From: Allosphingosinicella sp. | Lineage (GTDB): Bacteria > Pseudomonadota > Alphaproteobacteria > Sphingomonadales > Sphingomonadaceae | DNA length: 64,000 nt | Reading direction: 5' to 3' | Assembly: GCA_035994965.1 (NCBI GenBank) | Contig: DASYKV010000066.1 | Span: forward strand, 2,328-66,327 | In this document: one piece after another, positions 1-64,000 of the stretch | How positions within the stretch are numbered: position 1 is the first letter of the stretch | How the letters are laid out: every line of letters starts with the position of its first letter | Notes under the pieces: generated by a model | What the model was told of the DNA's origin: nothing | The model's database searches: none | The model's input: the letters and a program-made list of their open reading frames with translations, nothing else | Made by a program: the position numbers and the translations under genes

Positions 1-368
1 GCGATCTTCAGCACCGCGAAGATGGCGAGGCCGGCGCCGAACAGGCTGAGGAAGTTGATCAGGACGATCCAGGCGAGCTTCGGCCCGTCGGCGTGGACAT
101 AATCCTCGACGACGACCTGGAGGCCGAGCTTGAGGTGCCAGAACATGCCGAGGATCAGGAGCAGCATTGGAACCGCGGCGAGCGGCGCGGTCAGCCATTC
201 AACAAGGGTGCGGTGATCGAGATCGGGCAGCCGCAGCAGCGACACGACCAGCCAGACCAGAAGCAGCAGGGTCGCGATCGCGGTGAGCCGCTCGAGCCAC
301 CAATGATGCGCCCCCGCTTGGGCCGAGCCGAGCCCGCGCGCCTGCCCGAGCGGCGTTTCCATCTTCAT
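1..368 (-). CDS. sdhD: Succinate dehydrogenase hydrophobic membrane anchor subunit (3' end runs off the window)
   Basis: Manual translation from ATG at 368: MKMETPLGQARGLGSAQAGAHHWWLERLTAIA; overlaps the sdhC stop (ATGA). Confidence 0.9.
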   Translation of the reverse strand, partial: MKMETPLGQARGLGSAQAGAHHWWLERLTAIATLLLLVWLVVSLLRLPDLDHRTLVEWLTAPLAAVPMLLLILGMFWHLKLGLQVVVEDYVHADGPKLAWIVLINFLSLFGAGLAIFAVLKI

Positions 369-820
369 GCCGCCATCCTCCCAAGGATGATCGCGCCCCA
401 GGCCAGAGCGGTCAGCAGCAGCGCGCCGACGATGACGATCACCGCCCACATCCTGTTGGCCTTGAGCTCGTAGCCGGCGCCGATGTCCATGACGAGGTGG
501 CGGATGCCGGAGAGCATGTGCTGGAACAGCGCCCAGGTCAGCCCCACCCCGATCGCCGCCCAGAACAGATATTTGACCCATTCCCAGACGCTCTTCTCGA
601 CCGTGAAGCCGGTGCCGGTGAACGATCCCACCCAGGCGGTGAACGCGGCATAGGCCTCGGGACCCCCCGAAATCGCGACCAGCCACCAGACGAACAAGGC
701 CGCGCCCAGGGTGGCAAGGCCGGTGCCGGTGACCCGGTGAAGGATCGAGACCGCCATGTGCGGCCCCCATTTCCAGATGGTGAGATGGGGCGACATCGGG
801 CGGAATGGATTGCGGTGCAT
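365..820 (-). CDS. sdhC: Succinate dehydrogenase cytochrome b556 subunit
   Basis: RPMSPHLTIWKW, SILHRVTG and HMLSGIRHLVMD motifs; three TM helices. Confidence 0.95.
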   Translation of the reverse strand: MHRNPFRPMSPHLTIWKWGPHMAVSILHRVTGTGLATLGAALFVWWLVAISGGPEAYAAFTAWVGSFTGTGFTVEKSVWEWVKYLFWAAIGVGLTWALFQHMLSGIRHLVMDIGAGYELKANRMWAVIVIVGALLLTALAWGAIILGRMAA

Positions 821-905
821 TCTGAAAAGCGCCCTTCGTTGCGGCTCGATGCGCTTTTACGCCGGGCGCGGGAGGTTGCAAGGGCGGGCGCGGCGAAGAT
901 CTGCT

Positions 906-1397
906 ATGGACGTGCTCATGCCCGAAATCCCGATCCTGGTGCTTGGCGTGATCTTCCTCACCCTCGCGCTCGGCCTGCCGCTGCTCCTCAAGCCGGACTC
1001 GGCCCTCCCCGACATGATCGGCTTAGCCATCCTGGCCGTGCTCGTGCTGGCCTATGTCTGGAGCTCGGGGGCCTATTGGACCCTGCTCCCGATCCTGGCC
1101 GTCCCGGCTTTCCTGGCCTGGCTGGACCGGGCCGGCGGAGAAACCGGGGCGGGCGATCGGACCCTCTTGCGGTTCCGGCTCTGGCGCGCGGCCAATCGCC
1201 TGCAACTGGCCCTGATCGCCGGCGTCCTGGTCCTGCTCGCGGCCGGATCCGGATTCGACACGCTTGGCCTCGTCGTCCCTTGGATCCTGGTCGCCTTGGT
1301 GGCGACGGCCGGGCTCCGGCACAGCTTCAACCGCTCCGCCCGGCGCGACGGATGCGCCCCGGCGGGAGAGGCCGGGCCGGTGGCAAGGCCGGAATGA
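906..1397 (+). CDS. Hypothetical multi-pass membrane protein
   Basis: Hydrophobic ORF from MDVLMPEIPIL with several predicted TM segments. Confidence 0.65.
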   Translation: MDVLMPEIPILVLGVIFLTLALGLPLLLKPDSALPDMIGLAILAVLVLAYVWSSGAYWTLLPILAVPAFLAWLDRAGGETGAGDRTLLRFRLWRAANRLQLALIAGVLVLLAAGSGFDTLGLVVPWILVALVATAGLRHSFNRSARRDGCAPAGEAGPVARPE

Positions 1398-1410
1398 CCG
1401 CGCGTCATCA

Positions 1411-1426
1411 CTAACATCATCTTAAC
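1411..1426 (+). promoter_or_regulatory. Putative CtrA box upstream of the chemoreceptor gene
   Basis: CTAA-catcatc-TTAAC, one mismatch from TTAA-N7-TTAAC. Confidence 0.5.
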
Positions 1427-1478
1427 CAATCCAGTCCTAACTGCGCCCCATGGCTTTCGCGCGAAGGGACGGGTTTCA

Positions 1479-2822
1479 ATGACAGGTGCGTCGGTTGCGG
1501 TCGGGGACGTCGGGCTCGAGGAGCGGATCGCCTTGTTCGCCCAGGATGGCGATCTCATCGCCGATTGCCGCGAAATCTGGTCGCTGATCGGCCCCGAGGC
1601 CGACCGAATCTCGCGCCAGTTCTGGGTCCAATATGCGCGCTCGGGCGAGGTCGGCCGCGAGATCGGCGCCGACAAGCTCGACGAGCTGACGGCCCGCATC
1701 ACCCCCTATATCGAGACCAAATATTCGAACCTGAGCAATCCGGCCTGGGCCGCGACCGCCGGTCATTATGTCGCCGCAGCGGCCGCCTCCGGCGTCTCGC
1801 TGACCACGCTCTTCGCTGGAATCTCCGCGGGTGCCCAGGCGGCGCACGACATCCTCATCCACGCGCTTGCCGGCGACCCCGAGCGGATGATCCGGCTCGG
1901 CAAGGCGCTGACCCAGGCGACGATCCTCGAGGTCGACGTTTTCTCCGCCCATTATGATGCGCTGCGCAAATCCGCCGAGCAGGAGCGGCGCGCCAGCCAG
2001 GGCGCCGACTTCAACAAGGAGATCATGAGCGTCGTCGAGCATAATGCGACGGGCTCGCGCAAGGTCCGCAGCCAGGCCGCCGACGCTAGCGCCGCCGCGC
2101 GCGGCATGCTCGGCAAGACCAGCGAGGTCGCCGCCGCCGCCGAGCAGAGCGCGGTGGCGATGCGCGAGGCGGCGCAGACCGCCGCCGGCCTGATCATGGC
2201 GATCGAGGAGGCCAGGAGCGAGGTCGAGGTCGCCGCCGGCGTCGCCGTGCGCGCCGGCGACCAGGCCAGCGAGGCCGTCAAGGTCAGCCAGGCGCTTTCC
2301 GCCCAGGTCGAGGCGATCGAATCGATCCTCGGCCTGATCCGCGACATTGCCGGCCAGACCAATTTGCTCGCGCTCAACGCGACCATCGAGGCAGCGCGCG
2401 CGGGCGATGCCGGCCGCGGCTTCGCAGTCGTCGCGCAGGAGGTGAAGAGCCTCGCCAGCCAGACCGCGCGCGCGACGGACGACATCACCGCCAAGATTTC
2501 CGCCATCCAGAGCGCCACCAAGCAGACCGTCGAAGCCAATGATTCGATCCAGTCCACCGTCGAGGAGGTGCAGGTCAGCGCCGACCGCATCCGCAAGGCG
2601 ATGGAGATGCAGGCGCAGACGGTGACCATGATCACCGCGGCCGTGGACGAAACCGCGCTGGCGGCCGATTCGATGTCGTCGACCATCGCCGCGATCCGCG
2701 CCGATACCGAGAATGTCGCAAGCGAGATCGACGAGGTCGAGAAGAGCTTCGGCGAGGTCGACGAGCAGATGGCCAAGTTCAAGGTCAGCGCCGGCAGGTT
2801 CGTGCAGAGCTTCGCGGCTTAG
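1479..2822 (+). CDS. Soluble methyl-accepting chemotaxis protein with a globin/protoglobin-like N-terminal domain
   Basis: [37 protein letters not shown] signalling hairpin; no TM; helical N-terminal sensor. Confidence 0.9.
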
Positions 2823-2841
2823 TTGGGCCGGAGGAACGAGA

Positions 2842-2929
2842 ACCGTTCGGGCTGAGCTTGTCGAAGCCCTCTCCTTCTTCCAGCGCCTGAACAGAAGAAA
2901 AGCCCTTCGACAGGCTCAGAGCGAACGGT
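2842..2929. repeat. REP-like inverted repeat pair (CCCTTCGACAGGCTCAG type)
   Basis: accgttcgggctgagcttgtcgaagccc ... agcccttcgacaggctcagagcgaacggt. Confidence 0.8.
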
Positions 2930-2973
2930 GCGGGGGGTTTTCCTCCCGCACCAAGCGCTCTATCCGGCCTCGC

Positions 2974-3678
2974 ATGACCAGCCCCCTCCACATCCTCGTC
3001 ACCGGCACCAGCCGGGGGATTGGCGAGGCGATCCTCGCCGCCTTCGCCGGCCACCGCGCCGTCGGCCACGCGACAAGCAGCGGCGGCGGGCGGATCCCGG
3101 CCGACTTCGCGGAAGGGGGCGCCGCCGAGGGGCTGTGGAACGAGGCGCTGGAGCGGCTCGACGGCCGCATCGACGTCCTCGTCAACAATGCCGGCATGTT
3201 CGAGGCCAATCCCATCGAGGCCGCCGACTGGACCCAGCAATGGGAGCGGACGCAGAAGGTCAATTTGACCGCCGCCGCCGAGCTCAGCCGGCTCGCCGTC
3301 CTTCATTATCGCGCGCGTGGCGAAGGCGGCCGGATCGTCAACGTCGCCAGCCGCGCCGCCTATCGCGGCGACAGCCCGGATCACTGGCATTATGCCGCGT
3401 CCAAGGCCGGCATGGTCGCGATGACCAAGACCATCGCCCGCGCTTATGCCGGCGAGGGCATATTGGCCTTCGCGGTAACTCCGGGCTTCACCGCCACGGG
3501 CATGGTCGAGGAGTATATCGAAAGCCGCGGCGGCCTCGCCGGGCTGGGCGACCTCCCGCTCGGCCGCCCCGCCACGCCCGCGGAGATCGCCGAGACGGTG
3601 CGTTGGCTGGCGGTCGATGCGCCCGCGTCGGCGACCGGCGCGGTGATCGACGTCAACGGGGCGAGCTATGTGCGCTGA
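2974..3678 (+). CDS. SDR family NAD(P)-dependent oxidoreductase
   Basis: TGTSRGIG, NNAG and YAASK motifs. Confidence 0.93.
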   Translation: MTSPLHILVTGTSRGIGEAILAAFAGHRAVGHATSSGGGRIPADFAEGGAAEGLWNEALERLDGRIDVLVNNAGMFEANPIEAADWTQQWERTQKVNLTAAAELSRLAVLHYRARGEGGRIVNVASRAAYRGDSPDHWHYAASKAGMVAMTKTIARAYAGEGILAFAVTPGFTATGMVEEYIESRGGLAGLGDLPLGRPATPAEIAETVRWLAVDAPASATGAVIDVNGASYVR

Positions 3679-3682
3679 GCAG

Positions 3683-3817
3683 ATCCTCCCCGGAACGGGG
3701 AGGGGGACCAAGCGCAGCATGGTGGAGGGGTCGGTGCCGTTTCATGCTCGCTATCGCTCGCGACCGCTCCACCACGCCGCTTCGCGCCGCAGTCCCCCTC
3801 CCCGTTCCGGGGAGGAT
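3683..3817. repeat. REP-like inverted repeat pair (CCTCCCCGGAACGGGGAGGGGGAC type)
   Basis: atcctccccggaacggggagggggac ... gtccccctccccgttccggggaggat. Confidence 0.85.
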
Positions 3818-3819
3818 TT

Positions 3820-4731
3820 ATGACCAGCTGGAAAGTCACCCTGCCCTGCACCCGAGCGGAGGCCGAGGCGCTCAAGGAGGACATCGCCCAGTTCGCGGCG
3901 CTCGACTCGCCGCCGGTGCTGATGACCAGCGAGGCGGACGGCGAGGCGTGGCGGATGGACGCCTATTTCGAGGCGGAGCCGGGCCGCGCCGACCTCGACC
4001 TGCTGCGCGGCCTCGCGCCGAGCGCGGCGGGCGCCGAGCCCTTGGTCGAACGGCTCGGCGACGAGGATTGGGTGACCCTGAGCCAGGCAGGACTCCAGCC
4101 GATCCGCGCCGGCCGCTTCTTCGTCCACACGCCGGCGCACCGCGGTCAAATTCCGCCGGGCGCAATCGCCTTCGAGATCGACGCCGGCCGCGCCTTCGGC
4201 ACCGGCCAGCACGAGACCACCACCGGCTGCCTGATCGCGCTCGACCGGCTCAAGGCGACCGGCGCGAACGTCCACAATCTCGCCGATATCGGCACCGGCA
4301 CCGGCCTGCTCGCCTTCGCCGCCATGCACCTCTGGCCAGCGGCCCGGGCGGTCGCCTCCGACATCGACCCGATCGCGATTGCCGTGGCGGCCGAAAATGC
4401 CGCGCTCAACCATGTCCGGCCCGGCCGCGCGCGCGGCCAGCTCGAGTTGATCGTCGCGCCGGGCCTCGACCATCTCCGGCTCAAGGCGCGCGCGCCCTAC
4501 GATCTGCTCATCGCCAACATCCTTGCCGGACCGCTGATCGAGCTCGCCCCAGCTCTGGCCGGGGCGTTGGCGCCGGGCGGGCGGCTGGTGCTCGCCGGCC
4601 TGCTCGACCATCAGGCCGAAGGCGTGGCCGCGGCGTTCCGGCGCCAGTCGATGATGGCGGGCCAGCGCATCGACCGCGGCGATTGGCCGACTTTGGTCAT
4701 GCGCAAGCGCAAGGCGACGGGCTGGCGCTAG
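3820..4731 (+). CDS. prmA: Ribosomal protein L11 methyltransferase
   Basis: AFGTGQHETT, DIGTGTGLLA and ANILAGPL motifs. Confidence 0.92.
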   Translation: MTSWKVTLPCTRAEAEALKEDIAQFAALDSPPVLMTSEADGEAWRMDAYFEAEPGRADLDLLRGLAPSAAGAEPLVERLGDEDWVTLSQAGLQPIRAGRFFVHTPAHRGQIPPGAIAFEIDAGRAFGTGQHETTTGCLIALDRLKATGANVHNLADIGTGTGLLAFAAMHLWPAARAVASDIDPIAIAVAAENAALNHVRPGRARGQLELIVAPGLDHLRLKARAPYDLLIANILAGPLIELAPALAGALAPGGRLVLAGLLDHQAEGVAAAFRRQSMMAGQRIDRGDWPTLVMRKRKATGWR

Positions 4732-5078
4732 CGGCCGAGCAGGTGGGCGCGGGGTAGGCTGGGCCGCACGGTTCGCGTGGGCGAGACGCGCGTGCCCATC
4801 GCCCCATAACCTTCGCGGATCGTCACCGGCTCGGGGCAGCCGTCGACCTCGCGCATCACGGCGAGATCGAGATTTCCGGCCGGCAATTGGTCGAGCCGCT
4901 GCGCCGCGACCGTCCCGGCGAAGTCGGCGACCCGGGGCTCGCCCGGGCGGCAGCGCTCCGGGGGCGTCAGCCGGATGTCGCCATGTCGCGGAGCGGAGGA
5001 TGGCGCGGGCGCGGCGGGGGCGCCCACCGCGGACGCGAGGGCCAGGACGGCCAAAGGAACGATGCCCAGATTACGCAT
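4728..5078 (-). CDS. Small secreted hypothetical protein
   Basis: AAGGAG RBS then MRNLGIVPLAVLALASAVGA signal-like peptide; Cys pair. Confidence 0.65.
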   Translation of the reverse strand: MRNLGIVPLAVLALASAVGAPAAPAPSSAPRHGDIRLTPPERCRPGEPRVADFAGTVAAQRLDQLPAGNLDLAVMREVDGCPEPVTIREGYGAMGTRVSPTRTVRPSLPRAHLLGR

Positions 5079-5134
5079 GGCACTCTCCTTTCGATGGGAA
5101 GCGTATCGCACGAAAATGGGAGCTTCCGGGAGAG

Positions 5135-7687
<2,553 letters not shown>

Positions 7688-7691
<4 letters not shown>

Positions 7692-9340
7692 GCCGCCTCC
7701 AGCAGCCGCACCGCCTGGGCGCGCGCCTCGTCGGTGACCTGCGCGCCCGAGAGCATGCGGGCGATCTCCTCGCGGCGGCGGCCTTCGTCGAGCAGATGGA
7801 CGCCGGTGCGGGTGACCACGCCGTCATGGCTCTTCTCGATCAGCAGATGCATGGCGCCGCGGGCGGCGACCTGGGGGCTGTGGGTGACGACGAGGACCTG
7901 GCCGGCCTCGGCCAGCCGGTGCAGCCGCTCGCCGACCGCGCTCGCCACCGCCCCGCCGACGCCGCGGTCGATCTCGTCGAAGATCATCGTCGTCGCCCCG
8001 CCCTGCTCGGCGAGCGCGACCTTGAGCGCAAGGATGAAGCGCGACAATTCGCCGCCCGACGCGATCCTGACCAGCGGCCCGAACGGCGCCCCTGAATTGG
8101 TCGAGACTTCGAATTCGACGCGGTCGCCGCCGCTCGGCCCCGGCTCGGCGGCGCCGATCACGGTGCGGAAGCGGGCCTGGTCGAGCTTAAGCGGCGCCAG
8201 CTCGCCCGCCACCGCCGAGTCGAGCCGCGCCGCCTCCGCCTGCCGTGCCGCGGTCAGGGCCGCCGCCTCGCGGTCGTAGATTGCGCGCGCGTCCGTAAGC
8301 CCGGCTTCGAGCGCCGCGATCTCCGCGCCGCCGGCCGCGATCGCGCCGAGCCGCCCGCGCAGATCCTCGGCCAGCGCCGGCAGCGCGTCCGCCTCGATGC
8401 GATGCTTGCGGGCGAGCGCCCGGATCTCGAACAGGCGCGCCTCGGCCTCCTCGAGGCGGGCCGGATCGAAGGCCAAGGCGCCCTGCGCCCGCTCCAGCGC
8501 ATCTTCCGCCTCGGCCGATTCGATCACGGCCCGGTCGAGCGCCGCAAGGCATTCGGTCAGCATCGCATGCTCGGCCGCGATCCGGTCGAGCCGCCGCGCC
8601 GCCTGGCGAAGCAGAGCGAGGCCGCCTTCGGACCCCTGGAGCAGGCCGGCGATGGTGGCGAGCTCGTCGCCGAGCCGGGCGCCCGCCTGCATGCCGGCGC
8701 GCAGCGAGGCCAGCGCCTCCTCCTCGCCCGGCGTCGGCACTAGAGCGTCCAGCTCCTCGACCGCGTGAGCGAGCCAATCGCGGTCGCGCATCGCCTCGTC
8801 ATGCGCCGCCCGGGCCGCGGCGAGCCCCGCCTCCGCCTGCTGGACTCGCGCCCAGGCGGCGGCCGCCGGAGCGCCGTCGATCCGCCCGAAGCTGTCGAGC
8901 AGGCCGCGATGGCCGCGCGGGTTGAGCAGGCCGCGATCGTCATGCTGGCCGTGAATCTCGACGAGGCTGGCGCCGAGCTCGCGAAGCAGCCCGGCCGAGA
9001 CCGGCTGGTCGTCAACGAAGGCGCGGCTGCCGCCGTCCGCCTTGACCGTGCGGCGGATGACCAGCGGCTCGCCCGGCGCGTGGGCCAGTCCGTTCGCCTC
9101 GAGCAGGGCAAGCGCCGCATGGTCGCGGCCGATCTCGAAGGACACGCTGACCGACGCCTGCGCCTGGCCGGCGCGCACCAGGCCGCTGTCCGCCCGCATG
9201 CCGAGCGCCAGCCCGAGCGCGTCGAGCAGGATCGACTTGCCCGCCCCGGTCTCGCCGGTGAGCACGCCCAGCCCCGCCCCGAAATCGAGCTCGAGCGTCT
9301 CGATCAGCACGACGTCGCGGATCGAAAGGGCGGTCAGCAT
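7688..9340 (-). CDS. recN: DNA repair protein RecN
   Basis: LTGETGAGKS Walker A, HGQHD, ASGGE, FDEID and VTHSPQVAA motifs. Confidence 0.97.
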
Positions 9341-9375
9341 GAGGGGGTTGGACAGGGCATCGACTACCCCTCTAC

Positions 9376-9445
9376 GTCATTCCAGCGAAAGCTGGAATCT
9401 CACTTCGTTAAAGGCAAGGGAGATTCCAGCTTGCGCTGGAATGAC
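9376..9445. repeat. REP pair (GTCATTCC.GCGAAAGC.GGAATC family)
   Basis: gtcattccagcgaaagctggaatctc ... gagattccagcttgcgctggaatgac. Confidence 0.85.
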
Positions 9446-9453
9446 GGGAGGCG

Positions 9454-10275
9454 TCAGCGCGTCCCCGCCGCCGGCGCGGGGGCGGCGGCATCGGGGGCGT
9501 GGCGCTGGACCAGCTCGTAGGCGCGGCGGTACCAGATGCTCTGCGGGTAATTGGCGCCGAGCACCGAGGCCGAGCGCCGCGCCTGATCGGGGATGCCGAG
9601 CGCGAGATAGGATTCGGTAAGCCGCATCAGCGCCTCGGCCGCGTGGCTGGTGGTCTGGTAATCGTCGACTACGGTGCGGAAACGGATCACCGAGGCGAGC
9701 CATTGCCGCCGGCGCTGGTAGAAGCGGCCGATCTCCATCTCCTTGCCGGCGAGATGGTCGCGGACCAGATCGATCTTCAGCCGCGCATCGTCCGCATAAG
9801 GCGTTTCCGGATAGCGGCGGACGAGCTCGCCCAAAGTCTCGAGCGCCTGGCGGGTGATCGCCTGGTCGCGGGTGATGTCGTTGATCCGCTCGTAATAATT
9901 GAGCGAGATCAGGTAGAGCGCATAAGGCGCGTCGCGATTGCCCGGATGGATGGACAGAAAGCGCCGCGCCGATTCGATCGACTTGGTATACTCGCGCGCG
10001 GCATAATAATTGAACGCGCTCATCAGCTGCGCCCGGCGCGCCCAGACCGAATAAGGATGCTGGCGCTCGACCTCGTCGAAAATCACCGCGGCCTGCAGAT
10101 AGGAGCGGCTCCGCATCCGGTCCCAGCCGGCATTGTAGAGCGTGTTGACGTCGCGGGCGACGTAGCGCGTGTCGGCGCGGGTGCGGCCGCCGCCGCCGAA
10201 TGCGGCGCAGCCGGTGAGCAGGATCGAGCTGGCGGCGAGCGCGGCGAGGATGGCGGAGCGGGAAATCGTGTACAT
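9454..10275 (-). CDS. bamD: Outer membrane protein assembly factor BamD (lipoprotein)
   Basis: Lipobox LLTGC; ERQHPYSVWARRAQLM and HLAGKEMEIGRFY motifs; upstream of recN. Confidence 0.95.
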   Translation of the reverse strand: MYTISRSAILAALAASSILLTGCAAFGGGGRTRADTRYVARDVNTLYNAGWDRMRSRSYLQAAVIFDEVERQHPYSVWARRAQLMSAFNYYAAREYTKSIESARRFLSIHPGNRDAPYALYLISLNYYERINDITRDQAITRQALETLGELVRRYPETPYADDARLKIDLVRDHLAGKEMEIGRFYQRRRQWLASVIRFRTVVDDYQTTSHAAEALMRLTESYLALGIPDQARRSASVLGANYPQSIWYRRAYELVQRHAPDAAAPAPAAGTR

Positions 10276-10392
10276 GGCGGGCTTCTTAGCTGAGCGTTGG
10301 GCGAAGGCCAAGCGGCGTTCGCTAGGGTCGGTAGCAGAGAAAGCCCGGCCGATGAACGGCGCTTTAATGAGCGCCAAAAGAGCGCGCATGGA

Positions 10393-10507
10393 GTCATCCC
10401 GGCGAAGGCCGGGACCCACGAACTCAGTGGCCGGAAAAAAGGCGAAAGCGCTTCCGCTCCTCCTTCACACCACGGCGTTCATGGGTCCCGGCCTTCGCCG
10501 GGATGAC
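10393..10507. repeat. REP pair (GTCATCCCGGCGAAGGCCGGGACC)
   Basis: Inverted copies at 10393 and about 10482-10507. Confidence 0.85.
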
Positions 10508-10576
10508 TCCTGAGGTCTCCATCGCCCCGATACCGCAATTAACCTCGCCAAAGCGCTTTTCTGCTAAGGGCACGCC

Positions 10577-11758
10577 ATGCTGCGCGTGCTGACCCTGGCG
10601 ACCCTGTTCCCGAACGGCCTCAAGCCCAATCTGGGCGGGTTCGTCGAGCGCCAGACGCGCGCGCTCGCCGCGCGGGACGATGTCGCGGTCGAGGTGGTCG
10701 CTCCCGTCGGACTGCCGCTGTGGCCGCTGTCGCTCCATCCCCATTATGCGCCGCTCGCCGCGCTGCCGCCGCGCGAGCGATGGAACGGGCTCGCCGTCCA
10801 CCGCCCCCGCTACCGCGTCTGGCCCGTCATCGGCGCGGCGGGAAATGCCCGGCGGATGGCCGCCGCCTTGCTGCCGGTGCTGCGCGAGATCAGGACGCAT
10901 TTCCCGTTCGACGTCATCGATGCCGAATTTTTCTGGCCCGACGGCCCGGCGGCGATGCTTCTGGCCCGGGCGCTGGACGTCCCCTTCTCGATCAAGGCGC
11001 GGGGCAGCGACATCCACCTCTGGGGGGCGCGGCCCGGAATCGCGGCGCAGATCGTCGCGGCGGGCAAAGCGGCCGGCGGCCTGCTCGCGGTCAGCGGCGC
11101 GCTCAGGGCCGACATGGCGGCGCTCGGCCTGCCCGGCGAGAGGATCCGCGTCCACCATACCGGCATCGACCTCGACCTGTTCCGGCCCGTCGACCGCGCC
11201 GCGGCCAAGGCGGCGCTCGGCGTCGAGGGGCCGCTGCTCGTCGCCGCCGGCGCCCTGCTCGAACGCAAGGGCCAGGATCTCGCCATCGCTGCGCTGAAGC
11301 TGCTGCCCGGCGCGGCCCTGATCCTGGTCGGCGACGGCCCGGACCGGGCGCGGCTCGAAGGGCTGGCCAAGGGCGCGAACCTCCGCTTTCTCGGCAGCCG
11401 GCCGCATGCCGAGCTTCCCGCTCTGCTCGCCGCCGCCGACGTGATGGTGCTGCCGACCGTCTCGGAAGGGCTCGCCAACGTCTGGGTCGAGGCGCTCGCC
11501 TGCGGCACGCCGGTGGTGACCAGCGACGTCGGCGGCGCCCGCGAGGTCGTCGACCGGCCGGAGGCGGGCCGCCTCGTCCCGCGCGACCCCGCCGCGATCG
11601 CGGGCGCGGTGGGGGAGCTGCTCGCCAACCCGCCCGATCAGGCGAGGGTGCGGGAAAGCGCCCTGCGCTTCAGCTGGGACAAGAACGGCGCCGAGCTGTT
11701 CGACCACCTCGATTCAATCCGTCATTCCCGCGAAAGCGGGAATCCAGACCGACTTTGA
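10577..11758 (+). CDS. GT4 family glycosyltransferase
   Basis: SEGLANVWVEALACGTPVV GT4 motif; the last residues are encoded by a REP. Confidence 0.92.
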   Translation: MLRVLTLATLFPNGLKPNLGGFVERQTRALAARDDVAVEVVAPVGLPLWPLSLHPHYAPLAALPPRERWNGLAVHRPRYRVWPVIGAAGNARRMAAALLPVLREIRTHFPFDVIDAEFFWPDGPAAMLLARALDVPFSIKARGSDIHLWGARPGIAAQIVAAGKAAGGLLAVSGALRADMAALGLPGERIRVHHTGIDLDLFRPVDRAAAKAALGVEGPLLVAAGALLERKGQDLAIAALKLLPGAALILVGDGPDRARLEGLAKGANLRFLGSRPHAELPALLAAADVMVLPTVSEGLANVWVEALACGTPVVTSDVGGAREVVDRPEAGRLVPRDPAAIAGAVGELLANPPDQARVRESALRFSWDKNGAELFDHLDSIRHSRESGNPDRL

Positions 11759-11803
11759 GACCCGCCCGAACGCCGTCTGGATTCCCGCTTTCGCGGGAAT
11801 GAC
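11721..11803. repeat. REP pair (GTCATTCCCGCGAAAGCGGGAATCC)
   Basis: gtcattcccgcgaaagcgggaatccag ... ctggattcccgctttcgcgggaatgac. Confidence 0.9.
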
Positions 11804-11811
11804 GAGGAAGC

Positions 11812-12189
11812 TCAGAGCGGCATTAGCGCCGCAACGATCCACCTTCCCTCGCCGCGGAGAAGGCCCCAGGTGCGGGCGGCGGCGCGACTGTCCATTGCCT
11901 CCACACCGATCCCCTTCGCCTCGAGCGCGGCGATGAAGGCGCGCGGCGGGAAGCCGTGGGTGGGCCCGGTGCCGAGCAGCAGGAATTCGGGCGCGGGCGC
12001 GAGCGCGAGCAAAGGCGCGACGTGGCCTTCCGAAAGATCGGCGAGCGCCGGCGCATCCCACGCCGCCGCCGCCTCGGGGGTGAGCAGCGCCCCTTTCAGG
12101 ACCGCGCCGTCGATCGAGAAGCCGCCCGCGGCGAAGCCCTGGACGAGCGGCCCGCGCGCGGGGGCGCTTCTTTCCACCCGAGCGCTCAA
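11812..12189 (-). CDS. Mth938/NDUFAF3-like protein
   Basis: LLLGTG and GIGVEAMDSRAAARTWGLLRGEGR motifs; follows secF. Confidence 0.9.
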   Translation of the reverse strand: MSARVERSAPARGPLVQGFAAGGFSIDGAVLKGALLTPEAAAAWDAPALADLSEGHVAPLLALAPAPEFLLLGTGPTHGFPPRAFIAALEAKGIGVEAMDSRAAARTWGLLRGEGRWIVAALMPL

Positions 12190-13199
12190 ACCTGGGCGCC
12201 GTCTCTTTCGTTGCGCGGGCCGCGCGCGGCCCGGCTGACCGGATCGCGGGGCAGGAAGCTTCCCGTCGTCACCCTGAGCCAGACCAGGATCGGCGAGGAG
12301 ATGTAGATCGACGAATAGGTGCCGACGAAGATGCCGATGAAGATCGCGATGGTGAGGCCGAAGATCACCTCGGGGCCCAGCAGCAGCAGCGCGCCGAGCG
12401 CGAGCAGGATCGAGATCGAGGTCACCATGGTGCGCGACAGCGTCTCGTTCAGCGAGAGGTTGAGCAGCGGCACGATCTCCATCTTACGGTATTTGCGCAG
12501 ATTCTCGCGAATCCGGTCGTAGATGACGACGGTGTCGTTGAGCGAATAGCCGACGATGGTGAGGATCGCCGCGACCACGTTGAGGTTGAACTCGAGCTGG
12601 GTCAGCGAGAAGAAGCCCAACGTCATCCAGACGTCGTGGAACAGGGTGACCAGGGCGCCGATTCCGAACTGCCATTCGAACCTGATCCAGATGAAGATGG
12701 CGATGCCGAGCATTGCGAGCCCGACCGCAAGCGCGCCCGAGCGGTACAATTCCTGCGACACCTTGCCCGAGACGCTGTCGACCGAGCTGATCGTCGCGCC
12801 CGGATAATTGGTCGCGATCATCTGCCGCACCTTCTGGGTCGCGGCGATGGCGGCGGCGTCGCCGCCCTCCGGCCGCGGCGTGCGGATCACGTAATCTGAC
12901 TGGTTCGCGCGCCGCGCGTCGGCGGCGATCTCGACCGCGCTCGCGCGGGTCTCCTGGATCGAGGCTTCGCCGATGCCGAGCGCGTTGGCCCGGTCGCGAA
13001 GCTCGTCGAGCTGGGGCGGGTTCGCGAAGGCGACCCTAACGCTCTGCCCGCCGATGAAGTCGACGCCGAGATTGAGCCCGCGCGTGAAGACGAGCGCGAT
13101 CGCCGCCGCGGTGACGAGGATCGAGATCAGCAGCGCCCAATTGCGCCAGCGCATGAAATCGAGGTTGGTGTTGTCGGGGACGAGCTTCAGCAGGCGCAT
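12186..13199 (-). CDS. secF: Protein translocase subunit SecF
   Basis: GVDFIGG, GYSLNDTVVIYDRIREN and GTYSSIYI motifs. Confidence 0.97.
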   Translation of the reverse strand: MRLLKLVPDNTNLDFMRWRNWALLISILVTAAAIALVFTRGLNLGVDFIGGQSVRVAFANPPQLDELRDRANALGIGEASIQETRASAVEIAADARRANQSDYVIRTPRPEGGDAAAIAATQKVRQMIATNYPGATISSVDSVSGKVSQELYRSGALAVGLAMLGIAIFIWIRFEWQFGIGALVTLFHDVWMTLGFFSLTQLEFNLNVVAAILTIVGYSLNDTVVIYDRIRENLRKYRKMEIVPLLNLSLNETLSRTMVTSISILLALGALLLLGPEVIFGLTIAIFIGIFVGTYSSIYISSPILVWLRVTTGSFLPRDPVSRAARGPRNERDGAQV

Positions 13200-13209
13200 C
13201 GTGCGGTCC

Positions 13210-14793
13210 TCAAATATGCAGTTCTTTGGGCCGCGATCTGCGGACCCAGAGGGCGACGAACATGCGCGTGACGTTGACCGCGGTGAACACCGAGGTGACG
13301 ATGCCGATCATCAGCACCACCGCGAAGCCGCGGATCGGGCCCGAGCCGAAATAGAACATCAGGACGGCAGCGATGACGTTGGTGACGTTGGCGTCGAAGA
13401 TCGCCGTCGAGGCCTCGCGATAGCCCGATTCGAGCGCATCGTGCAGCCTTCGCCCTCGTCGCTGCTCCTCGCGTATGCGCTCGTTGATCAGCACGTTGGC
13501 GTCGACCGCGGCGCCGATGGTGAGCACGAAGCCGGCGATCCCGGGCAAGGTCAGGGTCGCGTTGAACAAAGCCATGATGCCGATGATCATCAGGCCGTTC
13601 AGGATCAGCGCGATCGTCGTGTAGACTCCGAACCGGCCGTAGGTGATCAGCATGAACAGGATCACGACCAGGGTGGCGACGATCGAGGCGACGACGCCGC
13701 TGCGAATCGAATCCGCGCCCAATTCGGCGCCGACGCTGCGCTCCTCGACCACGCGCAGCTCGACCGGCAGGCGCCCGGAGCGCAGCGAGATGGCGAGCTG
13801 GTTGGCGGTCTCGACTGTGAAGCTGCCCGAGATCGAGGCGGTGCCGCCCAGGATCGGCTCGCGGATGTTGGGCGCGGAGATGACGACATTGTCGAGGATG
13901 ATCGCGAAACGCTTGTTGACGTTGGACTGGGTCACGCGCGCGAAGCTGCGGCTGCCGGTATTGTCGAAGCTGACCCGGACCGCGGGCAGTCCGCCCTCGT
14001 CGAAATCCTGGACGGCGTTGGCGATCCGTTCGCCGGTGATGATCGCGCGCCGCTGGACCGCGATGCACGTATTCGGGCCGCCTTCGGCATAAGGCAGCAC
14101 CTGGCTGCCGGGCGGCGGGCGGGTCTGGCAGGTGAGATTGGGGATATCCGAGACCAGTTTGAACTCAAGCCGGGCGGTGCGGCCGATCAGCCGCTTCAGC
14201 CCCTCGGGGTCCTGAAGGCCGGGGACCTGGACCAGGATTCGGTTGAAGCCCTGGCGGGTGATCGAGGGCTCGAGCGTGCCGAGCGCGTTGATTCGGCGGT
14301 CGATGACGTCGCGCGCCACCTCCATCGCCTGCTTGATCGCCTCGTCTATGCCGACCTGGGTCTGGCGCATCGTCACCCGGCGGCCATCGCTGACCGAGAC
14401 CGTCCAGTCGGCGCCGCCGAAGCCGACCTGGCCGACCTGGGCGTTGGCCTGCTGGGTCGCCTGGCCGACCTGGGCGGGGTCGGTGACGAGGAAGCTGACC
14501 TCGCCATTGGCCGCCGCCAGCTGGCTGACCTGGATCGAGTTGCGGGTGAAGGTCGAGCGCAGCAGATCTTCCATCTGCTCGCCGCGCTGCTTGGCGACGT
14601 CCTGGACCTGCGCCTCGAGCTGCAGCTGGCTGCCGCCGGCGAGATCGAGGCCGAGATTGACGTGGATCGCCTGCACGAAGCGCGGCAGATAGGCCGAGGC
14701 GGACGCGGGCAGGAAGCTCGGGATCGCCAGCAGCACGCCGAGCGCGCAGATCAGGCTGATGCCCCAGATCTTCCAGCGGGGGAAGTTCAACAT
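13210..14793 (-). CDS. secD: Protein translocase subunit SecD
   Basis: LGLDLAGG and AVDANVLINERIREE motifs; start taken at MLNFPRWK. Confidence 0.96.
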   Translation of the reverse strand: MLNFPRWKIWGISLICALGVLLAIPSFLPASASAYLPRFVQAIHVNLGLDLAGGSQLQLEAQVQDVAKQRGEQMEDLLRSTFTRNSIQVSQLAAANGEVSFLVTDPAQVGQATQQANAQVGQVGFGGADWTVSVSDGRRVTMRQTQVGIDEAIKQAMEVARDVIDRRINALGTLEPSITRQGFNRILVQVPGLQDPEGLKRLIGRTARLEFKLVSDIPNLTCQTRPPPGSQVLPYAEGGPNTCIAVQRRAIITGERIANAVQDFDEGGLPAVRVSFDNTGSRSFARVTQSNVNKRFAIILDNVVISAPNIREPILGGTASISGSFTVETANQLAISLRSGRLPVELRVVEERSVGAELGADSIRSGVVASIVATLVVILFMLITYGRFGVYTTIALILNGLMIIGIMALFNATLTLPGIAGFVLTIGAAVDANVLINERIREEQRRGRRLHDALESGYREASTAIFDANVTNVIAAVLMFYFGSGPIRGFAVVLMIGIVTSVFTAVNVTRMFVALWVRRSRPKELHI

Positions 14794-14807
14794 GTGGATC
14801 GGGGCCC

Positions 14808-15137
14808 CTAGTCGTTCGCGGCTTTGGCGCCGTGCGGGCGGATGTCGCTCAGCATCGATTTGACGATTCGAACCTTGACGCCCGTCGCCACCTCGACCTC
14901 GATCTCGTCGTCGTCGACCTTGGTGACCTTGCCGATCAGGCCGCCATTGGTGATCACCGTGTCGCGCGGCTTGACGCCGCCGATCATCGCCTGATGCTGC
15001 TTCATCCTTTTCTGCTGCGGGCGGATCAAAAGGAAGTAGAAGATGACGAAGATGAGGATGAGCGGAAAGATCTGCGCCATGAAGACGCCGGCGCCGCCGC
15101 CGGTCGCGCCCTGTGCATAGGCTGGGGATTCGAACAT
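14808..15137 (-). CDS. yajC: Preprotein translocase subunit YajC
   Basis: FYFLLIRPQQKR and VITNGGLIG motifs; upstream of secDF. Confidence 0.96.
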   Translation of the reverse strand: MFESPAYAQGATGGGAGVFMAQIFPLILIFVIFYFLLIRPQQKRMKQHQAMIGGVKPRDTVITNGGLIGKVTKVDDDEIEVEVATGVKVRIVKSMLSDIRPHGAKAAND

Positions 15138-15257
15138 GTTCGGGCCTCTGGAAAAGGAGACGGCGCGAAGGCGCTCGCCTTTGAAAGCGCGGTGCGCCTA
15201 TCATGGGGACGGCCCGTTGCCAAGGCAAGGTGAACGGTTCGGAAAGGAGACGAAGAG

Positions 15258-15569
15258 ATGATCATCGTGACCGGATATGCGCGATTCGCGGACGGCGAGA
15301 TCGAGCGGCTCAGGCCCGCCCTGGAGGCGAACGTCAAGGCGACCCGCGCCGAAGCCGGCTGCGCGCGCTATTCCTACGCGGTCGACATCGCCGAGCCGGG
15401 CCTCCTCCACATCGCGGAGGAGTGGAGCGACGAAGAGGCGATCGCCGCGCACATGGCGGCGCCGCACATGGCCGATTTGATGGGCGCGCTCGGCACCGCC
15501 AAGCTCGAATCGATCAGCATCAACGCCTATGAGGCGCACTTCCTGAAGACGATCCTGGGCGGCAGCTGA
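15258..15569 (+). CDS. Putative quinol monooxygenase (ABM domain)
   Basis: TRAEAGC..Y, EEW and HMAAPHM motifs; AAGGAG RBS. Confidence 0.88.
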   Translation: MIIVTGYARFADGEIERLRPALEANVKATRAEAGCARYSYAVDIAEPGLLHIAEEWSDEEAIAAHMAAPHMADLMGALGTAKLESISINAYEAHFLKTILGGS

Positions 15570-15577
15570 TCCGCGTC

Positions 15578-15627
15578 GTCATCCCCGCGAAGCTCTCCCT
15601 CGTCATTCGCGTGAAAGCGGGAATGAC
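15578..15627. repeat. Degenerate REP copies
   Basis: gtcatccccgcgaag and gtcattcgcgtgaaagcgggaatgac. Confidence 0.7.
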
Positions 15628-15637
15628 GGGATGGGGC

Positions 15638-16111
15638 CTACCGGGGATAGAGGATGATCAATGTCGACGTCCCGTGGGCGAGCAATTTGCCGTCGCCAGA
15701 GCGCAGATAGGCCTCGGCGGTGGCGATCTGGCGGCCGCGGCTCACCACCCGGCCCTCGCAACGCACCGGCCCGCCGGCGGGATCGATCGCGCGGGTGAAG
15801 TTCACCTTGGTCTCGACCGTCGTATAGCCGATGCCGGCGTCCAGCTCGGTGTGGACGGCGCAGCCGCAGGCGCTGTCGATCAGGGTCAGCGCATAGCCGC
15901 CGTGGACCGAGCCCAAGGGGTTGAGCAGATGCGGCCCGGGCGTTCCCTCGAACAAGGCCCGCCCCTTCTCGACCTCGACCAGCCGGAAGCCCAAAGGCTC
16001 GGCGATCGGCGGCGCCGGCAGCTCGCCCGCGATCATCGCGCGCAGCATCTCGAGGCCGGAGAGATGCTTGATCTGATCGAAGCTGCTGACGCCGTATTTC
16101 ATCGCCGTCAC
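15638..16111 (-). CDS. PaaI family thioesterase
   Basis: NPLGSVHGGYALTLIDSACGCAVHT hotdog-fold motif. Confidence 0.93.
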   Translation of the reverse strand: MTAMKYGVSSFDQIKHLSGLEMLRAMIAGELPAPPIAEPLGFRLVEVEKGRALFEGTPGPHLLNPLGSVHGGYALTLIDSACGCAVHTELDAGIGYTTVETKVNFTRAIDPAGGPVRCEGRVVSRGRQIATAEAYLRSGDGKLLAHGTSTLIILYPR

Positions 16112-16187
16112 CGTTTCGCAGCCGGCGCGGGCAAGTCAACCGCGGCTTGCCTTGCCCCCCGCTCGCGCCTAAATGCCCGCCCTTGGT

Positions 16188-16264
16188 CGGGGCGTAGCGC
16201 AGCCTGGTAGCGCATCACACTGGGGGTGTGGGGGTCGCTGGTTCGAATCCAGTCGCCCCGACCA
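16188..16264 (+). tRNA. tRNA-Pro(GGG)
   Basis: 77-nt cloverleaf CGGGGCGTAGCGCAGCCTGGTAGCGC...CT-GGG-GG...GGTTCGAATCC...CCCCGACCA with encoded CCA. Confidence 0.97.
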
Positions 16265-16266
16265 GC

Positions 16267-16701
16267 TTACAATGCGGGCAGCGTCACGCCTTCCCGCTCA
16301 TTGTCCCAGATCATCGCGACGATCCGCCAGCCGAGCTCCGCGTCCTTGAACAATTGGATCGAGTTGATGCCGCGCCGCTCGGGCGCCGAGTCGCCGGGCG
16401 CGGTGCGCGCTTCGTAGGCGCTCCAGACGTGGGCGATGTTGCCGAACAGGTCGATATGGCGGCCGATCTCCACCTCGTAAAAGTCGTGCTCCGCGAAGAA
16501 GGGCGTGGTGTCGCGGGCGTAATCGTCCAGGCCCATGATCCTGCATTCCGCCCGGCCGTCGGCGCCGATCCAGGTCCGGATCTGCCGCGCCTCGGGGTGG
16601 AAGCAATTGGCCTGGCGCGACCAGTCGCGCGGGCCTTTCGGGCCCGAGATCATCGCATACATTTCGTCGACGGCGGCGCCGATCGCGGCGAGATCGTCCA
16701 T
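16267..16701 (-). CDS. Hypothetical protein, probably NTF2/SnoaL-like
   Basis: [21 protein letters not shown] ... [12 protein letters not shown] ... RGINSIQL; start overlaps the TIR gene stop. Confidence 0.8.
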
Positions 16702-17258
16702 CAGCGCGCGATCATCGCGGCGACGATGGCGATGGCGATCAGGCCGATCAGCCCGGCGAGCGCGATCGGCAGCCAGGAGGGCGACGGGCCGGGCAGCGGC
16801 GGCAGCGGCCGCGGCGGCATGGTCAGCGGCCGAAGCGGCGCGCCTTCGCCGCCATCGAGCAGCCGGCCGACGATCGCCGTCAGATGATCGAGATGCGGGC
16901 CGAGCGGCGGCTGCAGCGCGTCGAGGCGCGGCGCCCCGCCGATCAGGAAGTCGAGGTCGGCGGGCGGCTCGGTCTCCTCGATCCGGAACGGGACGAAGGC
17001 GAGGCCGGCCTGGGCCGCGCGCTCGGCCTCGCGCCGGACCTGCGCCGATTCGCCGCTCTCCGCCGACATGATCAGCAGGAAGATCTTGCACGCGCCGATC
17101 GCCTCGACGCCGGCCGCGCCGCCCTGGGCGCCGACCGCTGCGTCGCGATGGGCGACCCAGCACAGGTGGCCGGCGCGCTCGATCGCGTCGCAGACCGCCT
17201 CTGCGACGGCCCGGTCCTTGGCGCCATGGCTGATGAAAACGTCGTGGGACACCCGCAA
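16701..17258 (-). CDS. TIR_2-domain protein with a C-terminal TM helix
   Basis: DVFISH..KD..A...C..IE..G..CW, FLLIMS..S..S.QV..E motifs; Pro linker then WLPIALAGLIGLIAIAIVAAMIAR. Confidence 0.82.
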   Translation of the reverse strand: MRVSHDVFISHGAKDRAVAEAVCDAIERAGHLCWVAHRDAAVGAQGGAAGVEAIGACKIFLLIMSAESGESAQVRREAERAAQAGLAFVPFRIEETEPPADLDFLIGGAPRLDALQPPLGPHLDHLTAIVGRLLDGGEGAPLRPLTMPPRPLPPLPGPSPSWLPIALAGLIGLIAIAIVAAMIAR

Positions 17259-17304
17259 AACCCCTTGCGGCCTTCTTAGGTCGATCGTTTCGGATCCGCC
17301 AGCC

Positions 17305-19842
17305 TCAGGCCTGCTCGCGCTCCGCCCGTAGCACCGGGCCGTAGAGGCGGCCGATGCCGATCAGCGCGATTCCGAGGACGAGGAAGGAGAGGATTCGCAG
17401 CACCCCCTCGAGATCGGAGGCGTCGATCAGGAAGACCTTGACGATGGTCGCGGTCAGCAGAACCAGGCCGGCGAGCCTCAGCGCCTTGTCGGGCAGGCGG
17501 ATGCCGGCGAGGATCAGGGCGATCGCAACGACGAGCCCGGCCAGCGAATAGCCATAGGCCTCAGCGGTCGGCATATCGGCGCCGCCGGTCAGGATCGGCC
17601 CGTGAAAGGCCTGGCGCACCAGCAGGGCGATGCCGGCGATCAGCGCCAGCAGGAAGGCCGCAAGCCACAGGCCCGAGCGGGTCGCCGCCGCCGCCCGCCG
17701 CCGCGCCGCGTAGAGCCAGGCGGCGCTGAGCAGGAAAGCGGGAAGGATCAGGTTGAGCACCGGAACCGTGCCGACCCACTGATCGGCCCAGAGCGGATTG
17801 TGGAGGACCATGTCGAACCAGACGAGGCGCGCCGCCGCCACGATCGTCAGCATGGTCCCGCCGAGCCGGGCCAGATCGGGCTCGATCCGGGGCGGCTTAA
17901 CGATGCCGGCGGCGAGCAGCCAGCCGGCGGCGAACAAGGCCTGGGTGATGATCGTGCGCTCGATCAGGCCGCGCGCGACGAAATCCTCCTGGCCGGCGAG
18001 GCCGAACGCCTGCTTGAACCAGATGTAGAGCGCCGCCAGAGCGAACAGCCCGGCGACCAAAGGCAGGCCGCGCCGGGCGCCGAGCGGCAGCGGCGGCAGC
18101 ACGAAGCGGATCGCGATCAGCAGGATCGCGGGGACGGCGAACGTGGTCAGCGCCGTCGTCGAATTCGGCAGATAGGCGGCGAGCGCCGGAAAGCCGAGCA
18201 GGCTCTCCGTCGCGGTGGCGGAGAGCGATGGGGCCATCCACAGGCTGCGCAGCACCGCGACGATTCCGGCGAGCATGGCGACCGTGCCGAGCGCCAAATC
18301 GCCGAACCGCCGCGCCGCCAGCGCCGCGCCGAGCGCCACCGCGAGCCAGCCCGCCGCCACCCAGTCGGGCGCCGCCAGGTCCCAGATCGCGGCGCCCGCC
18401 AGCGCCGCGGCCGCCGCGCCCGCGATCAGCAGAGCGAGGTCCGCGGGCGCCTTGTCGCTCGCCCGCGTCCGGCTCGCCCAGACGAGGAAGACCGGCCCCA
18501 GAGCGAGCAAAGCCGCAAGCGCCCCCCAGGCCGGCCGGTCGAGCAACTCGGGGCGCAGGGTCCGCGCAATCAGCAGCGGCCCGGCGAAGCCCGCCGAGGC
18601 GAGGCCGGTCCACAGGGTCTCGCGCTTGCGCCAAGCCAAAGCCAGCCCGCCGGCGCCGAACAGGGCCGTGATCCCCATCGCCGCGGCCGGGACCCATTCG
18701 TCCTGGCCGGTCGCCGCCTTGGCGCCGAGCAGCACCAAGGCGAACGCCAAAGCCAGCGGCGGCGCCGCCAGACAGTCGCGGCGCATCGCGGCCAGAGCGA
18801 GGCTTGCCGCGCTCAAGCCGGCGAACAGGCCCCAGGCCGGCGCGCCGAGATCGGTGCGCGCGACCAGCAAGGCGAGCTGGACGATGCCGATGGCGAGCGG
18901 CTGGATCAGCACGAGCTGCCGCCCGGCCCCGGGCCTGACCAGCGCGGCGGCCAAAGCGAGCATCGCCACGAATCCGCCCGCATAGAGGGCGTCGCGCCCG
19001 CCTGGCTGGGCGATCAGGAAGCCGGTCCACAGGAAGCTCAGCACCGCCGCCGCCGCCGCCAGCCAGGTCCAGCCGCGCCGCCAGGCGAGCAGGAACAAAG
19101 CGATGTCGAGCAACGCCAGATAAGCGAGCAAAGGCAGGGCCCCCGCCTCCGGATCGCCGACCAGGAGCGGCGTCAGGAAGCCGCCGACCAGGCCCATCAC
19201 CGCCGTCGCCGCGCCGTGCCGAAGCGACAGCCCAAGGGCCGTCCCGGTCACGATCAGCATCGCCGCCGACGCCACCTGCGAATCGATCAAGGCGTGCAGC
19301 CGGTAGCTGCCGTAGAAGGTGGCGTAGAGCACTGCGATGCCCGCGCCGGCCAAGGCCTGGGCGATCCTGGGATCGTCGGCGAGCCTGCCCCCGCGCGCAT
19401 ATTCGCCGGCGCCGATCAGGACCAGGCCGAACAGGCCGGCGGCCACCATCCGCGCCGCCGGGGTCATCAGGCCGATGTCGATCGAATAACGGATCAGGAA
19501 CACCGCCGCGAGCACCAGAGCGATGCCGCCGAGCCAGATCAGCAGCCGTCCGGCGACCAGCCGCTCGAACAGGCCGCCCAGGGTCTCGGCGGGCGCGGGC
19601 GCGCCCTCCTCGACCGCCGGCGCGGGCTCGGGCGTCCATTCGAACGCCACCGGTTGCGGCCGCGCGGGCGCGGGCTCGGTTTTGGCCGGCGAGTGCAGCG
19701 GCGGGGGCACCGGCGAGGGCGCCCCGTCTTCGAGCGCATCGAGTCGCAATTCCAGCCGGATGAGCCGGGTCCGCAAGCTCTGGTTGGCGAGAAACAGCAG
19801 CAGCACCGCCAGCAGCAAAATGGGAATGAGGAATTCCATCAA
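17305..19842 (-). CDS. DUF2339 family large membrane protein
   Basis: RLLIWLGGIALVLAAVFLIRYS and C-terminal KVFLIDASDLEGVLRILSFLVLG motifs. Confidence 0.9.
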   Translation of the reverse strand: MMEFLIPILLLAVLLLFLANQSLRTRLIRLELRLDALEDGAPSPVPPPLHSPAKTEPAPARPQPVAFEWTPEPAPAVEEGAPAPAETLGGLFERLVAGRLLIWLGGIALVLAAVFLIRYSIDIGLMTPAARMVAAGLFGLVLIGAGEYARGGRLADDPRIAQALAGAGIAVLYATFYGSYRLHALIDSQVASAAMLIVTGTALGLSLRHGAATAVMGLVGGFLTPLLVGDPEAGALPLLAYLALLDIALFLLAWRRGWTWLAAAAAVLSFLWTGFLIAQPGGRDALYAGGFVAMLALAAALVRPGAGRQLVLIQPLAIGIVQLALLVARTDLGAPAWGLFAGLSAASLALAAMRRDCLAAPPLALAFALVLLGAKAATGQDEWVPAAAMGITALFGAGGLALAWRKRETLWTGLASAGFAGPLLIARTLRPELLDRPAWGALAALLALGPVFLVWASRTRASDKAPADLALLIAGAAAAALAGAAIWDLAAPDWVAAGWLAVALGAALAARRFGDLALGTVAMLAGIVAVLRSLWMAPSLSATATESLLGFPALAAYLPNSTTALTTFAVPAILLIAIRFVLPPLPLGARRGLPLVAGLFALAALYIWFKQAFGLAGQEDFVARGLIERTIITQALFAAGWLLAAGIVKPPRIEPDLARLGGTMLTIVAAARLVWFDMVLHNPLWADQWVGTVPVLNLILPAFLLSAAWLYAARRRAAAATRSGLWLAAFLLALIAGIALLVRQAFHGPILTGGADMPTAEAYGYSLAGLVVAIALILAGIRLPDKALRLAGLVLLTATIVKVFLIDASDLEGVLRILSFLVLGIALIGIGRLYGPVLRAEREQA

Positions 19843-19900
19843 GGACCTAGCTAGACGCTGGCGCCGGACGTGTCAGCCTGCTTTCCCTCCCCCTGGGGAG

Positions 19901-21571
19901 TCAGATGCGCGACAAGGGCACCTCGGTCACCTCGCCGGCCCAGAGCGCGCGCGCCCGGGCGAGGTTGCGGTCGGCGGTGGCGATGTCGCCGGCGGCGCGG
20001 TCGGCCAGCGACAGCAGGTAGAGCGCGAGCGCGTCGTTCGGCCAGCTCCTCAGCGAGACGTAGAGCTGCGCCCGGGCGCTCAGATGGTCGCCGCTCGCCA
20101 GCATCGCCGCGCCCAGGCTCCGGCGCACCGAATACCAGAAGAGCGGCGGATCGCCGCCGAAGTCGGAGGCGAGCTGGCGCTCCATCGCCTTGCGATAGGC
20201 GGCCGCCGCCAGGCCGGGATCGCCGGCCAGCATCGCCGCGCGCCCCTCCAGCACATATTGGAAGACCTCCGCGAGCTGGTCGCCGCGCCGCCCGAGCCCC
20301 GGCGAATCGCGCCCGGCCCGAAGCGCGGCGATCGCCGCCGCCTCGGCGCGCACCGCCGCCGCATCGCCGCGCCGCGCCAGCGCCTCGCCGCGCGCATAAT
20401 GGCGCTGCGCCCGATCGAAGACGTTGGCCGGATCGGGGATCGCCAGCACCGCCGCGACATCGTCGTGGAGGCCGCGCGCATAGAAGGTCGCGGCACCGAG
20501 AACCCGGACTCGCCCATCGACCTCGCCGGTCAGATAGGTCTGGCGGAACTGGCCGGAGACGGCGAGCGCGGTGCCGCCGTCGCCGCGGGCGAGCGCGCTT
20601 TCGATCGCGAAGTGCATATTGTGGGCGAGCAGCCCGACGCGATAGTCCGACGCCGCCGGCCGCGCCCGAAGCACGAACGCCCGGTCGGCGGCGATCGCGG
20701 CGACGTTGACCGCGGCCGCGTCCCGATAGCGGCCGACCCCGAAGAAGCTGTGCGAGGGCATGTGGACGAGATGGCTCGCCGCCGGCGCGATCCCGCCGAG
20801 CCGCTCGGCATAAGGCACGGCGAGCTCCTGCCGGTCGATCCAGTCGGTCAGGTGGATGTAATAGTGGATGGCGCCGCCATGGTTCGGGCTGCGCGCCAGC
20901 ACCCGCTCGAGCAGCTGCTGCGCCAGCGATCCCGGCGGCGGCTTGGTCTCGCCCCAGGCGACCATGCGCGCGTCGGCGGCCATGATCGCGAGCGTGTCGT
21001 CGCCCGGCATGAGCAGCGCCGCGCCCTCCATGTAGGTGGCATAAGCCTCGTTGCTGAAGTCGGCGCCGGGGCGGGTGCGGATCTCCATGCCGCGAAGGAT
21101 CAGGCGGTCGCGCGCGCCGAGCCGCCCGGCGAGGCCGGCGGCGCGGGCGACGGCGGCGCGCGCCGCGGCCAGCTCGGGCGTGCGCGGCGAAAGGTTGATC
21201 GTCGGCCCGCGCGCCCAGGCCTCGCCGAGCTGGCACATCGCGCAATTGGGATCGAGCCGCTGCGCCATCTGGAAGGCGCGGATCGCCTCAACCTCGTCGA
21301 ACGCCCAGATCAGCCGCACCCCTTGCGCGAACCAGGCGCGCGCTTCGGCATTGGCGCTGTCCGGCTCGATCCCGGCAAAACCGAGCCCGTCGAGAAGCAC
21401 CGGCGGCGGCGGCGCCGCCGCGGCCGCCTGGGCCCCGACCGGGACGAGACAGTCTTCCGCGGGCGCTTCGGGCGCGCGCCAGGTCGCGTCGCGGCTCGCC
21501 ACGGCCGGCCAGGCGGTGACCCCGAACGCCGCCGCCAGCCATGCCGCCCGCCTCGCCGCGATCCAGTCCAT
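19901..21571 (-). CDS. TPR-rich exported hypothetical protein
   Basis: AWFAQG..LIWAFD..EA, P.H.GA.HYYIH and SHL.HMPSH motifs; N-terminal RR plus hydrophobic stretch. Confidence 0.8.
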   Translation of the reverse strand: MDWIAARRAAWLAAAFGVTAWPAVASRDATWRAPEAPAEDCLVPVGAQAAAAAPPPPVLLDGLGFAGIEPDSANAEARAWFAQGVRLIWAFDEVEAIRAFQMAQRLDPNCAMCQLGEAWARGPTINLSPRTPELAAARAAVARAAGLAGRLGARDRLILRGMEIRTRPGADFSNEAYATYMEGAALLMPGDDTLAIMAADARMVAWGETKPPPGSLAQQLLERVLARSPNHGGAIHYYIHLTDWIDRQELAVPYAERLGGIAPAASHLVHMPSHSFFGVGRYRDAAAVNVAAIAADRAFVLRARPAASDYRVGLLAHNMHFAIESALARGDGGTALAVSGQFRQTYLTGEVDGRVRVLGAATFYARGLHDDVAAVLAIPDPANVFDRAQRHYARGEALARRGDAAAVRAEAAAIAALRAGRDSPGLGRRGDQLAEVFQYVLEGRAAMLAGDPGLAAAAYRKAMERQLASDFGGDPPLFWYSVRRSLGAAMLASGDHLSARAQLYVSLRSWPNDALALYLLSLADRAAGDIATADRNLARARALWAGEVTEVPLSRI

Positions 21572-21661
21572 CTCCGGTCTCCCCTTGCGCGCAGTCTAGC
21601 CAGCCTCGGCCCGCGAAAAAACAGCTTTCCTACACAGTGCCCATTTGGTTATCGTTCTCAT

Positions 21662-21850
21662 ATGGAAATCACCGGAGCCATCCCCTCGATTCGTTTGCTG
21701 AGGCGCGCGCTCAACGCCCTCAACCGCGGCCACGTCCCAAGCCTGCCCCTCGACGGCGGGCCGGACCGGCGCACCGCCGCCGCGCTTCGGGCGCTGCTGG
21801 CGCGGCGCGGTCCGGTCGCGCTTCGGCGGGCGATCGACGCCCTTCGCTGA
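21662..21850 (+). pseudogene. Peptidoglycan-binding (PG_binding_3-like) fragment of a GH108-type lysozyme
   Basis: LLRRALNALNRG...LPLDG..D..T.AALRALLARRG resembles the GH108 C-terminal domain; no catalytic domain upstream. Confidence 0.55.
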
Positions 21851-21907
21851 ATTTCACCGCAATTTCGCGCGCACGTACCGGCACTTTTGTAACCTTCGGA
21901 GAGTGAA

Positions 21908-22174
21908 ATGACCGACGACCAACCCCGCTCCCAGCCCGATCCGATCCGCGCCGCCCTGGCGATCGTCGCTTTGGTCGGCGGCCTTGGCGGCATGGCCGGC
22001 CTCTATTTCGTCCCAATCCCCGAGGGCAATCGCGAGCCGTTGCTGCTCGCTTTGGGCCTCGTGCTCGGCTGGGGCAGCACGGTCATCGGCTATGAGTTCG
22101 GCTCCTCGCCGACCGCCCGGCGCGCGGCCGATGCCGGCATCAGGTTGCAGGGCGGGGCCGACGCTCCCAAATAG
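21908..22174 (+). CDS. Small holin-like membrane protein
   Basis: Two TM helices with an IPEGNRE loop and a YEFGSS motif, as in phage lysis-cassette membrane proteins. Confidence 0.6.
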   Translation: MTDDQPRSQPDPIRAALAIVALVGGLGGMAGLYFVPIPEGNREPLLLALGLVLGWGSTVIGYEFGSSPTARRAADAGIRLQGGADAPK

Positions 22175-22201
22175 GCTCCTCATCGGAGCGGGAGCTTATC
22201 C

Positions 22202-22762
22202 ATGGAAGTCTGGCACGGCACGACGATCATCGGCGTGCGCAAGAACGGCAAGGCGGTGATCGCCGGCGACGGCCAGGTGTCGCTGCAATCGACGGTGATC
22301 AAGCCCAATGCCAGGAAGGTCCGCCGGCTCGGCGCCAAAGAGGGCAAGGAGGGCAAGGTGATCGGCGGCTTCGCCGGCGCCACCGCCGACGCCTTCACCT
22401 TGTTCGAGCGGCTGGAGCGCAAGCTCGAGCAGCATAACGGCCAGCTGATGCGCGCCGCGGTCGAGCTCGCCAAGGACTGGCGCACCGACAAATATCTCAG
22501 GAACCTCGAGGCGATGATGATCGTCGCCGACAAGGACGTGACCCTGATCCTGACCGGAAACGGCGACGTGCTCGAGCCCGCCGCCGGGGTCGCGGCGATC
22601 GGCTCGGGCGGCAATTTCGCGCTCTCGGCCGCGATGGCGCTCTACGATTATGAGGAGGATGCCGAGACCATCGCCCGCAAGGCGATGAAGATCGCCGCCG
22701 ACATCTGCGTTTACACCAACGACCAGCTCACCCTGGAGGCGATCGAGGACGCGGCGGCCTAG
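22202..22762 (+). CDS. hslV: ATP-dependent protease subunit HslV
   Basis: [29 protein letters not shown] and GSGG motifs. Confidence 0.97.
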
Positions 22763-23604
22763 CCGGCCAGTATCCACCGCTCGAACGCCTGCATCGCGGG
22801 CGTCGGCCGCTTCGATTTGAGCCGGGTCAGCCAATAGCCGCCCATGGCGATTTCGGTCGGGAACGGCCGCGCCGCGCGCCCTTCGAACAAAGCCGCGGGC
22901 GCAAGCGCGACGCCATGGCCGGCGAGCGCCGCCTCGACCATCAGCGCGGCCGAATCGAACACCGGCCCGGTCAGCGGCGGCAGCGCGGCTCCCGCCGCCT
23001 CGAACCAGGCAGGCCATTCCTCGTCGCGATAGGAGCGCAGCAGGGTCTCGCCCGTGAGGTCGGCCGGCGTGCGCAACCGGGCCGCGGTGGCGGCGTCGCA
23101 GAGCGCGGTCAGCGGCGCCTCGAACAGCAGCCGCGCCTCGGTGCCGTGCCAGGCGCCGTCGCCGAAGCGGATCGCGAAATCGAGCCCTTCCTCGGAGATG
23201 TCGACCCGGTTGTTGTTGGTGCTGAGCCTGAGGTCGACCTCCGGATGGGCGGCCGCGAACGCCTCCAGCCTGGGCAGCAGCCAGCCGACGGCGAAGCTGC
23301 CGACCGCGCCGACCGAGAGCAAAGCCCGGCCTCGGCCGTCGTCGAACCGGCCGAGCGCGCCGGCGATCGCATCGAACGCTTCGCGCAGCACCGGCAGCAG
23401 CGCCCGGCCCTCGTCGGTCAGCGCCAGCCCGCGCGGCAGCCGGTGGAACAAGGGCGCGCCGAGCCGGTCCTCGAGCGCCCTGACCTGGTGGCCGAGAGCG
23501 GCCGCGGTCACGTTGAGCTCGATCGCCGCCTTGGTGAAGCTCAGATGCCGCGCCGACGCCTCGAAGGCGCGAAGGCCGTTCAGCGGCAGATAGGGCCGGA
23601 TCAT
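22759..23604 (-). CDS. AmpR-like LysR family regulator
   Basis: [38 protein letters not shown] and FDS motifs typical of the AmpR/PenR subfamily. Confidence 0.8.
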
Positions 23605-23705
23605 AGGCACGCCTCCGTCATTATCCTAACGCACGCGCCGGCCGGCGACAGCCAAGGAAAAGTCCGGCCTGCCCCGAATCCTTCTCGCTTATCCGCCCCA
23701 AGCGC

Positions 23706-23783
23706 CCGGTGACAGTTACCTAAGTGTAGCGCCCCGGTGACAGTTACCTAAGTGTCCCGGTGACAGTTACCTAACTGTCACCG
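23706..23783. repeat. Three tandem copies of CCGGTGACAGTTACCTAA; the last forms a hairpin
   Basis: Read directly; same core as the repeat at 36858-36903. Confidence 0.9.
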
Positions 23784-23887
23784 ATTTGGGAGATAAGCGC
23801 GCCTCCGTTGCCACTCTGGCATCCCCGATGGCTTGCGACAGCCAAGGAAAAGTTGGGCCAGCCGCGAGACTTTTTCGCGGGAGGGAA

Positions 23888-23915
23888 GCTGGATTCCCGC
23901 TTTCGCGGGAATGAC
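23888..23915. repeat. Single REP
   Basis: gctggattcccgctttcgcgggaatgac. Confidence 0.85.
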
Positions 23916-23937
23916 GGGAGAGGCTAGGGTCGCCGCC

Positions 23938-25032
23938 ATGCACCGCCGCGCCTTTCTCGGCTCCGCCGCCGCGACCCTCGCCCTTCCCGGCTGCGCGACG
24001 ATGCGGACGCGCGCCGCCGCCGCCGCGCCCACCGGCTGCCTGCCGCCGGTGCTGGTCTCGCCAGAGCGCGTCATCCGCACCGTCGCCGGCCTCAGGCCCT
24101 ATCGCGCGGCGGGCTTCGTCGTCCGCGCCGAGGCGCTCGGCGCCAAGCGCCTGGTCCATAATTACGGCCATGGCGGCGCCGGCATCACTTTGTCCTGGGG
24201 CACGTCGCGGCTCGCCACCCTGCTCGGCCTTCAAGGCCATCAGGGCCCGGTCGCGGTGCTCGGCGCGGGCGTGATGGGCCTCACCACGGCGCGGCTCGTG
24301 CAGGAGGCGGGCTTCCCCGTCACCATCTACGCCAAGGCGCTGCCCCCCGACACGACCTCGAACATCGCCGGCGGGCAATGGCATCCGTTCGGCCATTTCC
24401 AGCGCGCCGCGGTCACGCCGGAATGGCGGGCCCAATATCTCGCCGCCGCCGAATATAGCTGGCGGCGCTTCCAGATCATGGTCGGCGACGATTACGGCAT
24501 TCGCTGGCTGCCCACCTATGTCGAGCGGGAGGACGGGGCGGAGCCGCCGCTCTTCCCCTATTTCCCGCCCCAGAGCCGCGCCCTCGCGCCGGCCGAGCAT
24601 CCTTTTCCCATCGGCCATCTCGCCCGCTACGACACCATGTATGTCGAGACCGGCCGCTTCCTGCGCCAGCTCACCCGCGACCTGCAGATCGCCGGCGGCA
24701 CGATCCGGATCCGCGAATTCCAGACCCCGGCCGACATCGCCGCTTTGCCCGAAATGCTGGTGTTCAACTGCACCGGCCTCGGCGCCCGCGCCCTCTTCGA
24801 CGACCGGGACTTGCTGCCGATCCGCGGCCAGCTCGCCATCCTGCTGCCCCAGCCCGAAATCCGCTATGCGATCAATTGCGAAGCCGGCTACATGTTTCCC
24901 CGCCCGGACGGCATCCTGCTCGGCGGCACCTATGAGCGCGGCGAATGGGACGCGACTCCGCAGCCCGCCGACATCGCGCGAATCCTCGCCAGCCACCAGC
25001 GCCTGTTCGGCCAGTTCCGCTGCACCGCTTGA
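23938..25032 (+). CDS. D-amino-acid oxidase-like FAD oxidoreductase, Tat lipoprotein
   Basis: MHRRAFLG twin-Arg and LPGC lipobox; AGLRPYR, HNYGHGGAGITLSWG, VLGAGVMG and TTSNIAGG motifs. Confidence 0.88.
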   Translation: MHRRAFLGSAAATLALPGCATMRTRAAAAAPTGCLPPVLVSPERVIRTVAGLRPYRAAGFVVRAEALGAKRLVHNYGHGGAGITLSWGTSRLATLLGLQGHQGPVAVLGAGVMGLTTARLVQEAGFPVTIYAKALPPDTTSNIAGGQWHPFGHFQRAAVTPEWRAQYLAAAEYSWRRFQIMVGDDYGIRWLPTYVEREDGAEPPLFPYFPPQSRALAPAEHPFPIGHLARYDTMYVETGRFLRQLTRDLQIAGGTIRIREFQTPADIAALPEMLVFNCTGLGARALFDDRDLLPIRGQLAILLPQPEIRYAINCEAGYMFPRPDGILLGGTYERGEWDATPQPADIARILASHQRLFGQFRCTA

Positions 25033-25127
25033 ACTGGGTCCCCGGGGTGCCAATCTAGCGTGACATGAATTACCAGAAAGCGCCGGACCCCGCTCCGGCA
25101 CCCTCCTCGTCCGGAACGCGATCGGCC

Positions 25128-26429
25128 ATGAAAGACTATCTGACCCCGATGGCGGTGGTCGCCGCGCTGGACGCGCACATCATCGGCCAGGACGACGCCA
25201 AGCGCGCGGTCGCGGTCGCGCTTCGCAACCGCTGGCGCCGCCAGCAGCTGCCCGAGGAACTGCGCGACGAGGTCACGCCCAAGAACATCCTGATGATCGG
25301 CCCGACCGGCTGCGGCAAGACCGAGATCAGCCGGCGCCTCGCCAGGCTCGCCGACGCGCCCTTCGTCAAGGTCGAGGCGACCAAGTTCACCGAGGTCGGC
25401 TATGTCGGCCGAGACGTCGAGCAGATCGCCCGCGACCTGGTCGAGGAAGCGGTGCGGCTCGAGCGCGAGCGCCGCCGCGAGGCGGTGCGCGAGGCGGCCA
25501 GCGTCGCGGCGATGGAGCGGCTGCTCGACGCGCTCGTCGGCAAGGATGCCAGCCAGGCGACCCGCGAGAGCTTCCGCCTTCGCATCGTCGACAATCACAT
25601 GAACGACAATGAGATCGAGATCGACCTCGTCGACACCCCCAACACGCCGTTCGAGATCCCCGGCATGGGCGGCCAGGTCGGCATGATCAACCTCTCCGAC
25701 ATCATGGGCAAGGCGATGGGCCAGCAGCCCCGCAAGAAGCGCAAGATGCGCGTCGCCGACGCCTGGGACAAATTGATCGAGGAGGAATCGGACAAGCGCC
25801 TCGACCCCGACGACGTCAACCGCACCGCCTTGAAGGACGCCGAGGCCAACGGCATCGTCTTCCTCGACGAAATCGACAAGATCGCGGTCTCCGACGTGCG
25901 CGGCGGCTCGGTCAGCAGAGAAGGCGTTCAGCGCGATTTGCTGCCGCTGATCGAGGGCACCACGGTCGCCACCAAATACGGGCCGATGAAGACCGACCAT
26001 ATCCTCTTCATCGCGTCGGGCGCCTTCCACACCGCCAAGCCGTCGGACCTGCTCCCCGAGCTCCAGGGCCGCCTGCCGATCCGGGTCGAGCTGAAGGCGC
26101 TGACGGAAGAGGATTTCGTCCGAATCCTCTCCGACACCCGCGCCAGCCTGACCGAGCAATATCGCGCCTTGCTCGCCACCGAGGGCGTCGAGATCGTGTT
26201 CGCCGAGGACGGCATCCGCGCGCTCGCCCGCATCGCCGCCGAAGTGAACGCCCAGGTCGAGAATATCGGCGCCCGCCGCCTCCAGACCGTGCTCGAGAAG
26301 CTGCTCGAGGACGTCAGCTTCGAGGCCGAGCAGCGCCGCGGCGACAAGGTCGTCGTCGACGCCGCCTACGTCGAGCGCCAGCTCGCCGCCATCGCCCGCG
26401 ACACCGACCTCAGCAAGTACGTCCTCTAG
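25128..26429 (+). CDS. hslU: ATP-dependent protease ATPase subunit HslU
   Basis: [28 protein letters not shown] and GVQRDLLP motifs. Confidence 0.98.
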
Positions 26430-26443
26430 CCATCCACCCTGGC

Positions 26444-26495
26444 GGGGATACATGCTAGCATCACCGGGCGGGGACACATGCTAGCATGTGTCCCC
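26444..26495. repeat. GGGGAC...GTCCCC palindrome with a partial upstream copy
   Basis: ggggatacatgctagcat and ggggacacatgctagcatgtgtcccc. Confidence 0.8.
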
Positions 26496-26524
26496 AGTCA
26501 TTCGATTCGGAACGGGAGGCCAGG

Positions 26525-26923
26525 ATGCTCGAAGGCGGCTGCCATTGCGGCGCGATCCGTTATTGGGTGCGGGGCGATCCCGTCCATGCCGCGCTCTGCC
26601 ATTGCAGCGACTGCCGCCGCCATTCCGGCGCGCCGATGGTCTGCTGGACCTTGTTCGGCAATGACGCCTTCGCGGTCACCAAGGGCGAGGCCAGAATCTA
26701 TGCCTCCTCCGAGCATGGCCGGCGGCATTTCTGCGGCGATTGCGGCACGTCGCTCTTCTACACCAGCGAGGCCGTCTTTCCCGGCCAGACCGACGTCCAG
26801 TCGGGGACCCTCGACGATCCCGCCGCGCTGCCGCCGCAGGGACAGATCCAGACCGCCGAGCGGATCGCCTGGATGACCGACCTGGACGGCCTGCCCCAGT
26901 TCGAACGCTTCCCGGGCGGCTGA
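26525..26923 (+). CDS. GFA (CENP-V) family protein
   Basis: GGCHCGAIRY, CHCSDCRR and FCGDCGT motifs. Confidence 0.93.
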   Translation: MLEGGCHCGAIRYWVRGDPVHAALCHCSDCRRHSGAPMVCWTLFGNDAFAVTKGEARIYASSEHGRRHFCGDCGTSLFYTSEAVFPGQTDVQSGTLDDPAALPPQGQIQTAERIAWMTDLDGLPQFERFPGG

Positions 26924-26979
26924 CGACTCGCGCCGGGCCGCGCTTCATCGCCGGAGTCCAACGTCCTGCCCCGCGCGAT

Positions 26980-27003
26980 GAACTTATCGCGCGCGCGCCT
27001 GTT
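26980..27003 (+). promoter_or_regulatory. Putative EcfG/sigmaT general-stress promoter
   Basis: GAAC-N17-GTT about 35 nt upstream of the ATG at 27039. Confidence 0.5.
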
Positions 27004-27038
27004 CATTCTTTCAAATCCGTTTTTTGGAGGAACGCACA

Positions 27039-27671
27039 ATGACCCTCAGGATCAAATTGCTCGCGGCCGCCGCCTTCGCGCTTCCTGCCAGCATGGCGAG
27101 CGCCCAGCAGACCGCCCCGACCGCTCCGCCGCCGCCGATGGGCGGCACCGTCAACCCAGCCACCCAGGCCAACGTGCCGCCGCAGCCGGTTGTCCCGCCG
27201 GCCGAAACCCCGGTCCCGAGCGCGGCCCAGCCGGCCGAGACCGTGCCCGACGTCGCCGAGGAAGCCGCCGACGCGGTGGAGGCCGACGCCGTCGCTCAGA
27301 CCCGCGTCCAGGCCGCGGCCCAGGGCGAGACCCCGACGGCGACCACGCCGCCGCCGGCCGCTCCGGCAGCGCCCGTCCAGGCTCAGGCGCAGCCTCCGGC
27401 CACGCCGGCTCCGGCACAGCCGGCAGCGAGCGCCGGCGCGATCGCACAGGCGACCCCCGCCGATCTTCGCGCCGGCGTCCAGGTGCACGACGAATCGGGT
27501 GGGCTCGTCGGCACGGTAGAGACCGCCGATGCAGGCGGCGCGGTCATCAACACCGGCGTCGCCCGGGCGAGGATCGTGCTCAGCAGCTTCGGGCGCAACA
27601 ATCGGGGCCTCGTCATCTCCATGACCAAGGCCCAGTTCGAAGCGGCCGCCTCGGCCGCCAATCCGAGCTAG
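27039..27671 (+). CDS. Secreted Pro/Ala-rich protein with a small C-terminal beta-barrel-like domain
   Basis: GGAGG RBS; signal peptide; low-complexity middle; LRAGVQVHDESGGLVGTVE. Confidence 0.75.
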   Translation: MTLRIKLLAAAAFALPASMASAQQTAPTAPPPPMGGTVNPATQANVPPQPVVPPAETPVPSAAQPAETVPDVAEEAADAVEADAVAQTRVQAAAQGETPTATTPPPAAPAAPVQAQAQPPATPAPAQPAASAGAIAQATPADLRAGVQVHDESGGLVGTVETADAGGAVINTGVARARIVLSSFGRNNRGLVISMTKAQFEAAASAANPS

Positions 27672-27770
27672 TTTCCCGCTCACCCCCCGATCGCTCTAAG
27701 GGCGATCGGTCAAGAAGCCGCGCCGGTTGTCCCCCTCCCCGGCGCGGCTTTTTATGTGTAGGCGCCGGCC

Positions 27771-29801
27771 ATGGTCTTCCTGGCTTCCGTCCTCCTGCTG
27801 GCCGCCGGCCAGCCGCAGGAGATCGTCGTCACCGGCCGCGGCCTCGATGCGGCGCCGGGCGACGCGGCCTACGATCTGGTGACGATCGATCGCGACCGTT
27901 TGGCCCACAGCCCGTCGAACCGGCTCGAGGACATCCTGCGCGATGTCCCCGGCTTCCAGCAATTCCGCCGCTCCGACGCCCGCAGCGCCAATCCGACCAG
28001 CCAGGGCGCGACCTTGCGCGCTTTGGGCGGCAATGCGTCGAGCCGCATCCTGCTGCTGCTCGACGGCGTGCCGCAGACCGATCCCTTCGGCGGCTGGATC
28101 GCCTGGCCGGCCATGGATCCGCGCCGGCTCGGCCGGGTGCGCGCGATGCGCGGCGGCGGCACCGGCGCCAACGGGCCCGGCGCGCTCGCCGGCACGATCG
28201 AGCTCGACAGCGCCGCGCCGGACGAAGCGGCGGGCGCCGCCGCGAGCCTCGCTTTCGGCAGCCGCGACGGCATCGACGCCTTTGCCGCCTACGGCGCGCG
28301 GCTCGGCGCGGGCTTCATCGCCGTCTCGGGCGCTTATGCCCGGGGCGACGGCTTCATTCCCATCGTCGAAAGCCAGCGCGGCCCGGCCGACCGCCGCTCG
28401 CCTTACGAGCAGGCAAGCTTGGCCGTGCGCGGCATCGCCCCGTTCTCCGGCGCGGTCGAGCTTCAGGCCAATTTCTCCGCCTTCACCGACGCGCGCGAGC
28501 GCGGCACCGCCTTCAGCGAGATCGAGACGCGCGGCGCCGACGCGTCGCTGCGGCTGGTCGGCCGCGGGCCGGTGCCCTTCTCGGCCCTGGCCTATGTCCA
28601 GGTCCGCGACTTTTCGAACCGATTCGCCGCCGTCGGCGCGGACCGCGCCACCGCGACGCCGACGCTCGACCAATATGCTGTCCCCTCCACCGGCCTCGGC
28701 GCCCGCGTCGAGCTTCGGCCGCGCCTGGGCCCGGCCGTGCTGCGGCTCGGCGCCGACTGGCGCGCGACCGAAGGCCGCACCCAGGAGCTATTCCAGTTCG
28801 TCGCCGGCGCGCCCACCCGCGGCCGCGTCGCCGGCGGCCGCACGACGACGCTCGGCGCCTTTGCCGACGCCAGCCTGGAATCGGGCCCGTTCATCGTCAC
28901 CGGCGGCGGCCGGATCGACAATTGGCGAATCGAAAACGGGCGGCTCGCCGAGCGCCTCCTCGCCAGCCAGGCCCTGCTCACCGACGCTGCCTTCCCCGGC
29001 CGCGGCGGCTGGGAGCCGACCGGCCGCTTCGGCCTCGCCTTGCGCGCGGCGCCGCCGCTCACCTTGCGTGCCGCCGCCTATCTCGGCTGGCGCCTGCCGA
29101 CCCTGAACGAGCTCTATCGCCCGTTCCGCGTCGGCGCCGACGCCACCGCCGCCAATGACGCGCTTGCGCCCGAGCGGCTCGAAGGCGTCGAGGCCGGGCT
29201 CGAGCTCCGCCCCGTCGCGGGCGCCCGCATCGGCCTCACCTTGTTCGCCAACCGCCTGACCGGCGCCATCGCCAATGTGACGCTCGGTCAGGGCCCTGGC
29301 GTCTTCCCGGGCGTCGGCTTCGTCGCCGCGGGCGGCCAATATCGCCGGCGCCAGAATGTCGGCGCGGTCGAGAGCAAGGGGATCGAGATCGACGCGAGCC
29401 TCGACCTCGGCCGCCTGCGCCTCGCCGCCGGCTACAGCTTCGCCGACGCACGGGTCCGCGCCGGCGGCGTCGCCGCCGCGCTCGACGGCCTGCGCCCCGC
29501 GCAGACGCCGCGCCACAGCCTGACCTTCGCTTTGTCCTGGCAGGAGCCGCACGGCGCCCATGCGTCGCTCGGCGCCCGCTACGTCTCCGGCCAATATGAG
29601 GACGATCGCAACGCCCAGCGCATCCCCGACGCGCTCACCTTCGACGCGGCCGCCTCGCTGCCGCTCGTTCGCGGCCTCGCGCTGGACGTGCGGGCCGAGA
29701 ATCTGACCGGCGCGCGCGTCGTCGCCGGCATAAGCGGCGCCGGTATCGTCGAGTGCGCGACGCCGCGCACGCTCTGGCTCGGACTAAACTGGCGCGGGTG
29801 A
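27771..29801 (+). CDS. TonB-dependent receptor
   Basis: EIVVTGRG TonB box, LLLDGVP plug, C-terminal ENLT...PRTLWLGLNW. Confidence 0.92.
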   Translation: MVFLASVLLLAAGQPQEIVVTGRGLDAAPGDAAYDLVTIDRDRLAHSPSNRLEDILRDVPGFQQFRRSDARSANPTSQGATLRALGGNASSRILLLLDGVPQTDPFGGWIAWPAMDPRRLGRVRAMRGGGTGANGPGALAGTIELDSAAPDEAAGAAASLAFGSRDGIDAFAAYGARLGAGFIAVSGAYARGDGFIPIVESQRGPADRRSPYEQASLAVRGIAPFSGAVELQANFSAFTDARERGTAFSEIETRGADASLRLVGRGPVPFSALAYVQVRDFSNRFAAVGADRATATPTLDQYAVPSTGLGARVELRPRLGPAVLRLGADWRATEGRTQELFQFVAGAPTRGRVAGGRTTTLGAFADASLESGPFIVTGGGRIDNWRIENGRLAERLLASQALLTDAAFPGRGGWEPTGRFGLALRAAPPLTLRAAAYLGWRLPTLNELYRPFRVGADATAANDALAPERLEGVEAGLELRPVAGARIGLTLFANRLTGAIANVTLGQGPGVFPGVGFVAAGGQYRRRQNVGAVESKGIEIDASLDLGRLRLAAGYSFADARVRAGGVAAALDGLRPAQTPRHSLTFALSWQEPHGAHASLGARYVSGQYEDDRNAQRIPDALTFDAAASLPLVRGLALDVRAENLTGARVVAGISGAGIVECATPRTLWLGLNWRG

Positions 29802-29806
29802 AAAGG

Positions 29807-29836
29807 GAGTCATCCCCGCGAAGGCCGGGATGACTC
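29807..29836. repeat. REP palindrome
   Basis: gagtcatccccgcgaaggccgggatgactc. Confidence 0.85.
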
Positions 29837-30674
29837 AATCCGTGCCGGCGGTCCCCAGATTCTCTTCCATCCAGCGGGCGCCGAACCGGACGATGTCGGC
29901 GGCGTCGATCAATTCGCTCCGTGCCTTGCCCACCGGGCCCTCGCGATGCCGGCCGAGAAGCAGATAGGCCCGGAGGATCACCGCGAAATAATCCTCGCCG
30001 TCCCAATCGGCGATGCCGCCAAGATCGTCGAGGCAGTCGATCCAGGCATGAACCGGCGCGCCGTCCGGCCCGGCCACGACATAATCCCAGCGCACCCTTT
30101 TCTTGTCCGGCAGATCGGCAAGATATTCGGCATAATGGAGCGCCGTCACCGTCTCCGGATCGGCGCCCAGGCGCAGGATCCTGCCGTTGCGGCGGCAGAG
30201 CTTGTCGAGCGGCGATCCCGGGCCGTAATAATCGTCCCACGGCTGATCGGCGAGAAGCGCCTCGGCCTGCGCGCCGCGCGCGCCGAAGCGGCCGCTGGGA
30301 TTGTCGCTGACCTGGGTTCCCGGGCGGCGGCGAAACGCCTCCGCGAGCCAACCGACCTCGGGCAGCACGGGCGCGCGCTTATGGTCGAGAGGCGGCGACC
30401 CTTCGAGCAGGGCCGCCCGCGCCTCGGGCGGATGATCGTAGACCCAGTCCATCGGATAATCGGTGCCGAGCACCATCATCAACGTGCCCGTGGGCCCCAC
30501 CGTCGCTTCGAGCGCGTCGAGCAGCCGCTCCGCGCCGCCCGGGCCGACCTCGCCGCGGCCGAGGCCGATCTTCCGCAGCGAGGCATGGAGCATGAGCAGA
30601 TCGCCCGCGCGCACCCCCAGCCTCACCAGATCCGCCCGCAGATTTTCCTTCGTGTCTTCCTTCGTCATCACCAA
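29835..30674 (-). CDS. Aminoglycoside N3-acetyltransferase (Antibiotic_NAT) family protein
   Basis: GVRAGDLLMLHASLRKIG, GRILRLGA and TALHYAE motifs. Confidence 0.88.
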   Translation of the reverse strand: MVMTKEDTKENLRADLVRLGVRAGDLLMLHASLRKIGLGRGEVGPGGAERLLDALEATVGPTGTLMMVLGTDYPMDWVYDHPPEARAALLEGSPPLDHKRAPVLPEVGWLAEAFRRRPGTQVSDNPSGRFGARGAQAEALLADQPWDDYYGPGSPLDKLCRRNGRILRLGADPETVTALHYAEYLADLPDKKRVRWDYVVAGPDGAPVHAWIDCLDDLGGIADWDGEDYFAVILRAYLLLGRHREGPVGKARSELIDAADIVRFGARWMEENLGTAGTD

Positions 30675-30686
30675 CGCCCTTTCCAG

Positions 30687-30727
30687 AAAACGAAACCGCC
30701 CGACCCGGTCTTGCCGGGCGGGCGGTT
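30687..30727 (-). terminator. Rho-independent terminator of the SWIB gene
   Basis: GC hairpin aaccgcccg-cccgg...ccggg-cgggcggtt followed by a T-rich tail on the minus strand. Confidence 0.75.
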
Positions 30728-30764
30728 CCCTTGCTCTGGTGCCGGGCGTTCGCCGGCGAAGCTT

Positions 30765-31019
30765 CTAGCTGAGATGCTTCGACAGATGCTTGTTCATCTC
30801 GAACATCGAGCAACGATCCTTGCCGAAGATCTTCTTAAGCTTGTCGTCGGCGAGAATCTCGCGCTTGTTCTCGGGATTCTGGAGATTGTTCTTGCGGATG
30901 TGGTCCCAGACCTTGCTGACGACCTGGCTGCGGGGCAGCGGATCGGCGCCCGTGATCGCGGCGAGATCCGCCGAGGGCTTCACCGGACGCTGCAACCCGC
31001 TCTGCCTACCTTGTGCCAT
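30765..31019 (-). CDS. Standalone SWIB/MDM2 domain protein
   Basis: LAAITG..PLPRSQVVSKVWDHIRKNNLQNPENKREILADDKLK..FG. Confidence 0.93.
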   Translation of the reverse strand: MAQGRQSGLQRPVKPSADLAAITGADPLPRSQVVSKVWDHIRKNNLQNPENKREILADDKLKKIFGKDRCSMFEMNKHLSKHLS

Positions 31020-31149
31020 TCTTGCCTCCCTGTGGTTTGCTGCCTCGATAGAGCGCAAATCCACTGCCTTGGCAATGGGGGGTAGGAGACGAAATGGGCC
31101 AGTTTGGCGACAGTCCGTTCGATTTCTGTGGATTGTCAGCGCCGGAGGC

Positions 31150-31968
31150 TCAGAAGCGCCCGAACGGGACCACCTTGTTCGCCGAATCGTGGCCGATATC
31201 GGCGCGGCCGAGATAGGCGATGCCGGCCTCGCCGCACCAGAAGCGGACCAGCTTTTCCTCGTCCTCGCCGAAATCGGGATCGTTGGGCGGGACCTCGCTG
31301 ACCCGGCCGAGCCTGATGCCAGCGATCCGCCGCACCGAATCCTGCCCCACGATGTGGAACAGCGAGCGATCGACCCGGTACATATGCTCCGAAACCTCCT
31401 CGAGCAGAAGCACCTGGCCGGTGAGGTCGGGCTCCAGCGAGGTTCCAAGCAACAGGCTGAACACGGTCATGTTGAACGCGGCGTGGCTGTCGCCGAGCGC
31501 GAGGCCGGGTTCGAGCGCGTCGGCGTCGCGGCGGACGAGCCAGCCGAGCGAGCGCGCCACCGCCGCCTCGCCGCCTTCGCGCAGGATGTCGCGCGGCATC
31601 GGCCCGTGCGCGAGATCGGGGAAGCCCGCCTTCAGGAGGCCGGCGAGCAGATAGCCGGCGTCGCTATAGCCGAGCCAGGCCTTGTCGCGCGCCGCCGGCC
31701 CGAGCCGGGCCAGCGCCGCCCCGGCCACTCGGCAGGCGCCATAGCCGCCGCGCGCGAACCAGATCGCGTCGAACGTCGGGTCGTTGGCGGTCTCGACCAG
31801 AGCCTCGACCCGCTCGGCGTCGGTGCCGGCGAAATGGTTGTGGGAGAGGAAGCATTGCGGGTGGAAATGGACCTCGAGCCCGGGATGGAGCCGCGCCGCG
31901 AGGTCCGTCACGCGCCCCGCCGCCTCCTCGCCGAGCCGGGAGCTCGGCGCCACCACCGCGATCCGCAT
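31150..31968 (-). CDS. LD-carboxypeptidase (peptidase S66)
   Basis: RIAVVAPSS, ARGGYGA, GYSD, LEEVSE and GH motifs. Confidence 0.92.
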   Translation of the reverse strand: MRIAVVAPSSRLGEEAAGRVTDLAARLHPGLEVHFHPQCFLSHNHFAGTDAERVEALVETANDPTFDAIWFARGGYGACRVAGAALARLGPAARDKAWLGYSDAGYLLAGLLKAGFPDLAHGPMPRDILREGGEAAVARSLGWLVRRDADALEPGLALGDSHAAFNMTVFSLLLGTSLEPDLTGQVLLLEEVSEHMYRVDRSLFHIVGQDSVRRIAGIRLGRVSEVPPNDPDFGEDEEKLVRFWCGEAGIAYLGRADIGHDSANKVVPFGRF

Positions 31969-32005
31969 CCTTGCTGCCTCCTTATTCCCTCAATAGGGCG
32001 GTCCC

Positions 32006-33388
32006 ATGAGCGAGGCCAAATCCTATTTCTTCTGCGGGATCGGCGGCAGCGGCATGCTGCCGCTGGCGATGATCGTGCGTGGCCTCGGGCATGAGGTGGC
32101 GGGCTCGGACCGGCTGCTCGACCAGCAAAGGCTCGCCGCCAAGTTCGACTATCTGAAAAGCCGCGGCATCGCGCTCTTCGCGCAGGACGGCAGCGGCCTC
32201 ACCAGCGCCGACCAGATCTTCGTCGCCACCGGCGCGATCGAGGACAGCGTCCCCGACATGGTCAAGGCGAAGGCGCTGGGCGCGGCGCGGCTCGGCCGCG
32301 CCGAGCTGCTCGCCCGGCTCTTCAACGCGGCCGGGACCGGCATCGCAGTCGGCGGCACCAGCGGCAAATCGACCGTCACCGGCATGATCGGCTGGATCCT
32401 GCATGAAGCGGGCCGCGACCCGAGCGTGATGAACGGCGCGGTGATGAAGAATTTCGTCTCGCCCGATCAGCCTTTCGCCAGCGCCCTGGTCGGCCGCGGC
32501 GACATTTTCGTCAGCGAGGTCGACGAGAGCGACGGCACGATCGCGCTCTACCGGCCCGCCATCGCGGTGCTCAACAACATCACCCTCGACCATCTGTCGC
32601 TGGACGAGCTCCGGCATTTGTTCCGCGACTTCGCGGCCAGGGCCAGGACGGTCGTGCTCAACCTCGACGACGACGAGACCCGCTTGCTCGCCGCCGCTCT
32701 GCCGCCCGAAAGGCTGCGCACCTGCTCGCTCCAGGATCCATCGGCGGACCTGGTCGGCAGCGACATCGAGCAGGAACCCTTCGCGATTTCCTTCCGGGCC
32801 AACGGCGTCCCGGTCCGCCTTCAAATTCCCGGCCACCACAATGTCGAGAACGCGCTCGCCGCTCTGGCCGCCGCCGAGGCCGCCGGCGTGCCGCTCGCGC
32901 AAGGGGCGGCGGCGCTCGCCGGCTTCAAGGGGCTGCGTCGGCGCTTCGAGCTGGTCGGCGAGGCGAACGGCGTCAGGGTGATCGACGATTTCGGGCACAA
33001 TCCCGACAAAATCGCCGCCACCTTGCGCACCCTCCATGCCTTTCCCGGCCGGCTCCTCCTCTTCTTCCAGCCCCACGGCTATGGCCCGCTCAGGGTGATG
33101 GGCGACGCTTTGGTCGACATGTTCGCGCGGGAAATGGCGGCGGACGACGTGCTGATCATGCCCGATCCGGTCTATTATGGCGGCACCGCCGACCGCAGCC
33201 TGGGCAGTGATTCCATCATCGCCGCAATCGCGGGGCGCGGGCGCCGGGCCGAGCATATTCCCGAACGCGACGGATGCGGCGACCGGCTGGTCGCGCTCGC
33301 CCGGCCCGGCGACCGCATCCTCGTCATGGGCGCGCGCGACGACACTTTGACCCTGTTCGCCGAAGACATCGTGGCGAGGCTCGGATGA
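32006..33388 (+). CDS. Mur ligase family protein (MurC/Mpl-like)
   Basis: GIGGSGM, GTSGKST, EVDESD, DDFGHNP and FQPH motifs; outside the dcw cluster. Confidence 0.9.
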   Translation: MSEAKSYFFCGIGGSGMLPLAMIVRGLGHEVAGSDRLLDQQRLAAKFDYLKSRGIALFAQDGSGLTSADQIFVATGAIEDSVPDMVKAKALGAARLGRAELLARLFNAAGTGIAVGGTSGKSTVTGMIGWILHEAGRDPSVMNGAVMKNFVSPDQPFASALVGRGDIFVSEVDESDGTIALYRPAIAVLNNITLDHLSLDELRHLFRDFAARARTVVLNLDDDETRLLAAALPPERLRTCSLQDPSADLVGSDIEQEPFAISFRANGVPVRLQIPGHHNVENALAALAAAEAAGVPLAQGAAALAGFKGLRRRFELVGEANGVRVIDDFGHNPDKIAATLRTLHAFPGRLLLFFQPHGYGPLRVMGDALVDMFAREMAADDVLIMPDPVYYGGTADRSLGSDSIIAAIAGRGRRAEHIPERDGCGDRLVALARPGDRILVMGARDDTLTLFAEDIVARLG

Positions 33389-33872
33389 TCCTGCTCGCGC
33401 TCGCCGCCGCCCAGCTCGCCAATCCCGGCTTCGAGCAGAGGCTGCGCGGCTGGCAGGCGCTCGGCCATCCCGGCATCGGCGTCGGCGTCCACGACAATCG
33501 AGGCTATACGATCCGCCAGTCCGCCGAGGGCGAGCATTATCTGAGCATCGGCTGGCGAAGACGCAGCGCCGCGCCGCGGGACGCGCAGATGCGCGTCTCC
33601 ACCCGCGTCGACGCGCGCCGCTACCGGGGCGGCTGATCCGCGTCTCGGCCCAGACCATTGCGCCCGATTTCGCCCATCGCAATGCGCGCCTGACCGTGAG
33701 CGCCGGCGGCGCCGAAGCGGGCGTTGCCATTGCGGCAAGCGCGCGCTGGCGCCGTCACAGCGTCACGCTCCGAATCCCCCGCACCGCCCGCGAGATCGAG
33801 ATCGCCTTCGTCGCGGGCGGCACCGCCTCCCAGCTCGGCGCCGACGACGTGCGGCTGGAGGTGCTGCGCTAG
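33385..33872 (+). pseudogene. Frameshifted secreted protein (CBM/galactose-binding-like fold suspected)
   Basis: Frame 1 stops at 33636 after RRYRGG; adding one G in ccggggcgg gives RRYRGRLIRVSAQT... open to TAG at 33872. Confidence 0.6.
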
Positions 33873-33886
33873 CGCGGCGCCGCAAC

Positions 33887-33915
33887 GAAAACGGCGGACC
33901 CGAAGGCCCGCCGCT
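33887..33915 (-). terminator. Rho-independent terminator
   Basis: cggcgg/ggcccg hairpin followed by TTTT on the minus strand. Confidence 0.6.
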
Positions 33916-33938
33916 TCAAATTCAGAATGTGTGTCCGC

Positions 33939-34487
33939 TCAGCCGGCGACGGTCATGTCGACCTTCTCGACCCATTCGGGGAAGAAGACCGGCTCGCGGT
34001 TCGACCAGCCGGGCGCGGTCGCCGCGGCTTCGCTGATCGACTGGAGCAGGGTGCGCCGGCGATCGGGGTGAAGGTGCGGCAAGGCGGACGCCGCGCAGAA
34101 GGCGCCGGGGAGCCAGGGGCGCACGGCGGCGCCGAGCAGCCGCTCGTAGAGGAAGCGATAGGAGGCGAAGCAGGGCAGGCGGTCCTGGCCGAGATCGAAG
34201 GCGGTCATGGTAACGAGCGGCGCCATCAGGGGCTCCATGGCGTCGAGGCCGCTATCGTCGGGGATTGCGTCGCGGACGGGATCGAGGCGGCGGTAGATTC
34301 GCTCCTGGGCGCGGATGCCGGCGGCTTCGGCCGGGTCGCGCGACCAGCGCTTGACCGCGTCGCGGCGGCCCAGGCCAACGTCGAGCGAACGGCGGATGTA
34401 GCGCTGCGTGCCTTTCGAGAAGCCCGCAAATTCGCGCAGTTCCGCCAAGCTTGTCGCCCCGCTGGCGGGCCGAGTCCTCGTACTCAT
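33939..34487 (-). CDS. Conserved-looking hypothetical protein
   Basis: 182-aa ORF with host-like codon usage, GGAG RBS and its own terminator. Confidence 0.75.
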   Translation of the reverse strand: MSTRTRPASGATSLAELREFAGFSKGTQRYIRRSLDVGLGRRDAVKRWSRDPAEAAGIRAQERIYRRLDPVRDAIPDDSGLDAMEPLMAPLVTMTAFDLGQDRLPCFASYRFLYERLLGAAVRPWLPGAFCAASALPHLHPDRRRTLLQSISEAAATAPGWSNREPVFFPEWVEKVDMTVAG

Positions 34488-34994
34488 GATCCCACTCCTT
34501 CTACCCCTTGAGAAAGGATCATGCACCGGAACGGCTTACCAGGCCGTTAACCAAGACCCCACTCCCCGTTCAGAATTGAATCAGAGTTCGATATGGCGGG
34601 CAATCGCAAAACTACGATGGCCATGCGCAAGCCGCCGCGACTGTCGCCCCACGGCAACAGGAGCCGGGACGAAGCCTCGGATTTCTCCCCTTTTTTCGTT
34701 GGCGAAACGATCGCCCTCCGCATAAACCCTTGTGGATAAGTCGGCCGCTTCGGCGCCTTGCGCGGGACGAATTGGCCTCTGACGCCTTCGCTTCGCCATG
34801 CTATGCGCGGAGTCGTGGGCGACAAGGCCGGAAAAAAGGGACGCGGCGGCGGCGCCGAAGACGCGATGCTCGGCGAGGCCGATTCGCGCGGCTATCGCCG
34901 GCCGCTGCCCGGCTTTTCGACCAACGCGCCGCGCCGTTCTGCGAACGACCGCCCGCCGCAAAGCTTTTCCGACGGCCCGGGGTTAGGAGGGGCC

Positions 34995-36119
34995 ATGGAC
35001 ACCTCCCTCCCGGAGAGCGACACCCGCCGGCTGCCCGATCTCGGCATCGCGCTGAAATCGATCCTTGGCTTCTGGCTGCTCTACATGGCGCTGATCACGG
35101 TGCGCGCGGCCGTCCTTCAATATCCGGAATTCTGGGAGATGTTCGCGCGCCGCTCGGTGGTCGTGCTCGGCGGCTGCGTGCTGACCTTCATCGTCTACCT
35201 GGCGATGCGGCTGGTCGCCTCGAAGAGCCTCAACGCTAAGGCGGCGCTCGCCGCCTTGCTCTGCCTGCCCGCCTCGCTGCTGTTTTCGGGCGTCAATTAT
35301 TTCGTTTTCTACGTCTATGCGCCGCTCGACGCGATCAAGATGGAGGCCGAGCGCGTGCAGATGGGCTGGAGCCCGCTGCAGATGGCGATCCGCTCGATCT
35401 TCGAAGTCTCGCTCTCCTGGTATTTCCTGTTCGCCGCCTGGGCCGCCTTCTACGTCGCGATGAGCTACGCCCGGCAGCTGCGCGCCGCCGACCGCCACGC
35501 CGCCATGCTCGCCCGCGAGGCGCAGGAGGCGCAGCTCCGCGCCCTTCGCTACCAGATCAACCCGCATTTCCTGTTCAACACCTTGAACAGCCTCTCCTCG
35601 CTGATCCTCTCGCAGAAGACCGACGTCGCCGAGCGGATGCTGATGAACCTTTCGACCTTCTTCCGTGCCACATTGGCCGCCGACCCCACCGCCGACGTTC
35701 CGCTCGAAGAGGAGATCAAGCTCCAGCGCCTCTATCTCGACATCGAGCAGATCCGCTTCCCGGACCGGCTGACGGTCGAGATCCACGTGCCCGAGTCGCT
35801 GCAATCGGCGCGAGTCCCAGTCCTCATCCTGCAGCCGATCGTCGAGAATGCGGTGAAATACGGCGTCGCCAAGTCGCGCAAGTCGGTCCGCATCGGCATT
35901 ATCGCGTCGGAGGAAGCGGGCCGGCTCCACATCAAGGTCAAGGACGATGGCGAGGTCCAGGCGGACGATAGTGGCGAGGGCGGCACCGGCGTTGGCCTCA
36001 AGAACGTCTGCGACCGGCTCACCGCCCGCTACGGCAACCGCGCCGGCTGCATGCACGGGCCCGACCCCGACGGCGGCTATAGCGTCCATATCTACATGCC
36101 CGTGGTGAGGCATGACTGA
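34995..36119 (+). CDS. LytS-like sensor histidine kinase
   Basis: QINPHFLFNTLN, LQPIVENAVKYG and GVGLKNV motifs; AGGAGG RBS. Confidence 0.93.
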   Translation: MDTSLPESDTRRLPDLGIALKSILGFWLLYMALITVRAAVLQYPEFWEMFARRSVVVLGGCVLTFIVYLAMRLVASKSLNAKAALAALLCLPASLLFSGVNYFVFYVYAPLDAIKMEAERVQMGWSPLQMAIRSIFEVSLSWYFLFAAWAAFYVAMSYARQLRAADRHAAMLAREAQEAQLRALRYQINPHFLFNTLNSLSSLILSQKTDVAERMLMNLSTFFRATLAADPTADVPLEEEIKLQRLYLDIEQIRFPDRLTVEIHVPESLQSARVPVLILQPIVENAVKYGVAKSRKSVRIGIIASEEAGRLHIKVKDDGEVQADDSGEGGTGVGLKNVCDRLTARYGNRAGCMHGPDPDGGYSVHIYMPVVRHD

Positions 36120-36855
36120 GGGCGCGCGCCTGCGGATCATGGTCGTCGACGACGAGCCGCTCGCGGTCGAGCGGCTGCAATTGCTGCTCGCGCGCCTGCC
36201 CGATATCGTCGTCGTCGGCACCGCCAATGACGGCGAAGCGGCGCTGAGGATCGCCGAGGCGGTCGCGCCCGACCTCGTTCTCCTCGACATCGCCATGCCG
36301 GGCATGGACGGGATCGACGTCGCCCGAGCGCTTTCCGCCTCCGCGGTCGACCCGGCCGTGATCTTCGTCACCGCCTTCGACAATTTCGCGGTCGCGGCGT
36401 TCGACGTCGCCGCGATCGACTATCTGATGAAGCCGGTCCGGCCCGACCGGCTGGAGCGTGCGCTCGAGCGGGTACGCGCCTATGTCGCCGGCGGCCGCAA
36501 GCAGGGGACGCGGCCCGGCTCCGGCCATGTCGAGGAATTCTGGGTGCCCGACCATAATGGCCTGGTCCGGATCGCCGCCGCCGACATCCAGCGGATCACC
36601 GCCGAGCGCGATTATATGCGCCTCCATGTCGGCGCGCGGTCCTGGCTGATCCACCGCACCATCGCCAAGCTCGAGGAGGATCTCGATCCGGCGCTGTTCA
36701 TGCGCGTCCACCGCTCGGTGATCCTCAGGCGCGACACCATCACCGGCCTCTACCGCGACGAGGCCGGCCACTGGACCGCCCGCCTCGACGACGGCGCCGA
36801 GCAGCGCATCGGCCGCTCCTATGTCGACGAGGTGAAACGCTTCGCCGGACGCTAG
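36112..36855 (+). CDS. LytTR family response regulator
   Basis: REC domain (VVDDE, LLDIAMP, KP) and LytTR domain (FMRVHRS). Confidence 0.95.
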   Translation: MTEGARLRIMVVDDEPLAVERLQLLLARLPDIVVVGTANDGEAALRIAEAVAPDLVLLDIAMPGMDGIDVARALSASAVDPAVIFVTAFDNFAVAAFDVAAIDYLMKPVRPDRLERALERVRAYVAGGRKQGTRPGSGHVEEFWVPDHNGLVRIAAADIQRITAERDYMRLHVGARSWLIHRTIAKLEEDLDPALFMRVHRSVILRRDTITGLYRDEAGHWTARLDDGAEQRIGRSYVDEVKRFAGR

Positions 36856-36857
36856 AT

Positions 36858-36903
36858 GGGACAGTTACCTAAGTGTCCCGGGGACAGTTAGGTAACTGTC
36901 CCC
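36858..36903. repeat. GGGACAGTTACCTAA repeat plus palindrome
   Basis: gggacagttacctaagtgtccc and ggggacagttaggtaactgtcccc. Confidence 0.85.
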
Positions 36904-36941
36904 AAAAAAAGGGAGGCGGCGATGGGGCACCGCCGCCTCCC
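36904..36941 (-). terminator. Strong Rho-independent terminator
   Basis: gggaggcggc-N-gccgcctccc followed by T7 on the minus strand. Confidence 0.85.
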
Positions 36942-37098
36942 GATGGAGCCTTGCCGCCTGGTGGGCTCAATCGACGACAACACTCACACCAAAAAACCGA
37001 GCAAGCTCGCGCATGAAGCGCCCGGCTTCGGCGAATGCCCGCGCCATTCGACGAAGCGCGGCGCGCGCTCGACCAAGGGGGTGGAGAGAGGAATTGGA

Positions 37099-37210
37099 GA
37101 CATTCCGGCGAATGCCGGGACCCATGACCACCGTCTCTCAAGGTGATGGAGGAAGTGCGCGCCTCTATCCTGCGCTTCGGTTCATGGGTCCCGGCCTCCG
37201 CCGGGATGAC
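37099..37210. repeat. REP pair
   Basis: gacattccggcgaatgccgggaccca ... tgggtcccggcctccgccgggatgac. Confidence 0.8.
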
Positions 37211-37221
37211 TCCTTCGGGCT

Positions 37222-37920
37222 TCAGCGCGCGTCGACGAGGACGATCTCGGCCGCTTCGAGCGCCTTGATCGTGACTTCGGCCTCGCCGGTGACGGCGACG
37301 CCGTCGCGCGGCTCGGCGCGGACGCCGTTGATCTCGACTGGGCCCTGGGTCGCCACCAGATAGACGTGGCGCGACGGATCGAGGCTGAGCGTGGCGGTCT
37401 CGCCCGCCTCGAGCGTCGCGCCCATGATTCGGGCGGCGGAGTTGATCCTGAGTACCTCGGACTCTTCTTCGAACCCGCTCGCCAGCGTAACGAACCGGCC
37501 CGACCGGTCGGCCTTGGGGAATTGCGCCGCGCCCCAGCTCGGCGCGGCGCCGGGCGTGTCGGTCGTCACCCAGATCTGGAACAGGGTCGTCGCCTCGTCC
37601 TCGAGATTATATTCGGCGTGGCGAACGCCCGTACCGGCGCTCATCACCTGGACGTCGCCGGCCATGGTGCGGCCTTTATTGCCCATCGAATCCTGATGGG
37701 TGATCGCGCCGGTGCGGACATAGGTGATGATCTCCATGTCGCGATGGGGATGCGGCGGGAAGCCGGATTTGGCGGCGATCGCATCGTCGTTCCACACCCT
37801 GATCGCGCCCCAGCCCATGCGGCCGGGATCGTGATAATCGGCGAAGGAGAAATGGTGGCGCGCATCGAGCCAGCCATGGTCGGCATGGCCGAGCGACGAG
37901 AATTTGCGGATGTCGATCAT
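37222..37920 (-). CDS. Pirin family protein (YhhW-like)
   Basis: WLDARHHFSFADY, HPHRDMEIITYV and AGTGVRHAEYN motifs. Confidence 0.95.
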   Translation of the reverse strand: MIDIRKFSSLGHADHGWLDARHHFSFADYHDPGRMGWGAIRVWNDDAIAAKSGFPPHPHRDMEIITYVRTGAITHQDSMGNKGRTMAGDVQVMSAGTGVRHAEYNLEDEATTLFQIWVTTDTPGAAPSWGAAQFPKADRSGRFVTLASGFEEESEVLRINSAARIMGATLEAGETATLSLDPSRHVYLVATQGPVEINGVRAEPRDGVAVTGEAEVTIKALEAAEIVLVDAR

Positions 37921-37941
37921 TGGTCGAATTCCTTGCCAGCC

Positions 37942-38030
37942 CTCATTCCCGCGAAAGCGGGAATCCAGCTTCTTGTTCCTCGATACCAGCTTCGCGAAGA
38001 AAGCTGGATTCCCGCTTTCGCGGGAATGAC
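37942..38030. repeat. REP pair
   Basis: tcattcccgcgaaagcgggaatccagct ... agctggattcccgctttcgcgggaatgac. Confidence 0.9.
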
Positions 38031-38040
38031 GGGACATAGG

Positions 38041-38670
38041 TCAGGCGGCGAGCTTCAGCGCCGCGCCGGCGAACAGGCCGAGCGCTTCGCCCGCCTCGGC
38101 GATCGCCGCCTCGGTCGCTTCGGGGCCGAAGGCGAGCCTTTCGGCGCGGACATAGGTGACGTCGTCGAGTCCGATGAAGCGAAGCAGAGTGCGGATGTGC
38201 GGCTCCTGGCCATCGAGCGCGGCGCCCGGGCCCTCGGAATAGAAGCCGGCGCGGCTTTCGATCACCACCGCCTTCTTGCCCTTCAGGAGGCCTTCGGGGC
38301 CCTCGGCCGTGTAGCGGAAGGTGACGCCGGCGCGCAGCACATGGTCGAACCATGCCTTCAGCGTCGAACTCATCCCGAAATTGTACATCGGGCTCGCGAT
38401 GACGATGACGTCGGCGGCCTGGAGCTCTTCAACCAGAGCGTCGGACAAGGCGCGCGCCGCGAGCTCCGCTTCGGTCGCGGGCTGGCCCTTGATCGCGGCG
38501 ACGGTCTGCGCGGTCAGATGCGGCAGCGGGTTCGCGCCGACGTCGCGGAGCACGATGTGCGCCGCGGGATCGCGGGCGCGGACGGAATCGGCGAAGCGCG
38601 CGGCGAGGCCGCCGGACACCGAGGCGTCGCCATTGGCGCTGCTGCTGACGATCAGGATGTTCATTGTCAT
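38041..38670 (-). CDS. azoR: FMN-dependent NADH-azoreductase
   Basis: PMYNFGMSSTLKAWFDHVLRAGVTFRYTAEGPEGLL motif. Confidence 0.93.
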   Translation of the reverse strand: MTMNILIVSSSANGDASVSGGLAARFADSVRARDPAAHIVLRDVGANPLPHLTAQTVAAIKGQPATEAELAARALSDALVEELQAADVIVIASPMYNFGMSSTLKAWFDHVLRAGVTFRYTAEGPEGLLKGKKAVVIESRAGFYSEGPGAALDGQEPHIRTLLRFIGLDDVTYVRAERLAFGPEATEAAIAEAGEALGLFAGAALKLAA

Positions 38671-38760
38671 GTCCCCTTGGGATGTCTGTTGCCTGAGCGG
38701 ATTTAGGGGCTTAAGAGTGTTGCCGAAAGCCATCCAGACTGCATCACGGTGTTGCATAAT

Positions 38761-39708
38761 ATGGAACGCTCCGCCCCCGATCTCGTCGACGTCCTCGCCT
38801 TCGTGCGGGTGGTGGAGACCGGCGCCTTCGCCCGCGCCGCGGAGCGGATGGGGCTCAGCAAGCCGGTGCTCTCGCGCCGCGTCGCGCGCCTGGAAGAGCA
38901 GCTGGGCGCGCGCCTCCTCACCCGGACCGCGCGGGGCGCCCAGCCGACCGACATCGGCCAGGCTTATTACGCCCGCGCCGCCGTAATCCTCGCCGATCTC
39001 GAAGCGGCGCAGGAGGTGGTCGCCGAGGCGGTGACGCAGGTCGCCGGGCCGATCCGGCTGACCGCGCCGCTCTCCTTCGGCGTCGAGCATCTCGCCCCCG
39101 CGCTTGCCGAATTCGCCGCCGCCCACCCGAAGGTCGAGCTCGACATCGAGTTCGAGGACCGCACCGTCGACCTCACCGGCGGCGGCTACGACCTTGCCGT
39201 GCGGATCGGCCGGCTGGCCGATAGCGCGCTCGTCGCGCGCCGGATCGCGCCGGTGCGCAAGCATGTAATCGCCAGCCATTCCTATCTCGCGGCGCGCGGC
39301 CGCCCCGAGCGCCCGGCCGACCTCGCCGGCCATGACGTCCTGCTCTACGGCAACGAGCAGTGGCGCTTCGAGATCGACGGCCGCTGGGAGACGATCCGGG
39401 TCGCGCCGGTGCTTCGGACCAACAATGGCGAGATGCTGCTCGCCGCCGCCGAAACCGGGCTCGGCCTCGCAATGCTGCCGAGCTTCATCGCCGCGCCGGC
39501 GCTCGAGCGCGGTACGATCGACGTGCTGCTGCGCGATTTCCCGATCGAGGAAGGCGCGCTCCACGCGGTGATGCCGCCCGGCCGCGCGGTCACCGCCCGG
39601 GTGCGGGCGCTGGTCGATTTCCTGGTCGCGCGCTTCGGCCCGGAACCGAGCTGGGATCCGTGCTGGCTGGCCCAGGAAGGGGCGCCGAACACGCCGCTTG
39701 CAATGTAG
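38761..39708 (+). CDS. LysR family transcriptional regulator (CrgA-like), divergent from azoR
   Basis: FARAAERMG HTH and DLAVRIG motifs. Confidence 0.93.
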   Translation: MERSAPDLVDVLAFVRVVETGAFARAAERMGLSKPVLSRRVARLEEQLGARLLTRTARGAQPTDIGQAYYARAAVILADLEAAQEVVAEAVTQVAGPIRLTAPLSFGVEHLAPALAEFAAAHPKVELDIEFEDRTVDLTGGGYDLAVRIGRLADSALVARRIAPVRKHVIASHSYLAARGRPERPADLAGHDVLLYGNEQWRFEIDGRWETIRVAPVLRTNNGEMLLAAAETGLGLAMLPSFIAAPALERGTIDVLLRDFPIEEGALHAVMPPGRAVTARVRALVDFLVARFGPEPSWDPCWLAQEGAPNTPLAM

Positions 39709-39772
39709 GATTCCGAATCGTTCTTCTTATGTTCCGATTCGCATGATGCGAGTCGCTCCAAGGAGAACGATC

Positions 39773-41644
39773 ATGGCCGCCGACCTGGCTATCAAGGAAC
39801 CCTGCCGCGTCGCGACGACGGCGAACATCACCCTGTCCGGGCTGCAGACCATCGACGGGGTCTCGGTCTCGGCCGGCGAGCGGGTGCTCGTGCGGGCACA
39901 GAGCACCGCCTCGCAGAACGGCATCTACGTCGCCGCCTCCGGCGCCTGGTCGCGCGCGACCGACTTCGACGGCGCCGGCGAGGCCGCGGGCGGCACCCAG
40001 GTCTTCGTCACCTCGGGCACGCTCTTCCCGGACACGGTGTGGCGGGTGGCCGGCAATGGAGCGGTCACCATCGGCAGCTCCATGGCCTTCGATCGGGAGC
40101 TGTTCATGCAGGCCGGCACCGGCGCGATCCAGCGCCCGCTCGAGGACAAGCTGCGCGAAACCCTCTCCGCCCGCGACTATGGCGCGACCGGCGATGGCGT
40201 CACCGACGACACGGCGGCGATGCTTGCCTTCTTCAATGCCTGCATCGCGCAGGGAAGTCCGGGCTACATTCCCCCCGGCACCTATCTGATCACCCTCGGC
40301 CAGCTGCTGTTCGACAATGGCAATGTCCGAACCCCATGGCCGAACATCATGACCGCGGGCGCCGAGGCCGTGACCTTCGTCGGGACCGGTACGGCGAACG
40401 AGCCGATCATCGAATTTCGCAACGGCACCTACACCGGCGGCGCGTTCGACAGCTACTGGATCGGCGGCCATCTGGGCGGAATCACGTTCGAGACCGCGAC
40501 GGCGACCGCCGGCACGAACCGCCATGGCATCAAGGCATATGGCATGTACGGAACCCACTTCGGGCAGATGATCGGGAACGCGCTCGGCGGTTCGACAATC
40601 CACCTGACCGACAAGAAGTACATGACCTACAACCCCGACCCCTATGCGATGGCCTATTGCGTCTTCGACGTGATCGAGGGCTATCGAAACACCGTCCGGA
40701 CGCTGGACAATCGAAACGGCGTGGGCATGACCTTCTGCACGGTCAGGGCGATCCGTGGAATCGAGAATGTCGGCGGCGTCCTCTATGGCCTCGGCGCATC
40801 GAACACCTTCCTCTACATGTCCGCAGGCCTGTGTCAGGGCTGGGCAATCGACTCCGGGGCGGAAGCCGAGGGGCAGATCGATCGAAGCCTCATCATCTAC
40901 GCGGAGATCGACGGTTGCCAGTACGGCATCAATCTCGAAAAAGTCGGCAATGTCGACATCACCAAGGTCCGTTTCATTCACCGCTACGAATATTCTCCGA
41001 ACGTAGGCTCGGACGATTATTGGCCGCGCATCTGCATCAACCTCGCGGACAATTCGGGCGGGGTGGTCGATTCGAAGGTGGAGATGATTCACCGCATCGA
41101 ACCCGGTGGCGACAAGGCCGACCTCGGTGCCTTCATCGACGGGAACAGCACCGGCAACATCGGCAACGTCATCATCGACCAGCGTATCTATCCCACGACC
41201 ACCGGCTTCACCTTCGCCGACAGCGACTATTATTCGAACATCAACGTTCATGCCTGGCTGCGGCTGCTGCGCGACGGGATCGTCATCTACGACACGATGC
41301 CGATCATGGTCCCCATCGGCTATCGTGGCGAGGCCGGGGCCGGCGGCGCCGTGACGCAGACGAGCTCGCGCAGCACCGCGGTTACGCTCGACAAGCTGTG
41401 CGGACAGATCACCCTGGTTTCCGCCGCCGGCTCGACGAGCCCGACCTCGTTCACCGTGAACAATAGCTTCGTCACGTCAGGCGACACGATTCAGCTCAGC
41501 CAGAAATCCGGAACCGACAAATATCGCCTCTCCGTAACGGCGGTGGGGAGCGGCAGCTTCCAGATCACCTACGCGACCTGGGCGGGAACGACCGTCGAGC
41601 AGCCGGTCTTCACCTTCGCGATCATAAATGCAGAGTCGTCCTGA
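39773..41644 (+). CDS. Orphan phage tail-fibre/tailspike-like protein with a beta-helix domain
   Basis: RVATTANITLSGLQTIDGV..GERVLV..Q...QNGIYV N-terminus; SARDYGATGDGVTDDTAA pectate-lyase-3 motif; AGGAG RBS. Confidence 0.8.
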   Translation: MAADLAIKEPCRVATTANITLSGLQTIDGVSVSAGERVLVRAQSTASQNGIYVAASGAWSRATDFDGAGEAAGGTQVFVTSGTLFPDTVWRVAGNGAVTIGSSMAFDRELFMQAGTGAIQRPLEDKLRETLSARDYGATGDGVTDDTAAMLAFFNACIAQGSPGYIPPGTYLITLGQLLFDNGNVRTPWPNIMTAGAEAVTFVGTGTANEPIIEFRNGTYTGGAFDSYWIGGHLGGITFETATATAGTNRHGIKAYGMYGTHFGQMIGNALGGSTIHLTDKKYMTYNPDPYAMAYCVFDVIEGYRNTVRTLDNRNGVGMTFCTVRAIRGIENVGGVLYGLGASNTFLYMSAGLCQGWAIDSGAEAEGQIDRSLIIYAEIDGCQYGINLEKVGNVDITKVRFIHRYEYSPNVGSDDYWPRICINLADNSGGVVDSKVEMIHRIEPGGDKADLGAFIDGNSTGNIGNVIIDQRIYPTTTGFTFADSDYYSNINVHAWLRLLRDGIVIYDTMPIMVPIGYRGEAGAGGAVTQTSSRSTAVTLDKLCGQITLVSAAGSTSPTSFTVNNSFVTSGDTIQLSQKSGTDKYRLSVTAVGSGSFQITYATWAGTTVEQPVFTFAIINAESS

Positions 41645-41831
41645 TCGCAGCGGTGCGAGACACGTCCACACAATGAGTCATCAGGGCCTTTCACGTCACG
41701 GGAGGGCCCTGATGCTCGCCGCCGCCGACCCTTGCAGCATCTCTGGCTGTTGCCGGAGATGGCGGGCGCAGGGGAGTGGACGGGGACGACCGAAACGCTA
41801 AGAAGCCCGGACCCAAGCCGAGGAACGACCT

Positions 41832-43661
41832 TTGAAGCTTCATCGTCCACTCGCCGCCCTGCTGCTTGCCGCCACCGCCGGCGCCGCCGTCGCCCAAGAG
41901 CCAGCCGCCGCGCCCGTCCCGGCCGCGGCCCAGACCGAGGACGCCAGGCTCACCCAGTTCCTCGACGCCGCCTTCGACGCGCAGAATGCGACCAACCCGC
42001 AGCAATTGACCCAGCTCGGCAGCCGCCAGCTCTACGACCGGCTGAACGACTATACCGAGGCTTACCGCGCGCGGCAGCTCGCGCTGGAGGAGCGGCAGCT
42101 CGCCGAGCTGCGCCGCCGCTTCAATCCGGCCCGGCTCAGCGCCGCCGGCCGCCTTTCCTTCCGCCTGTTCGAGAAGGAGGTGCTGGACGATCGCGCCGCC
42201 TGGCGCTGGCGCGACTACAATTTCCCGGCGACCAACAATGGCTCGCCGATGGGGAACCTCCCCGTTTTCCTGATCAACAATCACCGCGTGGACAGCGTCT
42301 CGGACGCCGAGGCCTATGTCTCGCGCCTGCGTGAAGTGGAGCGGGTGATGGGCGAGATCGGCGCCAACATGCGCCGCCAGACGCAGCTCGGCATCATCCC
42401 GCCGGCCTTCAACTTCGCGCCGGTGCGCGAGGACGGCCGCCGGATCCTGACCGGCGCGCCCTTCACCGACGGGCCGGACAGCGCGCTCTTCGCCGATTTC
42501 AAGGCCAAGGTCGGCCGGCTGCAGATCCCCCAGGCCGAGAAGGACCGGTTGATCGCCGCCGCCCGCGAGGCGCTGACCGGGCCGTTCCGCCGCGGCTACG
42601 ATTCGATGCTTGCGACGCTCGCCGAGATCGAGCCGCGCGCCCGCGGCAACAATGGCGCCTGGAGCCTGCCCAACGGCCGCGCTTATTACGCACACCGCCT
42701 GCGCCAATCGACCACCACCGGCATGACCGCCGCGCAGATCCACCGGGTCGGCCTCACCCAGGTCGCGCGAATCCACGGCGAGATGGAGCGGATCAAGGCG
42801 CAGGTCGGCTTCACCGGCACGCTCACCCAGTTCTTCGCCCACATCAACGTTGGCGCGGAGTTCAAATATCCGAACACGGCCGAGGGCCGCGAGGCCTATC
42901 TCGCCGACGGCCGCCGCTTCATCGCCCAGGTGATGGCCGAGGCGCCGCGCTGGTTCCGCCGGCTGCCGCGCGCGCCGCTCGAGGTCCGCGCGGTCGAGGC
43001 CTTCCGGCAGGAGACCGCGGCGGTCGCCTTCTACAACCGGCCCTCGCCCGACGGCTCGCGGCCCGGCATCTTCTACGTCAACCTCGCCGACATGAACCAG
43101 GTGCTGAAGCCCCAGGTCGAGGCGATCGCCTATCATGAGGGCGCGCCCGGCCACCACTTCCAGATCGCGCTCGCCCAGGAGCTCGAAGGCATGCCCAAGT
43201 TCCGCCGCTTCGGCGGCTATGGCGCTTATGCCGAGGGCTGGGGCCTCTATGCCGAGGGGCTCGGCAAGGAGATGGGCTTCTACCGCGAGCCGATCAGCGA
43301 GTTCGGCATGTATTCGACCCAGCTGTGGCGCGCGATCCGGCTGGTCGTCGACACCGGCATCCACGACCAGCGCTGGAGCCGTGAGCAGGCGATCGACTAT
43401 TTCATGGCCAACGGCCTCCTGTCGCGGCGCGACGCGACCAAGGAGGTCGAGCGCTATTTCAACAATCCCGGCCAGGCGACCAGCTACATGATCGGGCAAT
43501 TGAAGATCCTGGAGCTGCGCGACCGCGCCCGCGCCGCGCTCGGCCCCCGCTTCGACATCCGCGATTTCCACGCCGTGGTGCTCGAGAACGGCTCGGTGCC
43601 GCTCGACGTGCTGGAAGAACTCGTGGACAATTGGATCGCCACCCAAAGGACGACACGCTGA
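41832..43661 (+). CDS. DUF885 family exported protein
   Basis: Signal peptide; HEGAPGHHFQ, YAEGWGLYAE and PGQATSYMIG motifs. Confidence 0.93.
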   Translation: MKLHRPLAALLLAATAGAAVAQEPAAAPVPAAAQTEDARLTQFLDAAFDAQNATNPQQLTQLGSRQLYDRLNDYTEAYRARQLALEERQLAELRRRFNPARLSAAGRLSFRLFEKEVLDDRAAWRWRDYNFPATNNGSPMGNLPVFLINNHRVDSVSDAEAYVSRLREVERVMGEIGANMRRQTQLGIIPPAFNFAPVREDGRRILTGAPFTDGPDSALFADFKAKVGRLQIPQAEKDRLIAAAREALTGPFRRGYDSMLATLAEIEPRARGNNGAWSLPNGRAYYAHRLRQSTTTGMTAAQIHRVGLTQVARIHGEMERIKAQVGFTGTLTQFFAHINVGAEFKYPNTAEGREAYLADGRRFIAQVMAEAPRWFRRLPRAPLEVRAVEAFRQETAAVAFYNRPSPDGSRPGIFYVNLADMNQVLKPQVEAIAYHEGAPGHHFQIALAQELEGMPKFRRFGGYGAYAEGWGLYAEGLGKEMGFYREPISEFGMYSTQLWRAIRLVVDTGIHDQRWSREQAIDYFMANGLLSRRDATKEVERYFNNPGQATSYMIGQLKILELRDRARAALGPRFDIRDFHAVVLENGSVPLDVLEELVDNWIATQRTTR

Positions 43662-43930
43662 TGGCCGACGACACCTCCCCCCCCGATCGCCTCTCCAACA
43701 ATCCCAAGAGCCCGCATTTCGACGTCGACGCGCTGCGCCGCGGCGTCGGCATCCGCTTCAAGGGGCGCGAGCGCGAGGATGTCGAGGAATATTGCGCATC
43801 GGAAGGCTGGATCCGGGTCGCCGCCGGCAAGGCCGTCGACCGCCACGGCATCCCCGTCACCGTCAAGCTCAATGGCGAGATAGAAACCTGGTGGCGCGAC
43901 GAAGGACAAGAACAAGATCCGGACGAATAA
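43661..43930 (+). CDS. DUF3297 family protein
   Basis: PPDRLS..P.SPHFD...L.RGVGIRFKG.E..DVEEYC.SEGWIRV. Confidence 0.85.
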   Translation: MADDTSPPDRLSNNPKSPHFDVDALRRGVGIRFKGREREDVEEYCASEGWIRVAAGKAVDRHGIPVTVKLNGEIETWWRDEGQEQDPDE

Positions 43931-44138
43931 AGCAAGGCCGGCTCGCCGCGCTTTCACTTGGCCTCCGCATGAACAGCGCCGAAACGGGTCTTTTCGGCGC
44001 TTGATATTTCTTGCGCGAGTGCGATGATCTCTTCGGGGGAAGGGCCATGGCCGACTCGCAAGCGCCGCGGATGATGCCGGTCCCGGCGCCAGTCCGGACC
44101 CTGCACGATCGTCTCGTCGTCTCGCAGGAGAAAAGGCC

Positions 44139-47069
44139 ATGACGCACAGCTTCCTCACCATCGCCATTCCGATCGACGAGGATAACGTGGTGACGACCAA
44201 CGCCGCGCTCGACGCCATGGGCAATCCGGCGAGCAAGGCGATCCGCGACGCGATGCGCGAGGATCTGCAGATCCATTTCGTCAGCATCGGCGCGATCAGC
44301 GGCGACGGCGCGGCCAAAGGCCATCTGGTGATCGAGGCCTCCTCGGACGCCAGCCCCGGCGACACGATCCAGCTCCTGCTGACCAGGCTCGATCCGTGGC
44401 TTCAGCCGGTCTTCGCCGCCGCCGGCCTGCCCGTGTCGAACCTCGCTCGCCTGCTCGGCGGCCATATCGTCACCAGCGGCACCCGCCTTCGCGACAATGC
44501 CGGACTCGATTTCACCGGCACGCCCGGAATGACCGTCAAGCGCATCCGCCGGGAATATGACCTGGCGCGCAAGGTCCGCACCCTGTTCGACGACAAGGCC
44601 TATAAAGGCAGCGCGGTCGGGGTGCTCGCTTCGGTTCGCGCTGATGTGGAGCAGGACCCGAAGCTCGCGCCGCTGCTGACGCTGGAGCCCGCGCCGTTCC
44701 TGATCGAGACCAAGGAGACCTCCTTCCTGTCGAGCGCGCCCGCTTTGATCGGCGGGGCGATCGTCCGCTTCTTCTGGCCGCTGCTGCTGGTCTGCCTGCT
44801 GCTCGCGCTCGCCGCGGTGGCGGCGGCCTTTTACTGGTCGGGCTGGGTCTCGGCCGTGCTGACACTGCTCGTCGCGGCGGGCGTCGTCCTGGTCGTGCTG
44901 CTCGCGCGCCTGGTGTCCATCTTCGGCAATCTCACCGCGCTCGAAGCGGCCGATGTCCAGGACGACAGCATCCCCGATCCGGCGGTGCTGACCGAGGTCG
45001 TCAGGCGCGAGAACAAGGTCATGCAGAACCACATGACCGGCGTCTCGCGGATCAAGCCGGCCCGGCTGCGCCGCTTCACGCTCAAGCTCGCTTTCTACGT
45101 CATTGGCACGCTCTCGGCCCGATTCCGGCCGGGCTATCTCTCCGACATCGGAACCATCAATTTCGCGCGCTGGGTGGTGCTGCCCGGGACCGACCAGCTC
45201 ATCTTCTTCTCCAATTACGGCGGCAGCTGGGAAAGCTATCTCGAGGATTTCGTCACCAAGGCGCATGAAGGCCTGACCGGCATCTGGAGCAACACCGAGG
45301 GCTATCCGAAGACCTCGACCTTGTTCTTCGAGGGCGCCACCGCCGCCGAGCCGTTCCTGCGCTGGGCGCGCCGCCAGCATCGGCCGACCTATTTCTGGTA
45401 TAGCGGCTATCCCCATCTCACCACCGACCGGATCCGCTCCAACGCCGCCATCCGCCAGGGCCTGGCCGGCGCCAAAACCGAGGACGAGGCCAAGGCCTGG
45501 CTCGCCAATCTCGGCTCGCGCATGCCGCCGCCCAGCGCCCTCGACACGCCCGAGATCCAGACCATCGTCTTCGGCGGCCTCAAGCATCATCCCTTCGCCG
45601 CGAGCCTGATCCTCAGCCTGCCCGGCGACGCCGCGGCGGCGCGCGCATGGCTCGGCGCAACCTCCGCCGGCGTGACCTTCGGCGACCAGCCCGATCCCGA
45701 CAATGTGACCCTGCTCGCTTTGTCGGCGAGCGGCCTTCGCAAGCTCGGCCTCGACGACGCCCAGCTCGCCTCCTTCCCCTTCGCCTTCCGGATGGGCATG
45801 GCCGACCCGATAAGAAGCAACATCCTGTCCGACACCGGCGACGACAAGCCGGCGGAATGGATCTGGGGCGGCGACAATGCGGCCGACGCCTCGCTCCTCC
45901 TCTACGCGGCCGACGAGGCCAAGCTCACCGCCGCGATCGAGGCCGCGGCCGAGGCGATCGCCGAGGCCGGCGGGTCGGTCGTCCACCAGGTGGGCTTCCG
46001 GCCGCTCGAGGAGGACGCCCAGGCCTCGGGCGGCGGCCGGCGCAACCAGGCCAGGGAGGCCTTCGGCTTCGCCGACGGAGTCTCGCAGCCGATCATCAAG
46101 GGCACGCGCCGCTGGCTCAAGGACGCGGACGCGATCCACACGGTCGAGCCCGGCGAGTTCATCCTGGGCTATCCGGACGATCGCGGCGGCCACGTCTTCA
46201 GCCCCCTGGTCGAATCCGACAAGGACCCTAAGAACCTCCTCCCGGTCGTCGATCCGGTCTATGCGAGCTACCATTATCCGAACTACGACCAGAGCGGCGC
46301 CGATCGCGCCCGCGATCTCGGCAAGAACGGCTCCTATCTCGTCATCCGCCAGCTCGCCCAGGACGTCGCGGCGTTCGAAGAGTCCGTGAAGGACGCGGCC
46401 GCGCAGTGCGCGAACGATTCCCGCCTGCCGCCCGGCCTGGAAGACTGGCAGCGCGAGCAATGGGTCGCCGCCAAGATGGTCGGCCGCTGGCGCGACGGCA
46501 CCTCGCTGGTCCGTTATCCGCACCGGCCGGGAAGCGGCTGGAACGCCAAGGCGCCGAATGAGAACGGCCCGATCCCGGTCGAGCCCGACAACGGCTTCCT
46601 GCTCGGCGCCGAGGATCCGGTCGGCGAGCGCTGCCCGTTCGGCGCCCATGTCCGCCGCACCAATCCGCGCGACACGCTGACCCCGGGCTCGATGGAGCAG
46701 CTGGCGATCAACAACCGCCACCGGATCCTCCGGATGGGCCGCCGCTACGAGGCGTATAAGCATGATGGCGCCGACGAGACGGAAGGCCTGTTCTTCATGT
46801 GCCTCAACAGCGAGCTCGAGCGGCAGTTCGAGTTCATCCAGCAGACCTGGGTGATGGCGATGCAGTTCATGGGCGTCGAGAACGAGGTCGATTCGATCCT
46901 CGGCCGCGGCAAGAAGAAGGACGGCGACACGCGCAAGCTCGCGCGCCTCACCATCCCGACGCCCAACGGCCCGATCTACCTCCAGGGCTTGCGCGACGTC
47001 GTCACGGTCCGCGGCGGCGGCTATTTCTTCCTCCCGAGCAAGAGCGCGCTCGCCTGGCTGTCGCGCTAG
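44139..47069 (+). CDS. Multidomain membrane-associated DyP-type peroxidase
   Basis: C-terminal DyP: FGFADG, CPFGAHVRRTNPRD, HRILR, GLFFMCLN..LERQFEFIQQTW; two internal TM helices. Confidence 0.85.
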   Translation: MTHSFLTIAIPIDEDNVVTTNAALDAMGNPASKAIRDAMREDLQIHFVSIGAISGDGAAKGHLVIEASSDASPGDTIQLLLTRLDPWLQPVFAAAGLPVSNLARLLGGHIVTSGTRLRDNAGLDFTGTPGMTVKRIRREYDLARKVRTLFDDKAYKGSAVGVLASVRADVEQDPKLAPLLTLEPAPFLIETKETSFLSSAPALIGGAIVRFFWPLLLVCLLLALAAVAAAFYWSGWVSAVLTLLVAAGVVLVVLLARLVSIFGNLTALEAADVQDDSIPDPAVLTEVVRRENKVMQNHMTGVSRIKPARLRRFTLKLAFYVIGTLSARFRPGYLSDIGTINFARWVVLPGTDQLIFFSNYGGSWESYLEDFVTKAHEGLTGIWSNTEGYPKTSTLFFEGATAAEPFLRWARRQHRPTYFWYSGYPHLTTDRIRSNAAIRQGLAGAKTEDEAKAWLANLGSRMPPPSALDTPEIQTIVFGGLKHHPFAASLILSLPGDAAAARAWLGATSAGVTFGDQPDPDNVTLLALSASGLRKLGLDDAQLASFPFAFRMGMADPIRSNILSDTGDDKPAEWIWGGDNAADASLLLYAADEAKLTAAIEAAAEAIAEAGGSVVHQVGFRPLEEDAQASGGGRRNQAREAFGFADGVSQPIIKGTRRWLKDADAIHTVEPGEFILGYPDDRGGHVFSPLVESDKDPKNLLPVVDPVYASYHYPNYDQSGADRARDLGKNGSYLVIRQLAQDVAAFEESVKDAAAQCANDSRLPPGLEDWQREQWVAAKMVGRWRDGTSLVRYPHRPGSGWNAKAPNENGPIPVEPDNGFLLGAEDPVGERCPFGAHVRRTNPRDTLTPGSMEQLAINNRHRILRMGRRYEAYKHDGADETEGLFFMCLNSELERQFEFIQQTWVMAMQFMGVENEVDSILGRGKKKDGDTRKLARLTIPTPNGPIYLQGLRDVVTVRGGGYFFLPSKSALAWLSR

Positions 47070-47094
47070 GGGACAGTTGCGCGCAACTGTCCCC
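47069..47094. repeat. GGGGACAGTT...AACTGTCCCC palindrome
   Basis: ggggacagttgcgcgcaactgtcccc. Confidence 0.85.
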
Positions 47095-47115
47095 CGCCCG
47101 CTGCGTTAGCGGGCG

Positions 47116-47889
47116 GTGAAGATCGCCACGTTCAACGTCAACGGCATCAATGCGCGGATCGCCAACCTGCTCGACTGGCTGGCCGAGACGCGGCCCGAAA
47201 TCGCCTGCCTGCAGGAATTGAAGGCGCCCGACGAGCGCTTCCCGCAAGCGGCGATCGAGGCGGCCGGCTATGGCGCGATCTGGCACGGCCAGAAGAGCTG
47301 GAACGGAGTCGCCATCCTCGCCCGCGGCTGCCAGCCGGTCGAGACGCAGCGCGGCCTGCCGGGCGATCCGGACGACACGCACAGCCGCTACATCGAGGCG
47401 GCGGTGGACGGCGTCCTGATCGGCTGCCTCTACCTTCCAAACGGCAACCCCGTGGGCACGCCAAAATTCGCCTACAAGCTGACATGGATGGAGCGCTTCA
47501 TGGCGCGCGCCGCCGAGCTCGCCGGGCTCGATGGCCCGGTGGTGCTGGCCGGCGATTACAACATCATCCCGACGGACCGGGACGTCTACAAGCCCGAGCG
47601 CTGGCGCACCGACGCGCTCTTCCAGCCCGAGCCCCGCGCCCAATATGTCCGCCTCCTCAAGCAGGGCTGGACCGACGCGCTACGCCACCTCCACCCGGAT
47701 GAGACCATCTTCACCTTCTGGGATTATTGGCGCCACGCCTTCGCCCGCAACGCCGGCATCCGCATCGACCATCTGCTGCTCAACAAGGTAGCGGCGAAGC
47801 GGCTGGCCGCCGCCGGCGTCGACACCGCGACGCGAGCCAAGGAGAAAGCCAGCGACCACGCGCCGACCTGGGTGGAGCTTAGCGACTAA
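47116..47889 (+). CDS. xth: Exodeoxyribonuclease III
   Basis: ATFNVNG, LQELK, AGDYNI, GIRIDH and SDHAP motifs. Confidence 0.95.
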   Translation: MKIATFNVNGINARIANLLDWLAETRPEIACLQELKAPDERFPQAAIEAAGYGAIWHGQKSWNGVAILARGCQPVETQRGLPGDPDDTHSRYIEAAVDGVLIGCLYLPNGNPVGTPKFAYKLTWMERFMARAAELAGLDGPVVLAGDYNIIPTDRDVYKPERWRTDALFQPEPRAQYVRLLKQGWTDALRHLHPDETIFTFWDYWRHAFARNAGIRIDHLLLNKVAAKRLAAAGVDTATRAKEKASDHAPTWVELSD

Positions 47890-49060
47890 GAGCGGCGAAA
47901 CCACCGGAGTCATCCCGGCGAAGGCCGGGATGACTCAGCTTTTTTGAAACCCCGTCATAAATCGCCTCCAGCCGCGCCGTTAGGCCCGCCCGGTCGAAGC
48001 GCTCCTCCGCCAGACGCCGCGCCGCCGCGCCCATCTGCCGGTGCCAATCTTCGGAGCCGAGCAATTCGCCGAGCCGGTCCGCCAGCGCCGCCGCGTCGCC
48101 CTCCGGGACGAGGAAGCCCGTCTCGCCGTCCACGACCGCCTCGGGGATTCCTGAATGGTGGGTGGCGACGACCGGCAGGCCCGACGCCGCCGCCTCGACC
48201 ACCACGTTGGGCAGCCCCTCGGCGTCGCCGTCGCGGGCGGTGAGGCTCGGCGCGGCCAGCACCGCGGCGCGCCGCATCCATGAGGCGACCTCGTCCGGCG
48301 GCAGCGCGCCGAGGAAGCGCGCATGCGGGCCCGCCCGCCGTTCCAGCGCGCCCCTGAGCGGGCCGTCGCCGATCACGACCAGCCGCGCGCCCTCGATCCC
48401 CGCCATCGCCTCGATCAGCACCGCCGTCCCTTTCTTCTCGACCAGCCGGCCGACATGGAGGACCAGTCCCGGCTCGCGCGGGCCCTCGCCCGGGTGGAAG
48501 CGGTCGAGATCGACGCCGTTATAATGGGTTAGCGTGCGCTCCGCCGGATAACCGAGCGCAATCGCCTTCGCCCGCAGCGCGTCCGACACGGCGAGGAAGA
48601 GGTCGCCGCCGCGCATCAGCCGGCCCCGCCCGAGCGCATAGCGGATCCAGGTCGGCCGGCCCGAACGAAGCAGCGCCCCCCTGGAGAGCGTCACGTCATA
48701 GCCGCGCAAATGGGTGATCAGCGGAACGCCGAGCGCGCGCGCAAGCGGCAGGACCTTGAGCCCGTCCGTGCCGAAATGGGCGTGGATCAGCTTCGGCCCG
48801 GCCTCGCGCAGCCGCGCCTCGATGCCGCCGCCGCGCCCGCGCGCCGAGAAGAGCAGGCGCTCGGCCAGGCCCGTGGGCAGGATCATCCCTTCGCGCAATG
48901 CCGGCAGCACCTCCCCCTTGCGCTCAAGCCCGAAGACCAGAGGCCGCCAGCGCGTCAGCGCCGCCGCCTGGTCCTGGATGAAGCGTTCGGTCGGGTTGAA
49001 GACCGGGGTTCGGAAGAGAGCCGCGACCGGCCTCGGGTCGCGATCGGCGGGCGGGGACAT
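47879..49060 (-). CDS. GT4 family glycosyltransferase
   Basis: HAHFG, VGRLVEKKG and EGLPNVVVEAAASGLPVV motifs; the C-terminus runs through a REP. Confidence 0.92.
   Translation of the reverse strand: MSPPADRDPRPVAALFRTPVFNPTERFIQDQAAALTRWRPLVFGLERKGEVLPALREGMILPTGLAERLLFSARGRGGGIEARLREAGPKLIHAHFGTDGLKVLPLARALGVPLITHLRGYDVTLSRGALLRSGRPTWIRYALGRGRLMRGGDLFLAVSDALRAKAIALGYPAERTLTHYNGVDLDRFHPGEGPREPGLVLHVGRLVEKKGTAVLIEAMAGIEGARLVVIGDGPLRGALERRAGPHARFLGALPPDEVASWMRRAAVLAAPSLTARDGDAEGLPNVVVEAAASGLPVVATHHSGIPEAVVDGETGFLVPEGDAAALADRLGELLGSEDWHRQMGAAARRLAEERFDRAGLTARLEAIYDGVSKKLSHPGLRRDDSGGFAALSR
47907..47936. repeat. REP palindrome inside the 3' end of the GT4 gene
   Basis: gagtcatcccggcgaaggccgggatgactc. 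Confidence 0.9.
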
Positions 49061-49103
49061 AAGCCTCTTGGTCAACCGCCTCCGGCATGGATACAAGCAC
49101 AAA

Positions 49104-50600
49104 GTGACCGCCTCCCCCGCGCAACGACTGATCCTGAGAGGCGGCGGCTCGGCCGCTTTGGGCTTCGTCATCCGCTTCGGCGCGCGGCTCCTGTTCGTGA
49201 TCGTCGCCGGCCGCCTGTTCGGAGTCGCTTTGTTCGGCGCCTTCGCCATCGCAGTCGCCGTGGTCGAGCTCGCGGTGACGCTCGGCGGCGCCGGCATGAA
49301 GCGGCAATTGTTCAAATTGCTGGACGAGGAGAAAGAGGGCCGAAGCCCGCCGCACATCGTCCTCGACGGCGCCGTCCTCGTCACGATCGCCAGCCTCATC
49401 TGCGCGGCGCCGGTCATGATCGCGGTCGCCCTGCTGCCGCCCTCGCAGATCGCCGGCAACACCGCCATCGCCTTGCTGCTGCTGGCGCCGATGATCCTCG
49501 GCCAGTCGCTGCTCGATCTGCTGCTGGCCGCTACCCGCTGGACCCATAAGATGCGCCACCAGGTCTGGGCGCGCTCGATCATCGAGCCTTATGCCGGCGT
49601 CGCCGTCTCCGTGGCGGCGTGGCTCGCGGGCTATCAGGCGACCGGGCTGATCATCGGCTATTGGGCGGGGACGCTCGCCGCCTTGCTCTATGCGGCGGTC
49701 GGCGCCCGGCGCTGCCTTGGGCCGTTCCATCTGGGCGCCTACCGCCTCGCCCCCGCGCGCCTGCTCCATGTCGTGCGCGAGACCGCCTTGCCGACGCTCA
49801 GCGACTTCACCAACGCGCTCGCCGGCCGGCTCGATCTCTATCTGGTCGGGCTCCTGCTCGGCGAATCGCCGGCCGGCATTTACGGCATGGCGCGCCAGGT
49901 CCGAACCCCGATCCGCCAGGTCCGCCAGAGCTTCGATGGTCTGCTGACCCCGATCGTCTCGCGCACCTTGAGCATCGCCGGCCCGGTCGTCACCGGCCTC
50001 GCGACCGCCACGGCGAGCCGGCTGATCCTTGCGATCCAGCTCCCCATGCTGATCGGCCTGGTCGCGATCGGCGAGCCTTTGCTGCGCTGGATCGGCCCCG
50101 AATTCGTCGCCGGCTATTGGGCGTTGCTGCTGCTCGCCGCCGCCGAGGCCATCCAGGGCGCGTTCGGGGTCAGCGATCTCATCCTGCTCTACCGCCGGCC
50201 CGCCTTCATATTGTGGATCACGGCGATCGGCGCCGCGGTCAACGTCGCCGCCGGCTGGCCGCTCATCGCGCATTACGGCGTTACCGGCGCAGCTCTGGCC
50301 GCCTTGCTCGCTTATGCCGCGGCGGCCCTGGCCCGCCGAATGCTCCTGCGCTCGGGGTTCGGAATCAAGGTGCCGCTGCGCCACGCCGCAGCGCCGTTCG
50401 CCGCGGCCGCCGCCGGCCTCGCCGCCACGCTCGGGCTGCTCGCTCTGCCGCTCGCCGACGGCCCGCGCTTCGCGCTCGCCTTCGCCGGCGGCCTGCTCGC
50501 TTATTGGACCGCGCTCAGGCTCGCGCTCAGGCTGACGGACGCGAGCCTCAAGCTCGACCATTTCGTGCTCGAGCCCGGCGAGAACGGCGCGGGCGCGTAA
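49104..50600 (+). CDS. Wzx/MOP-type polysaccharide flippase
   Basis: About 14 TM helices, RLDLYLVG motif; divergent from a GT4; GTG start inferred. Confidence 0.82.
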   Translation: MTASPAQRLILRGGGSAALGFVIRFGARLLFVIVAGRLFGVALFGAFAIAVAVVELAVTLGGAGMKRQLFKLLDEEKEGRSPPHIVLDGAVLVTIASLICAAPVMIAVALLPPSQIAGNTAIALLLLAPMILGQSLLDLLLAATRWTHKMRHQVWARSIIEPYAGVAVSVAAWLAGYQATGLIIGYWAGTLAALLYAAVGARRCLGPFHLGAYRLAPARLLHVVRETALPTLSDFTNALAGRLDLYLVGLLLGESPAGIYGMARQVRTPIRQVRQSFDGLLTPIVSRTLSIAGPVVTGLATATASRLILAIQLPMLIGLVAIGEPLLRWIGPEFVAGYWALLLLAAAEAIQGAFGVSDLILLYRRPAFILWITAIGAAVNVAAGWPLIAHYGVTGAALAALLAYAAAALARRMLLRSGFGIKVPLRHAAAPFAAAAAGLAATLGLLALPLADGPRFALAFAGGLLAYWTALRLALRLTDASLKLDHFVLEPGENGAGA

Positions 50601-50614
50601 CACGGCCTCACACG

Positions 50615-50643
50615 GAGTCGTCCCGGCGAAGGCCGGGATGACT
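50615..50643. repeat. REP palindrome
   Basis: gagtcgtcccggcgaaggccgggatgact. Confidence 0.8.
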
Positions 50644-50658
50644 AGAAAATGGCGCCGG

Positions 50659-52686
50659 CTAGGCGAAGCGGATCTGGTCGAGCCCGAGGATCGGCGTGCG
50701 CGGCGCGGCGAGGCTCTCGATCCCCTCCTCGCCGATGGCGAGCGGATCGGCCTCGGCGAGGTTGCCGAAGGAGATTCCGCTCTTCGCCTCGATCGAGCGG
50801 ATCGAGACCTGGGTGGCGAGGCCGAGCTGCGGCGAGGTGAAGGCGCCGAACACGAACTCCTCTTCCGGCACCAGCGACTGCTCCTGGTTCATCTCATAGC
50901 CGGTCGCGGTGAGCTGCCCGGTCTCGTCATGGATGAAGGCGATGATCTTCCAGAAGGAGAGCGGGATCCTGACCCCGTACATGGTCGGATCGGCGTCGGT
51001 GAAATAGGGGCCGGTGAACACCGAGATGTTCATCTTGTCCTCGCGGGCATGCTCCAGCGCATAATCTTCGAGCGCCAGCCAGATCGGCGAGTTGAACGCC
51101 TGCATCTGCGGCGTGGTGTTGGTGACGTGCATCGAATCCTGGTTGCCGCGCATCGCGGCCGCGTCGTCGTCGCCCCAGGCCGGATCCTCGCGCCTCGTCA
51201 TATGGCCGCGGCTGAAGCGCGGCGGGCCGCCATAGCATTCGTTCATTATCTGCTGCGATTTCGGGATTCGCGGATCCCATTTCCAGCCGACCCGCTTGCT
51301 CTTCTTGGAGAGATTGCCGTTGATGTTGACCGCGCTGAAGAAGCACATCCGCCGCGGCTCGTTCATCACCACCGAATAATGCTGGTAGCGAAGCTCGGTC
51401 TCGGTCTTGCCATCGACCTCGAATTCGAGGATCTCGCCGGCGGCGCCCTCGACCTTCGGCAAGGGCACGTCGACCCCGAGAAAGTCCGGCCGGTAGCCGG
51501 TCCGGTCGCGATAATCCTCGACCCGCCCCTCCTCGCCCTCGATCTCGTCGACAAGGCCGTCGGCGGGCAGAAGCTGGGCCGGAGCTGGCGGCCGCACCGT
51601 CAGATCCACCGTTCCGGTCGCACCGGCGGTGGTGACGGTGATGGTCAGCGGGATGGTCAGGCTGCCAAGGACGTTGCCGCCCGCCTGCGCCTGCGCCGCG
51701 GCCGCCGGGCCGGCCGGGTCCGGGCGCGGGCTGGTTTCCGGGCGGACCCGGCCGGCGCGCACCATTGCGAGCCGGTTCGCGACCACGTCCGAGCGGACCG
51801 CATAATTGGTGGTCAGGAAGCTGCCGCTATTGTGCAGGCCGACCGCCTCGCCGCTGTCGAGATCGATTACCACCGATCCCGAATTGCCCCCGAGCGTCGT
51901 GCAATTGTGCAGGAGTCGCTCCGCCTCGACCTTGGTCACGCCGCCAGGCGCCAGCCGCTTCTTGTTGTAGACCTTGCCGTAGATCCGCTCCATCAAATCG
52001 GTTTCGGGGATCCGGCTGTCATAGGCCGGATAGCCGATTGCGGCGACGTTCTGGGTCACCGCCGGCCGCTTCGCCAGCTTGATCGGCTTGGCCAGCTTCT
52101 TGTCGCCCGCCGTCATTTCGATCTGGAAGAAAGCCAGATCGGGGCCCGGCGACGGCTCGATGTAGAGCGGCCGGACGAGCTTGAAGACGAGGGTGTTGGG
52201 ATTGTCGATCTCCTGGAGGAAATCGACGCCGGCGCCGATCGGGCCGTCATTGCCCATCTTGAAGGTGAAGCCGCCGCCGCCTTGGGCTGCGAATTCGTTG
52301 GCGACGTGGCGGTTGGTGACCAGGATCGACTCGTGGACCAGCCAGCCGGTGCCGACCCAGTCGATCCAGCTGCCCTTGAGCTCGATCCGCCCGACCGCCT
52401 TGATCGCCCGCTCGAGCTTGGGCTTGGCGCGCTCCAGCCGCTCGCGCCAGATCTGGCTGTCGACCGGATCGGCGAAGACGAGGCTCGCCACGTTTTCCTT
52501 GATCGCCAGCACCGGCCGCTCGCGGCGCATGACGATGCTCTCCATCGCCAGCGCCTCTTCGTCGCTGACCGCCGGCGCCAGGCTCTCCAGCACGTCGAGG
52601 CCTTCCTCGGCGAGCGCCGGATCGGCGCTCCGAATCTCGGCGTTGTGGCGCCGCAGGCGTTCGAGCTTGTCCTGAAGCGTACCCAT
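50659..52686 (-). CDS. Trypsin-like serine protease fused to a DNA/RNA non-specific endonuclease (NucA/EndoG family)
   Basis: Protease triad VTNRHV / PDLA / GGNSGS; nuclease SRGHMTRREDP, TNTTPQ...FN...W..LE; no signal peptide. Confidence 0.9.
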   Translation of the reverse strand: MGTLQDKLERLRRHNAEIRSADPALAEEGLDVLESLAPAVSDEEALAMESIVMRRERPVLAIKENVASLVFADPVDSQIWRERLERAKPKLERAIKAVGRIELKGSWIDWVGTGWLVHESILVTNRHVANEFAAQGGGGFTFKMGNDGPIGAGVDFLQEIDNPNTLVFKLVRPLYIEPSPGPDLAFFQIEMTAGDKKLAKPIKLAKRPAVTQNVAAIGYPAYDSRIPETDLMERIYGKVYNKKRLAPGGVTKVEAERLLHNCTTLGGNSGSVVIDLDSGEAVGLHNSGSFLTTNYAVRSDVVANRLAMVRAGRVRPETSPRPDPAGPAAAAQAQAGGNVLGSLTIPLTITVTTAGATGTVDLTVRPPAPAQLLPADGLVDEIEGEEGRVEDYRDRTGYRPDFLGVDVPLPKVEGAAGEILEFEVDGKTETELRYQHYSVVMNEPRRMCFFSAVNINGNLSKKSKRVGWKWDPRIPKSQQIMNECYGGPPRFSRGHMTRREDPAWGDDDAAAMRGNQDSMHVTNTTPQMQAFNSPIWLALEDYALEHAREDKMNISVFTGPYFTDADPTMYGVRIPLSFWKIIAFIHDETGQLTATGYEMNQEQSLVPEEEFVFGAFTSPQLGLATQVSIRSIEAKSGISFGNLAEADPLAIGEEGIESLAAPRTPILGLDQIRFA

Positions 52687-52781
52687 CGGCTTCCCCCGGT
52701 TCGAGTAACCTTCAAATAATCGGCTAGTCCGTCGCCTGCTTATGAGCGCTTTTTTCTTCCCCCGCCACGCGATTCTCCGGC

Positions 52782-53090
52782 CTATTCCGTGCCGACGGCG
52801 AACAAAGCGGCCTTTGCATATCTGGGATGGCCGGGATCGAAGCTTCGCTCGGGCTCGAACGGGCCGCCGGCCAGCTCCAGATCGTGCAGCCCGGCCAGCT
52901 TGAAGGTGCCGAGCTTCACCTCGCGGGGCGGCCGATTGTCCCGCTCGACGGTGATCGCGTCTATGAACAGCTCGTCGTGCCGCTGATAGAGAATATGCGG
53001 CGCAAGCGTCACCGCGGCTTTATTGTAAACGGCGCGGATGCACGTCTTGAGCGCGATCGCCTCGAGCAGAAGGGGAGTGCTTTGCTGCAT
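52782..53090 (-). CDS. Standalone WYL-like domain protein
   Basis: Y......LAPHILY....LFIDA ... GTFKLAGL pattern parallels WYL (P..L, RTFRLDRI). Confidence 0.65.
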   Translation of the reverse strand: MQQSTPLLLEAIALKTCIRAVYNKAAVTLAPHILYQRHDELFIDAITVERDNRPPREVKLGTFKLAGLHDLELAGGPFEPERSFDPGHPRYAKAALFAVGTE

Positions 53091-53154
53091 TGCAGCATGG
53101 CTATAGCCGGGAAGCCGGCTCCCGGTAAGCGTAAAGTTGCTCTAGAGCGTCCTC

Positions 53155-53910
53155 ATGTCCAAGGGCCGCGCCAAGCTGGAGATGTCGCAGGGGGTGAGCG
53201 TCTGGGTGCTCGATGCCCCGGACGGTTTCGGCGACGCCGATTTCCACGCCCATCACGCCATCCAGATCACCGCGAGCCTGACCGGCGCGCTCACCCTGAC
53301 GAGCGCGGACGAGACGCTGACCGCGCCGATCCTGGCCGTCGCCGCCGACGCGCGGCACAGGTTCGAAGCGCATGGCCTGCTCGCCTTCGTCTTCGTCGAG
53401 CCCGAGAGCCGCCTCGGCCGCGCGCTGACCGGGAGCCTGTTCCGCGGCCGCTCGCTGGTCGCAATCGACAGGCCGGACGTCGCCCGCCATCTGGAGCCGC
53501 TTCGCGCCACCTTCGATGCGCCGCCCGGCAAGGGCGCGCTGCTCGACGCCGGCCGGGCGGCGGCCGAGGCGCTGGCGCCGGGCCTGCAAGCCCCGCTGCC
53601 GGACCCGCGCATCCAGCGCATCATCGAGCATGCCGCTTCCCACCTCGAAGAACCGCTCAGCCTCGCCAGCGCGTCGGCCGGAGTCCATCTCTCGCCGAGC
53701 CGCCTCAGGCATTTGTTCGTCGAGCAGACCGGCCTGGCCTTCAAAACCTATCTGCTCTGGCTTCGGCTGGTCAGCGCGGTGACGGTCTATTCGGAAGGCA
53801 AGTCGCTCACCGAGGCGGCGCATGCGGCTGGCTTTTCCGATTCGGCGCATTTCAGCAGGATCTTCAAGCGCACCTTCGGATTGCCGGCGACGACGCTGAC
53901 GCGATTATAG
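53155..53910 (+). CDS. AraC family transcriptional regulator
   Basis: Cupin-like HAHHA N-terminus; LSPSRLRHLF and AGFSDSAHFSRIFKRTFG HTH. Confidence 0.93.
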   Translation: MSKGRAKLEMSQGVSVWVLDAPDGFGDADFHAHHAIQITASLTGALTLTSADETLTAPILAVAADARHRFEAHGLLAFVFVEPESRLGRALTGSLFRGRSLVAIDRPDVARHLEPLRATFDAPPGKGALLDAGRAAAEALAPGLQAPLPDPRIQRIIEHAASHLEEPLSLASASAGVHLSPSRLRHLFVEQTGLAFKTYLLWLRLVSAVTVYSEGKSLTEAAHAAGFSDSAHFSRIFKRTFGLPATTLTRL

Positions 53911-53979
53911 CCCTTGCGTTCAAGCGTCCGGCCGCGGGCGGCCCTATCCGCTCCTCACCAACCCAAGAGGAGAAAGACC

Positions 53980-54072
53980 ATGACTGCCCAGACCAAACGG
54001 AATGACCGCTGCAAGCCCTCCTGCCCCTGCGTGAACTGCAAGTGCGGGCCGAACTGCCGCTGCGGCAAGTGA
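53980..54072 (+). CDS. Metallothionein-like 30-aa Cys-rich micropeptide (absent from the ORF track)
   Basis: GAGGAG RBS; MTAQTKRNDRCKPSCPCVNCKCGPNCRCGK*; hairpin directly downstream. Confidence 0.75.
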   Translation: MTAQTKRNDRCKPSCPCVNCKCGPNCRCGK

Positions 54073-54081
54073 CCTTCGAAA

Positions 54082-54114
54082 AGCGGCGAGGGCGGTGTCG
54101 CCGCCCTTGCCGCT
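54082..54114. terminator. Hairpin between the micropeptide gene and the convergent gene
   Basis: agcggcgagggcgg-tgtcg-ccgcccttgccgct. Confidence 0.65.
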
Positions 54115-54119
54115 CGAGG

Positions 54120-54620
54120 TCACGGCCGTTCGCGCAGCAGCGCCGAGAGCGTCCAACCCTCGGCGCCGCCATGAACGGCGTCGTCGAGATACCAGCGGCT
54201 GCCGACGCGGACGAACAGGAAGCGCACTTCCTCGTGCGCGTCGTAATTGTCGAAGCGGGCGACGATCGTCCGCCGGTCGCGGCCGCCAGGCCGCTGGCTC
54301 AGCCGCACGTTGGCGATGCGGTAATCCTGGGCATTGGTCCACCAGTCGAAATCGAGCGACCCGACCAGGTCGCCGCCGCTCAGGTCGCGGCCATAGGCGG
54401 CGAAGAGGGCGCGCAGCCGCGGGCTGTAGGCGTAGCTCTGATCGGGCGGCGGCGCGTCCGGATTGGCTTGGTAGCGCGCATAAGTGGCGGCGACGAAGGC
54501 GCGCGGGTCGGTGATGCCGGTCCGGGGAATGCGCTGGACGGCGGGGAAATCCTCGATGTCGACCCGGTCCGTTTGTGCCGACACAGCGCCCAGCGCCAGG
54601 AACATGGCCAACAGGTTCAT
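54120..54620 (-). CDS. Secreted DUF3828/YbjP-like protein
   Basis: Signal peptide; DPRAFVAATY..Y, LDFDWW.NAQD and WYLDD motifs. Confidence 0.7.
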   Translation of the reverse strand: MNLLAMFLALGAVSAQTDRVDIEDFPAVQRIPRTGITDPRAFVAATYARYQANPDAPPPDQSYAYSPRLRALFAAYGRDLSGGDLVGSLDFDWWTNAQDYRIANVRLSQRPGGRDRRTIVARFDNYDAHEEVRFLFVRVGSRWYLDDAVHGGAEGWTLSALLRERP

Positions 54621-54634
54621 CGTCGCTCGCCTCC

Positions 54635-55084
54635 CTATGGGCGCATCGCCAGCCGACCGCTCAAAGTCCAGCCGCGCCGGCCCGGCCGCACCACCTCGTC
54701 CAGATACCATGCGCCGCGCTCGCGCACGAACCGGAAATGCAGGACCATCGGGCGGCCCGCGTTGCGGAAGCGGGCGGTGACGGTCTGGCGGCCCGGGTGG
54801 CGCGGAGGCTCGAGAGTGAGGCTGAGCCCGGCCAGCGACCAGTCGCCGGGCTCGCCGACCCAGAAATCCAGGCTGTCCACCTCCTGCCCGCCGGCGGCCT
54901 CGTCGAAGGCGTAGAGACGGGCGCGCAGCCGCTCGCTTGCATAAGTATCCAGCGCCAGCACGCGCACGTTGCCGCTCAGATATTCGGAATAGCGCGCCCG
55001 CATGAAGGCCACCGGATCGGCGACGCCCGGATGGGTGGCGGGTTCGGCCAGCGCCAACGCGGCGCCAAGGATCAGCGTCCACAA
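54635..55084 (-). CDS. Secreted DUF3828/YbjP-like protein (paralogue)
   Basis: Signal peptide; DPVAFMRARY..Y, LDFWV and WYLDE motifs. Confidence 0.68.
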   Translation of the reverse strand: MWTLILGAALALAEPATHPGVADPVAFMRARYSEYLSGNVRVLALDTYASERLRARLYAFDEAAGGQEVDSLDFWVGEPGDWSLAGLSLTLEPPRHPGRQTVTARFRNAGRPMVLHFRFVRERGAWYLDEVVRPGRRGWTLSGRLAMRP

Positions 55085-55090
55085 AATACG

Positions 55091-55125
55091 AACCCTCCGC
55101 CCGCCGATGAGGCAGGCGGAGGGCT
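55091..55125. terminator. Hairpin downstream of the DUF2171 gene
   Basis: ccctccgcc-N-ggcggaggg. Confidence 0.55.
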
Positions 55126-55158
55126 GAATGCAGGCTTAAAGCCGGTCCGGCGCCCTGG

Positions 55159-55410
55159 TCAAGAGGTGCTTTCCTCCTCCTCGAAGGTCACCGCGACGTC
55201 CGCGTTGGCGGAGAGCCGCACCGTGTCGCCCTCGACGCCGGCGATGAGGCCGGTCGAGATATAATGGTGATGGCCTTCGTGGCTGCCCTGGCCGCTGTCC
55301 TTCTTGGTCAGCTTGATGCGGTCGCCGTCGACCTTGTCGACGGTGCCGACATGGACGCCGTCGGCGCCGATCACTTCCATATGCTCGCTGATATCGTCGG
55401 TGACGGCCAT
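55159..55410 (-). CDS. DUF2171 family protein
   Basis: HMEVIGADGVHVGTVDKVDGDRIKLTKKDS...HHHYI. Confidence 0.92.
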   Translation of the reverse strand: MAVTDDISEHMEVIGADGVHVGTVDKVDGDRIKLTKKDSGQGSHEGHHHYISTGLIAGVEGDTVRLSANADVAVTFEEEESTS

Positions 55411-55432
55411 GATGCTTCTCCTCGAGGAAATG

Positions 55433-57121
55433 TTACCCTGCCTCAACCGCCTGCGTCGCCACCTGTTCCGGCGCCAGCGCCTTGTCGGCGAAACAGGCGT
55501 GGAGGAGCGCGACGACGCGGGCGCCGTCGCCGACCGCGGCCGCCACCCTTTTGACCGAGCCCGCGCGCACGTCGCCGACCGCGAACACGCCGCGCCGGCT
55601 GGTTTCGAGCGACGCCCGCCCCTCGCCCGCCTCCGCGCCGGTGAGGACGAAGCCGCGCGCGTCGAGCTTGAGGCCCGACGCGGCCAGCCAGTCGGTATTG
55701 GGATCGGCGCCGATGAAGGAGAAGAGGTGGGATATCGGCCGCCGAGTCTCCTCGCCCGAAGCGAGGCCGCGCCACCGCACCGCCTCGAGCATGCCGTCCT
55801 TGCCCTCCAGCGCCGTCACCTCGACGCCGGTCACCACCTCGACATTGGAAAGGCCCAGGATGCGCTCGACCAGATAGGCGGACATGGTGGCGGCGAGCGG
55901 CTTCCTGACCAGCAGCGTCACCTTGCCGGCATGGCCGGCGAGGAAGACCACCGCCTGGCCGGCCGAATTGCCGCCGCCGACCAGGGCGACCTCCTGGCGC
56001 GCGCAGAGGTTCGCCTCGAGCGGCGAGGCCCAATAATGGACGGCGCCGCCCTCGAACTCGTCGAGCCCGGGGACGTCGAGCCGCCGGTAGCGGGCGCCGG
56101 TCGCGATCACCGCGGCGCGCGCCTTGATCCGCTCGCCATTGGCGAGCTGGAGGTGGAACGGGTCCATTCCGCATTCGAGCTTCACCGCCTCGTCGGGTAT
56201 GGCCATCTCGACGCCGAATTTCTGCGCCTGGCTGAACGCCCGGCCCATCAAGGCCATGCCCGAAATGCCGGTCGGGAAGCCGAGATAATTCTCGATCCTG
56301 GCCGAGGCGCCGGCCTGCCCGCCGAACGCCCGGCAATCGAGCGCGAGCACGGAAAGCCCCTCCGATCCCGCATAGACCGAGGTGGCGAGCCCGGCCGGTC
56401 CGGCGCCGATCACGACCACGTCGAACAAGCGGTCCGGGTCGATCGGCCCGACCAGGCCGATGCAGCGCGCAAGCGCATTCTCCTGCGGATTCTTGAGCAG
56501 CTGCCCGCTTGGGCAGAGCACGATCGGCAATTCCTCGGGCTCGACCCTGAACCGTTCGATCAGGGCGCGGGCGGCCGAGTCGCTGTCCGGATCGAGGCGC
56601 TGATAGGGGTGGCCGTTGCGGCTGAGGAAATTGACCAGCCGGAGCACGTCGGCATCATGATCGTGGCCGACGATCACTGGCCCGCCACCGCCCGTCTCGA
56701 TCAGCCCAACGCGCCTCAGGATCAGCGCCCGCATGATCCGCTCGCCCAATTCCGCCTCGGCGATCAGCAAGGCGCGCAGCCGCTCGGGCGGGATCTCGAC
56801 CGCCTCGCCGTCGCTCAGCACCTCGGCGTCGACCAGGGACGGCCGCCCGGACAATTGCGCGAGCTCGCCCATGAACGAGCCGGCCTTGTGGGTCACGATC
56901 GCCACCTTGCCGCCGCCCTCGACGCGCTGGCTGATCTCCACCTCGCCGGCCAGGATCAGCACCAGCCCGTGCCCGGTCTCGCCGGCCCGGGCCAGAAACT
57001 CGCCGGCGCGGAAATGCCGTGGCGTCCCGAACCGCTTCAGCCGCGCCAATTCGGCCGGGGTCAGCGCCGGAAACATCTGCGCCCCGCGCGTGTCGATGAT
57101 CGTCTGCGTCGGCTCGGCCAT
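55433..57121 (-). CDS. cNMP-binding domain fused to a thioredoxin-reductase-like FAD oxidoreductase
   Basis: FMGELAQLSGRP (cNMP), VIGAGPAGL, VGGGNSAGQA and GVFAVGDVR motifs. Confidence 0.9.
   Translation of the reverse strand: MAEPTQTIIDTRGAQMFPALTPAELARLKRFGTPRHFRAGEFLARAGETGHGLVLILAGEVEISQRVEGGGKVAIVTHKAGSFMGELAQLSGRPSLVDAEVLSDGEAVEIPPERLRALLIAEAELGERIMRALILRRVGLIETGGGGPVIVGHDHDADVLRLVNFLSRNGHPYQRLDPDSDSAARALIERFRVEPEELPIVLCPSGQLLKNPQENALARCIGLVGPIDPDRLFDVVVIGAGPAGLATSVYAGSEGLSVLALDCRAFGGQAGASARIENYLGFPTGISGMALMGRAFSQAQKFGVEMAIPDEAVKLECGMDPFHLQLANGERIKARAAVIATGARYRRLDVPGLDEFEGGAVHYWASPLEANLCARQEVALVGGGNSAGQAVVFLAGHAGKVTLLVRKPLAATMSAYLVERILGLSNVEVVTGVEVTALEGKDGMLEAVRWRGLASGEETRRPISHLFSFIGADPNTDWLAASGLKLDARGFVLTGAEAGEGRASLETSRRGVFAVGDVRAGSVKRVAAAVGDGARVVALLHACFADKALAPEQVATQAVEAG
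55445..55469 (-). promoter_or_regulatory. EcfG/sigmaT-type promoter for DUF2171, inside the upstream CDS
   Basis: GGAAC-N16-GGTT on the minus strand. Confidence 0.65.
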
Positions 57122-57248
57122 GGCGATTCCTTGCGGCGTGTCGCGGGAATTAGGGCAGAATGGCGGGCAAGGCCAACAGGGATGGGCCGGCCGGGTTGAA
57201 TTCCGGCGGCTTCTTGTCGATGCTGGGGGCTCAAAGGGGGCCTCGAAT

Positions 57249-58034
57249 ATGCGCCTGATCGCCATCCTGCTCGCCTTCTGCCTCGCCGCGCCGGCGCTCG
57301 CGCAGACGCCCGAGGAGAGCGCGCGCATCGCCTGGGTGGTGCAACGCGGCCGCGCGCTCTTCGAGATCGACCGCGCCGCCTGGGTCACCACCGACGACCT
57401 GAGGGAACGGGTCGGCGACCTCGGCCGCGCCGGCGTGCGCGGCTGGACCGTGGAGCGCGACGGTGCCGGCTACCGCGTCGCCTATTATACCGGCGAGGGC
57501 GACGCTCGCGCAGTCCTCTATCGCGCCCGTGTCGAGAACAACCGGGTGGCCTCGGCCGAGCTGATCCCGGCCGGCGCGCGGCCGTCCTTGACCGAGTTGC
57601 AGCGGCGGATCGCCGATGCGCGCGGCGCGGCTGCCCATCTCGGGCGCCGGTCGTGCACGGGACCGGGCTTCAACGTGGCGGCGATCCCACCCGAGCGGCC
57701 CGACGGACCGCTGGACCTCTATCTGCTGACCCCGCAGGTGCGCGAGGCCGTCTATCCGGCCGGCGGCCATTATCTCGCGACCCTGGCGCCGGGCGGCGAG
57801 ATCGTCGCTCAGCGCGCCTTCACCAACAGCTGCATCGAGCTCACGACCGCGGTCGAGAATGGGAACACGCCCGCGGCCCTCATGGTCACCCATTTGCTCG
57901 ACAAGGTGCCGACCGAGATTCACGTCTTCCTGTCGATCTGGACGGGCCTTCCCATCTATGTCGGCACCGCCGATCCGCAGCGCGTCTGGGAAGTGACCGG
58001 CGAGCGCATCAGCCTCGTCGATTCAAGCAACTGA
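57249..58034 (+). CDS. Secreted hypothetical protein
   Basis: MRLIAILLAFCLAAPALAQ signal peptide; host-like codon usage. Confidence 0.78.
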   Translation: MRLIAILLAFCLAAPALAQTPEESARIAWVVQRGRALFEIDRAAWVTTDDLRERVGDLGRAGVRGWTVERDGAGYRVAYYTGEGDARAVLYRARVENNRVASAELIPAGARPSLTELQRRIADARGAAAHLGRRSCTGPGFNVAAIPPERPDGPLDLYLLTPQVREAVYPAGGHYLATLAPGGEIVAQRAFTNSCIELTTAVENGNTPAALMVTHLLDKVPTEIHVFLSIWTGLPIYVGTADPQRVWEVTGERISLVDSSN

Positions 58035-58049
58035 CATCGAGGAGCCGTC

Positions 58050-58970
58050 ATGCACCCATTCGCAGCCTTAGCAATTTCGTCCCTCCTCGCCGCCTCGGCC
58101 TCGGCCCAGACCGGCGCCTGGCGCCCCGCCCCGATCGCCAACGCGACCGAGCCCGCCGAGGTGATTGCACACGCCCCGGCCTCGGCCTGGCGGCCGATCT
58201 CGCCGGAGAACCTGCTCGTCATGGACCTGGCCGATGGTGGCCGCGTGATCGTCGAGCTGGCGCCGGCTTTCGCCCCCGTCCATGTCGCCAACATGCGCCG
58301 CTACGCGCGGGCCGGCTGGTGGAACGAAGCGACGATCTACCGGGTGCAGGACAATTATGTCGCGCAATGGGGCAATGGCGATGCCGAAGTGCCGCTGCCG
58401 CAAGGCGTCGTCCGCCGCCCGCCCGCCGAATATGAGCGCAGCAGCGTCGGCCTCGCCTTGCGGCCGCTCGGCTTCCCCGACGCCTACGCCCCCGTCGCCG
58501 GCTTCGTCGACGGCTGGCCGGTCGCCTGGAATCCGCGCCGGCGGAAGGCCTGGCTGACCCATTGCTACGCCTCGGTCGGCGTCGGCCGCGACCTCGCCCC
58601 CGATACCGGCACCGGCGGCGAGCTCTATGCCGTGATCGGCCATGCTCCGCGCCCGCTCGACCGCAACATCGCCAATGTCGGCCGCGTTATCGAAGGCGTG
58701 GCCCTGCTCTCCGCCCGGCCGCGCGGCACCGGCAATCTCGGCTTCTACCAAGCCGACCGCGGCGAGGCCCCGATCCCGATCCGCTCGGTCCGCATCGCAA
58801 GCGACCTGCCCGAGGCCGAGCGCCCGCGATTCGAGGTGATGCGCACCGACACGCCCACCTTCGCCGCTTACCTGCGCGGCCGCGCCAATCGCGGCGGCAC
58901 CTTCTTCACCGTGCCGGCGGGGGGCGTGGACGTGTGCAACGTCAACGTGCCGGTCAGGCGGCGGCCCTAG
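58050..58970 (+). CDS. Cyclophilin-type peptidylprolyl isomerase, periplasmic
   Basis: IYRVQDNYVAQWG and LDRNIANVGRVIEG motifs; signal peptide. Confidence 0.85.
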   Translation: MHPFAALAISSLLAASASAQTGAWRPAPIANATEPAEVIAHAPASAWRPISPENLLVMDLADGGRVIVELAPAFAPVHVANMRRYARAGWWNEATIYRVQDNYVAQWGNGDAEVPLPQGVVRRPPAEYERSSVGLALRPLGFPDAYAPVAGFVDGWPVAWNPRRRKAWLTHCYASVGVGRDLAPDTGTGGELYAVIGHAPRPLDRNIANVGRVIEGVALLSARPRGTGNLGFYQADRGEAPIPIRSVRIASDLPEAERPRFEVMRTDTPTFAAYLRGRANRGGTFFTVPAGGVDVCNVNVPVRRRP

Positions 58971-58983
58971 GCTGTCGGACGGA

Positions 58984-59496
58984 CTATCTTAGCATCATCG
59001 TATCGCCGCGGATCTCGACCGAGTCGAACTGGGCGAGGAAATTCTGGCCGAGCAGGGAGACGGGCAATTGATCGGCGACCGCGGCCTGGATGCCGCTGGC
59101 CTCGACCCCGCCGACCGCGATCCGGTCGATCGTCACCGGCGCCACCGAGACCGTGCCGCCGACACCCATGGCCAGCGCCCGCTCGGCGGGGACCGTGACT
59201 CCGGCGCGCTGCGCGTCCTCGCGCGTCAGCATGACCACCGAGGCGCCGGTATCCACCATAAGGCGGATGCTGTGGCCGTTGATCTGTGCATCGGCGTAGA
59301 AATGGCCGTCCGCTTCGCGCCGCAATTCGCGGCTTCCATAGCCGCCATCGGCCGACCCCCGCTTGATCGGCGAGGAGGCGGCGGCGAAGGGCCGATCCGT
59401 GTCGGCCGCGCGCGCGGGGCGCTTCGACGCCGGCGACATCAAGGCGACGCCGATCACCGCCAGGCCGGTCAGAACGAGGGTGTTCCCAAGGGACAT
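58984..59496 (-). CDS. TIGR02281 clan AA aspartic protease
   Basis: DGHFYADAQING, MVDTGAS and SLLGQNFL motifs. Confidence 0.92.
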   Translation of the reverse strand: MSLGNTLVLTGLAVIGVALMSPASKRPARAADTDRPFAAASSPIKRGSADGGYGSRELRREADGHFYADAQINGHSIRLMVDTGASVVMLTREDAQRAGVTVPAERALAMGVGGTVSVAPVTIDRIAVGGVEASGIQAAVADQLPVSLLGQNFLAQFDSVEIRGDTMMLR

Positions 59497-59542
59497 CGGG
59501 CTATTTTACCCGGTCCTCCCGAAGAGCAGGTTAACAGCGGCG

Positions 59543-59568
59543 GGGGACAGTTTCTCGAAACTGTCCCC
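59543..59568. repeat. GGGGACAGTT...AACTGTCCCC palindrome
   Basis: ggggacagtttctcgaaactgtcccc. Confidence 0.85.
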
Positions 59569-59577
59569 ATTCACATT

Positions 59578-59850
59578 TCAGGCGGCGTGCTGGGCCGGAT
59601 CGGGGATCATCCGCCGCCGCACCGTCCGAACGATCTGGCTGCCGCCAAGCATCGTCGAGCCCTCGAGCGGCAAAGCGGTCGCGCAGAAGGCGCATTCGGC
59701 CATCATCCGCCCGATATGCCAGTGCGAGCGCCCGCAGCCCGGGCAATGATTGGTCTCATGATCGCGATAGACGATATGGTAGCCGCGCTGCGCGGCCGGG
59801 GGAACGAGGCTGCCGCCGCGGGCCTCGCGCACGTTCATCACCGTCGCCAT
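59578..59850 (-). CDS. Small zinc-ribbon protein
   Basis: CPGC...ECAFC pattern. Confidence 0.75.
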   Translation of the reverse strand: MATVMNVREARGGSLVPPAAQRGYHIVYRDHETNHCPGCGRSHWHIGRMMAECAFCATALPLEGSTMLGGSQIVRTVRRRMIPDPAQHAA

Positions 59851-59983
59851 AGATAAAGTCCTTCCACGCAAATATACTCAAATTGTCGGGATCAACGCCG
59901 CCAGGCCCCGGGAAGTTGCACGGCCCGGCGTGCCCCCGAAACGAAAAAGGGAACTTCGCGGCGCTTCGCGCGCTTGGCGCTGC

Positions 59984-60145
59984 ATGGCTTTCCTGCCCGA
60001 TTCAACGAGATGCGACCGCCGCGATCTCATCCTCGCCCGCGCCGAGGCCAGCCGTCTGCGCCGGATGGAGCAGAAACGCATCCACGAGGCGCAGCTCATG
60101 GTGGCGCGCTTCTTCGGCCTCAGCGAGCGGACGCCCGCACGATGA
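59984..60145 (+). CDS. Small hypothetical protein (53 aa)
   Basis: MAFLPDSTRCDRRDLIL...; ATGA overlap with the next ORF. Confidence 0.45.
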   Translation: MAFLPDSTRCDRRDLILARAEASRLRRMEQKRIHEAQLMVARFFGLSERTPAR

Positions 60146-60480
60146 GGTTGGGCAGGGTCCGCAAGCGCACGCTGCTCGGCGGCGGTGTGGCCCTCTTGGT
60201 CGGAGTGCTGCTGGTCCTCACCCTGATGCCCGATTTCGGCGGCAACCAGGCCCGCGCGCTGGCGCCGGCCGACCTCAACCGGATCGCCACCAAGAACGAC
60301 AATGCCGCAATGAGCGCGGCGGCCCAGCTGCGCGCCCGCTCGGCGGCGACCGCCCGCGCCGCGGATCAGCTGCAGGACGCGCAGGACCGCGGCGCCGCGG
60401 CGGCCGACGCCACCGTCGCCCGCTTCGCCAATGAGGATCCCGGCGCCAACCGGGCCGCCCCGGCGCCGCCCGCGCGCTAA
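60142..60480 (+). CDS. Single-TM, Ala-rich helical hypothetical protein
   Basis: Basic N-terminus, TM helix, then an Ala-rich helix. Confidence 0.6.
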   Translation: MRLGRVRKRTLLGGGVALLVGVLLVLTLMPDFGGNQARALAPADLNRIATKNDNAAMSAAAQLRARSAATARAADQLQDAQDRGAAAADATVARFANEDPGANRAAPAPPAR

Positions 60481-60496
60481 CGCGGATGCGGCTCCG

Positions 60497-61294
60497 TCAG
60501 GCTTCGTCCGGCGGCGGCTTTTGAAGCGGGGACATTTCAATACGTCCTTCAGCGTTTATCGCGAACGTCCATTCGCGCTCATCGGCCGGCCGGAGCGGTT
60601 CTGCGGTCGCTATGGCCGTCTCGAAATCGGTAAGTGAGTCTCTCCCTCTCAGCCACTCGCAAAGCGCTGTCGCATGCGTGGCTTCCATGGCCGCATGAAA
60701 GGCATGGAACTCCTGACGCGTGGCTCCAATAAAGGGGGGCGCAAGCGTCCCCTGAACGATCCGCAGCTTAGCGTAGTGGTCTCGGAAGCCGTCCAGGTAT
60801 CGCTGCGCATTGGCATCGGGCCCGATCGTCATCAGGAGCGCCCTGAGCCTGTCAGTTTCGCATTCAACTTGAGCGAAGCTGCGGATCGGTGGCCGGTCAG
60901 TTATGGTAAGGCGTGCTATCTCTCTCAGTGCTTCCGCTCGGTCCGCGGCAAGAAGGCTGTCCAGAAGATCGGGGCGGGGCGCAGGCGCGCTGGCGGCCTT
61001 GATCTTGTGTTTGGCCAAAATCAGGAGCGCCACCCAGCCTATTGCGAAGACTGCCAGAACGATTCTCATGGAAACGGATTCTGTCACGGCCAGAAACCAT
61101 TGGAACGAAGTCGCACACCATGATTTGACTCCGTCCCAGATAGCCGCTGCAGTCAAGACGACAGGGGCAAGGAAGACGATGATGCTTACGGCCGCGAGAG
61201 GCGGCCCCTTGAGCACGTCGTAGAGTATCCGCCACAACACGCCCACTTCATAACAGATGCGATACGATACGGGAATCGGGGCGGCTAATTTCAA
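60497..61294 (-). CDS. Lower-GC hypothetical membrane protein
   Basis: 265-aa ORF with two N-terminal TM segments and atypical codon usage. Confidence 0.65.
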   Translation of the reverse strand: MKLAAPIPVSYRICYEVGVLWRILYDVLKGPPLAAVSIIVFLAPVVLTAAAIWDGVKSWCATSFQWFLAVTESVSMRIVLAVFAIGWVALLILAKHKIKAASAPAPRPDLLDSLLAADRAEALREIARLTITDRPPIRSFAQVECETDRLRALLMTIGPDANAQRYLDGFRDHYAKLRIVQGTLAPPFIGATRQEFHAFHAAMEATHATALCEWLRGRDSLTDFETAIATAEPLRPADEREWTFAINAEGRIEMSPLQKPPPDEA

Positions 61295-61382
61295 ACTGCG
61301 ACACTAACTCGGGCCCGCGCTTCCCATCGGCCCTGATTCGATTAAGCTTATTCCCGCCGACAGTTGAGACCGGGGGGAAATC

Positions 61383-62288
61383 ATGTCCGCACTCGCATTG
61401 GCGATGATCCTGACCGGCGCGGGCGACGTCGCCCTCGACGACGCGCAGCGGCGCCGGCAACCGGTGTCGCCGCCCCCGGTGATCGTGGTACGGCCTTCGC
61501 CGCCGCCTTTGATGCCGCCCCCTTATTATGCGCCGGCTCCGGCGCCGCCGCCGCCGCCACGGTTCAGCCTGCCGCGGCGGGCGCGCGCGAACCTCAATTA
61601 CTATTTCAGCACCGACGATTACCCCGCCGCCGCCCTGCGCGGCAACGAGCAGGGAACGACCGGCTTCCGCCTCACCATCGGCACCAACGGCCGGGTCACC
61701 GCCTGCATGGTCACCTTGTCCAGCGGCTCCGCCGCGCTCGATCAGGCGACCTGCCGAATTCTGCGCAGCCGCGCCCGCTACATCCCGGCGCGTGATTCCT
61801 ATGGCAATCCGGTGGAGGGCAGCGATTCCGGCCGGGTCACCTGGCGGCTTCCCGCCGACGAGGGGCCGGCCGACCTCAGGGCCGGCATTCCGGTGCCGTT
61901 CGCGCCGGCGGCGGCGCGCGCGCCCTTCGCCTCCTACGTCGCGGCGCGCGACTATCCGGCCGCCGCGCTCAGGGCCGGCGACGAGGGTGCCTCCTATTTG
62001 CGCATCGTCGTCGGCATCACCGGCCGGGTCGTCGCCTGCGACATCAACGAGACCAGCGGCTCGGACGCGCTCGACGCCGCCGCCTGCCGGATCGCGCGCG
62101 CCCGCGCGCGCTACACGCCCGCGCGCGGCCAGGCGGGCGCGTTCGTCTGCGACGTCTTGTTCGAAGAGATCGAATGGCTGCTTCCGCCCCGCCGCCGCGC
62201 GGGCCGCGGGCGCGCCAGCGCCGCAATGATCCCGCCGCCGATCGAAGCGCAGCTCACGCCCGGCATCTGCCCGGGCCGAAGGCCCTGA
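61383..62288 (+). CDS. TonB C-terminal domain protein (2 domains)
   Basis: DDYPAAALRGNEQG...LTIGTNGRVT.C.V..SSGSA.LD.ATC and a second DYPAAAL repeat. Confidence 0.85.
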   Translation: MSALALAMILTGAGDVALDDAQRRRQPVSPPPVIVVRPSPPPLMPPPYYAPAPAPPPPPRFSLPRRARANLNYYFSTDDYPAAALRGNEQGTTGFRLTIGTNGRVTACMVTLSSGSAALDQATCRILRSRARYIPARDSYGNPVEGSDSGRVTWRLPADEGPADLRAGIPVPFAPAAARAPFASYVAARDYPAAALRAGDEGASYLRIVVGITGRVVACDINETSGSDALDAAACRIARARARYTPARGQAGAFVCDVLFEEIEWLLPPRRRAGRGRASAAMIPPPIEAQLTPGICPGRRP

Positions 62289-63526
62289 TGTCGGCGCTTG
62301 CCTTGGCCATGGTGCTGACCGGCGCCGGCGGTCTTTCACGCGACGACGCGCAGCGGCACGGTCCGCCGCCGCCGCCTTATTATGCGACGCCGCCCGTCCC
62401 GCCACCGCCACCGGCGGGCGGGGCGCGGCCGCCCCTGCGCGCGCGGGCGAACCTCAATTCCTATTTCAGCGCGGACGATTATCCGGCGATGGAGGACGGC
62501 AGGCAGGAAGGAACGGTCGTCTTCCGCCTGACCATCGGCACGAACGGGCGGGTGACGGACTGCCGGGTGACCGGCTCGAGCGGTTCGGCCACGCTCGACC
62601 AGACCACCTGCCGAGTCCTGCGTGCCCGCGCGCGCTACACGCCGGCGCGCGATTCCGCCGGCAACCCCACGACCGGCAGTGATTCGGGCCGGGTCACGTG
62701 GCGGCTTCCCGATGAGACCGAAGGGCCCGCCGACAGGAGAGCGGGCATCCCGATACCGTTCGCCTCGGCCGAGCGGCGCGCGCCCCTCCAATCCTACATC
62801 CCCGCGCGCGACAATCCGGCGGGGCCGGGGGACCGCGCGACGGGCATCACCTCCGTGCGCCTCGTGGTCGGCATGACCGGCCGCGTCATCGCCTGCGACG
62901 CCCTCGAGGATCGCGGCGCCACCACGGCCCCGATCGGGGGCCCCGCCGCCTGCCGCGCCGCGCGCGCCCGCGCGCGCTACAAGGCCGCGCGCAGCGAGGC
63001 GGGCGGGTTCGTCTGCGACGTCGCTTTCGAAGACGTCCGCTGGCGGCTCCCGCCTCCCCGCGCCGTGGCGCCGCCACCGATCGCGCAGCAGCTCGCCCCC
63101 GGCGCCTGCCCGGGCCAGGCGAGTCGGGTGCCGCCGCCCCCGCCCACGGCGGTCATGCCGGTGCCGCCGCCCGTTCCTTATCCGATTCCCGTATCGCCGC
63201 CGCCATTCCCTCCGCCGCCGCCGATGGGGATCCCGCCGCAGCGCGTCCGCCCGAACCTGGGCGAATATTTCAGCGTCGACGATTATCCCCCCGCGGCGTT
63301 GCGCGCCCAGCAGGAGGGCATGGTTGGCTTTCGGCTGACCGTCGGCCGCGACGGGCGCGTGTCGCGCTGCAGGGCGACCTCGACGAGCGGCTCTGTGGCG
63401 CTCGACCGGGCGACCTGCGCGATCCTGCGCAGGCGGGCCCGCTACTGGCCGGCGCGCGACGCGGGCGGCCGGCCCACGCGCGGCACCGACGCCGGCCGCA
63501 TCAGCTGGCGCCTGCCGGCGGACTGA
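62288..63526 (+). CDS. TonB C-terminal domain protein (3 domains), paralogue of the upstream gene
   Basis: Same N-terminus MSALALAM.LTGAG; three TonB_C-like repeats with Pro linkers. Confidence 0.85.
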   Translation: MSALALAMVLTGAGGLSRDDAQRHGPPPPPYYATPPVPPPPPAGGARPPLRARANLNSYFSADDYPAMEDGRQEGTVVFRLTIGTNGRVTDCRVTGSSGSATLDQTTCRVLRARARYTPARDSAGNPTTGSDSGRVTWRLPDETEGPADRRAGIPIPFASAERRAPLQSYIPARDNPAGPGDRATGITSVRLVVGMTGRVIACDALEDRGATTAPIGGPAACRAARARARYKAARSEAGGFVCDVAFEDVRWRLPPPRAVAPPPIAQQLAPGACPGQASRVPPPPPTAVMPVPPPVPYPIPVSPPPFPPPPPMGIPPQRVRPNLGEYFSVDDYPPAALRAQQEGMVGFRLTVGRDGRVSRCRATSTSGSVALDRATCAILRRRARYWPARDAGGRPTRGTDAGRISWRLPAD

Positions 63527-63532
63527 CCGCGC

Positions 63533-63718
63533 CTAATGCCCGCCGTCGCTGTCGTTCGCCGCCTCGCCGCCGCCGCTCTTGCCGGCCGGCTGCACGAGAT
63601 CGTGATCCGTCCCGGGCGCGCCCCGCCCCTGGCCGGCCTGCGCCTCCCCCGTCGGCCCGCCGCTCCCCGCCACCTGCGTCACGAACGAGCGGGGGCTGAC
63701 CTTGCGTGTGGGTTTCAT
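63533..63718 (-). CDS. Small low-complexity hypothetical protein
   Basis: 61-aa ORF preceded by CAGGAG. Confidence 0.4.
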   Translation of the reverse strand: MKPTRKVSPRSFVTQVAGSGGPTGEAQAGQGRGAPGTDHDLVQPAGKSGGGEAANDSDGGH

Positions 63719-63858
63719 TGCTGGGCGTCTCCTGTGGCGCGGCGAGTTTCTATCGGTTGGCGAGGTTGCGCAAGGGGGTTGGGGCGGCCGCTTGAGCGCG
63801 AAGACCCGTTCAACGCGCGGTTCATGCTGCTATAAGAGCCCGGACCTGCCAGGCCAAT

Positions 63859-63909
63859 GGCAGTCACATCCTTGAACTCCAGGGACCGTGCTTTGCACGG
63901 GTGACTGTT
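63859..63909 (+). ncRNA. Unclassified structured RNA or leader (three-way junction)
   Basis: ggcagtcac/gtgactgtt outer stem enclosing two hairpins; promoter-like TTCAAC-N16-TATAAG upstream. Confidence 0.35.
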
Positions 63910-64000
63910 ATGGCTTCGAACCTAGACTCCTTCAGCGGCCTGCTGTCGTCCTTCTCGCAGTTTCTTATCGCAATCAGCTTGTTAAGGCTGACGAGTCATC

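Follow-up and report, generated by a model that had tools for sequence, protein, structure and literature searches.

The window, by which we mean the whole 64,000-nucleotide stretch of DNA analysed here, contains two open reading frames of 675 and 102 amino acids on the same strand with a gap of 95 nt between them, just as a preliminary description of this DNA had stated. The larger frame encodes a serine protease joined to a nuclease, which we call the fusion, and the smaller one encodes a stand-alone protein, which we call p102. The features of the locus are listed in Table 1.

Table 1. Features of the locus, with positions in the window (aa, residues of the fusion)
Feature	Position	Strand	Basis
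675-aa putative LypC-class protease-nuclease fusion gene	50659..52686	-	ORF list; stop codon counted in
Fusion aa 1-100, N-terminal helical hairpin (aa 4-33, 42-56) and conserved pro-region	52387..52686	-	AF2 secondary structure, conservation
Fusion aa 101-312, S1B (V8/Spl-like) serine protease domain	51751..52386	-	Pfam, Foldseek, profile against PDB
Fusion aa 313-394, variable Pro/Ala-rich linker, low predicted confidence	51505..51750	-	AF2 and alignments
Fusion aa 342-355, conserved beta-strand tag S-L-T-I-P-L-T-I-T-V-T-T-A-G	51622..51663	-	
Fusion aa 395-675, NucA/EndoG-type (Endonuclease_NS) nuclease	50662..51504	-	Pfam, conservation, Foldseek
p102, 102-aa stand-alone WYL-fold (Sm-like) protein	52782..53090	-	AF2 and Foldseek
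Polysaccharide flippase (Polysacc_synt)	48714..50600	+	Pfam; convergent with the fusion
AraC-family regulator, divergent from p102	53155..53910	+	Pfam HTH_18/HTH_AraC; context only
2189-nt presence/absence segment, fusion gene as sole content	50592..52780	.	blastn break points, junction alignment, synteny table

Pfam matches to the fusion were Trypsin_2 (aa 112-284, 1e-12) and Endonuclease_NS (aa 420-643, 4e-37). That is, the protease is N-terminal and the nuclease lies C-terminal of it. The protease triad consists of H127, D183 and S269 (in TNRH127V, PD183LA and GNS269GS), and H260 and H285 are likewise conserved. In the nuclease, the residues R493-G-H495, N523, N532 and E540 (LE540) are all present, and the domain ends in a conserved C-terminal LxQIRF tail. 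Two alignments, of 20 and 57 sequences, showed no or almost no variation at the catalytic residues. Thus the Pfam matches, the motifs and this near-invariance bear out the earlier statement that both the trypsin triad and the NucA/EndoG nuclease are intact. The pro-region in front of the protease shows the conserved pattern ESIVxRRxRPVLAI...DSxIW, and no Pfam EAD match was found on the fusion. The N-terminus is hydrophilic, and the highest Kyte-Doolittle mean over 19 residues was 1.32; neither a transmembrane segment nor a signal peptide, the latter already reported to be missing, was found.

The AF2 model of the fusion (pLDDT 76) matched V8/Esp/Spl proteases and EndoG/Serratia nuclease in Foldseek. 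The top matches of the protease domain were SplB, SplE, Esp and V8, and those of the nuclease domain included EndoG (6nju) and Serratia nuclease (1qae). A phmmer search of PDB sequences with the single fusion protein gave no match at 1e-5; the family profile gave matches, in which glutamyl endopeptidases ranked first for the protease domain. The V8/Esp and Spl enzymes (S1B) are thus the nearest relatives of this domain both in solved folds and in profile matches. In these zymogens, the N-terminal propeptide must be precisely removed for activity. The conserved extension of about 100 residues in the fusion occupies the position of the V8/Spl propeptide, and may make the fusion a zymogen too. 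However, the V8/Spl enzymes are secreted and have short propeptides, whereas the fusion is cytoplasmic and its extension carries a helical hairpin. From the V8-like pocket, a preference for Glu at P1 might be tentatively predicted. The nuclease shares the Endonuclease_NS core (RGH...N...N/E) with Anabaena NucA, the partner of NuiA, and with Serratia nuclease. Those nucleases are secreted and/or paired with an inhibitor, whereas the fusion has no signal peptide. No inhibitor gene lies beside the fusion, as the variable segment contains the fusion gene alone; a search for NuiA gave no match in this genome, and none in the control either. Since no inhibitor gene accompanies it, a cytoplasmic non-specific nuclease of this kind must be restrained in cis.

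One part of the linker may bear on such restraint. Residues 317-383 have pLDDT values below 50, and the linker is poorly conserved in the alignments except for the tag. The stretch LTIPLTITVT, which had been pointed out before, is present at aa 343-352, and the family consensus of the tag is xTIPLTVTVSLG. Among 57 sequences, P346 is invariant and T344 is conserved in at least 90%, and the strict motif is present in 29 fusion genes of the surveyed loci. Looser forms occur after the trypsin domain in a 502-aa protease encoded on another contig of this genome, C44 (WTIPIEISINVG), and in a trypsin-PLD fusion on a Mesorhizobium plasmid (VVPLEISVRLG), which has the same pro-region as well. The protease is followed by a short and strictly conserved beta-strand tag whether it carries a nuclease, a PLD or no effector, and this tag is a specific candidate for the activation or cleavage element in LypC and CARD-NLR-like systems. 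In the AF2 model of the fusion, the tag was left undocked and the active-site loops of the nuclease were of low confidence.

The fusion belongs to a large family. More than 1800 homologues were found, the best 120 of which are all full-length with both domains. The family spans phyla, with 62-67% identity over Alphaproteobacteria, Betaproteobacteria, Acidobacteriota and others, and it is also carried by conjugative rhizobial plasmids. The Endonuclease_NS profile (PF01223) by itself gave a match in the Caulobacter vibrioides control genome. At about 36 of 56 species-level loci, an extra trypsin protease and/or AAA/STAND NTPases lie within 6 kb of the fusion, and some of these extra proteases bear Pfam EAD1 or EAD5. 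In most genomes, the fusion class forms part of CARD-NLR-like (EAD-STAND) conflict systems, as their third component. About 15 of the 56 loci are solo. A secreted nuclease or a polymorphic toxin was rejected, as there is no signal peptide or transmembrane segment and the family context consists of STAND/protease operons. Nuclease labels ("NUC") that had been placed on the NTPases of loci L022 and L025 were dropped, because the alignment gave them no support.

The copy in the window is solo. Its neighbours are p102, the AraC-family regulator, the flippase and a GT4 gene, and neither a CARD/EAD-bearing trypsin protease nor an NLR-like STAND NTPase adjoins it. Of the parts of a complete CARD-NLR or EAD-STAND system, the locus has no adjacent protease, no adjacent NTPase and no shared adaptor. 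In two related loci, L062 and L072, p102 and the flippase are directly convergent at the place where the window holds the fusion, and the blastn break points pair L062 5310 with window 52781 on one side and L062 5340 with window 50591 on the other. At 50592/52780, neither target duplications nor direct or inverted repeats at the ends were found. Recent insertion by a mobile element is unsupported, given the missing repeats and the presence of relatives of 74-76% identity at the same flippase-proximal site. Since these relatives carry the gene there, it appears more parsimonious that the ancestor had it and that L062 and L072 lost it.

The flippase is the only neighbour kept beside this fusion lineage. 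The order fusion-flippase-GT4 is found in the window and in L001, L071 and L073, and the linkage holds in relatives of 90, 76 and 74% identity, in step with the identity of the flanks. The AraC regulator is syntenic in L001 and L062, and is missing in L071-L073. The dN/dS value of the fusion was 0.38 against its 90% orthologue. Judging from this value and from the same linkage in the three relatives, the solo fusion is maintained by selection and is not decaying. In this genome, the fusion thus stands alone, and the site it occupies, at the 3' end of the polysaccharide flippase gene, is an old one that is filled in some relatives and empty in others. Solo copies of this class of executioner proteins of bacterial NLR-like immune systems can be inherited stably over long periods, and one may ask what keeps a non-specific nuclease silent in the cytoplasm when no partner is encoded in cis.

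A possible partner lies on contig C44. An operon there encodes a 360-aa trypsin protease, an EAD1-like 448-aa protein, an nSTAND1 NTPase and the divergent 502-aa protease mentioned above, which shares the pro-region, the protease and the tag with the fusion at 34% identity. When the genome was searched with a profile of fusion aa 46-100, this protease was the sole match; the matching part is the pro-region and not an EAD. For aa 1-45, we sought a homologue or an EAD/CARD-like homotypic partner in the same genome and found none. Contig C44 is the only place in the genome with a CARD/EAD-type trypsin protease, while nSTAND1 NTPases are encoded on C44, C60 and C40. The C44 NTPase ends in a dead NucA-like domain, in which RGH has become KGL and the Asn is lost, and only this NTPase and that of genome G186 have such a domain convincingly.

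The distribution of the two loci was then compared. Fusion and C44-type protease were found together in 2 of 25 genus genomes (G000 and G186) and neither was found in the other 23; the chance of this is 1/300 by simple combinatorics that ignore phylogeny, and the two positive genomes are related, that is, not phylogenetically independent. The genome of the close relative without the fusion at L062 (G152) is also without a C44-type protease, and neither gene was found in 150 other sampled genomes of the family. On the other hand, two genomes with a solo fusion, G153 and G156, gave no partner protease at E<=1e-8, and so the fusion class can persist alone.

The preliminary description did not recognise the arrangement as a named system. 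In fact the architecture has published names already, namely NucA-trypsin system, CARD-NLR effector and LypC. In "System 3" (NucA-trypsin or NucA-peptidase), NucA is fused to or lies beside trypsin-like peptidases, chiefly in Alphaproteobacteria; EAD1 is present on some of the trypsin paralogues and a STAND NTPase in some operons, and a proteolytic cascade was proposed to deploy NucA (Kaur, Burroughs, Iyer & Aravind, eLife 2020, PMC7159879). The same components occur in the related loci here. That system was described purely by computation, from operons and fusions in general, whereas neither a peptidase paralogue nor an EAD protein is encoded in cis to the window copy, the candidates being on another contig. 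CARD-NLR anti-phage operons have three genes, for a CARD-protease, an ATPase and an effector joined to a trypsin-like protease; the effector part is swapped and may be a nuclease, a phospholipase or a gasdermin (Wein et al. 2023, PMC10312443). Defence was shown for a Lysobacter gasdermin system and a Pedobacter PLD-endonuclease system, not for a trypsin-NucA effector (PMC10312443). The fusion shares this class of trypsin-fused effector, but the window gene lacks the operon.

Another close counterpart is LypC of the Caulobacter crescentus LypABC system, which consists of a trypsin part (aa 1-335) and an endonuclease part (aa 354-662) (Nat Microbiol 2026, PMC13236601). Like the fusion, it belongs to a size range of about 660-675 aa, is cytoplasmic and lies outside a defence island. 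The two differ in several respects. LypC is in an operon with LypA (CARD-protease-pseudoATPase) and LypB (NLR-like), whereas the gene in the window stands alone; a link to GTA release exists for LypABC, while this genome has no GTA_TIM; and the spacing from His to Asn is 34 residues in LypC (H471/N505) against 28 or 37 in the fusion. The proposed link between the fusion and LypC (ACL94044.1) is drawn from the architecture and the type of operon. In LypC, the only class of homologue with experimental tests, lysis required the protease serine but not the catalytic residues of the nuclease (PMC13236601), and by analogy the nuclease may not be the killing activity of the fusion. PADLOC 2.0.0 has no model covering the LypC or NucA-trypsin system. 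Checked with it as had been proposed, the fusion gave no system model and partial matches in the protease domain only ("nacht" PDLC03010 at 1e-11, RT-Protease_XI and PDC-M35A), and on C44 only the 502-aa protease matched.

From these findings, we consider that the fusion is probably an intact, cytoplasmic member of the LypC/NucA-trypsin class acting as a solo, latent nuclease effector that is activated by proteolysis, possibly in trans from C44. In the usual setting of the class, a STAND NTPase sensor would activate a CARD/EAD-bearing trypsin protease, and the resulting proteolytic cascade would switch on the effector. We speculate that the fusion is made as a latent zymogen, in which the N-terminal extension and/or the tag may hold protease and nuclease inactive. 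Upon a putative phage trigger, proteolysis would free both, and the freed activities would degrade nucleic acids and cause cell death of the abortive-infection type. The preferred source of the proteolysis would be the C44 CARD-protease/STAND operon in trans, and otherwise self-cleavage. The idea put forward in the preliminary description, namely a latent cytoplasmic nuclease freed by proteolysis for defence or cell death, agrees in kind with the proposal of Kaur et al. (PMC7159879) and with the EAD/CARD-trypsin and STAND neighbours in the family, but the relay by a WYL protein that it included found no support.

A stricter form of the coupling would make the two loci one split CARD-NLR-like system, in which the fusion is the detached effector and the C44 STAND/protease operon activates it in trans. 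We regard this as possible but rather doubtful. Under such an arrangement, the dead nuclease domain of the C44 NTPase and the live one of the fusion could dock by pseudo-homodimerisation, and the xTIPLTVTVSLG tag could serve as a recognition or cleavage element. The 502-aa LypC-class protease of C44, which has pro-region and tag and no effector, adjoins the NTPase. In any case, the joint presence or absence of the solo gene and an unlinked STAND/protease operon within this genus lends itself to testing whether effectors of bacterial NLR-like immunity can act in trans.

Alternatively, the fusion could be an autonomous single-gene suicide or defence enzyme, which would sense its cue by itself, become active by autoproteolysis in the pro-region or linker, and do without a STAND/CARD-protease partner. 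The solo loci of the family, the two solo-fusion genomes without a partner protease, and the present lineage, which has stayed solo at one site across 74-90% divergence under purifying selection, all agree with this; moreover, trypsin and NucA were described as the essential core, seen also independently of EAD1 (Kaur 2020, PMC7159879). However, the fusion has no recognisable sensor domain, the genome encodes no homologue of its hairpin at aa 1-45, most relatives are in multi-gene STAND operons, and within the genus the fusion co-occurs perfectly with the C44 operon. We think that a wholly autonomous enzyme is unlikely, though it deserves consideration.

It is still less probable that the gene has a role outside defence, as a LypABC-like lysis factor for release of gene transfer agents, or is a silent remnant of a lost operon. 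Caulobacter LypABC controls GTA-linked lysis and lies outside a defence island (PMC13236601). The window locus is no defence island either, its neighbours being the flippase, GT4, ExoIII, DyP peroxidase and AraC genes, and the dN/dS of the fusion exceeds that of its neighbours (0.17-0.24). Values computed for the flippase were discarded because of a frame offset. Nevertheless, the present genome, which is 99% complete, lacks the GTA marker GTA_TIM (PF13547), although the search did find it in the Caulobacter control, and a GTA-release role therefore seems unlikely. Against a relic, the frame is intact with all catalytic residues, and the one site has been held throughout the divergence given above.

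Finally, a two-gene module of p102 and the fusion, in which the WYL protein would pass a nucleic-acid or stress signal on to the protease-nuclease, is highly improbable. In its favour, the genes are close together on one strand, no terminator is predicted in the gap, the fold of p102 is WYL-like, and the WYL regulators CapW and BrxR control some defence systems. As a conserved module, however, the pair is refuted by adjacency, co-occurrence and empty-site comparisons. p102 adjoins the fusion at 1 of 56 species-level loci, that of the 90% orthologue. In L062 and L072 it stands beside the flippase with no fusion, and in L071 and L073 the fusion stands there with no p102. Relatives of p102 were found in 51 of 151 family genomes and a close full-length fusion in 1 of 151, and the pair was never adjacent there. 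In Sphingomonas, p102 is flanked by a gene for a peptidase M1 on one side and a GGDEF gene on the other, and its homologues elsewhere lie in other contexts without the fusion; no conserved defence context was found around them. Thus p102 proved to be what the preliminary description itself had named as fatal to the pairing, a family-wide resident gene seldom beside the fusion. As judged from this distribution, it is an unrelated resident neighbour outside the system of the fusion. The proposed WYL-controlled protease-nuclease defence pair does not exist, and the value of the result is that a false lead is stopped and the gene is filed under the LypC/NucA-trypsin class.

The description of p102 as WYL-like holds at the level of the fold but not at that of sequence profiles. 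p102 gave no Pfam, NCBIfam or PADLOC match even at E=10, and its family profile had no match among PDB sequences. It is a bare domain that has no HTH, WCX or effector domain, and in this, as in the lack of a Pfam WYL match and of a conserved defence context, it differs from PafBC, DriD, CapW and BrxR, with which it has the predicted Sm-like WYL fold in common. Its AF2 model (pLDDT 88) matched PafBC, DriD or CapW at all of PDB ranks 1-12 in Foldseek (TMq 0.51-0.69, E 6e-3 to 0.14), the top matches being PafBC 6sj9, DriD 7tzv and CapW 7tb5, with TMq values of 0.6-0.69. The pattern Y-N..V.LAPH.LY...ELF.DA......FKL.GL resembles a WYL core, and two public records label homologues of p102 as "WYL domain-containing protein".

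Pfam placed a Trypsin_2 domain at aa 112-284 of the fusion protein (1e-12) and an Endonuclease_NS domain at aa 420-643 (4e-37). The motifs quoted in the preliminary description were all found, namely TNRH127V, PD183LA, GNS269GS, RGH495, N523, N532 and LE540, together with the linker motif LTIPLTITVT at aa 343-352. In two family alignments, of 20 and 57 members, the catalytic residues show little or no variation. The N-terminus was hydrophilic and the maximum 19-residue Kyte-Doolittle mean was 1.32, and therefore neither a signal peptide, whose absence had been described, nor a membrane segment is indicated; the protein is cytoplasmic. The AlphaFold2 model built from the 57-sequence alignment (mean pLDDT 76) consisted of three N-terminal helices, a two-barrel protease and an alpha/beta nuclease domain, and the linker at aa 317-383 was disordered. 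In the Foldseek search against PDB, the model matched the staphylococcal proteases SplB/SplE, Esp and V8 as well as EndoG and Serratia nuclease, and glutamyl endopeptidases were the first-ranked matches of the family profile against PDB sequences. The positions of the features are listed in the table.

Positions of the fusion gene, its neighbours and the compared features (window positions unless a locus, L, or contig, C, is named)
Feature	Position	Strand	Remarks
Fusion ORF	50659-52686	-	675 aa; ORF list
p102 ORF	52782-53090	-	102 aa; ORF list; 95 nt from fusion ORF
Fusion segment	50592-52780		2189 nt
GT4 glycosyltransferase gene	47879-49582	-	adjoins flippase
Tag, fusion	51622-51663		aa 342-355
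Tag, 502-aa protein	L057 13226-13264
Tag, trypsin-PLD protein	L070 ~8135-8170
Trypsin-PLD protein	L070 5549-9898		1449 aa
Type-B CARD-NLR-like operon	L057 6778-13294 = C44:24777-31293
Dead-nuclease domain of nSTAND1 NTPase	L057 6778-7560		C-terminal ~260 aa
CARD-type protease, G000	C44:28773-29852
CARD-type protease, G186	C79:7998-9056
nSTAND1 NTPase	C60:9121-10374		open frame 981 aa
nSTAND1 NTPase	C40:32399-33727		open frame 1365 aa
Paired fusions, L003	3621-5702; 6001-8055	-; +
Paired fusions, L043	2510-4735; 5971-8058

Searches of Pfam (up to E=10), NCBIfam and PADLOC gave no match for the upstream 102-aa protein, p102, and its family profile matched no PDB sequence. Its AlphaFold2 model was confident (pLDDT 88), and the best twelve Foldseek matches were all WYL-domain proteins, namely PafBC (6sj9), DriD (7tzv/8tp8/9cu3) and CapW (7tb5), with TMq values of 0.5-0.69. 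Two public records also call homologues "WYL domain-containing protein". Thus, the name "WYL-like" is right at the fold level, and what had been observed, that is, the two ORFs, the motifs and this fold, was confirmed as a whole. p102 founds a family of ~100-aa stand-alone WYL-fold proteins without a Pfam model. The family occurs in about a third of the sampled genomes of the bacterial family, in varied, non-defence contexts; in Sphingomonas species, p102 stands between genes for a peptidase M1 and a GGDEF protein.

The proposed partnership of p102 with the fusion did not hold. When one genome per species was scanned, 56 loci were found to encode a fusion relative, and a p102 homologue lay beside it only in L001, which carries a 90%-identical orthologue. 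In the family-wide sample of 151 genomes, 51 (43 of 112 genera) had p102 relatives, mostly a single copy. A close full-length fusion was found in the window's own genome only; one other genome had a distant full-length relative, and it lacked p102. The most telling evidence is synteny in close relatives, which is broken both ways. The gene order in the window and L001 is AraC - p102 - fusion - flippase - GT4. L062, an Allosphingosinicella locus, has AraC - p102 - flippase - GT4, with 29 nt in place of the fusion segment, and L072 has p102 - flippase - GT4, again without the fusion. L071 and L073 (fusions 76% and 74% identical to the window copy) have fusion - flippase - GT4 and neither p102 nor AraC. 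The WYL gene is a genus-core gene that is rarely beside the fusion, an outcome that the preliminary description itself had counted against its proposal.

The convergent flippase is the sole conserved neighbour of the fusion in the lineage of the window, L001, L071 and L073. The identity of the fusions to the window copy (90, 76 and 74%) parallels that of the flanking genes, and no terminal repeats were found at the junctions of the segment. The simplest reading is that the fusion gene has long resided at this site, whose occupancy varies, and that it was lost in L062 and L072. The GT4 gene adjoining the flippase gave a sub-threshold match to the Pfam GT4-conflict model (19.5 bits; cut-off 26). 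Its matches to ordinary GT4 models were far stronger, and it probably belongs to the ordinary polysaccharide genes.

The fusion has more than 1800 homologues, and the best 120 were all full-length with both domains (62-96% identity). The family extends over Alpha- and Betaproteobacteria, Acidobacteriota, Gemmatimonadota, Bacteroidota, Chloroflexota, Myxococcota and Planctomycetota, and it is also carried by conjugative rhizobial and Agrobacterium plasmids, where the annotation is only "DNA/RNA non-specific endonuclease". Genes of the 56 loci were called and then classified by profiles made from identified neighbours. Within 6 kb of the fusion, about 36 of these loci encode further trypsin proteases, AAA/STAND NTPases or both. 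By Pfam, several of the ~350-aa neighbour trypsin proteases carry an effector-associated, Death-like adaptor domain (EAD1 or EAD5) at the N-terminus, and the large NTPases contain AAA_16, nSTAND1 or NPHP3_N. Two layouts recurred. In type A, the fusion stands with an EAD-trypsin, a ~360-aa AAA protein and a 950-1340-aa STAND NTPase; in type B, with a ~365-aa trypsin, a ~448-aa protein and an nSTAND1-related protein. Full-length fusions were also found in pairs, divergent or in tandem (L003 and L043), and two fusions side by side in some genomes suggest expansion of effector paralogues.

The architecture, which had been described as unnamed, has already been published three times, as NucA-trypsin System 3 (Kaur 2020, PMC7159879), among the CARD-NLR effectors (Wein 2023, PMC10312443) and as LypC of LypABC (PMC13236601). 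In System 3, EAD1 is fused to some paralogues and a STAND NTPase is present in some operons (PMC7159879). Caulobacter LypC, compared here by its published description only, likewise joins a trypsin-like peptidase (aa 1-335, S296) to an endonuclease (aa 354-662, H471, N505), and lysis requires the protease serine, the nuclease residues being dispensable (PMC13236601; Nature Microbiology 2026). The mechanism first put forward thus agrees in kind with the published proposal of a conflict-system nuclease that stays latent under protease control, except for its WYL component. PADLOC (2.0.0, 2023), one of the searches recommended in the preliminary description, has no model for such systems and gave partial protease-domain matches only. 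The window copy adds a solo member to this known class.

In the window, the fusion stands alone, and neither a protease paralogue nor an EAD protein or a STAND NTPase is encoded in cis. The gene is nevertheless maintained: its frame is intact, its catalytic residues are complete, and it has been kept at one site over 74-90% divergence. It is under purifying selection (dN/dS = 0.38 against the L001 orthologue; 0.17-0.24 for p102 and AraC). The fusion is the only gene on the presence/absence segment, and a cis inhibitor gene is absent; therefore, any restraint of this non-specific nuclease must act within the molecule or stem from another source. Of the remaining solo-fusion genomes, about half encode a full-length partner protease at another place.

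The window's whole genome (G000) has one type-B system, a CARD-NLR-like operon on contig C44. It encodes a 360-aa Trypsin_2 protease, a ~448-aa protein with a weak EAD1 match, and an nSTAND1 NTPase, for which the public gene call gives 888 aa. A 502-aa protein, whose gene is transcribed divergently, has the pro-region, protease and linker tag of the fusion but no nuclease or other effector. It is 34% identical to fusion aa 34-312 and was the sole match in the genome of the profile of aa 46-100; for aa 1-45, no relative was found there. The C-terminus of the NTPase is an Endonuclease_NS-like domain in which RGH is changed to KGL and the metal-binding N523 to Pro, and it is common to only 8 proteins in a 5.8-billion-cluster collection. 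Candidate roles of this dead nuclease domain are sensing, or docking of the live nuclease. Two more nSTAND1 NTPases lie on C60 and C40, and no partner trypsin protease for them was detected in the genome.

The two loci have a striking distribution. Of 25 genus members, only two carry the fusion, and only these same two (G000 and G186, the genome of L001) carry the C44-type protease. Neither gene was found in the rest of the family sample (150 genomes), and G152, the close relative with L062, lacks both. This co-occurrence, in two related genomes and not phylogenetically corrected, is suggestive of functional coupling of the fusion and the C44 operon across two loci. The fusions of G000 and G186 share 90% identity, like their flanking core genes (~90%), whereas the CARD-type proteases are only 59% identical, which reflects either rapid divergence of the sensor operon or separate acquisitions. 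A live rival is that the solo fusion works autonomously, because no partner protease was found in G153 and G156, which also have solo fusions.

In the V8/Spl protease family, activity needs an exact mature N-terminus. We propose that the ~100-aa extension of the fusion, and perhaps also the tag, holds its V8/Spl-like protease as a zymogen, and that an upstream protease would cut it; the favoured candidate is the C44 360-aa enzyme, acting after an invader triggers its STAND sensor. The activated fusion would then degrade nucleic acids and/or cut further targets, leading to death of the abortive-infection type. By the precedent of LypC, the critical activity may be the protease and not the nuclease. 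A LypABC-like role in GTA release is unlikely, since the GTA marker GTA_TIM is missing from the 99%-complete genome and the Caulobacter control was positive. Three features keep the finding of value: the possibility of a two-locus system, the STAND sensor with its dead nuclease domain, and the conserved tag.

This tag, S/T-x-T-I-P-L-T-V/I-T-V-S-L-G, is strictly conserved amid an otherwise variable linker. Its P346 is invariant in 57 sequences, the strict motif was present in 29 fusion genes of the loci, and AlphaFold2 predicted strands there with pLDDT <40. A looser form comes after the protease in two other proteins. One is the C44 502-aa protein, which has no effector (WTIPIEISINVG, ten residues before the C-terminus), and the other is a trypsin-PLD fusion of a Mesorhizobium plasmid (VVPLEISVRLG). 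The tag is kept even with nothing after it, and is therefore part of the protease module, not merely a site for effector release; recognition, pseudo-substrate, assembly-strand and activation elements are candidate roles. The plasmid protein (L070; Mesorhizobium onobrychidis pOM4) combines the same pro-region, trypsin and tag with a PLD-like domain, and is a case of effector swapping inside the fusion class. It adjoins a caspase-family protein and a second trypsin-like peptidase.

Follow-up and report, generated by a model that had tools for sequence, protein, structure and literature searches.

A sphingomonad two-gene module of a cupin-AraC regulator and a seven-cysteine peptide with metallothionein-like composition

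Bacterial metallothioneins are thought to be rare and to fall into few families, among them SmtA/BmtA, MymT and the Pseudomonas forms (PMC13578184). An initial annotation of a 64,000-nucleotide stretch of Allosphingosinicella sp. DNA, which we call the window, proposed that a very short reading frame behind an AraC-type regulator gene encodes a new and minimal member of this group. Is that frame a gene, to what is it tied, and what might its product do? The frame occupies positions 53980–54072 of the forward strand, stop codon counted, with an ATG at 53980 and a TGA at 54070–54072; this 93-nt gene would encode the 30-residue peptide MTAQTKRNDRCKPSCPCVNCKCGPNCRCGK. A GAGGAG Shine-Dalgarno sequence (53967–53972) lies 7 nt 5' of the ATG. 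Cysteines occupy residues 11, 15, 17, 20, 22, 26 and 28, forming three CxC pairs plus one and making up 7 of the 30 residues (23%), and His, Phe, Tyr and Trp are absent; the N-terminus, judged from the sequence, is hydrophilic and has no signal peptide. The ribosome-binding site, start codon, 30-codon frame and hairpin downstream are thus all where the initial annotation placed them, and the cysteine layout is as it described. The gene also proves to be unannotated, as had been claimed, since none of about 15 billion predicted proteins searched has this exact sequence.

We then sought relatives of the peptide. A 28–34-residue version of the frame is present at 27 loci, six in genomes and 21 in metagenome or assembly contigs, all with distinct DNA; 16 of the 27 were obtained from metagenome contigs with the AraC protein as bait. 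Besides the window's own genome, a six-frame whole-genome search found the peptide in G019, which is another species of the genus and carries a syntenic copy that is 83% identical, and in G297, G409, G925 and G961, which represent four other genera of the family and have more distant copies. Among 1.84 billion representative proteins, four short ones (29–44 aa) share the cysteine pattern, and all four are unnamed or labelled hypothetical. The homologue search called for by the initial annotation has therefore yielded homologues, and all seven cysteines are conserved in them: they are invariant across 26 aligned peptide sequences, and their spacing at the 27 loci is C-x3-C-x-C-x2-C-x-C-x3-C-x-C, the sole variant being an x4 in L144. 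Among the non-cysteine residues, the Gly that follows the fifth Cys (Gly23) is retained at 26 of 27 loci and the Arg that precedes Cys11 is also conserved, and a few family members have an N-terminal Phe or a single His.

The signals of translation are kept along with the cysteines. At the 27 loci the frame starts with ATG (GTG once) 5–9 nt past a GGAG-type Shine-Dalgarno sequence and stops 0–6 codons beyond the last Cys. Across these 27 distinct DNAs, the Cys codons are TGC apart from two synonymous TGT; for Gly23 all four GGN codons are in use, and for Ser the codons TCC, TCG and AGC. The pooled pN/pS of the peptide frame is 0.58, the lowest among the six frames; this is a moderate value, as expected where the cysteine scaffold alone is constrained. 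Immediately 3', a GC-rich hairpin at 54069–54123 overlaps the stop codon and has a predicted energy of −45 kcal/mol (z −6.7 against dinucleotide shuffles). No U-tract follows it on the forward strand. Strong hairpins of unrelated sequence follow the stop codon at 22 of 27 loci (z below −2; mean z −3.5), several of them with T-runs after them, and in the window the hairpin is probably a terminator shared by the peptide gene and the convergent gene whose end is at 54120. Because the frame recurs at 27 loci with invariant cysteines, synonymous changes at Gly and Ser, a preserved Shine-Dalgarno sequence and start, and a terminator hairpin, we conclude on these sequence grounds that it is a real gene of the translated type, with its own transcription unit and under constraint at the protein level.

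This gene is tied to a single partner. The regulator gene, at 53155–53910 on the forward strand, encodes a 251-residue protein with an N-terminal cupin domain and two C-terminal helix-turn-helix motifs, and an orthologue of it, sought by tblastn with the window's AraC protein, is present at all 27 peptide loci. At 24 of them it lies in tandem upstream on the same strand, with its stop codon about 70–77 nt from the peptide ATG (the window has 69 nt); at the other three (L132, L134 and L140, the last from G409) its position is downstream and its orientation convergent. Seen from the side of the regulator, the linkage holds as well: all 16 metagenome AraC homologues with at least 58% identity and enough downstream DNA have the peptide, so that linkage to the regulator, which the initial annotation had named as a check, is complete in both directions. 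The seven-cysteine pattern is found at none of 58 more distant AraC-family loci. One of those 58, L162 (45% AraC identity), carries a divergent eight-cysteine peptide. When the flanking ORFs of 26 loci were clustered, the AraC gene and its shadow frames were the sole recurrent neighbour, and the remaining neighbours were common only to near-identical contigs. Since the AraC gene alone recurs, the conserved unit is exactly two genes, regulator and peptide. The window's other neighbours are a trypsin-endonuclease fusion (50659–52686, reverse strand), a small DUF3828-like gene that converges on the hairpin, and a gene for a cNMP-binding protein resembling thioredoxin reductase, none of them metal-related, and at the sphingomonad loci the module has no recurrent neighbour for metal transport or resistance.

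The module is rare and patchy. It is present in 2 of 25 sampled genomes of the genus, in 4 of 401 genomes of the family and in 3 of 401 genomes of the order, and was found nowhere else in the class in a 401-genome sample; weak class-level matches were inspected and judged to be chance. The source names attached to close AraC homologues are Sphingomonadales, Allosphingosinicella among them. A scan for seven TGY codons returned mostly poly-Cys simple repeats, with L113 and L076 as outlying Cys-rich ORFs among the matches listed. The first of these, a look-alike from Bacteroidota, is without relatives among 201 genomes of its order, lacks an AraC gene within 6 kb, and was set aside.

The short interval between the two genes carries a conserved element that could join them in function. 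A 15-bp box, AGCCCTTGCGTTCAA at 53909–53923 on the forward strand, is kept at all 27 loci and is a candidate AraC operator; its pattern is AGCCSYTNCRTTCAA, and the aligned loci give (T)AGCC[GC][TC]TnC[GA]TTCAA. The AraC stop codon shares its last two bases with the first two of the box. Because the box is also retained where the AraC gene is not upstream (L132, L134 and L140), it is not merely the 3' end of that gene. Searched as a degenerate 15-mer, AGCCSYTNCRTTCAA occurs once per genome in all six module genomes, always before the peptide gene, against an estimated chance expectation of about 0.2 matches per genome; the reversed box, used as a control, occurs in none of the six. In 1.3 Mb of fetched loci, the box appears only beside AraC genes of the same clade, and at the loci where the AraC gene is not upstream no second AraC half-site was found upstream of the box.

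A −10-like element, CTATCC (53944–53949, forward strand), lies 20 nt past the box. TAT, sometimes TAG or TAA, stands at this position in most loci, and the spacer of about 20–23 nt between box and element is not conserved. A consensus scan found no sigma-70 consensus promoter upstream of the peptide gene, which fits an activator-dependent promoter. In class II activation of the MarA/SoxS type, a single asymmetric box abuts the −35 region of a weak promoter; because the layout here is the same, we infer by analogy that the AraC protein activates the peptide gene through the box. Further downstream, a predicted 5'-UTR hairpin (53951–53972, forward strand) pairs CTCCTC (53951–53956) with the Shine-Dalgarno GAGGAG (53967–53972). 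The 5'-UTR fold in the window has −8.6 kcal/mol and leaves the Shine-Dalgarno sequence fully paired; at 18 of 27 loci that sequence is mostly paired in the minimum-energy fold (mean z −1.3), and the CU-rich block is conserved while the surrounding spacer is not. This modest signal may reflect a translational brake or a hairpin that stabilises the 5' end. An Rfam match to chrB-b at 53107–53169 (E 0.04) did not recur in 17 related loci and was dismissed as chance.

We then turned to the regulator. Its C-terminal part is that of an AraC/XylS protein, with a double helix-turn-helix domain matched by HTH_18 (PF12833; 63.4 bits, cut-off 33.6; E 2.4e-17) and HTH_AraC (PF00165; 40.5 bits, cut-off 26.6), and its sequence relatives in the PDB cover the helix-turn-helix domain only (the DNA-binding domains of AraC, SoxS and MarA). 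An AlphaFold2 model built with 44 homologues (mean pLDDT 85.9) has a beta-barrel followed by the helical double-HTH domain. When searched with Foldseek, the whole chain matched ToxT, Rns and CsvR best, and the N-terminal domain matched many small cupins, metal-containing ones such as TM1459 among them. The HAHH motif on which the initial annotation had remarked is present as residues 31–34 and turns out to be part of an invariant cupin motif: H31, H33, H34, Q37, D65, H68, E82, P83 and E84 are invariant in 44 homologues with 65–95% identity, and the HxHH..Q pattern is retained in the loci of other genera and also in homologues with 35–41% identity. Cupin motif 1 reads G-x5-H-x-H-x3,4-E-x6-G. 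The regulator's H31-x-H33-x3-Q37-x6-G44 fits this motif, with Gln in place of Glu (H31-A-H33-H34-A-I-Q37 is encoded at 53245–53265 of the forward strand), and H68 is at the position expected for the motif-2 His. Together, the modelled beta-barrel and the His and Gln residues at the motif-1 and motif-2 positions are consistent with a metal site, here a predicted one. Two items of background bear on that prediction: the ToxT- and Rns-type cupin AraC proteins bind fatty acids, not metals, and in a Cu(I) sensor a His3/Gln cupin site would be out of the ordinary.

Does the box lead to other Cys-rich peptides? AraC homologues with 35–45% identity keep both the HxHH..Q / FVEPE signature and the box. 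In L162, the box precedes a gene for a 48-residue, eight-Cys peptide (...CRCGPDCRCGDAC...). In G1578, which belongs to another family of the phylum (35% identity over the N-domain), a gene for a 51-residue, 11-Cys peptide with the box before it is oriented divergently from the AraC gene, and on replicon pMTS1 of Cupriavidus sp. P-10 (39% identity) a box and a Shine-Dalgarno sequence stand before a gene for a 63-residue, 14-Cys peptide. These 8-, 11- and 14-Cys peptides share a CxCGPxCxCG core; the Cupriavidus CTCGPQCQCG and the window's CKCGPNCRCG have C-x-C-G-P-x-C-x-C-G in common. The longer peptides of the clade, like the short ones, are unnamed in public collections. On the same strand, 3' of the Cupriavidus peptide gene, come the gene for a small His-rich secreted protein and then those for an outer-membrane efflux protein (PF02321), a CusB/HlyD-type adaptor and an RND pump, the last scoring above the curated NCBI cut-off for the CusA/CzcA heavy-metal efflux family (TIGR00914; 759 bits, cut-off 701). 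In G1611 and on pSF25509b of Sinorhizobium fredii, the box stands before genes for a DUF3703 protein, a YtkA-like protein, a di-haem peroxidase and a DUF4386 membrane protein. This setting, in which the box goes with Cys-rich peptides and in one case with heavy-metal efflux, is the strongest argument for a metal-related role, an argument from context. Because no metal gene recurs at the sphingomonad loci, the suggested link to metal rests on these distant relatives and on the composition of the peptide.

As to composition, the peptide does resemble a metallothionein. At 30 residues in the window and 28–34 across the family, it is within the size range of these proteins (below about 10 kDa), and like them it is rich in Cys, set in CxC motifs, while His and aromatic residues are few or absent. 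No described family claims it, however. Pfam and NCBIfam models do not match the window peptide, and at curated thresholds no known metallothionein family matches any member. In a Pfam scan of 26 peptides, metallothionein families were the only ones touched, and the matches were sporadic and weak: Metallothio_5 (PF02067) for one member (E 4.7e-4), Metallothio_Euk (PF12749) for three (best E 0.06) and Metallothio_2 (PF01439) for one (E 4.8). None of these three eukaryotic families matched consistently across members or matched the window peptide, and Metallothio_Pro (PF02069), the SmtA/BmtA family, matched none of the 26 at E values up to 10. A profile search of PDB sequences with the peptide family returned nothing, and in the literature outside subscription journals we found no earlier description of the family or of AraC-controlled metallothioneins. 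By the operational, compositional definition, then, the peptide is a metallothionein, predicted from its sequence, and one outside any described family.

On balance, we lean towards reading the module as a stand-alone, AraC-activated thionein system. Positions 53155–54123 of the window would be a self-contained two-gene unit in which the AraC activator, upon an inducing signal that is perhaps a metal held in its cupin domain, binds the single 15-bp box, immediately 5' of the −35 position, and so switches on a weak promoter. The gene under its control would be monocistronic and encode a 30-residue cytoplasmic peptide, with the anti-SD/SD hairpin as a possible brake on translation and the terminator hairpin as the gene's own end. 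The seven cysteines would then wrap Cu(I), Zn(II), Cd(II) or a similar ion in one thiolate cluster that resembles a one-domain metallothionein, such as a fungal seven-Cys Cu-thionein or the animal beta-domain. A broader proposal, which we advance tentatively and think somewhat less probable than its negation, is that the whole clade forms an unrecognised class of metal-sensing activators, with a His3/Gln(Glu) cupin joined to an AraC DNA-binding domain, that use the box AGCCGTTnCGTTCAA to switch on thioneins of 28–63 residues in Alpha- and Betaproteobacteria.

A different use of the same thiols has to be weighed against this. The peptide could be made on induction and sacrificed to neutralise oxidants, electrophiles, chromate or reactive chlorine, or it could be a reserve of cysteine or sulfur, with the AraC protein sensing an organic or redox signal. 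Such a role would suit the redox and detoxification genes near some copies (glyoxalase and OsmC in L131, ChrA in L132 and L134, and the cNMP-binding, thioredoxin-reductase-like gene in the window), and oxidant-sensing AraC-family proteins do exist (RclR), as do organic ligands for the regulator's structural relatives. Those neighbours do not recur, however, and the invariant Cys spacing and Gly suggest a defined cluster geometry rather than bulk thiol. The regulator, moreover, lacks any conserved Cys that might sense redox changes, whereas His, Gln and Glu are conserved in it, and one of its relatives sits inside a heavy-metal efflux cluster. We regard a thiol-buffering role as unlikely, though the likeliest of the alternatives. 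Less likely again is that the peptide serves the regulator itself, as a metallochaperone or feedback element that gives metal to the cupin or removes it, rather than as a bulk store. The strict one-to-one coupling and the single box per genome, because of which the regulator seems to have the peptide gene as its only target, are what such a partnership would look like; in distant relatives, by contrast, the box also drives the DUF3703, YtkA-like, di-haem peroxidase and DUF4386 genes, so that the peptide is not an obligatory partner there, and we give the idea little weight.

Three further readings are less probable still. The initial annotation had called a RiPP precursor less likely, and that judgement stands. 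A short, Cys-rich product with a variable N-terminal stretch that could act as a leader is what one would expect of a modified or secreted disulfide-rich peptide (a RiPP, a signal or a bacteriocin) with processing enzymes encoded elsewhere; against this, no maturase or other maturation enzyme, protease, exporter or other transporter recurs at the 26 loci, the N-terminus is hydrophilic and has no signal peptide, the conserved core reaches the C-terminus with CxC motifs typical of thioneins, and the relatives' context is metal efflux. We think such a precursor very improbable, chiefly because no maturation enzyme or transporter recurs nearby. Polycysteine leader ORFs are known in mycobacteria, and a short ORF rich in Cys codons with a strong hairpin directly 3' might similarly be a cysteine-sensing leader peptide that controls the hairpin by attenuation. 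Yet in the window, G019, G297, L131 and L132 the gene that follows is convergent, so that nothing downstream is left to regulate and the arrangement is not that of an attenuator, which by itself goes far towards refuting a leader; cysteine-metabolism genes are absent nearby, and a leader would hardly account for the conserved Gly23, Arg before Cys11 and exact spacing. We put the chances of a leader lower still. That the frame is a chance ORF in GC-rich DNA, with a conserved sequence that acts at the DNA or RNA level, might be suspected from the 64-nt core that is free of substitutions between G000 and G019 while its flanks differ by about 7%, and from the antisense −1 frame, which is also open at all loci. 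High GC content, however, makes open antisense frames an expected feature, no Rfam family matches at the peptide gene, and although the DNA varies freely from locus to locus among the 27, with synonymous codon changes, the Cys and Gly residues, start, Shine-Dalgarno sequence and stop position are retained, which leaves this the least credible of the alternatives, and a very remote one.

If the broader proposal for the clade is right, the 30-residue peptide of sphingomonads would rank with the smallest metallothioneins that bacteria make ribosomally, and the system would have stayed invisible because gene callers skip the peptide genes. The peptide family is a candidate addition to the bacterial metallothioneins, at half the known size and systematically missed by annotation; the size of the gap can be seen in the four clusters present among 1.8 billion representative proteins, as against a peptide gene at 16 of 16 metagenome loci of the partner regulator. 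A further implication of the module is that an AraC-type regulator may sense metal; to our knowledge, the classical metalloregulators of bacteria do not include the AraC family. The unit is compact (a regulator, an operator and a 93-nt gene) and easily rebuilt as a reporter, and because the peptide is also small enough for chemical synthesis, the hypothesis is directly testable.

How, then, does the module compare with known systems? Its closest likeness in the peptide itself is to the fungal seven-Cys Cu-thioneins (about 25 aa in Neurospora crassa) and the animal beta-domain, each likewise one small domain of 25–30 residues with seven cysteines mostly as CxC and devoid of His and aromatic residues. 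The mammalian metallothionein beta-domain also contains the spacing C-x3-C-x-C-x2-C-x-C, whereas the fungal pattern, CxC-x5-CxC-x3-CxC-x2-C, differs from that of the window peptide. There is no family-level sequence match to these proteins, and they are governed by metal-responsive transcription factors, in contrast to the AraC-type regulator of the bacterial peptide; at such a length, the likeness to fungal and mammalian thioneins may be convergence. Among bacterial systems, SmtA/BmtA (PF02069) likewise joins a gene for a Cys-rich metal-binding protein to a dedicated regulator gene. SmtA, however, has about 56 residues, uses both Cys and His and has a zinc-finger-like fold, while the window peptide has 30 residues and no His; the SmtA/BmtA regulators are an SmtB/ArsR-type repressor or Zur, rather than a cupin-AraC protein that is probably an activator. 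MymT of Mycobacterium tuberculosis (53 aa, Cu(I), RicR/CsoR regulon) is similarly small and Cys-rich, was long missed by gene callers and is inducible through a dedicated regulator, as we propose for the window peptide. It is set apart, going by its description, by its greater length, another Cys pattern, another phylum and a CsoR-type repressor.

The regulator has its own counterparts. ToxT, Rns and CsvR share its combination of cupin and double helix-turn-helix and its length of about 250 residues, but they hold fatty acids in the cupin pocket, control virulence genes and are only 10–14% identical to it; the invariant His/His/His/Gln/His/Glu set separates the window regulator's clade from them. 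The putative promoter arrangement recalls the class II promoters of MarA, SoxS and Rob, in which a single asymmetric box of about 15–20 bp likewise lies next to or over the −35 element of a weak promoter. The box sequence there is a different one, and the window regulator, whose box is placed relative to the transcription start by prediction, adds a sensor domain to that scheme.

The Cys-rich core of the peptide gene (window positions 54010-54073, 64 nt) carries no substitution, synonymous changes included, between the window's own genome and L002, the corresponding locus of another species of the genus, and the sequence flanking this core differs by ~7% between the same two genomes. Within the ORF there are eight differences in total, all confined to five non-Cys codons, and seven of these eight alter the amino acid.

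Immediately 5' of the AraC start, at 53107-53169 on the plus strand, we observed a weak match to the Rfam chrB-b motif (23.2 bits, E 0.04, below the family's gathering score of 36.5); because it did not recur in 17 related loci, it is probably a chance match. Further out, both on the minus strand, lie a 675-aa fusion protein that is part trypsin-like peptidase and part DNA/RNA non-specific endonuclease (50659-52686; Pfam Trypsin_2 and Endonuclease_NS) and a 652-aa protein joining a cyclic-nucleotide-binding domain to a thioredoxin-reductase-like pyridine-nucleotide disulfide oxidoreductase (55433-57391).

The order of the two genes is rearranged in one lineage (L132 and L134), where a chromate transporter gene, chrA (870-2048, minus strand, in L132), diverges from the peptide gene and the AraC gene lies downstream and convergent; the box before the peptide gene is kept despite this downstream position of its candidate regulator. 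At two other peptide loci, the AraC gene is immediately preceded on the plus strand by a tRNA gene (L131, 2912-2984) or by a tRNA-like element with a partial match to the tmRNA model (L144, 1414-1489). These elements may mark where the two genes inserted together as a mobile cassette, and the patchy distribution of the module would agree with this.

Seven-Cys and other Cys-rich micropeptides also occur elsewhere. A 30-aa ORF, MKMLIQNSNCQTKCNCSVCLCGENCNCGNA, in the uncultured Bacteroidetes MAG CAVUHS010000001.1 (L113, 834-926, minus strand; the same site as G1098:C1:808837-808926) matches the window peptide in the spacing of all seven Cys; a hairpin lies after it, and beyond the hairpin comes a gene for a 123-aa Cu-oxidase_2 protein (multicopper oxidase C-terminal domain) with a His-rich tail. 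No AraC gene was found within 6 kb of this look-alike, and no relatives in 201 genomes of its order. The 34-aa, 13-Cys ORF MNTYEKNEKTCEICGCECECKGCDCECGCNCGCE in the Pseudomonadota MAG CAZKLV010000002.1 (41% GC; L076, 5502-5606, plus strand), which has a strong SD and lies ~180 nt downstream of dnaK, is a Cys-rich micropeptide distinct from that of the window.

Beside AraC homologues of 40% identity, sites of the same box, AGCCGTTTCGTTCAA, are found in L233 (genome G1611, about 980-1490, minus strand) and in Sinorhizobium fredii pSF25509b (L236, NZ_CP029452.1, around 3350 on the minus strand and 4324 on the plus strand). The genes behind them encode DUF3703, YtkA-like, di-haem cytochrome c peroxidase and DUF4386 membrane proteins, possibly further regulon members of this AraC clade. 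On Cupriavidus sp. P-10 replicon pMTS1 (L235/L237, NZ_AP025172.1, about 231244-238900; entered in PLSDB without annotation), which holds a second AraC match, an AraC homologue is followed in order by the box, a 63-aa peptide with 14 Cys, a His-rich small secreted protein, an OEP, a 190-aa protein, an adaptor and a CusA/CzcA-family RND pump with the TM4 motif AIGELVDDAVVDVEN.
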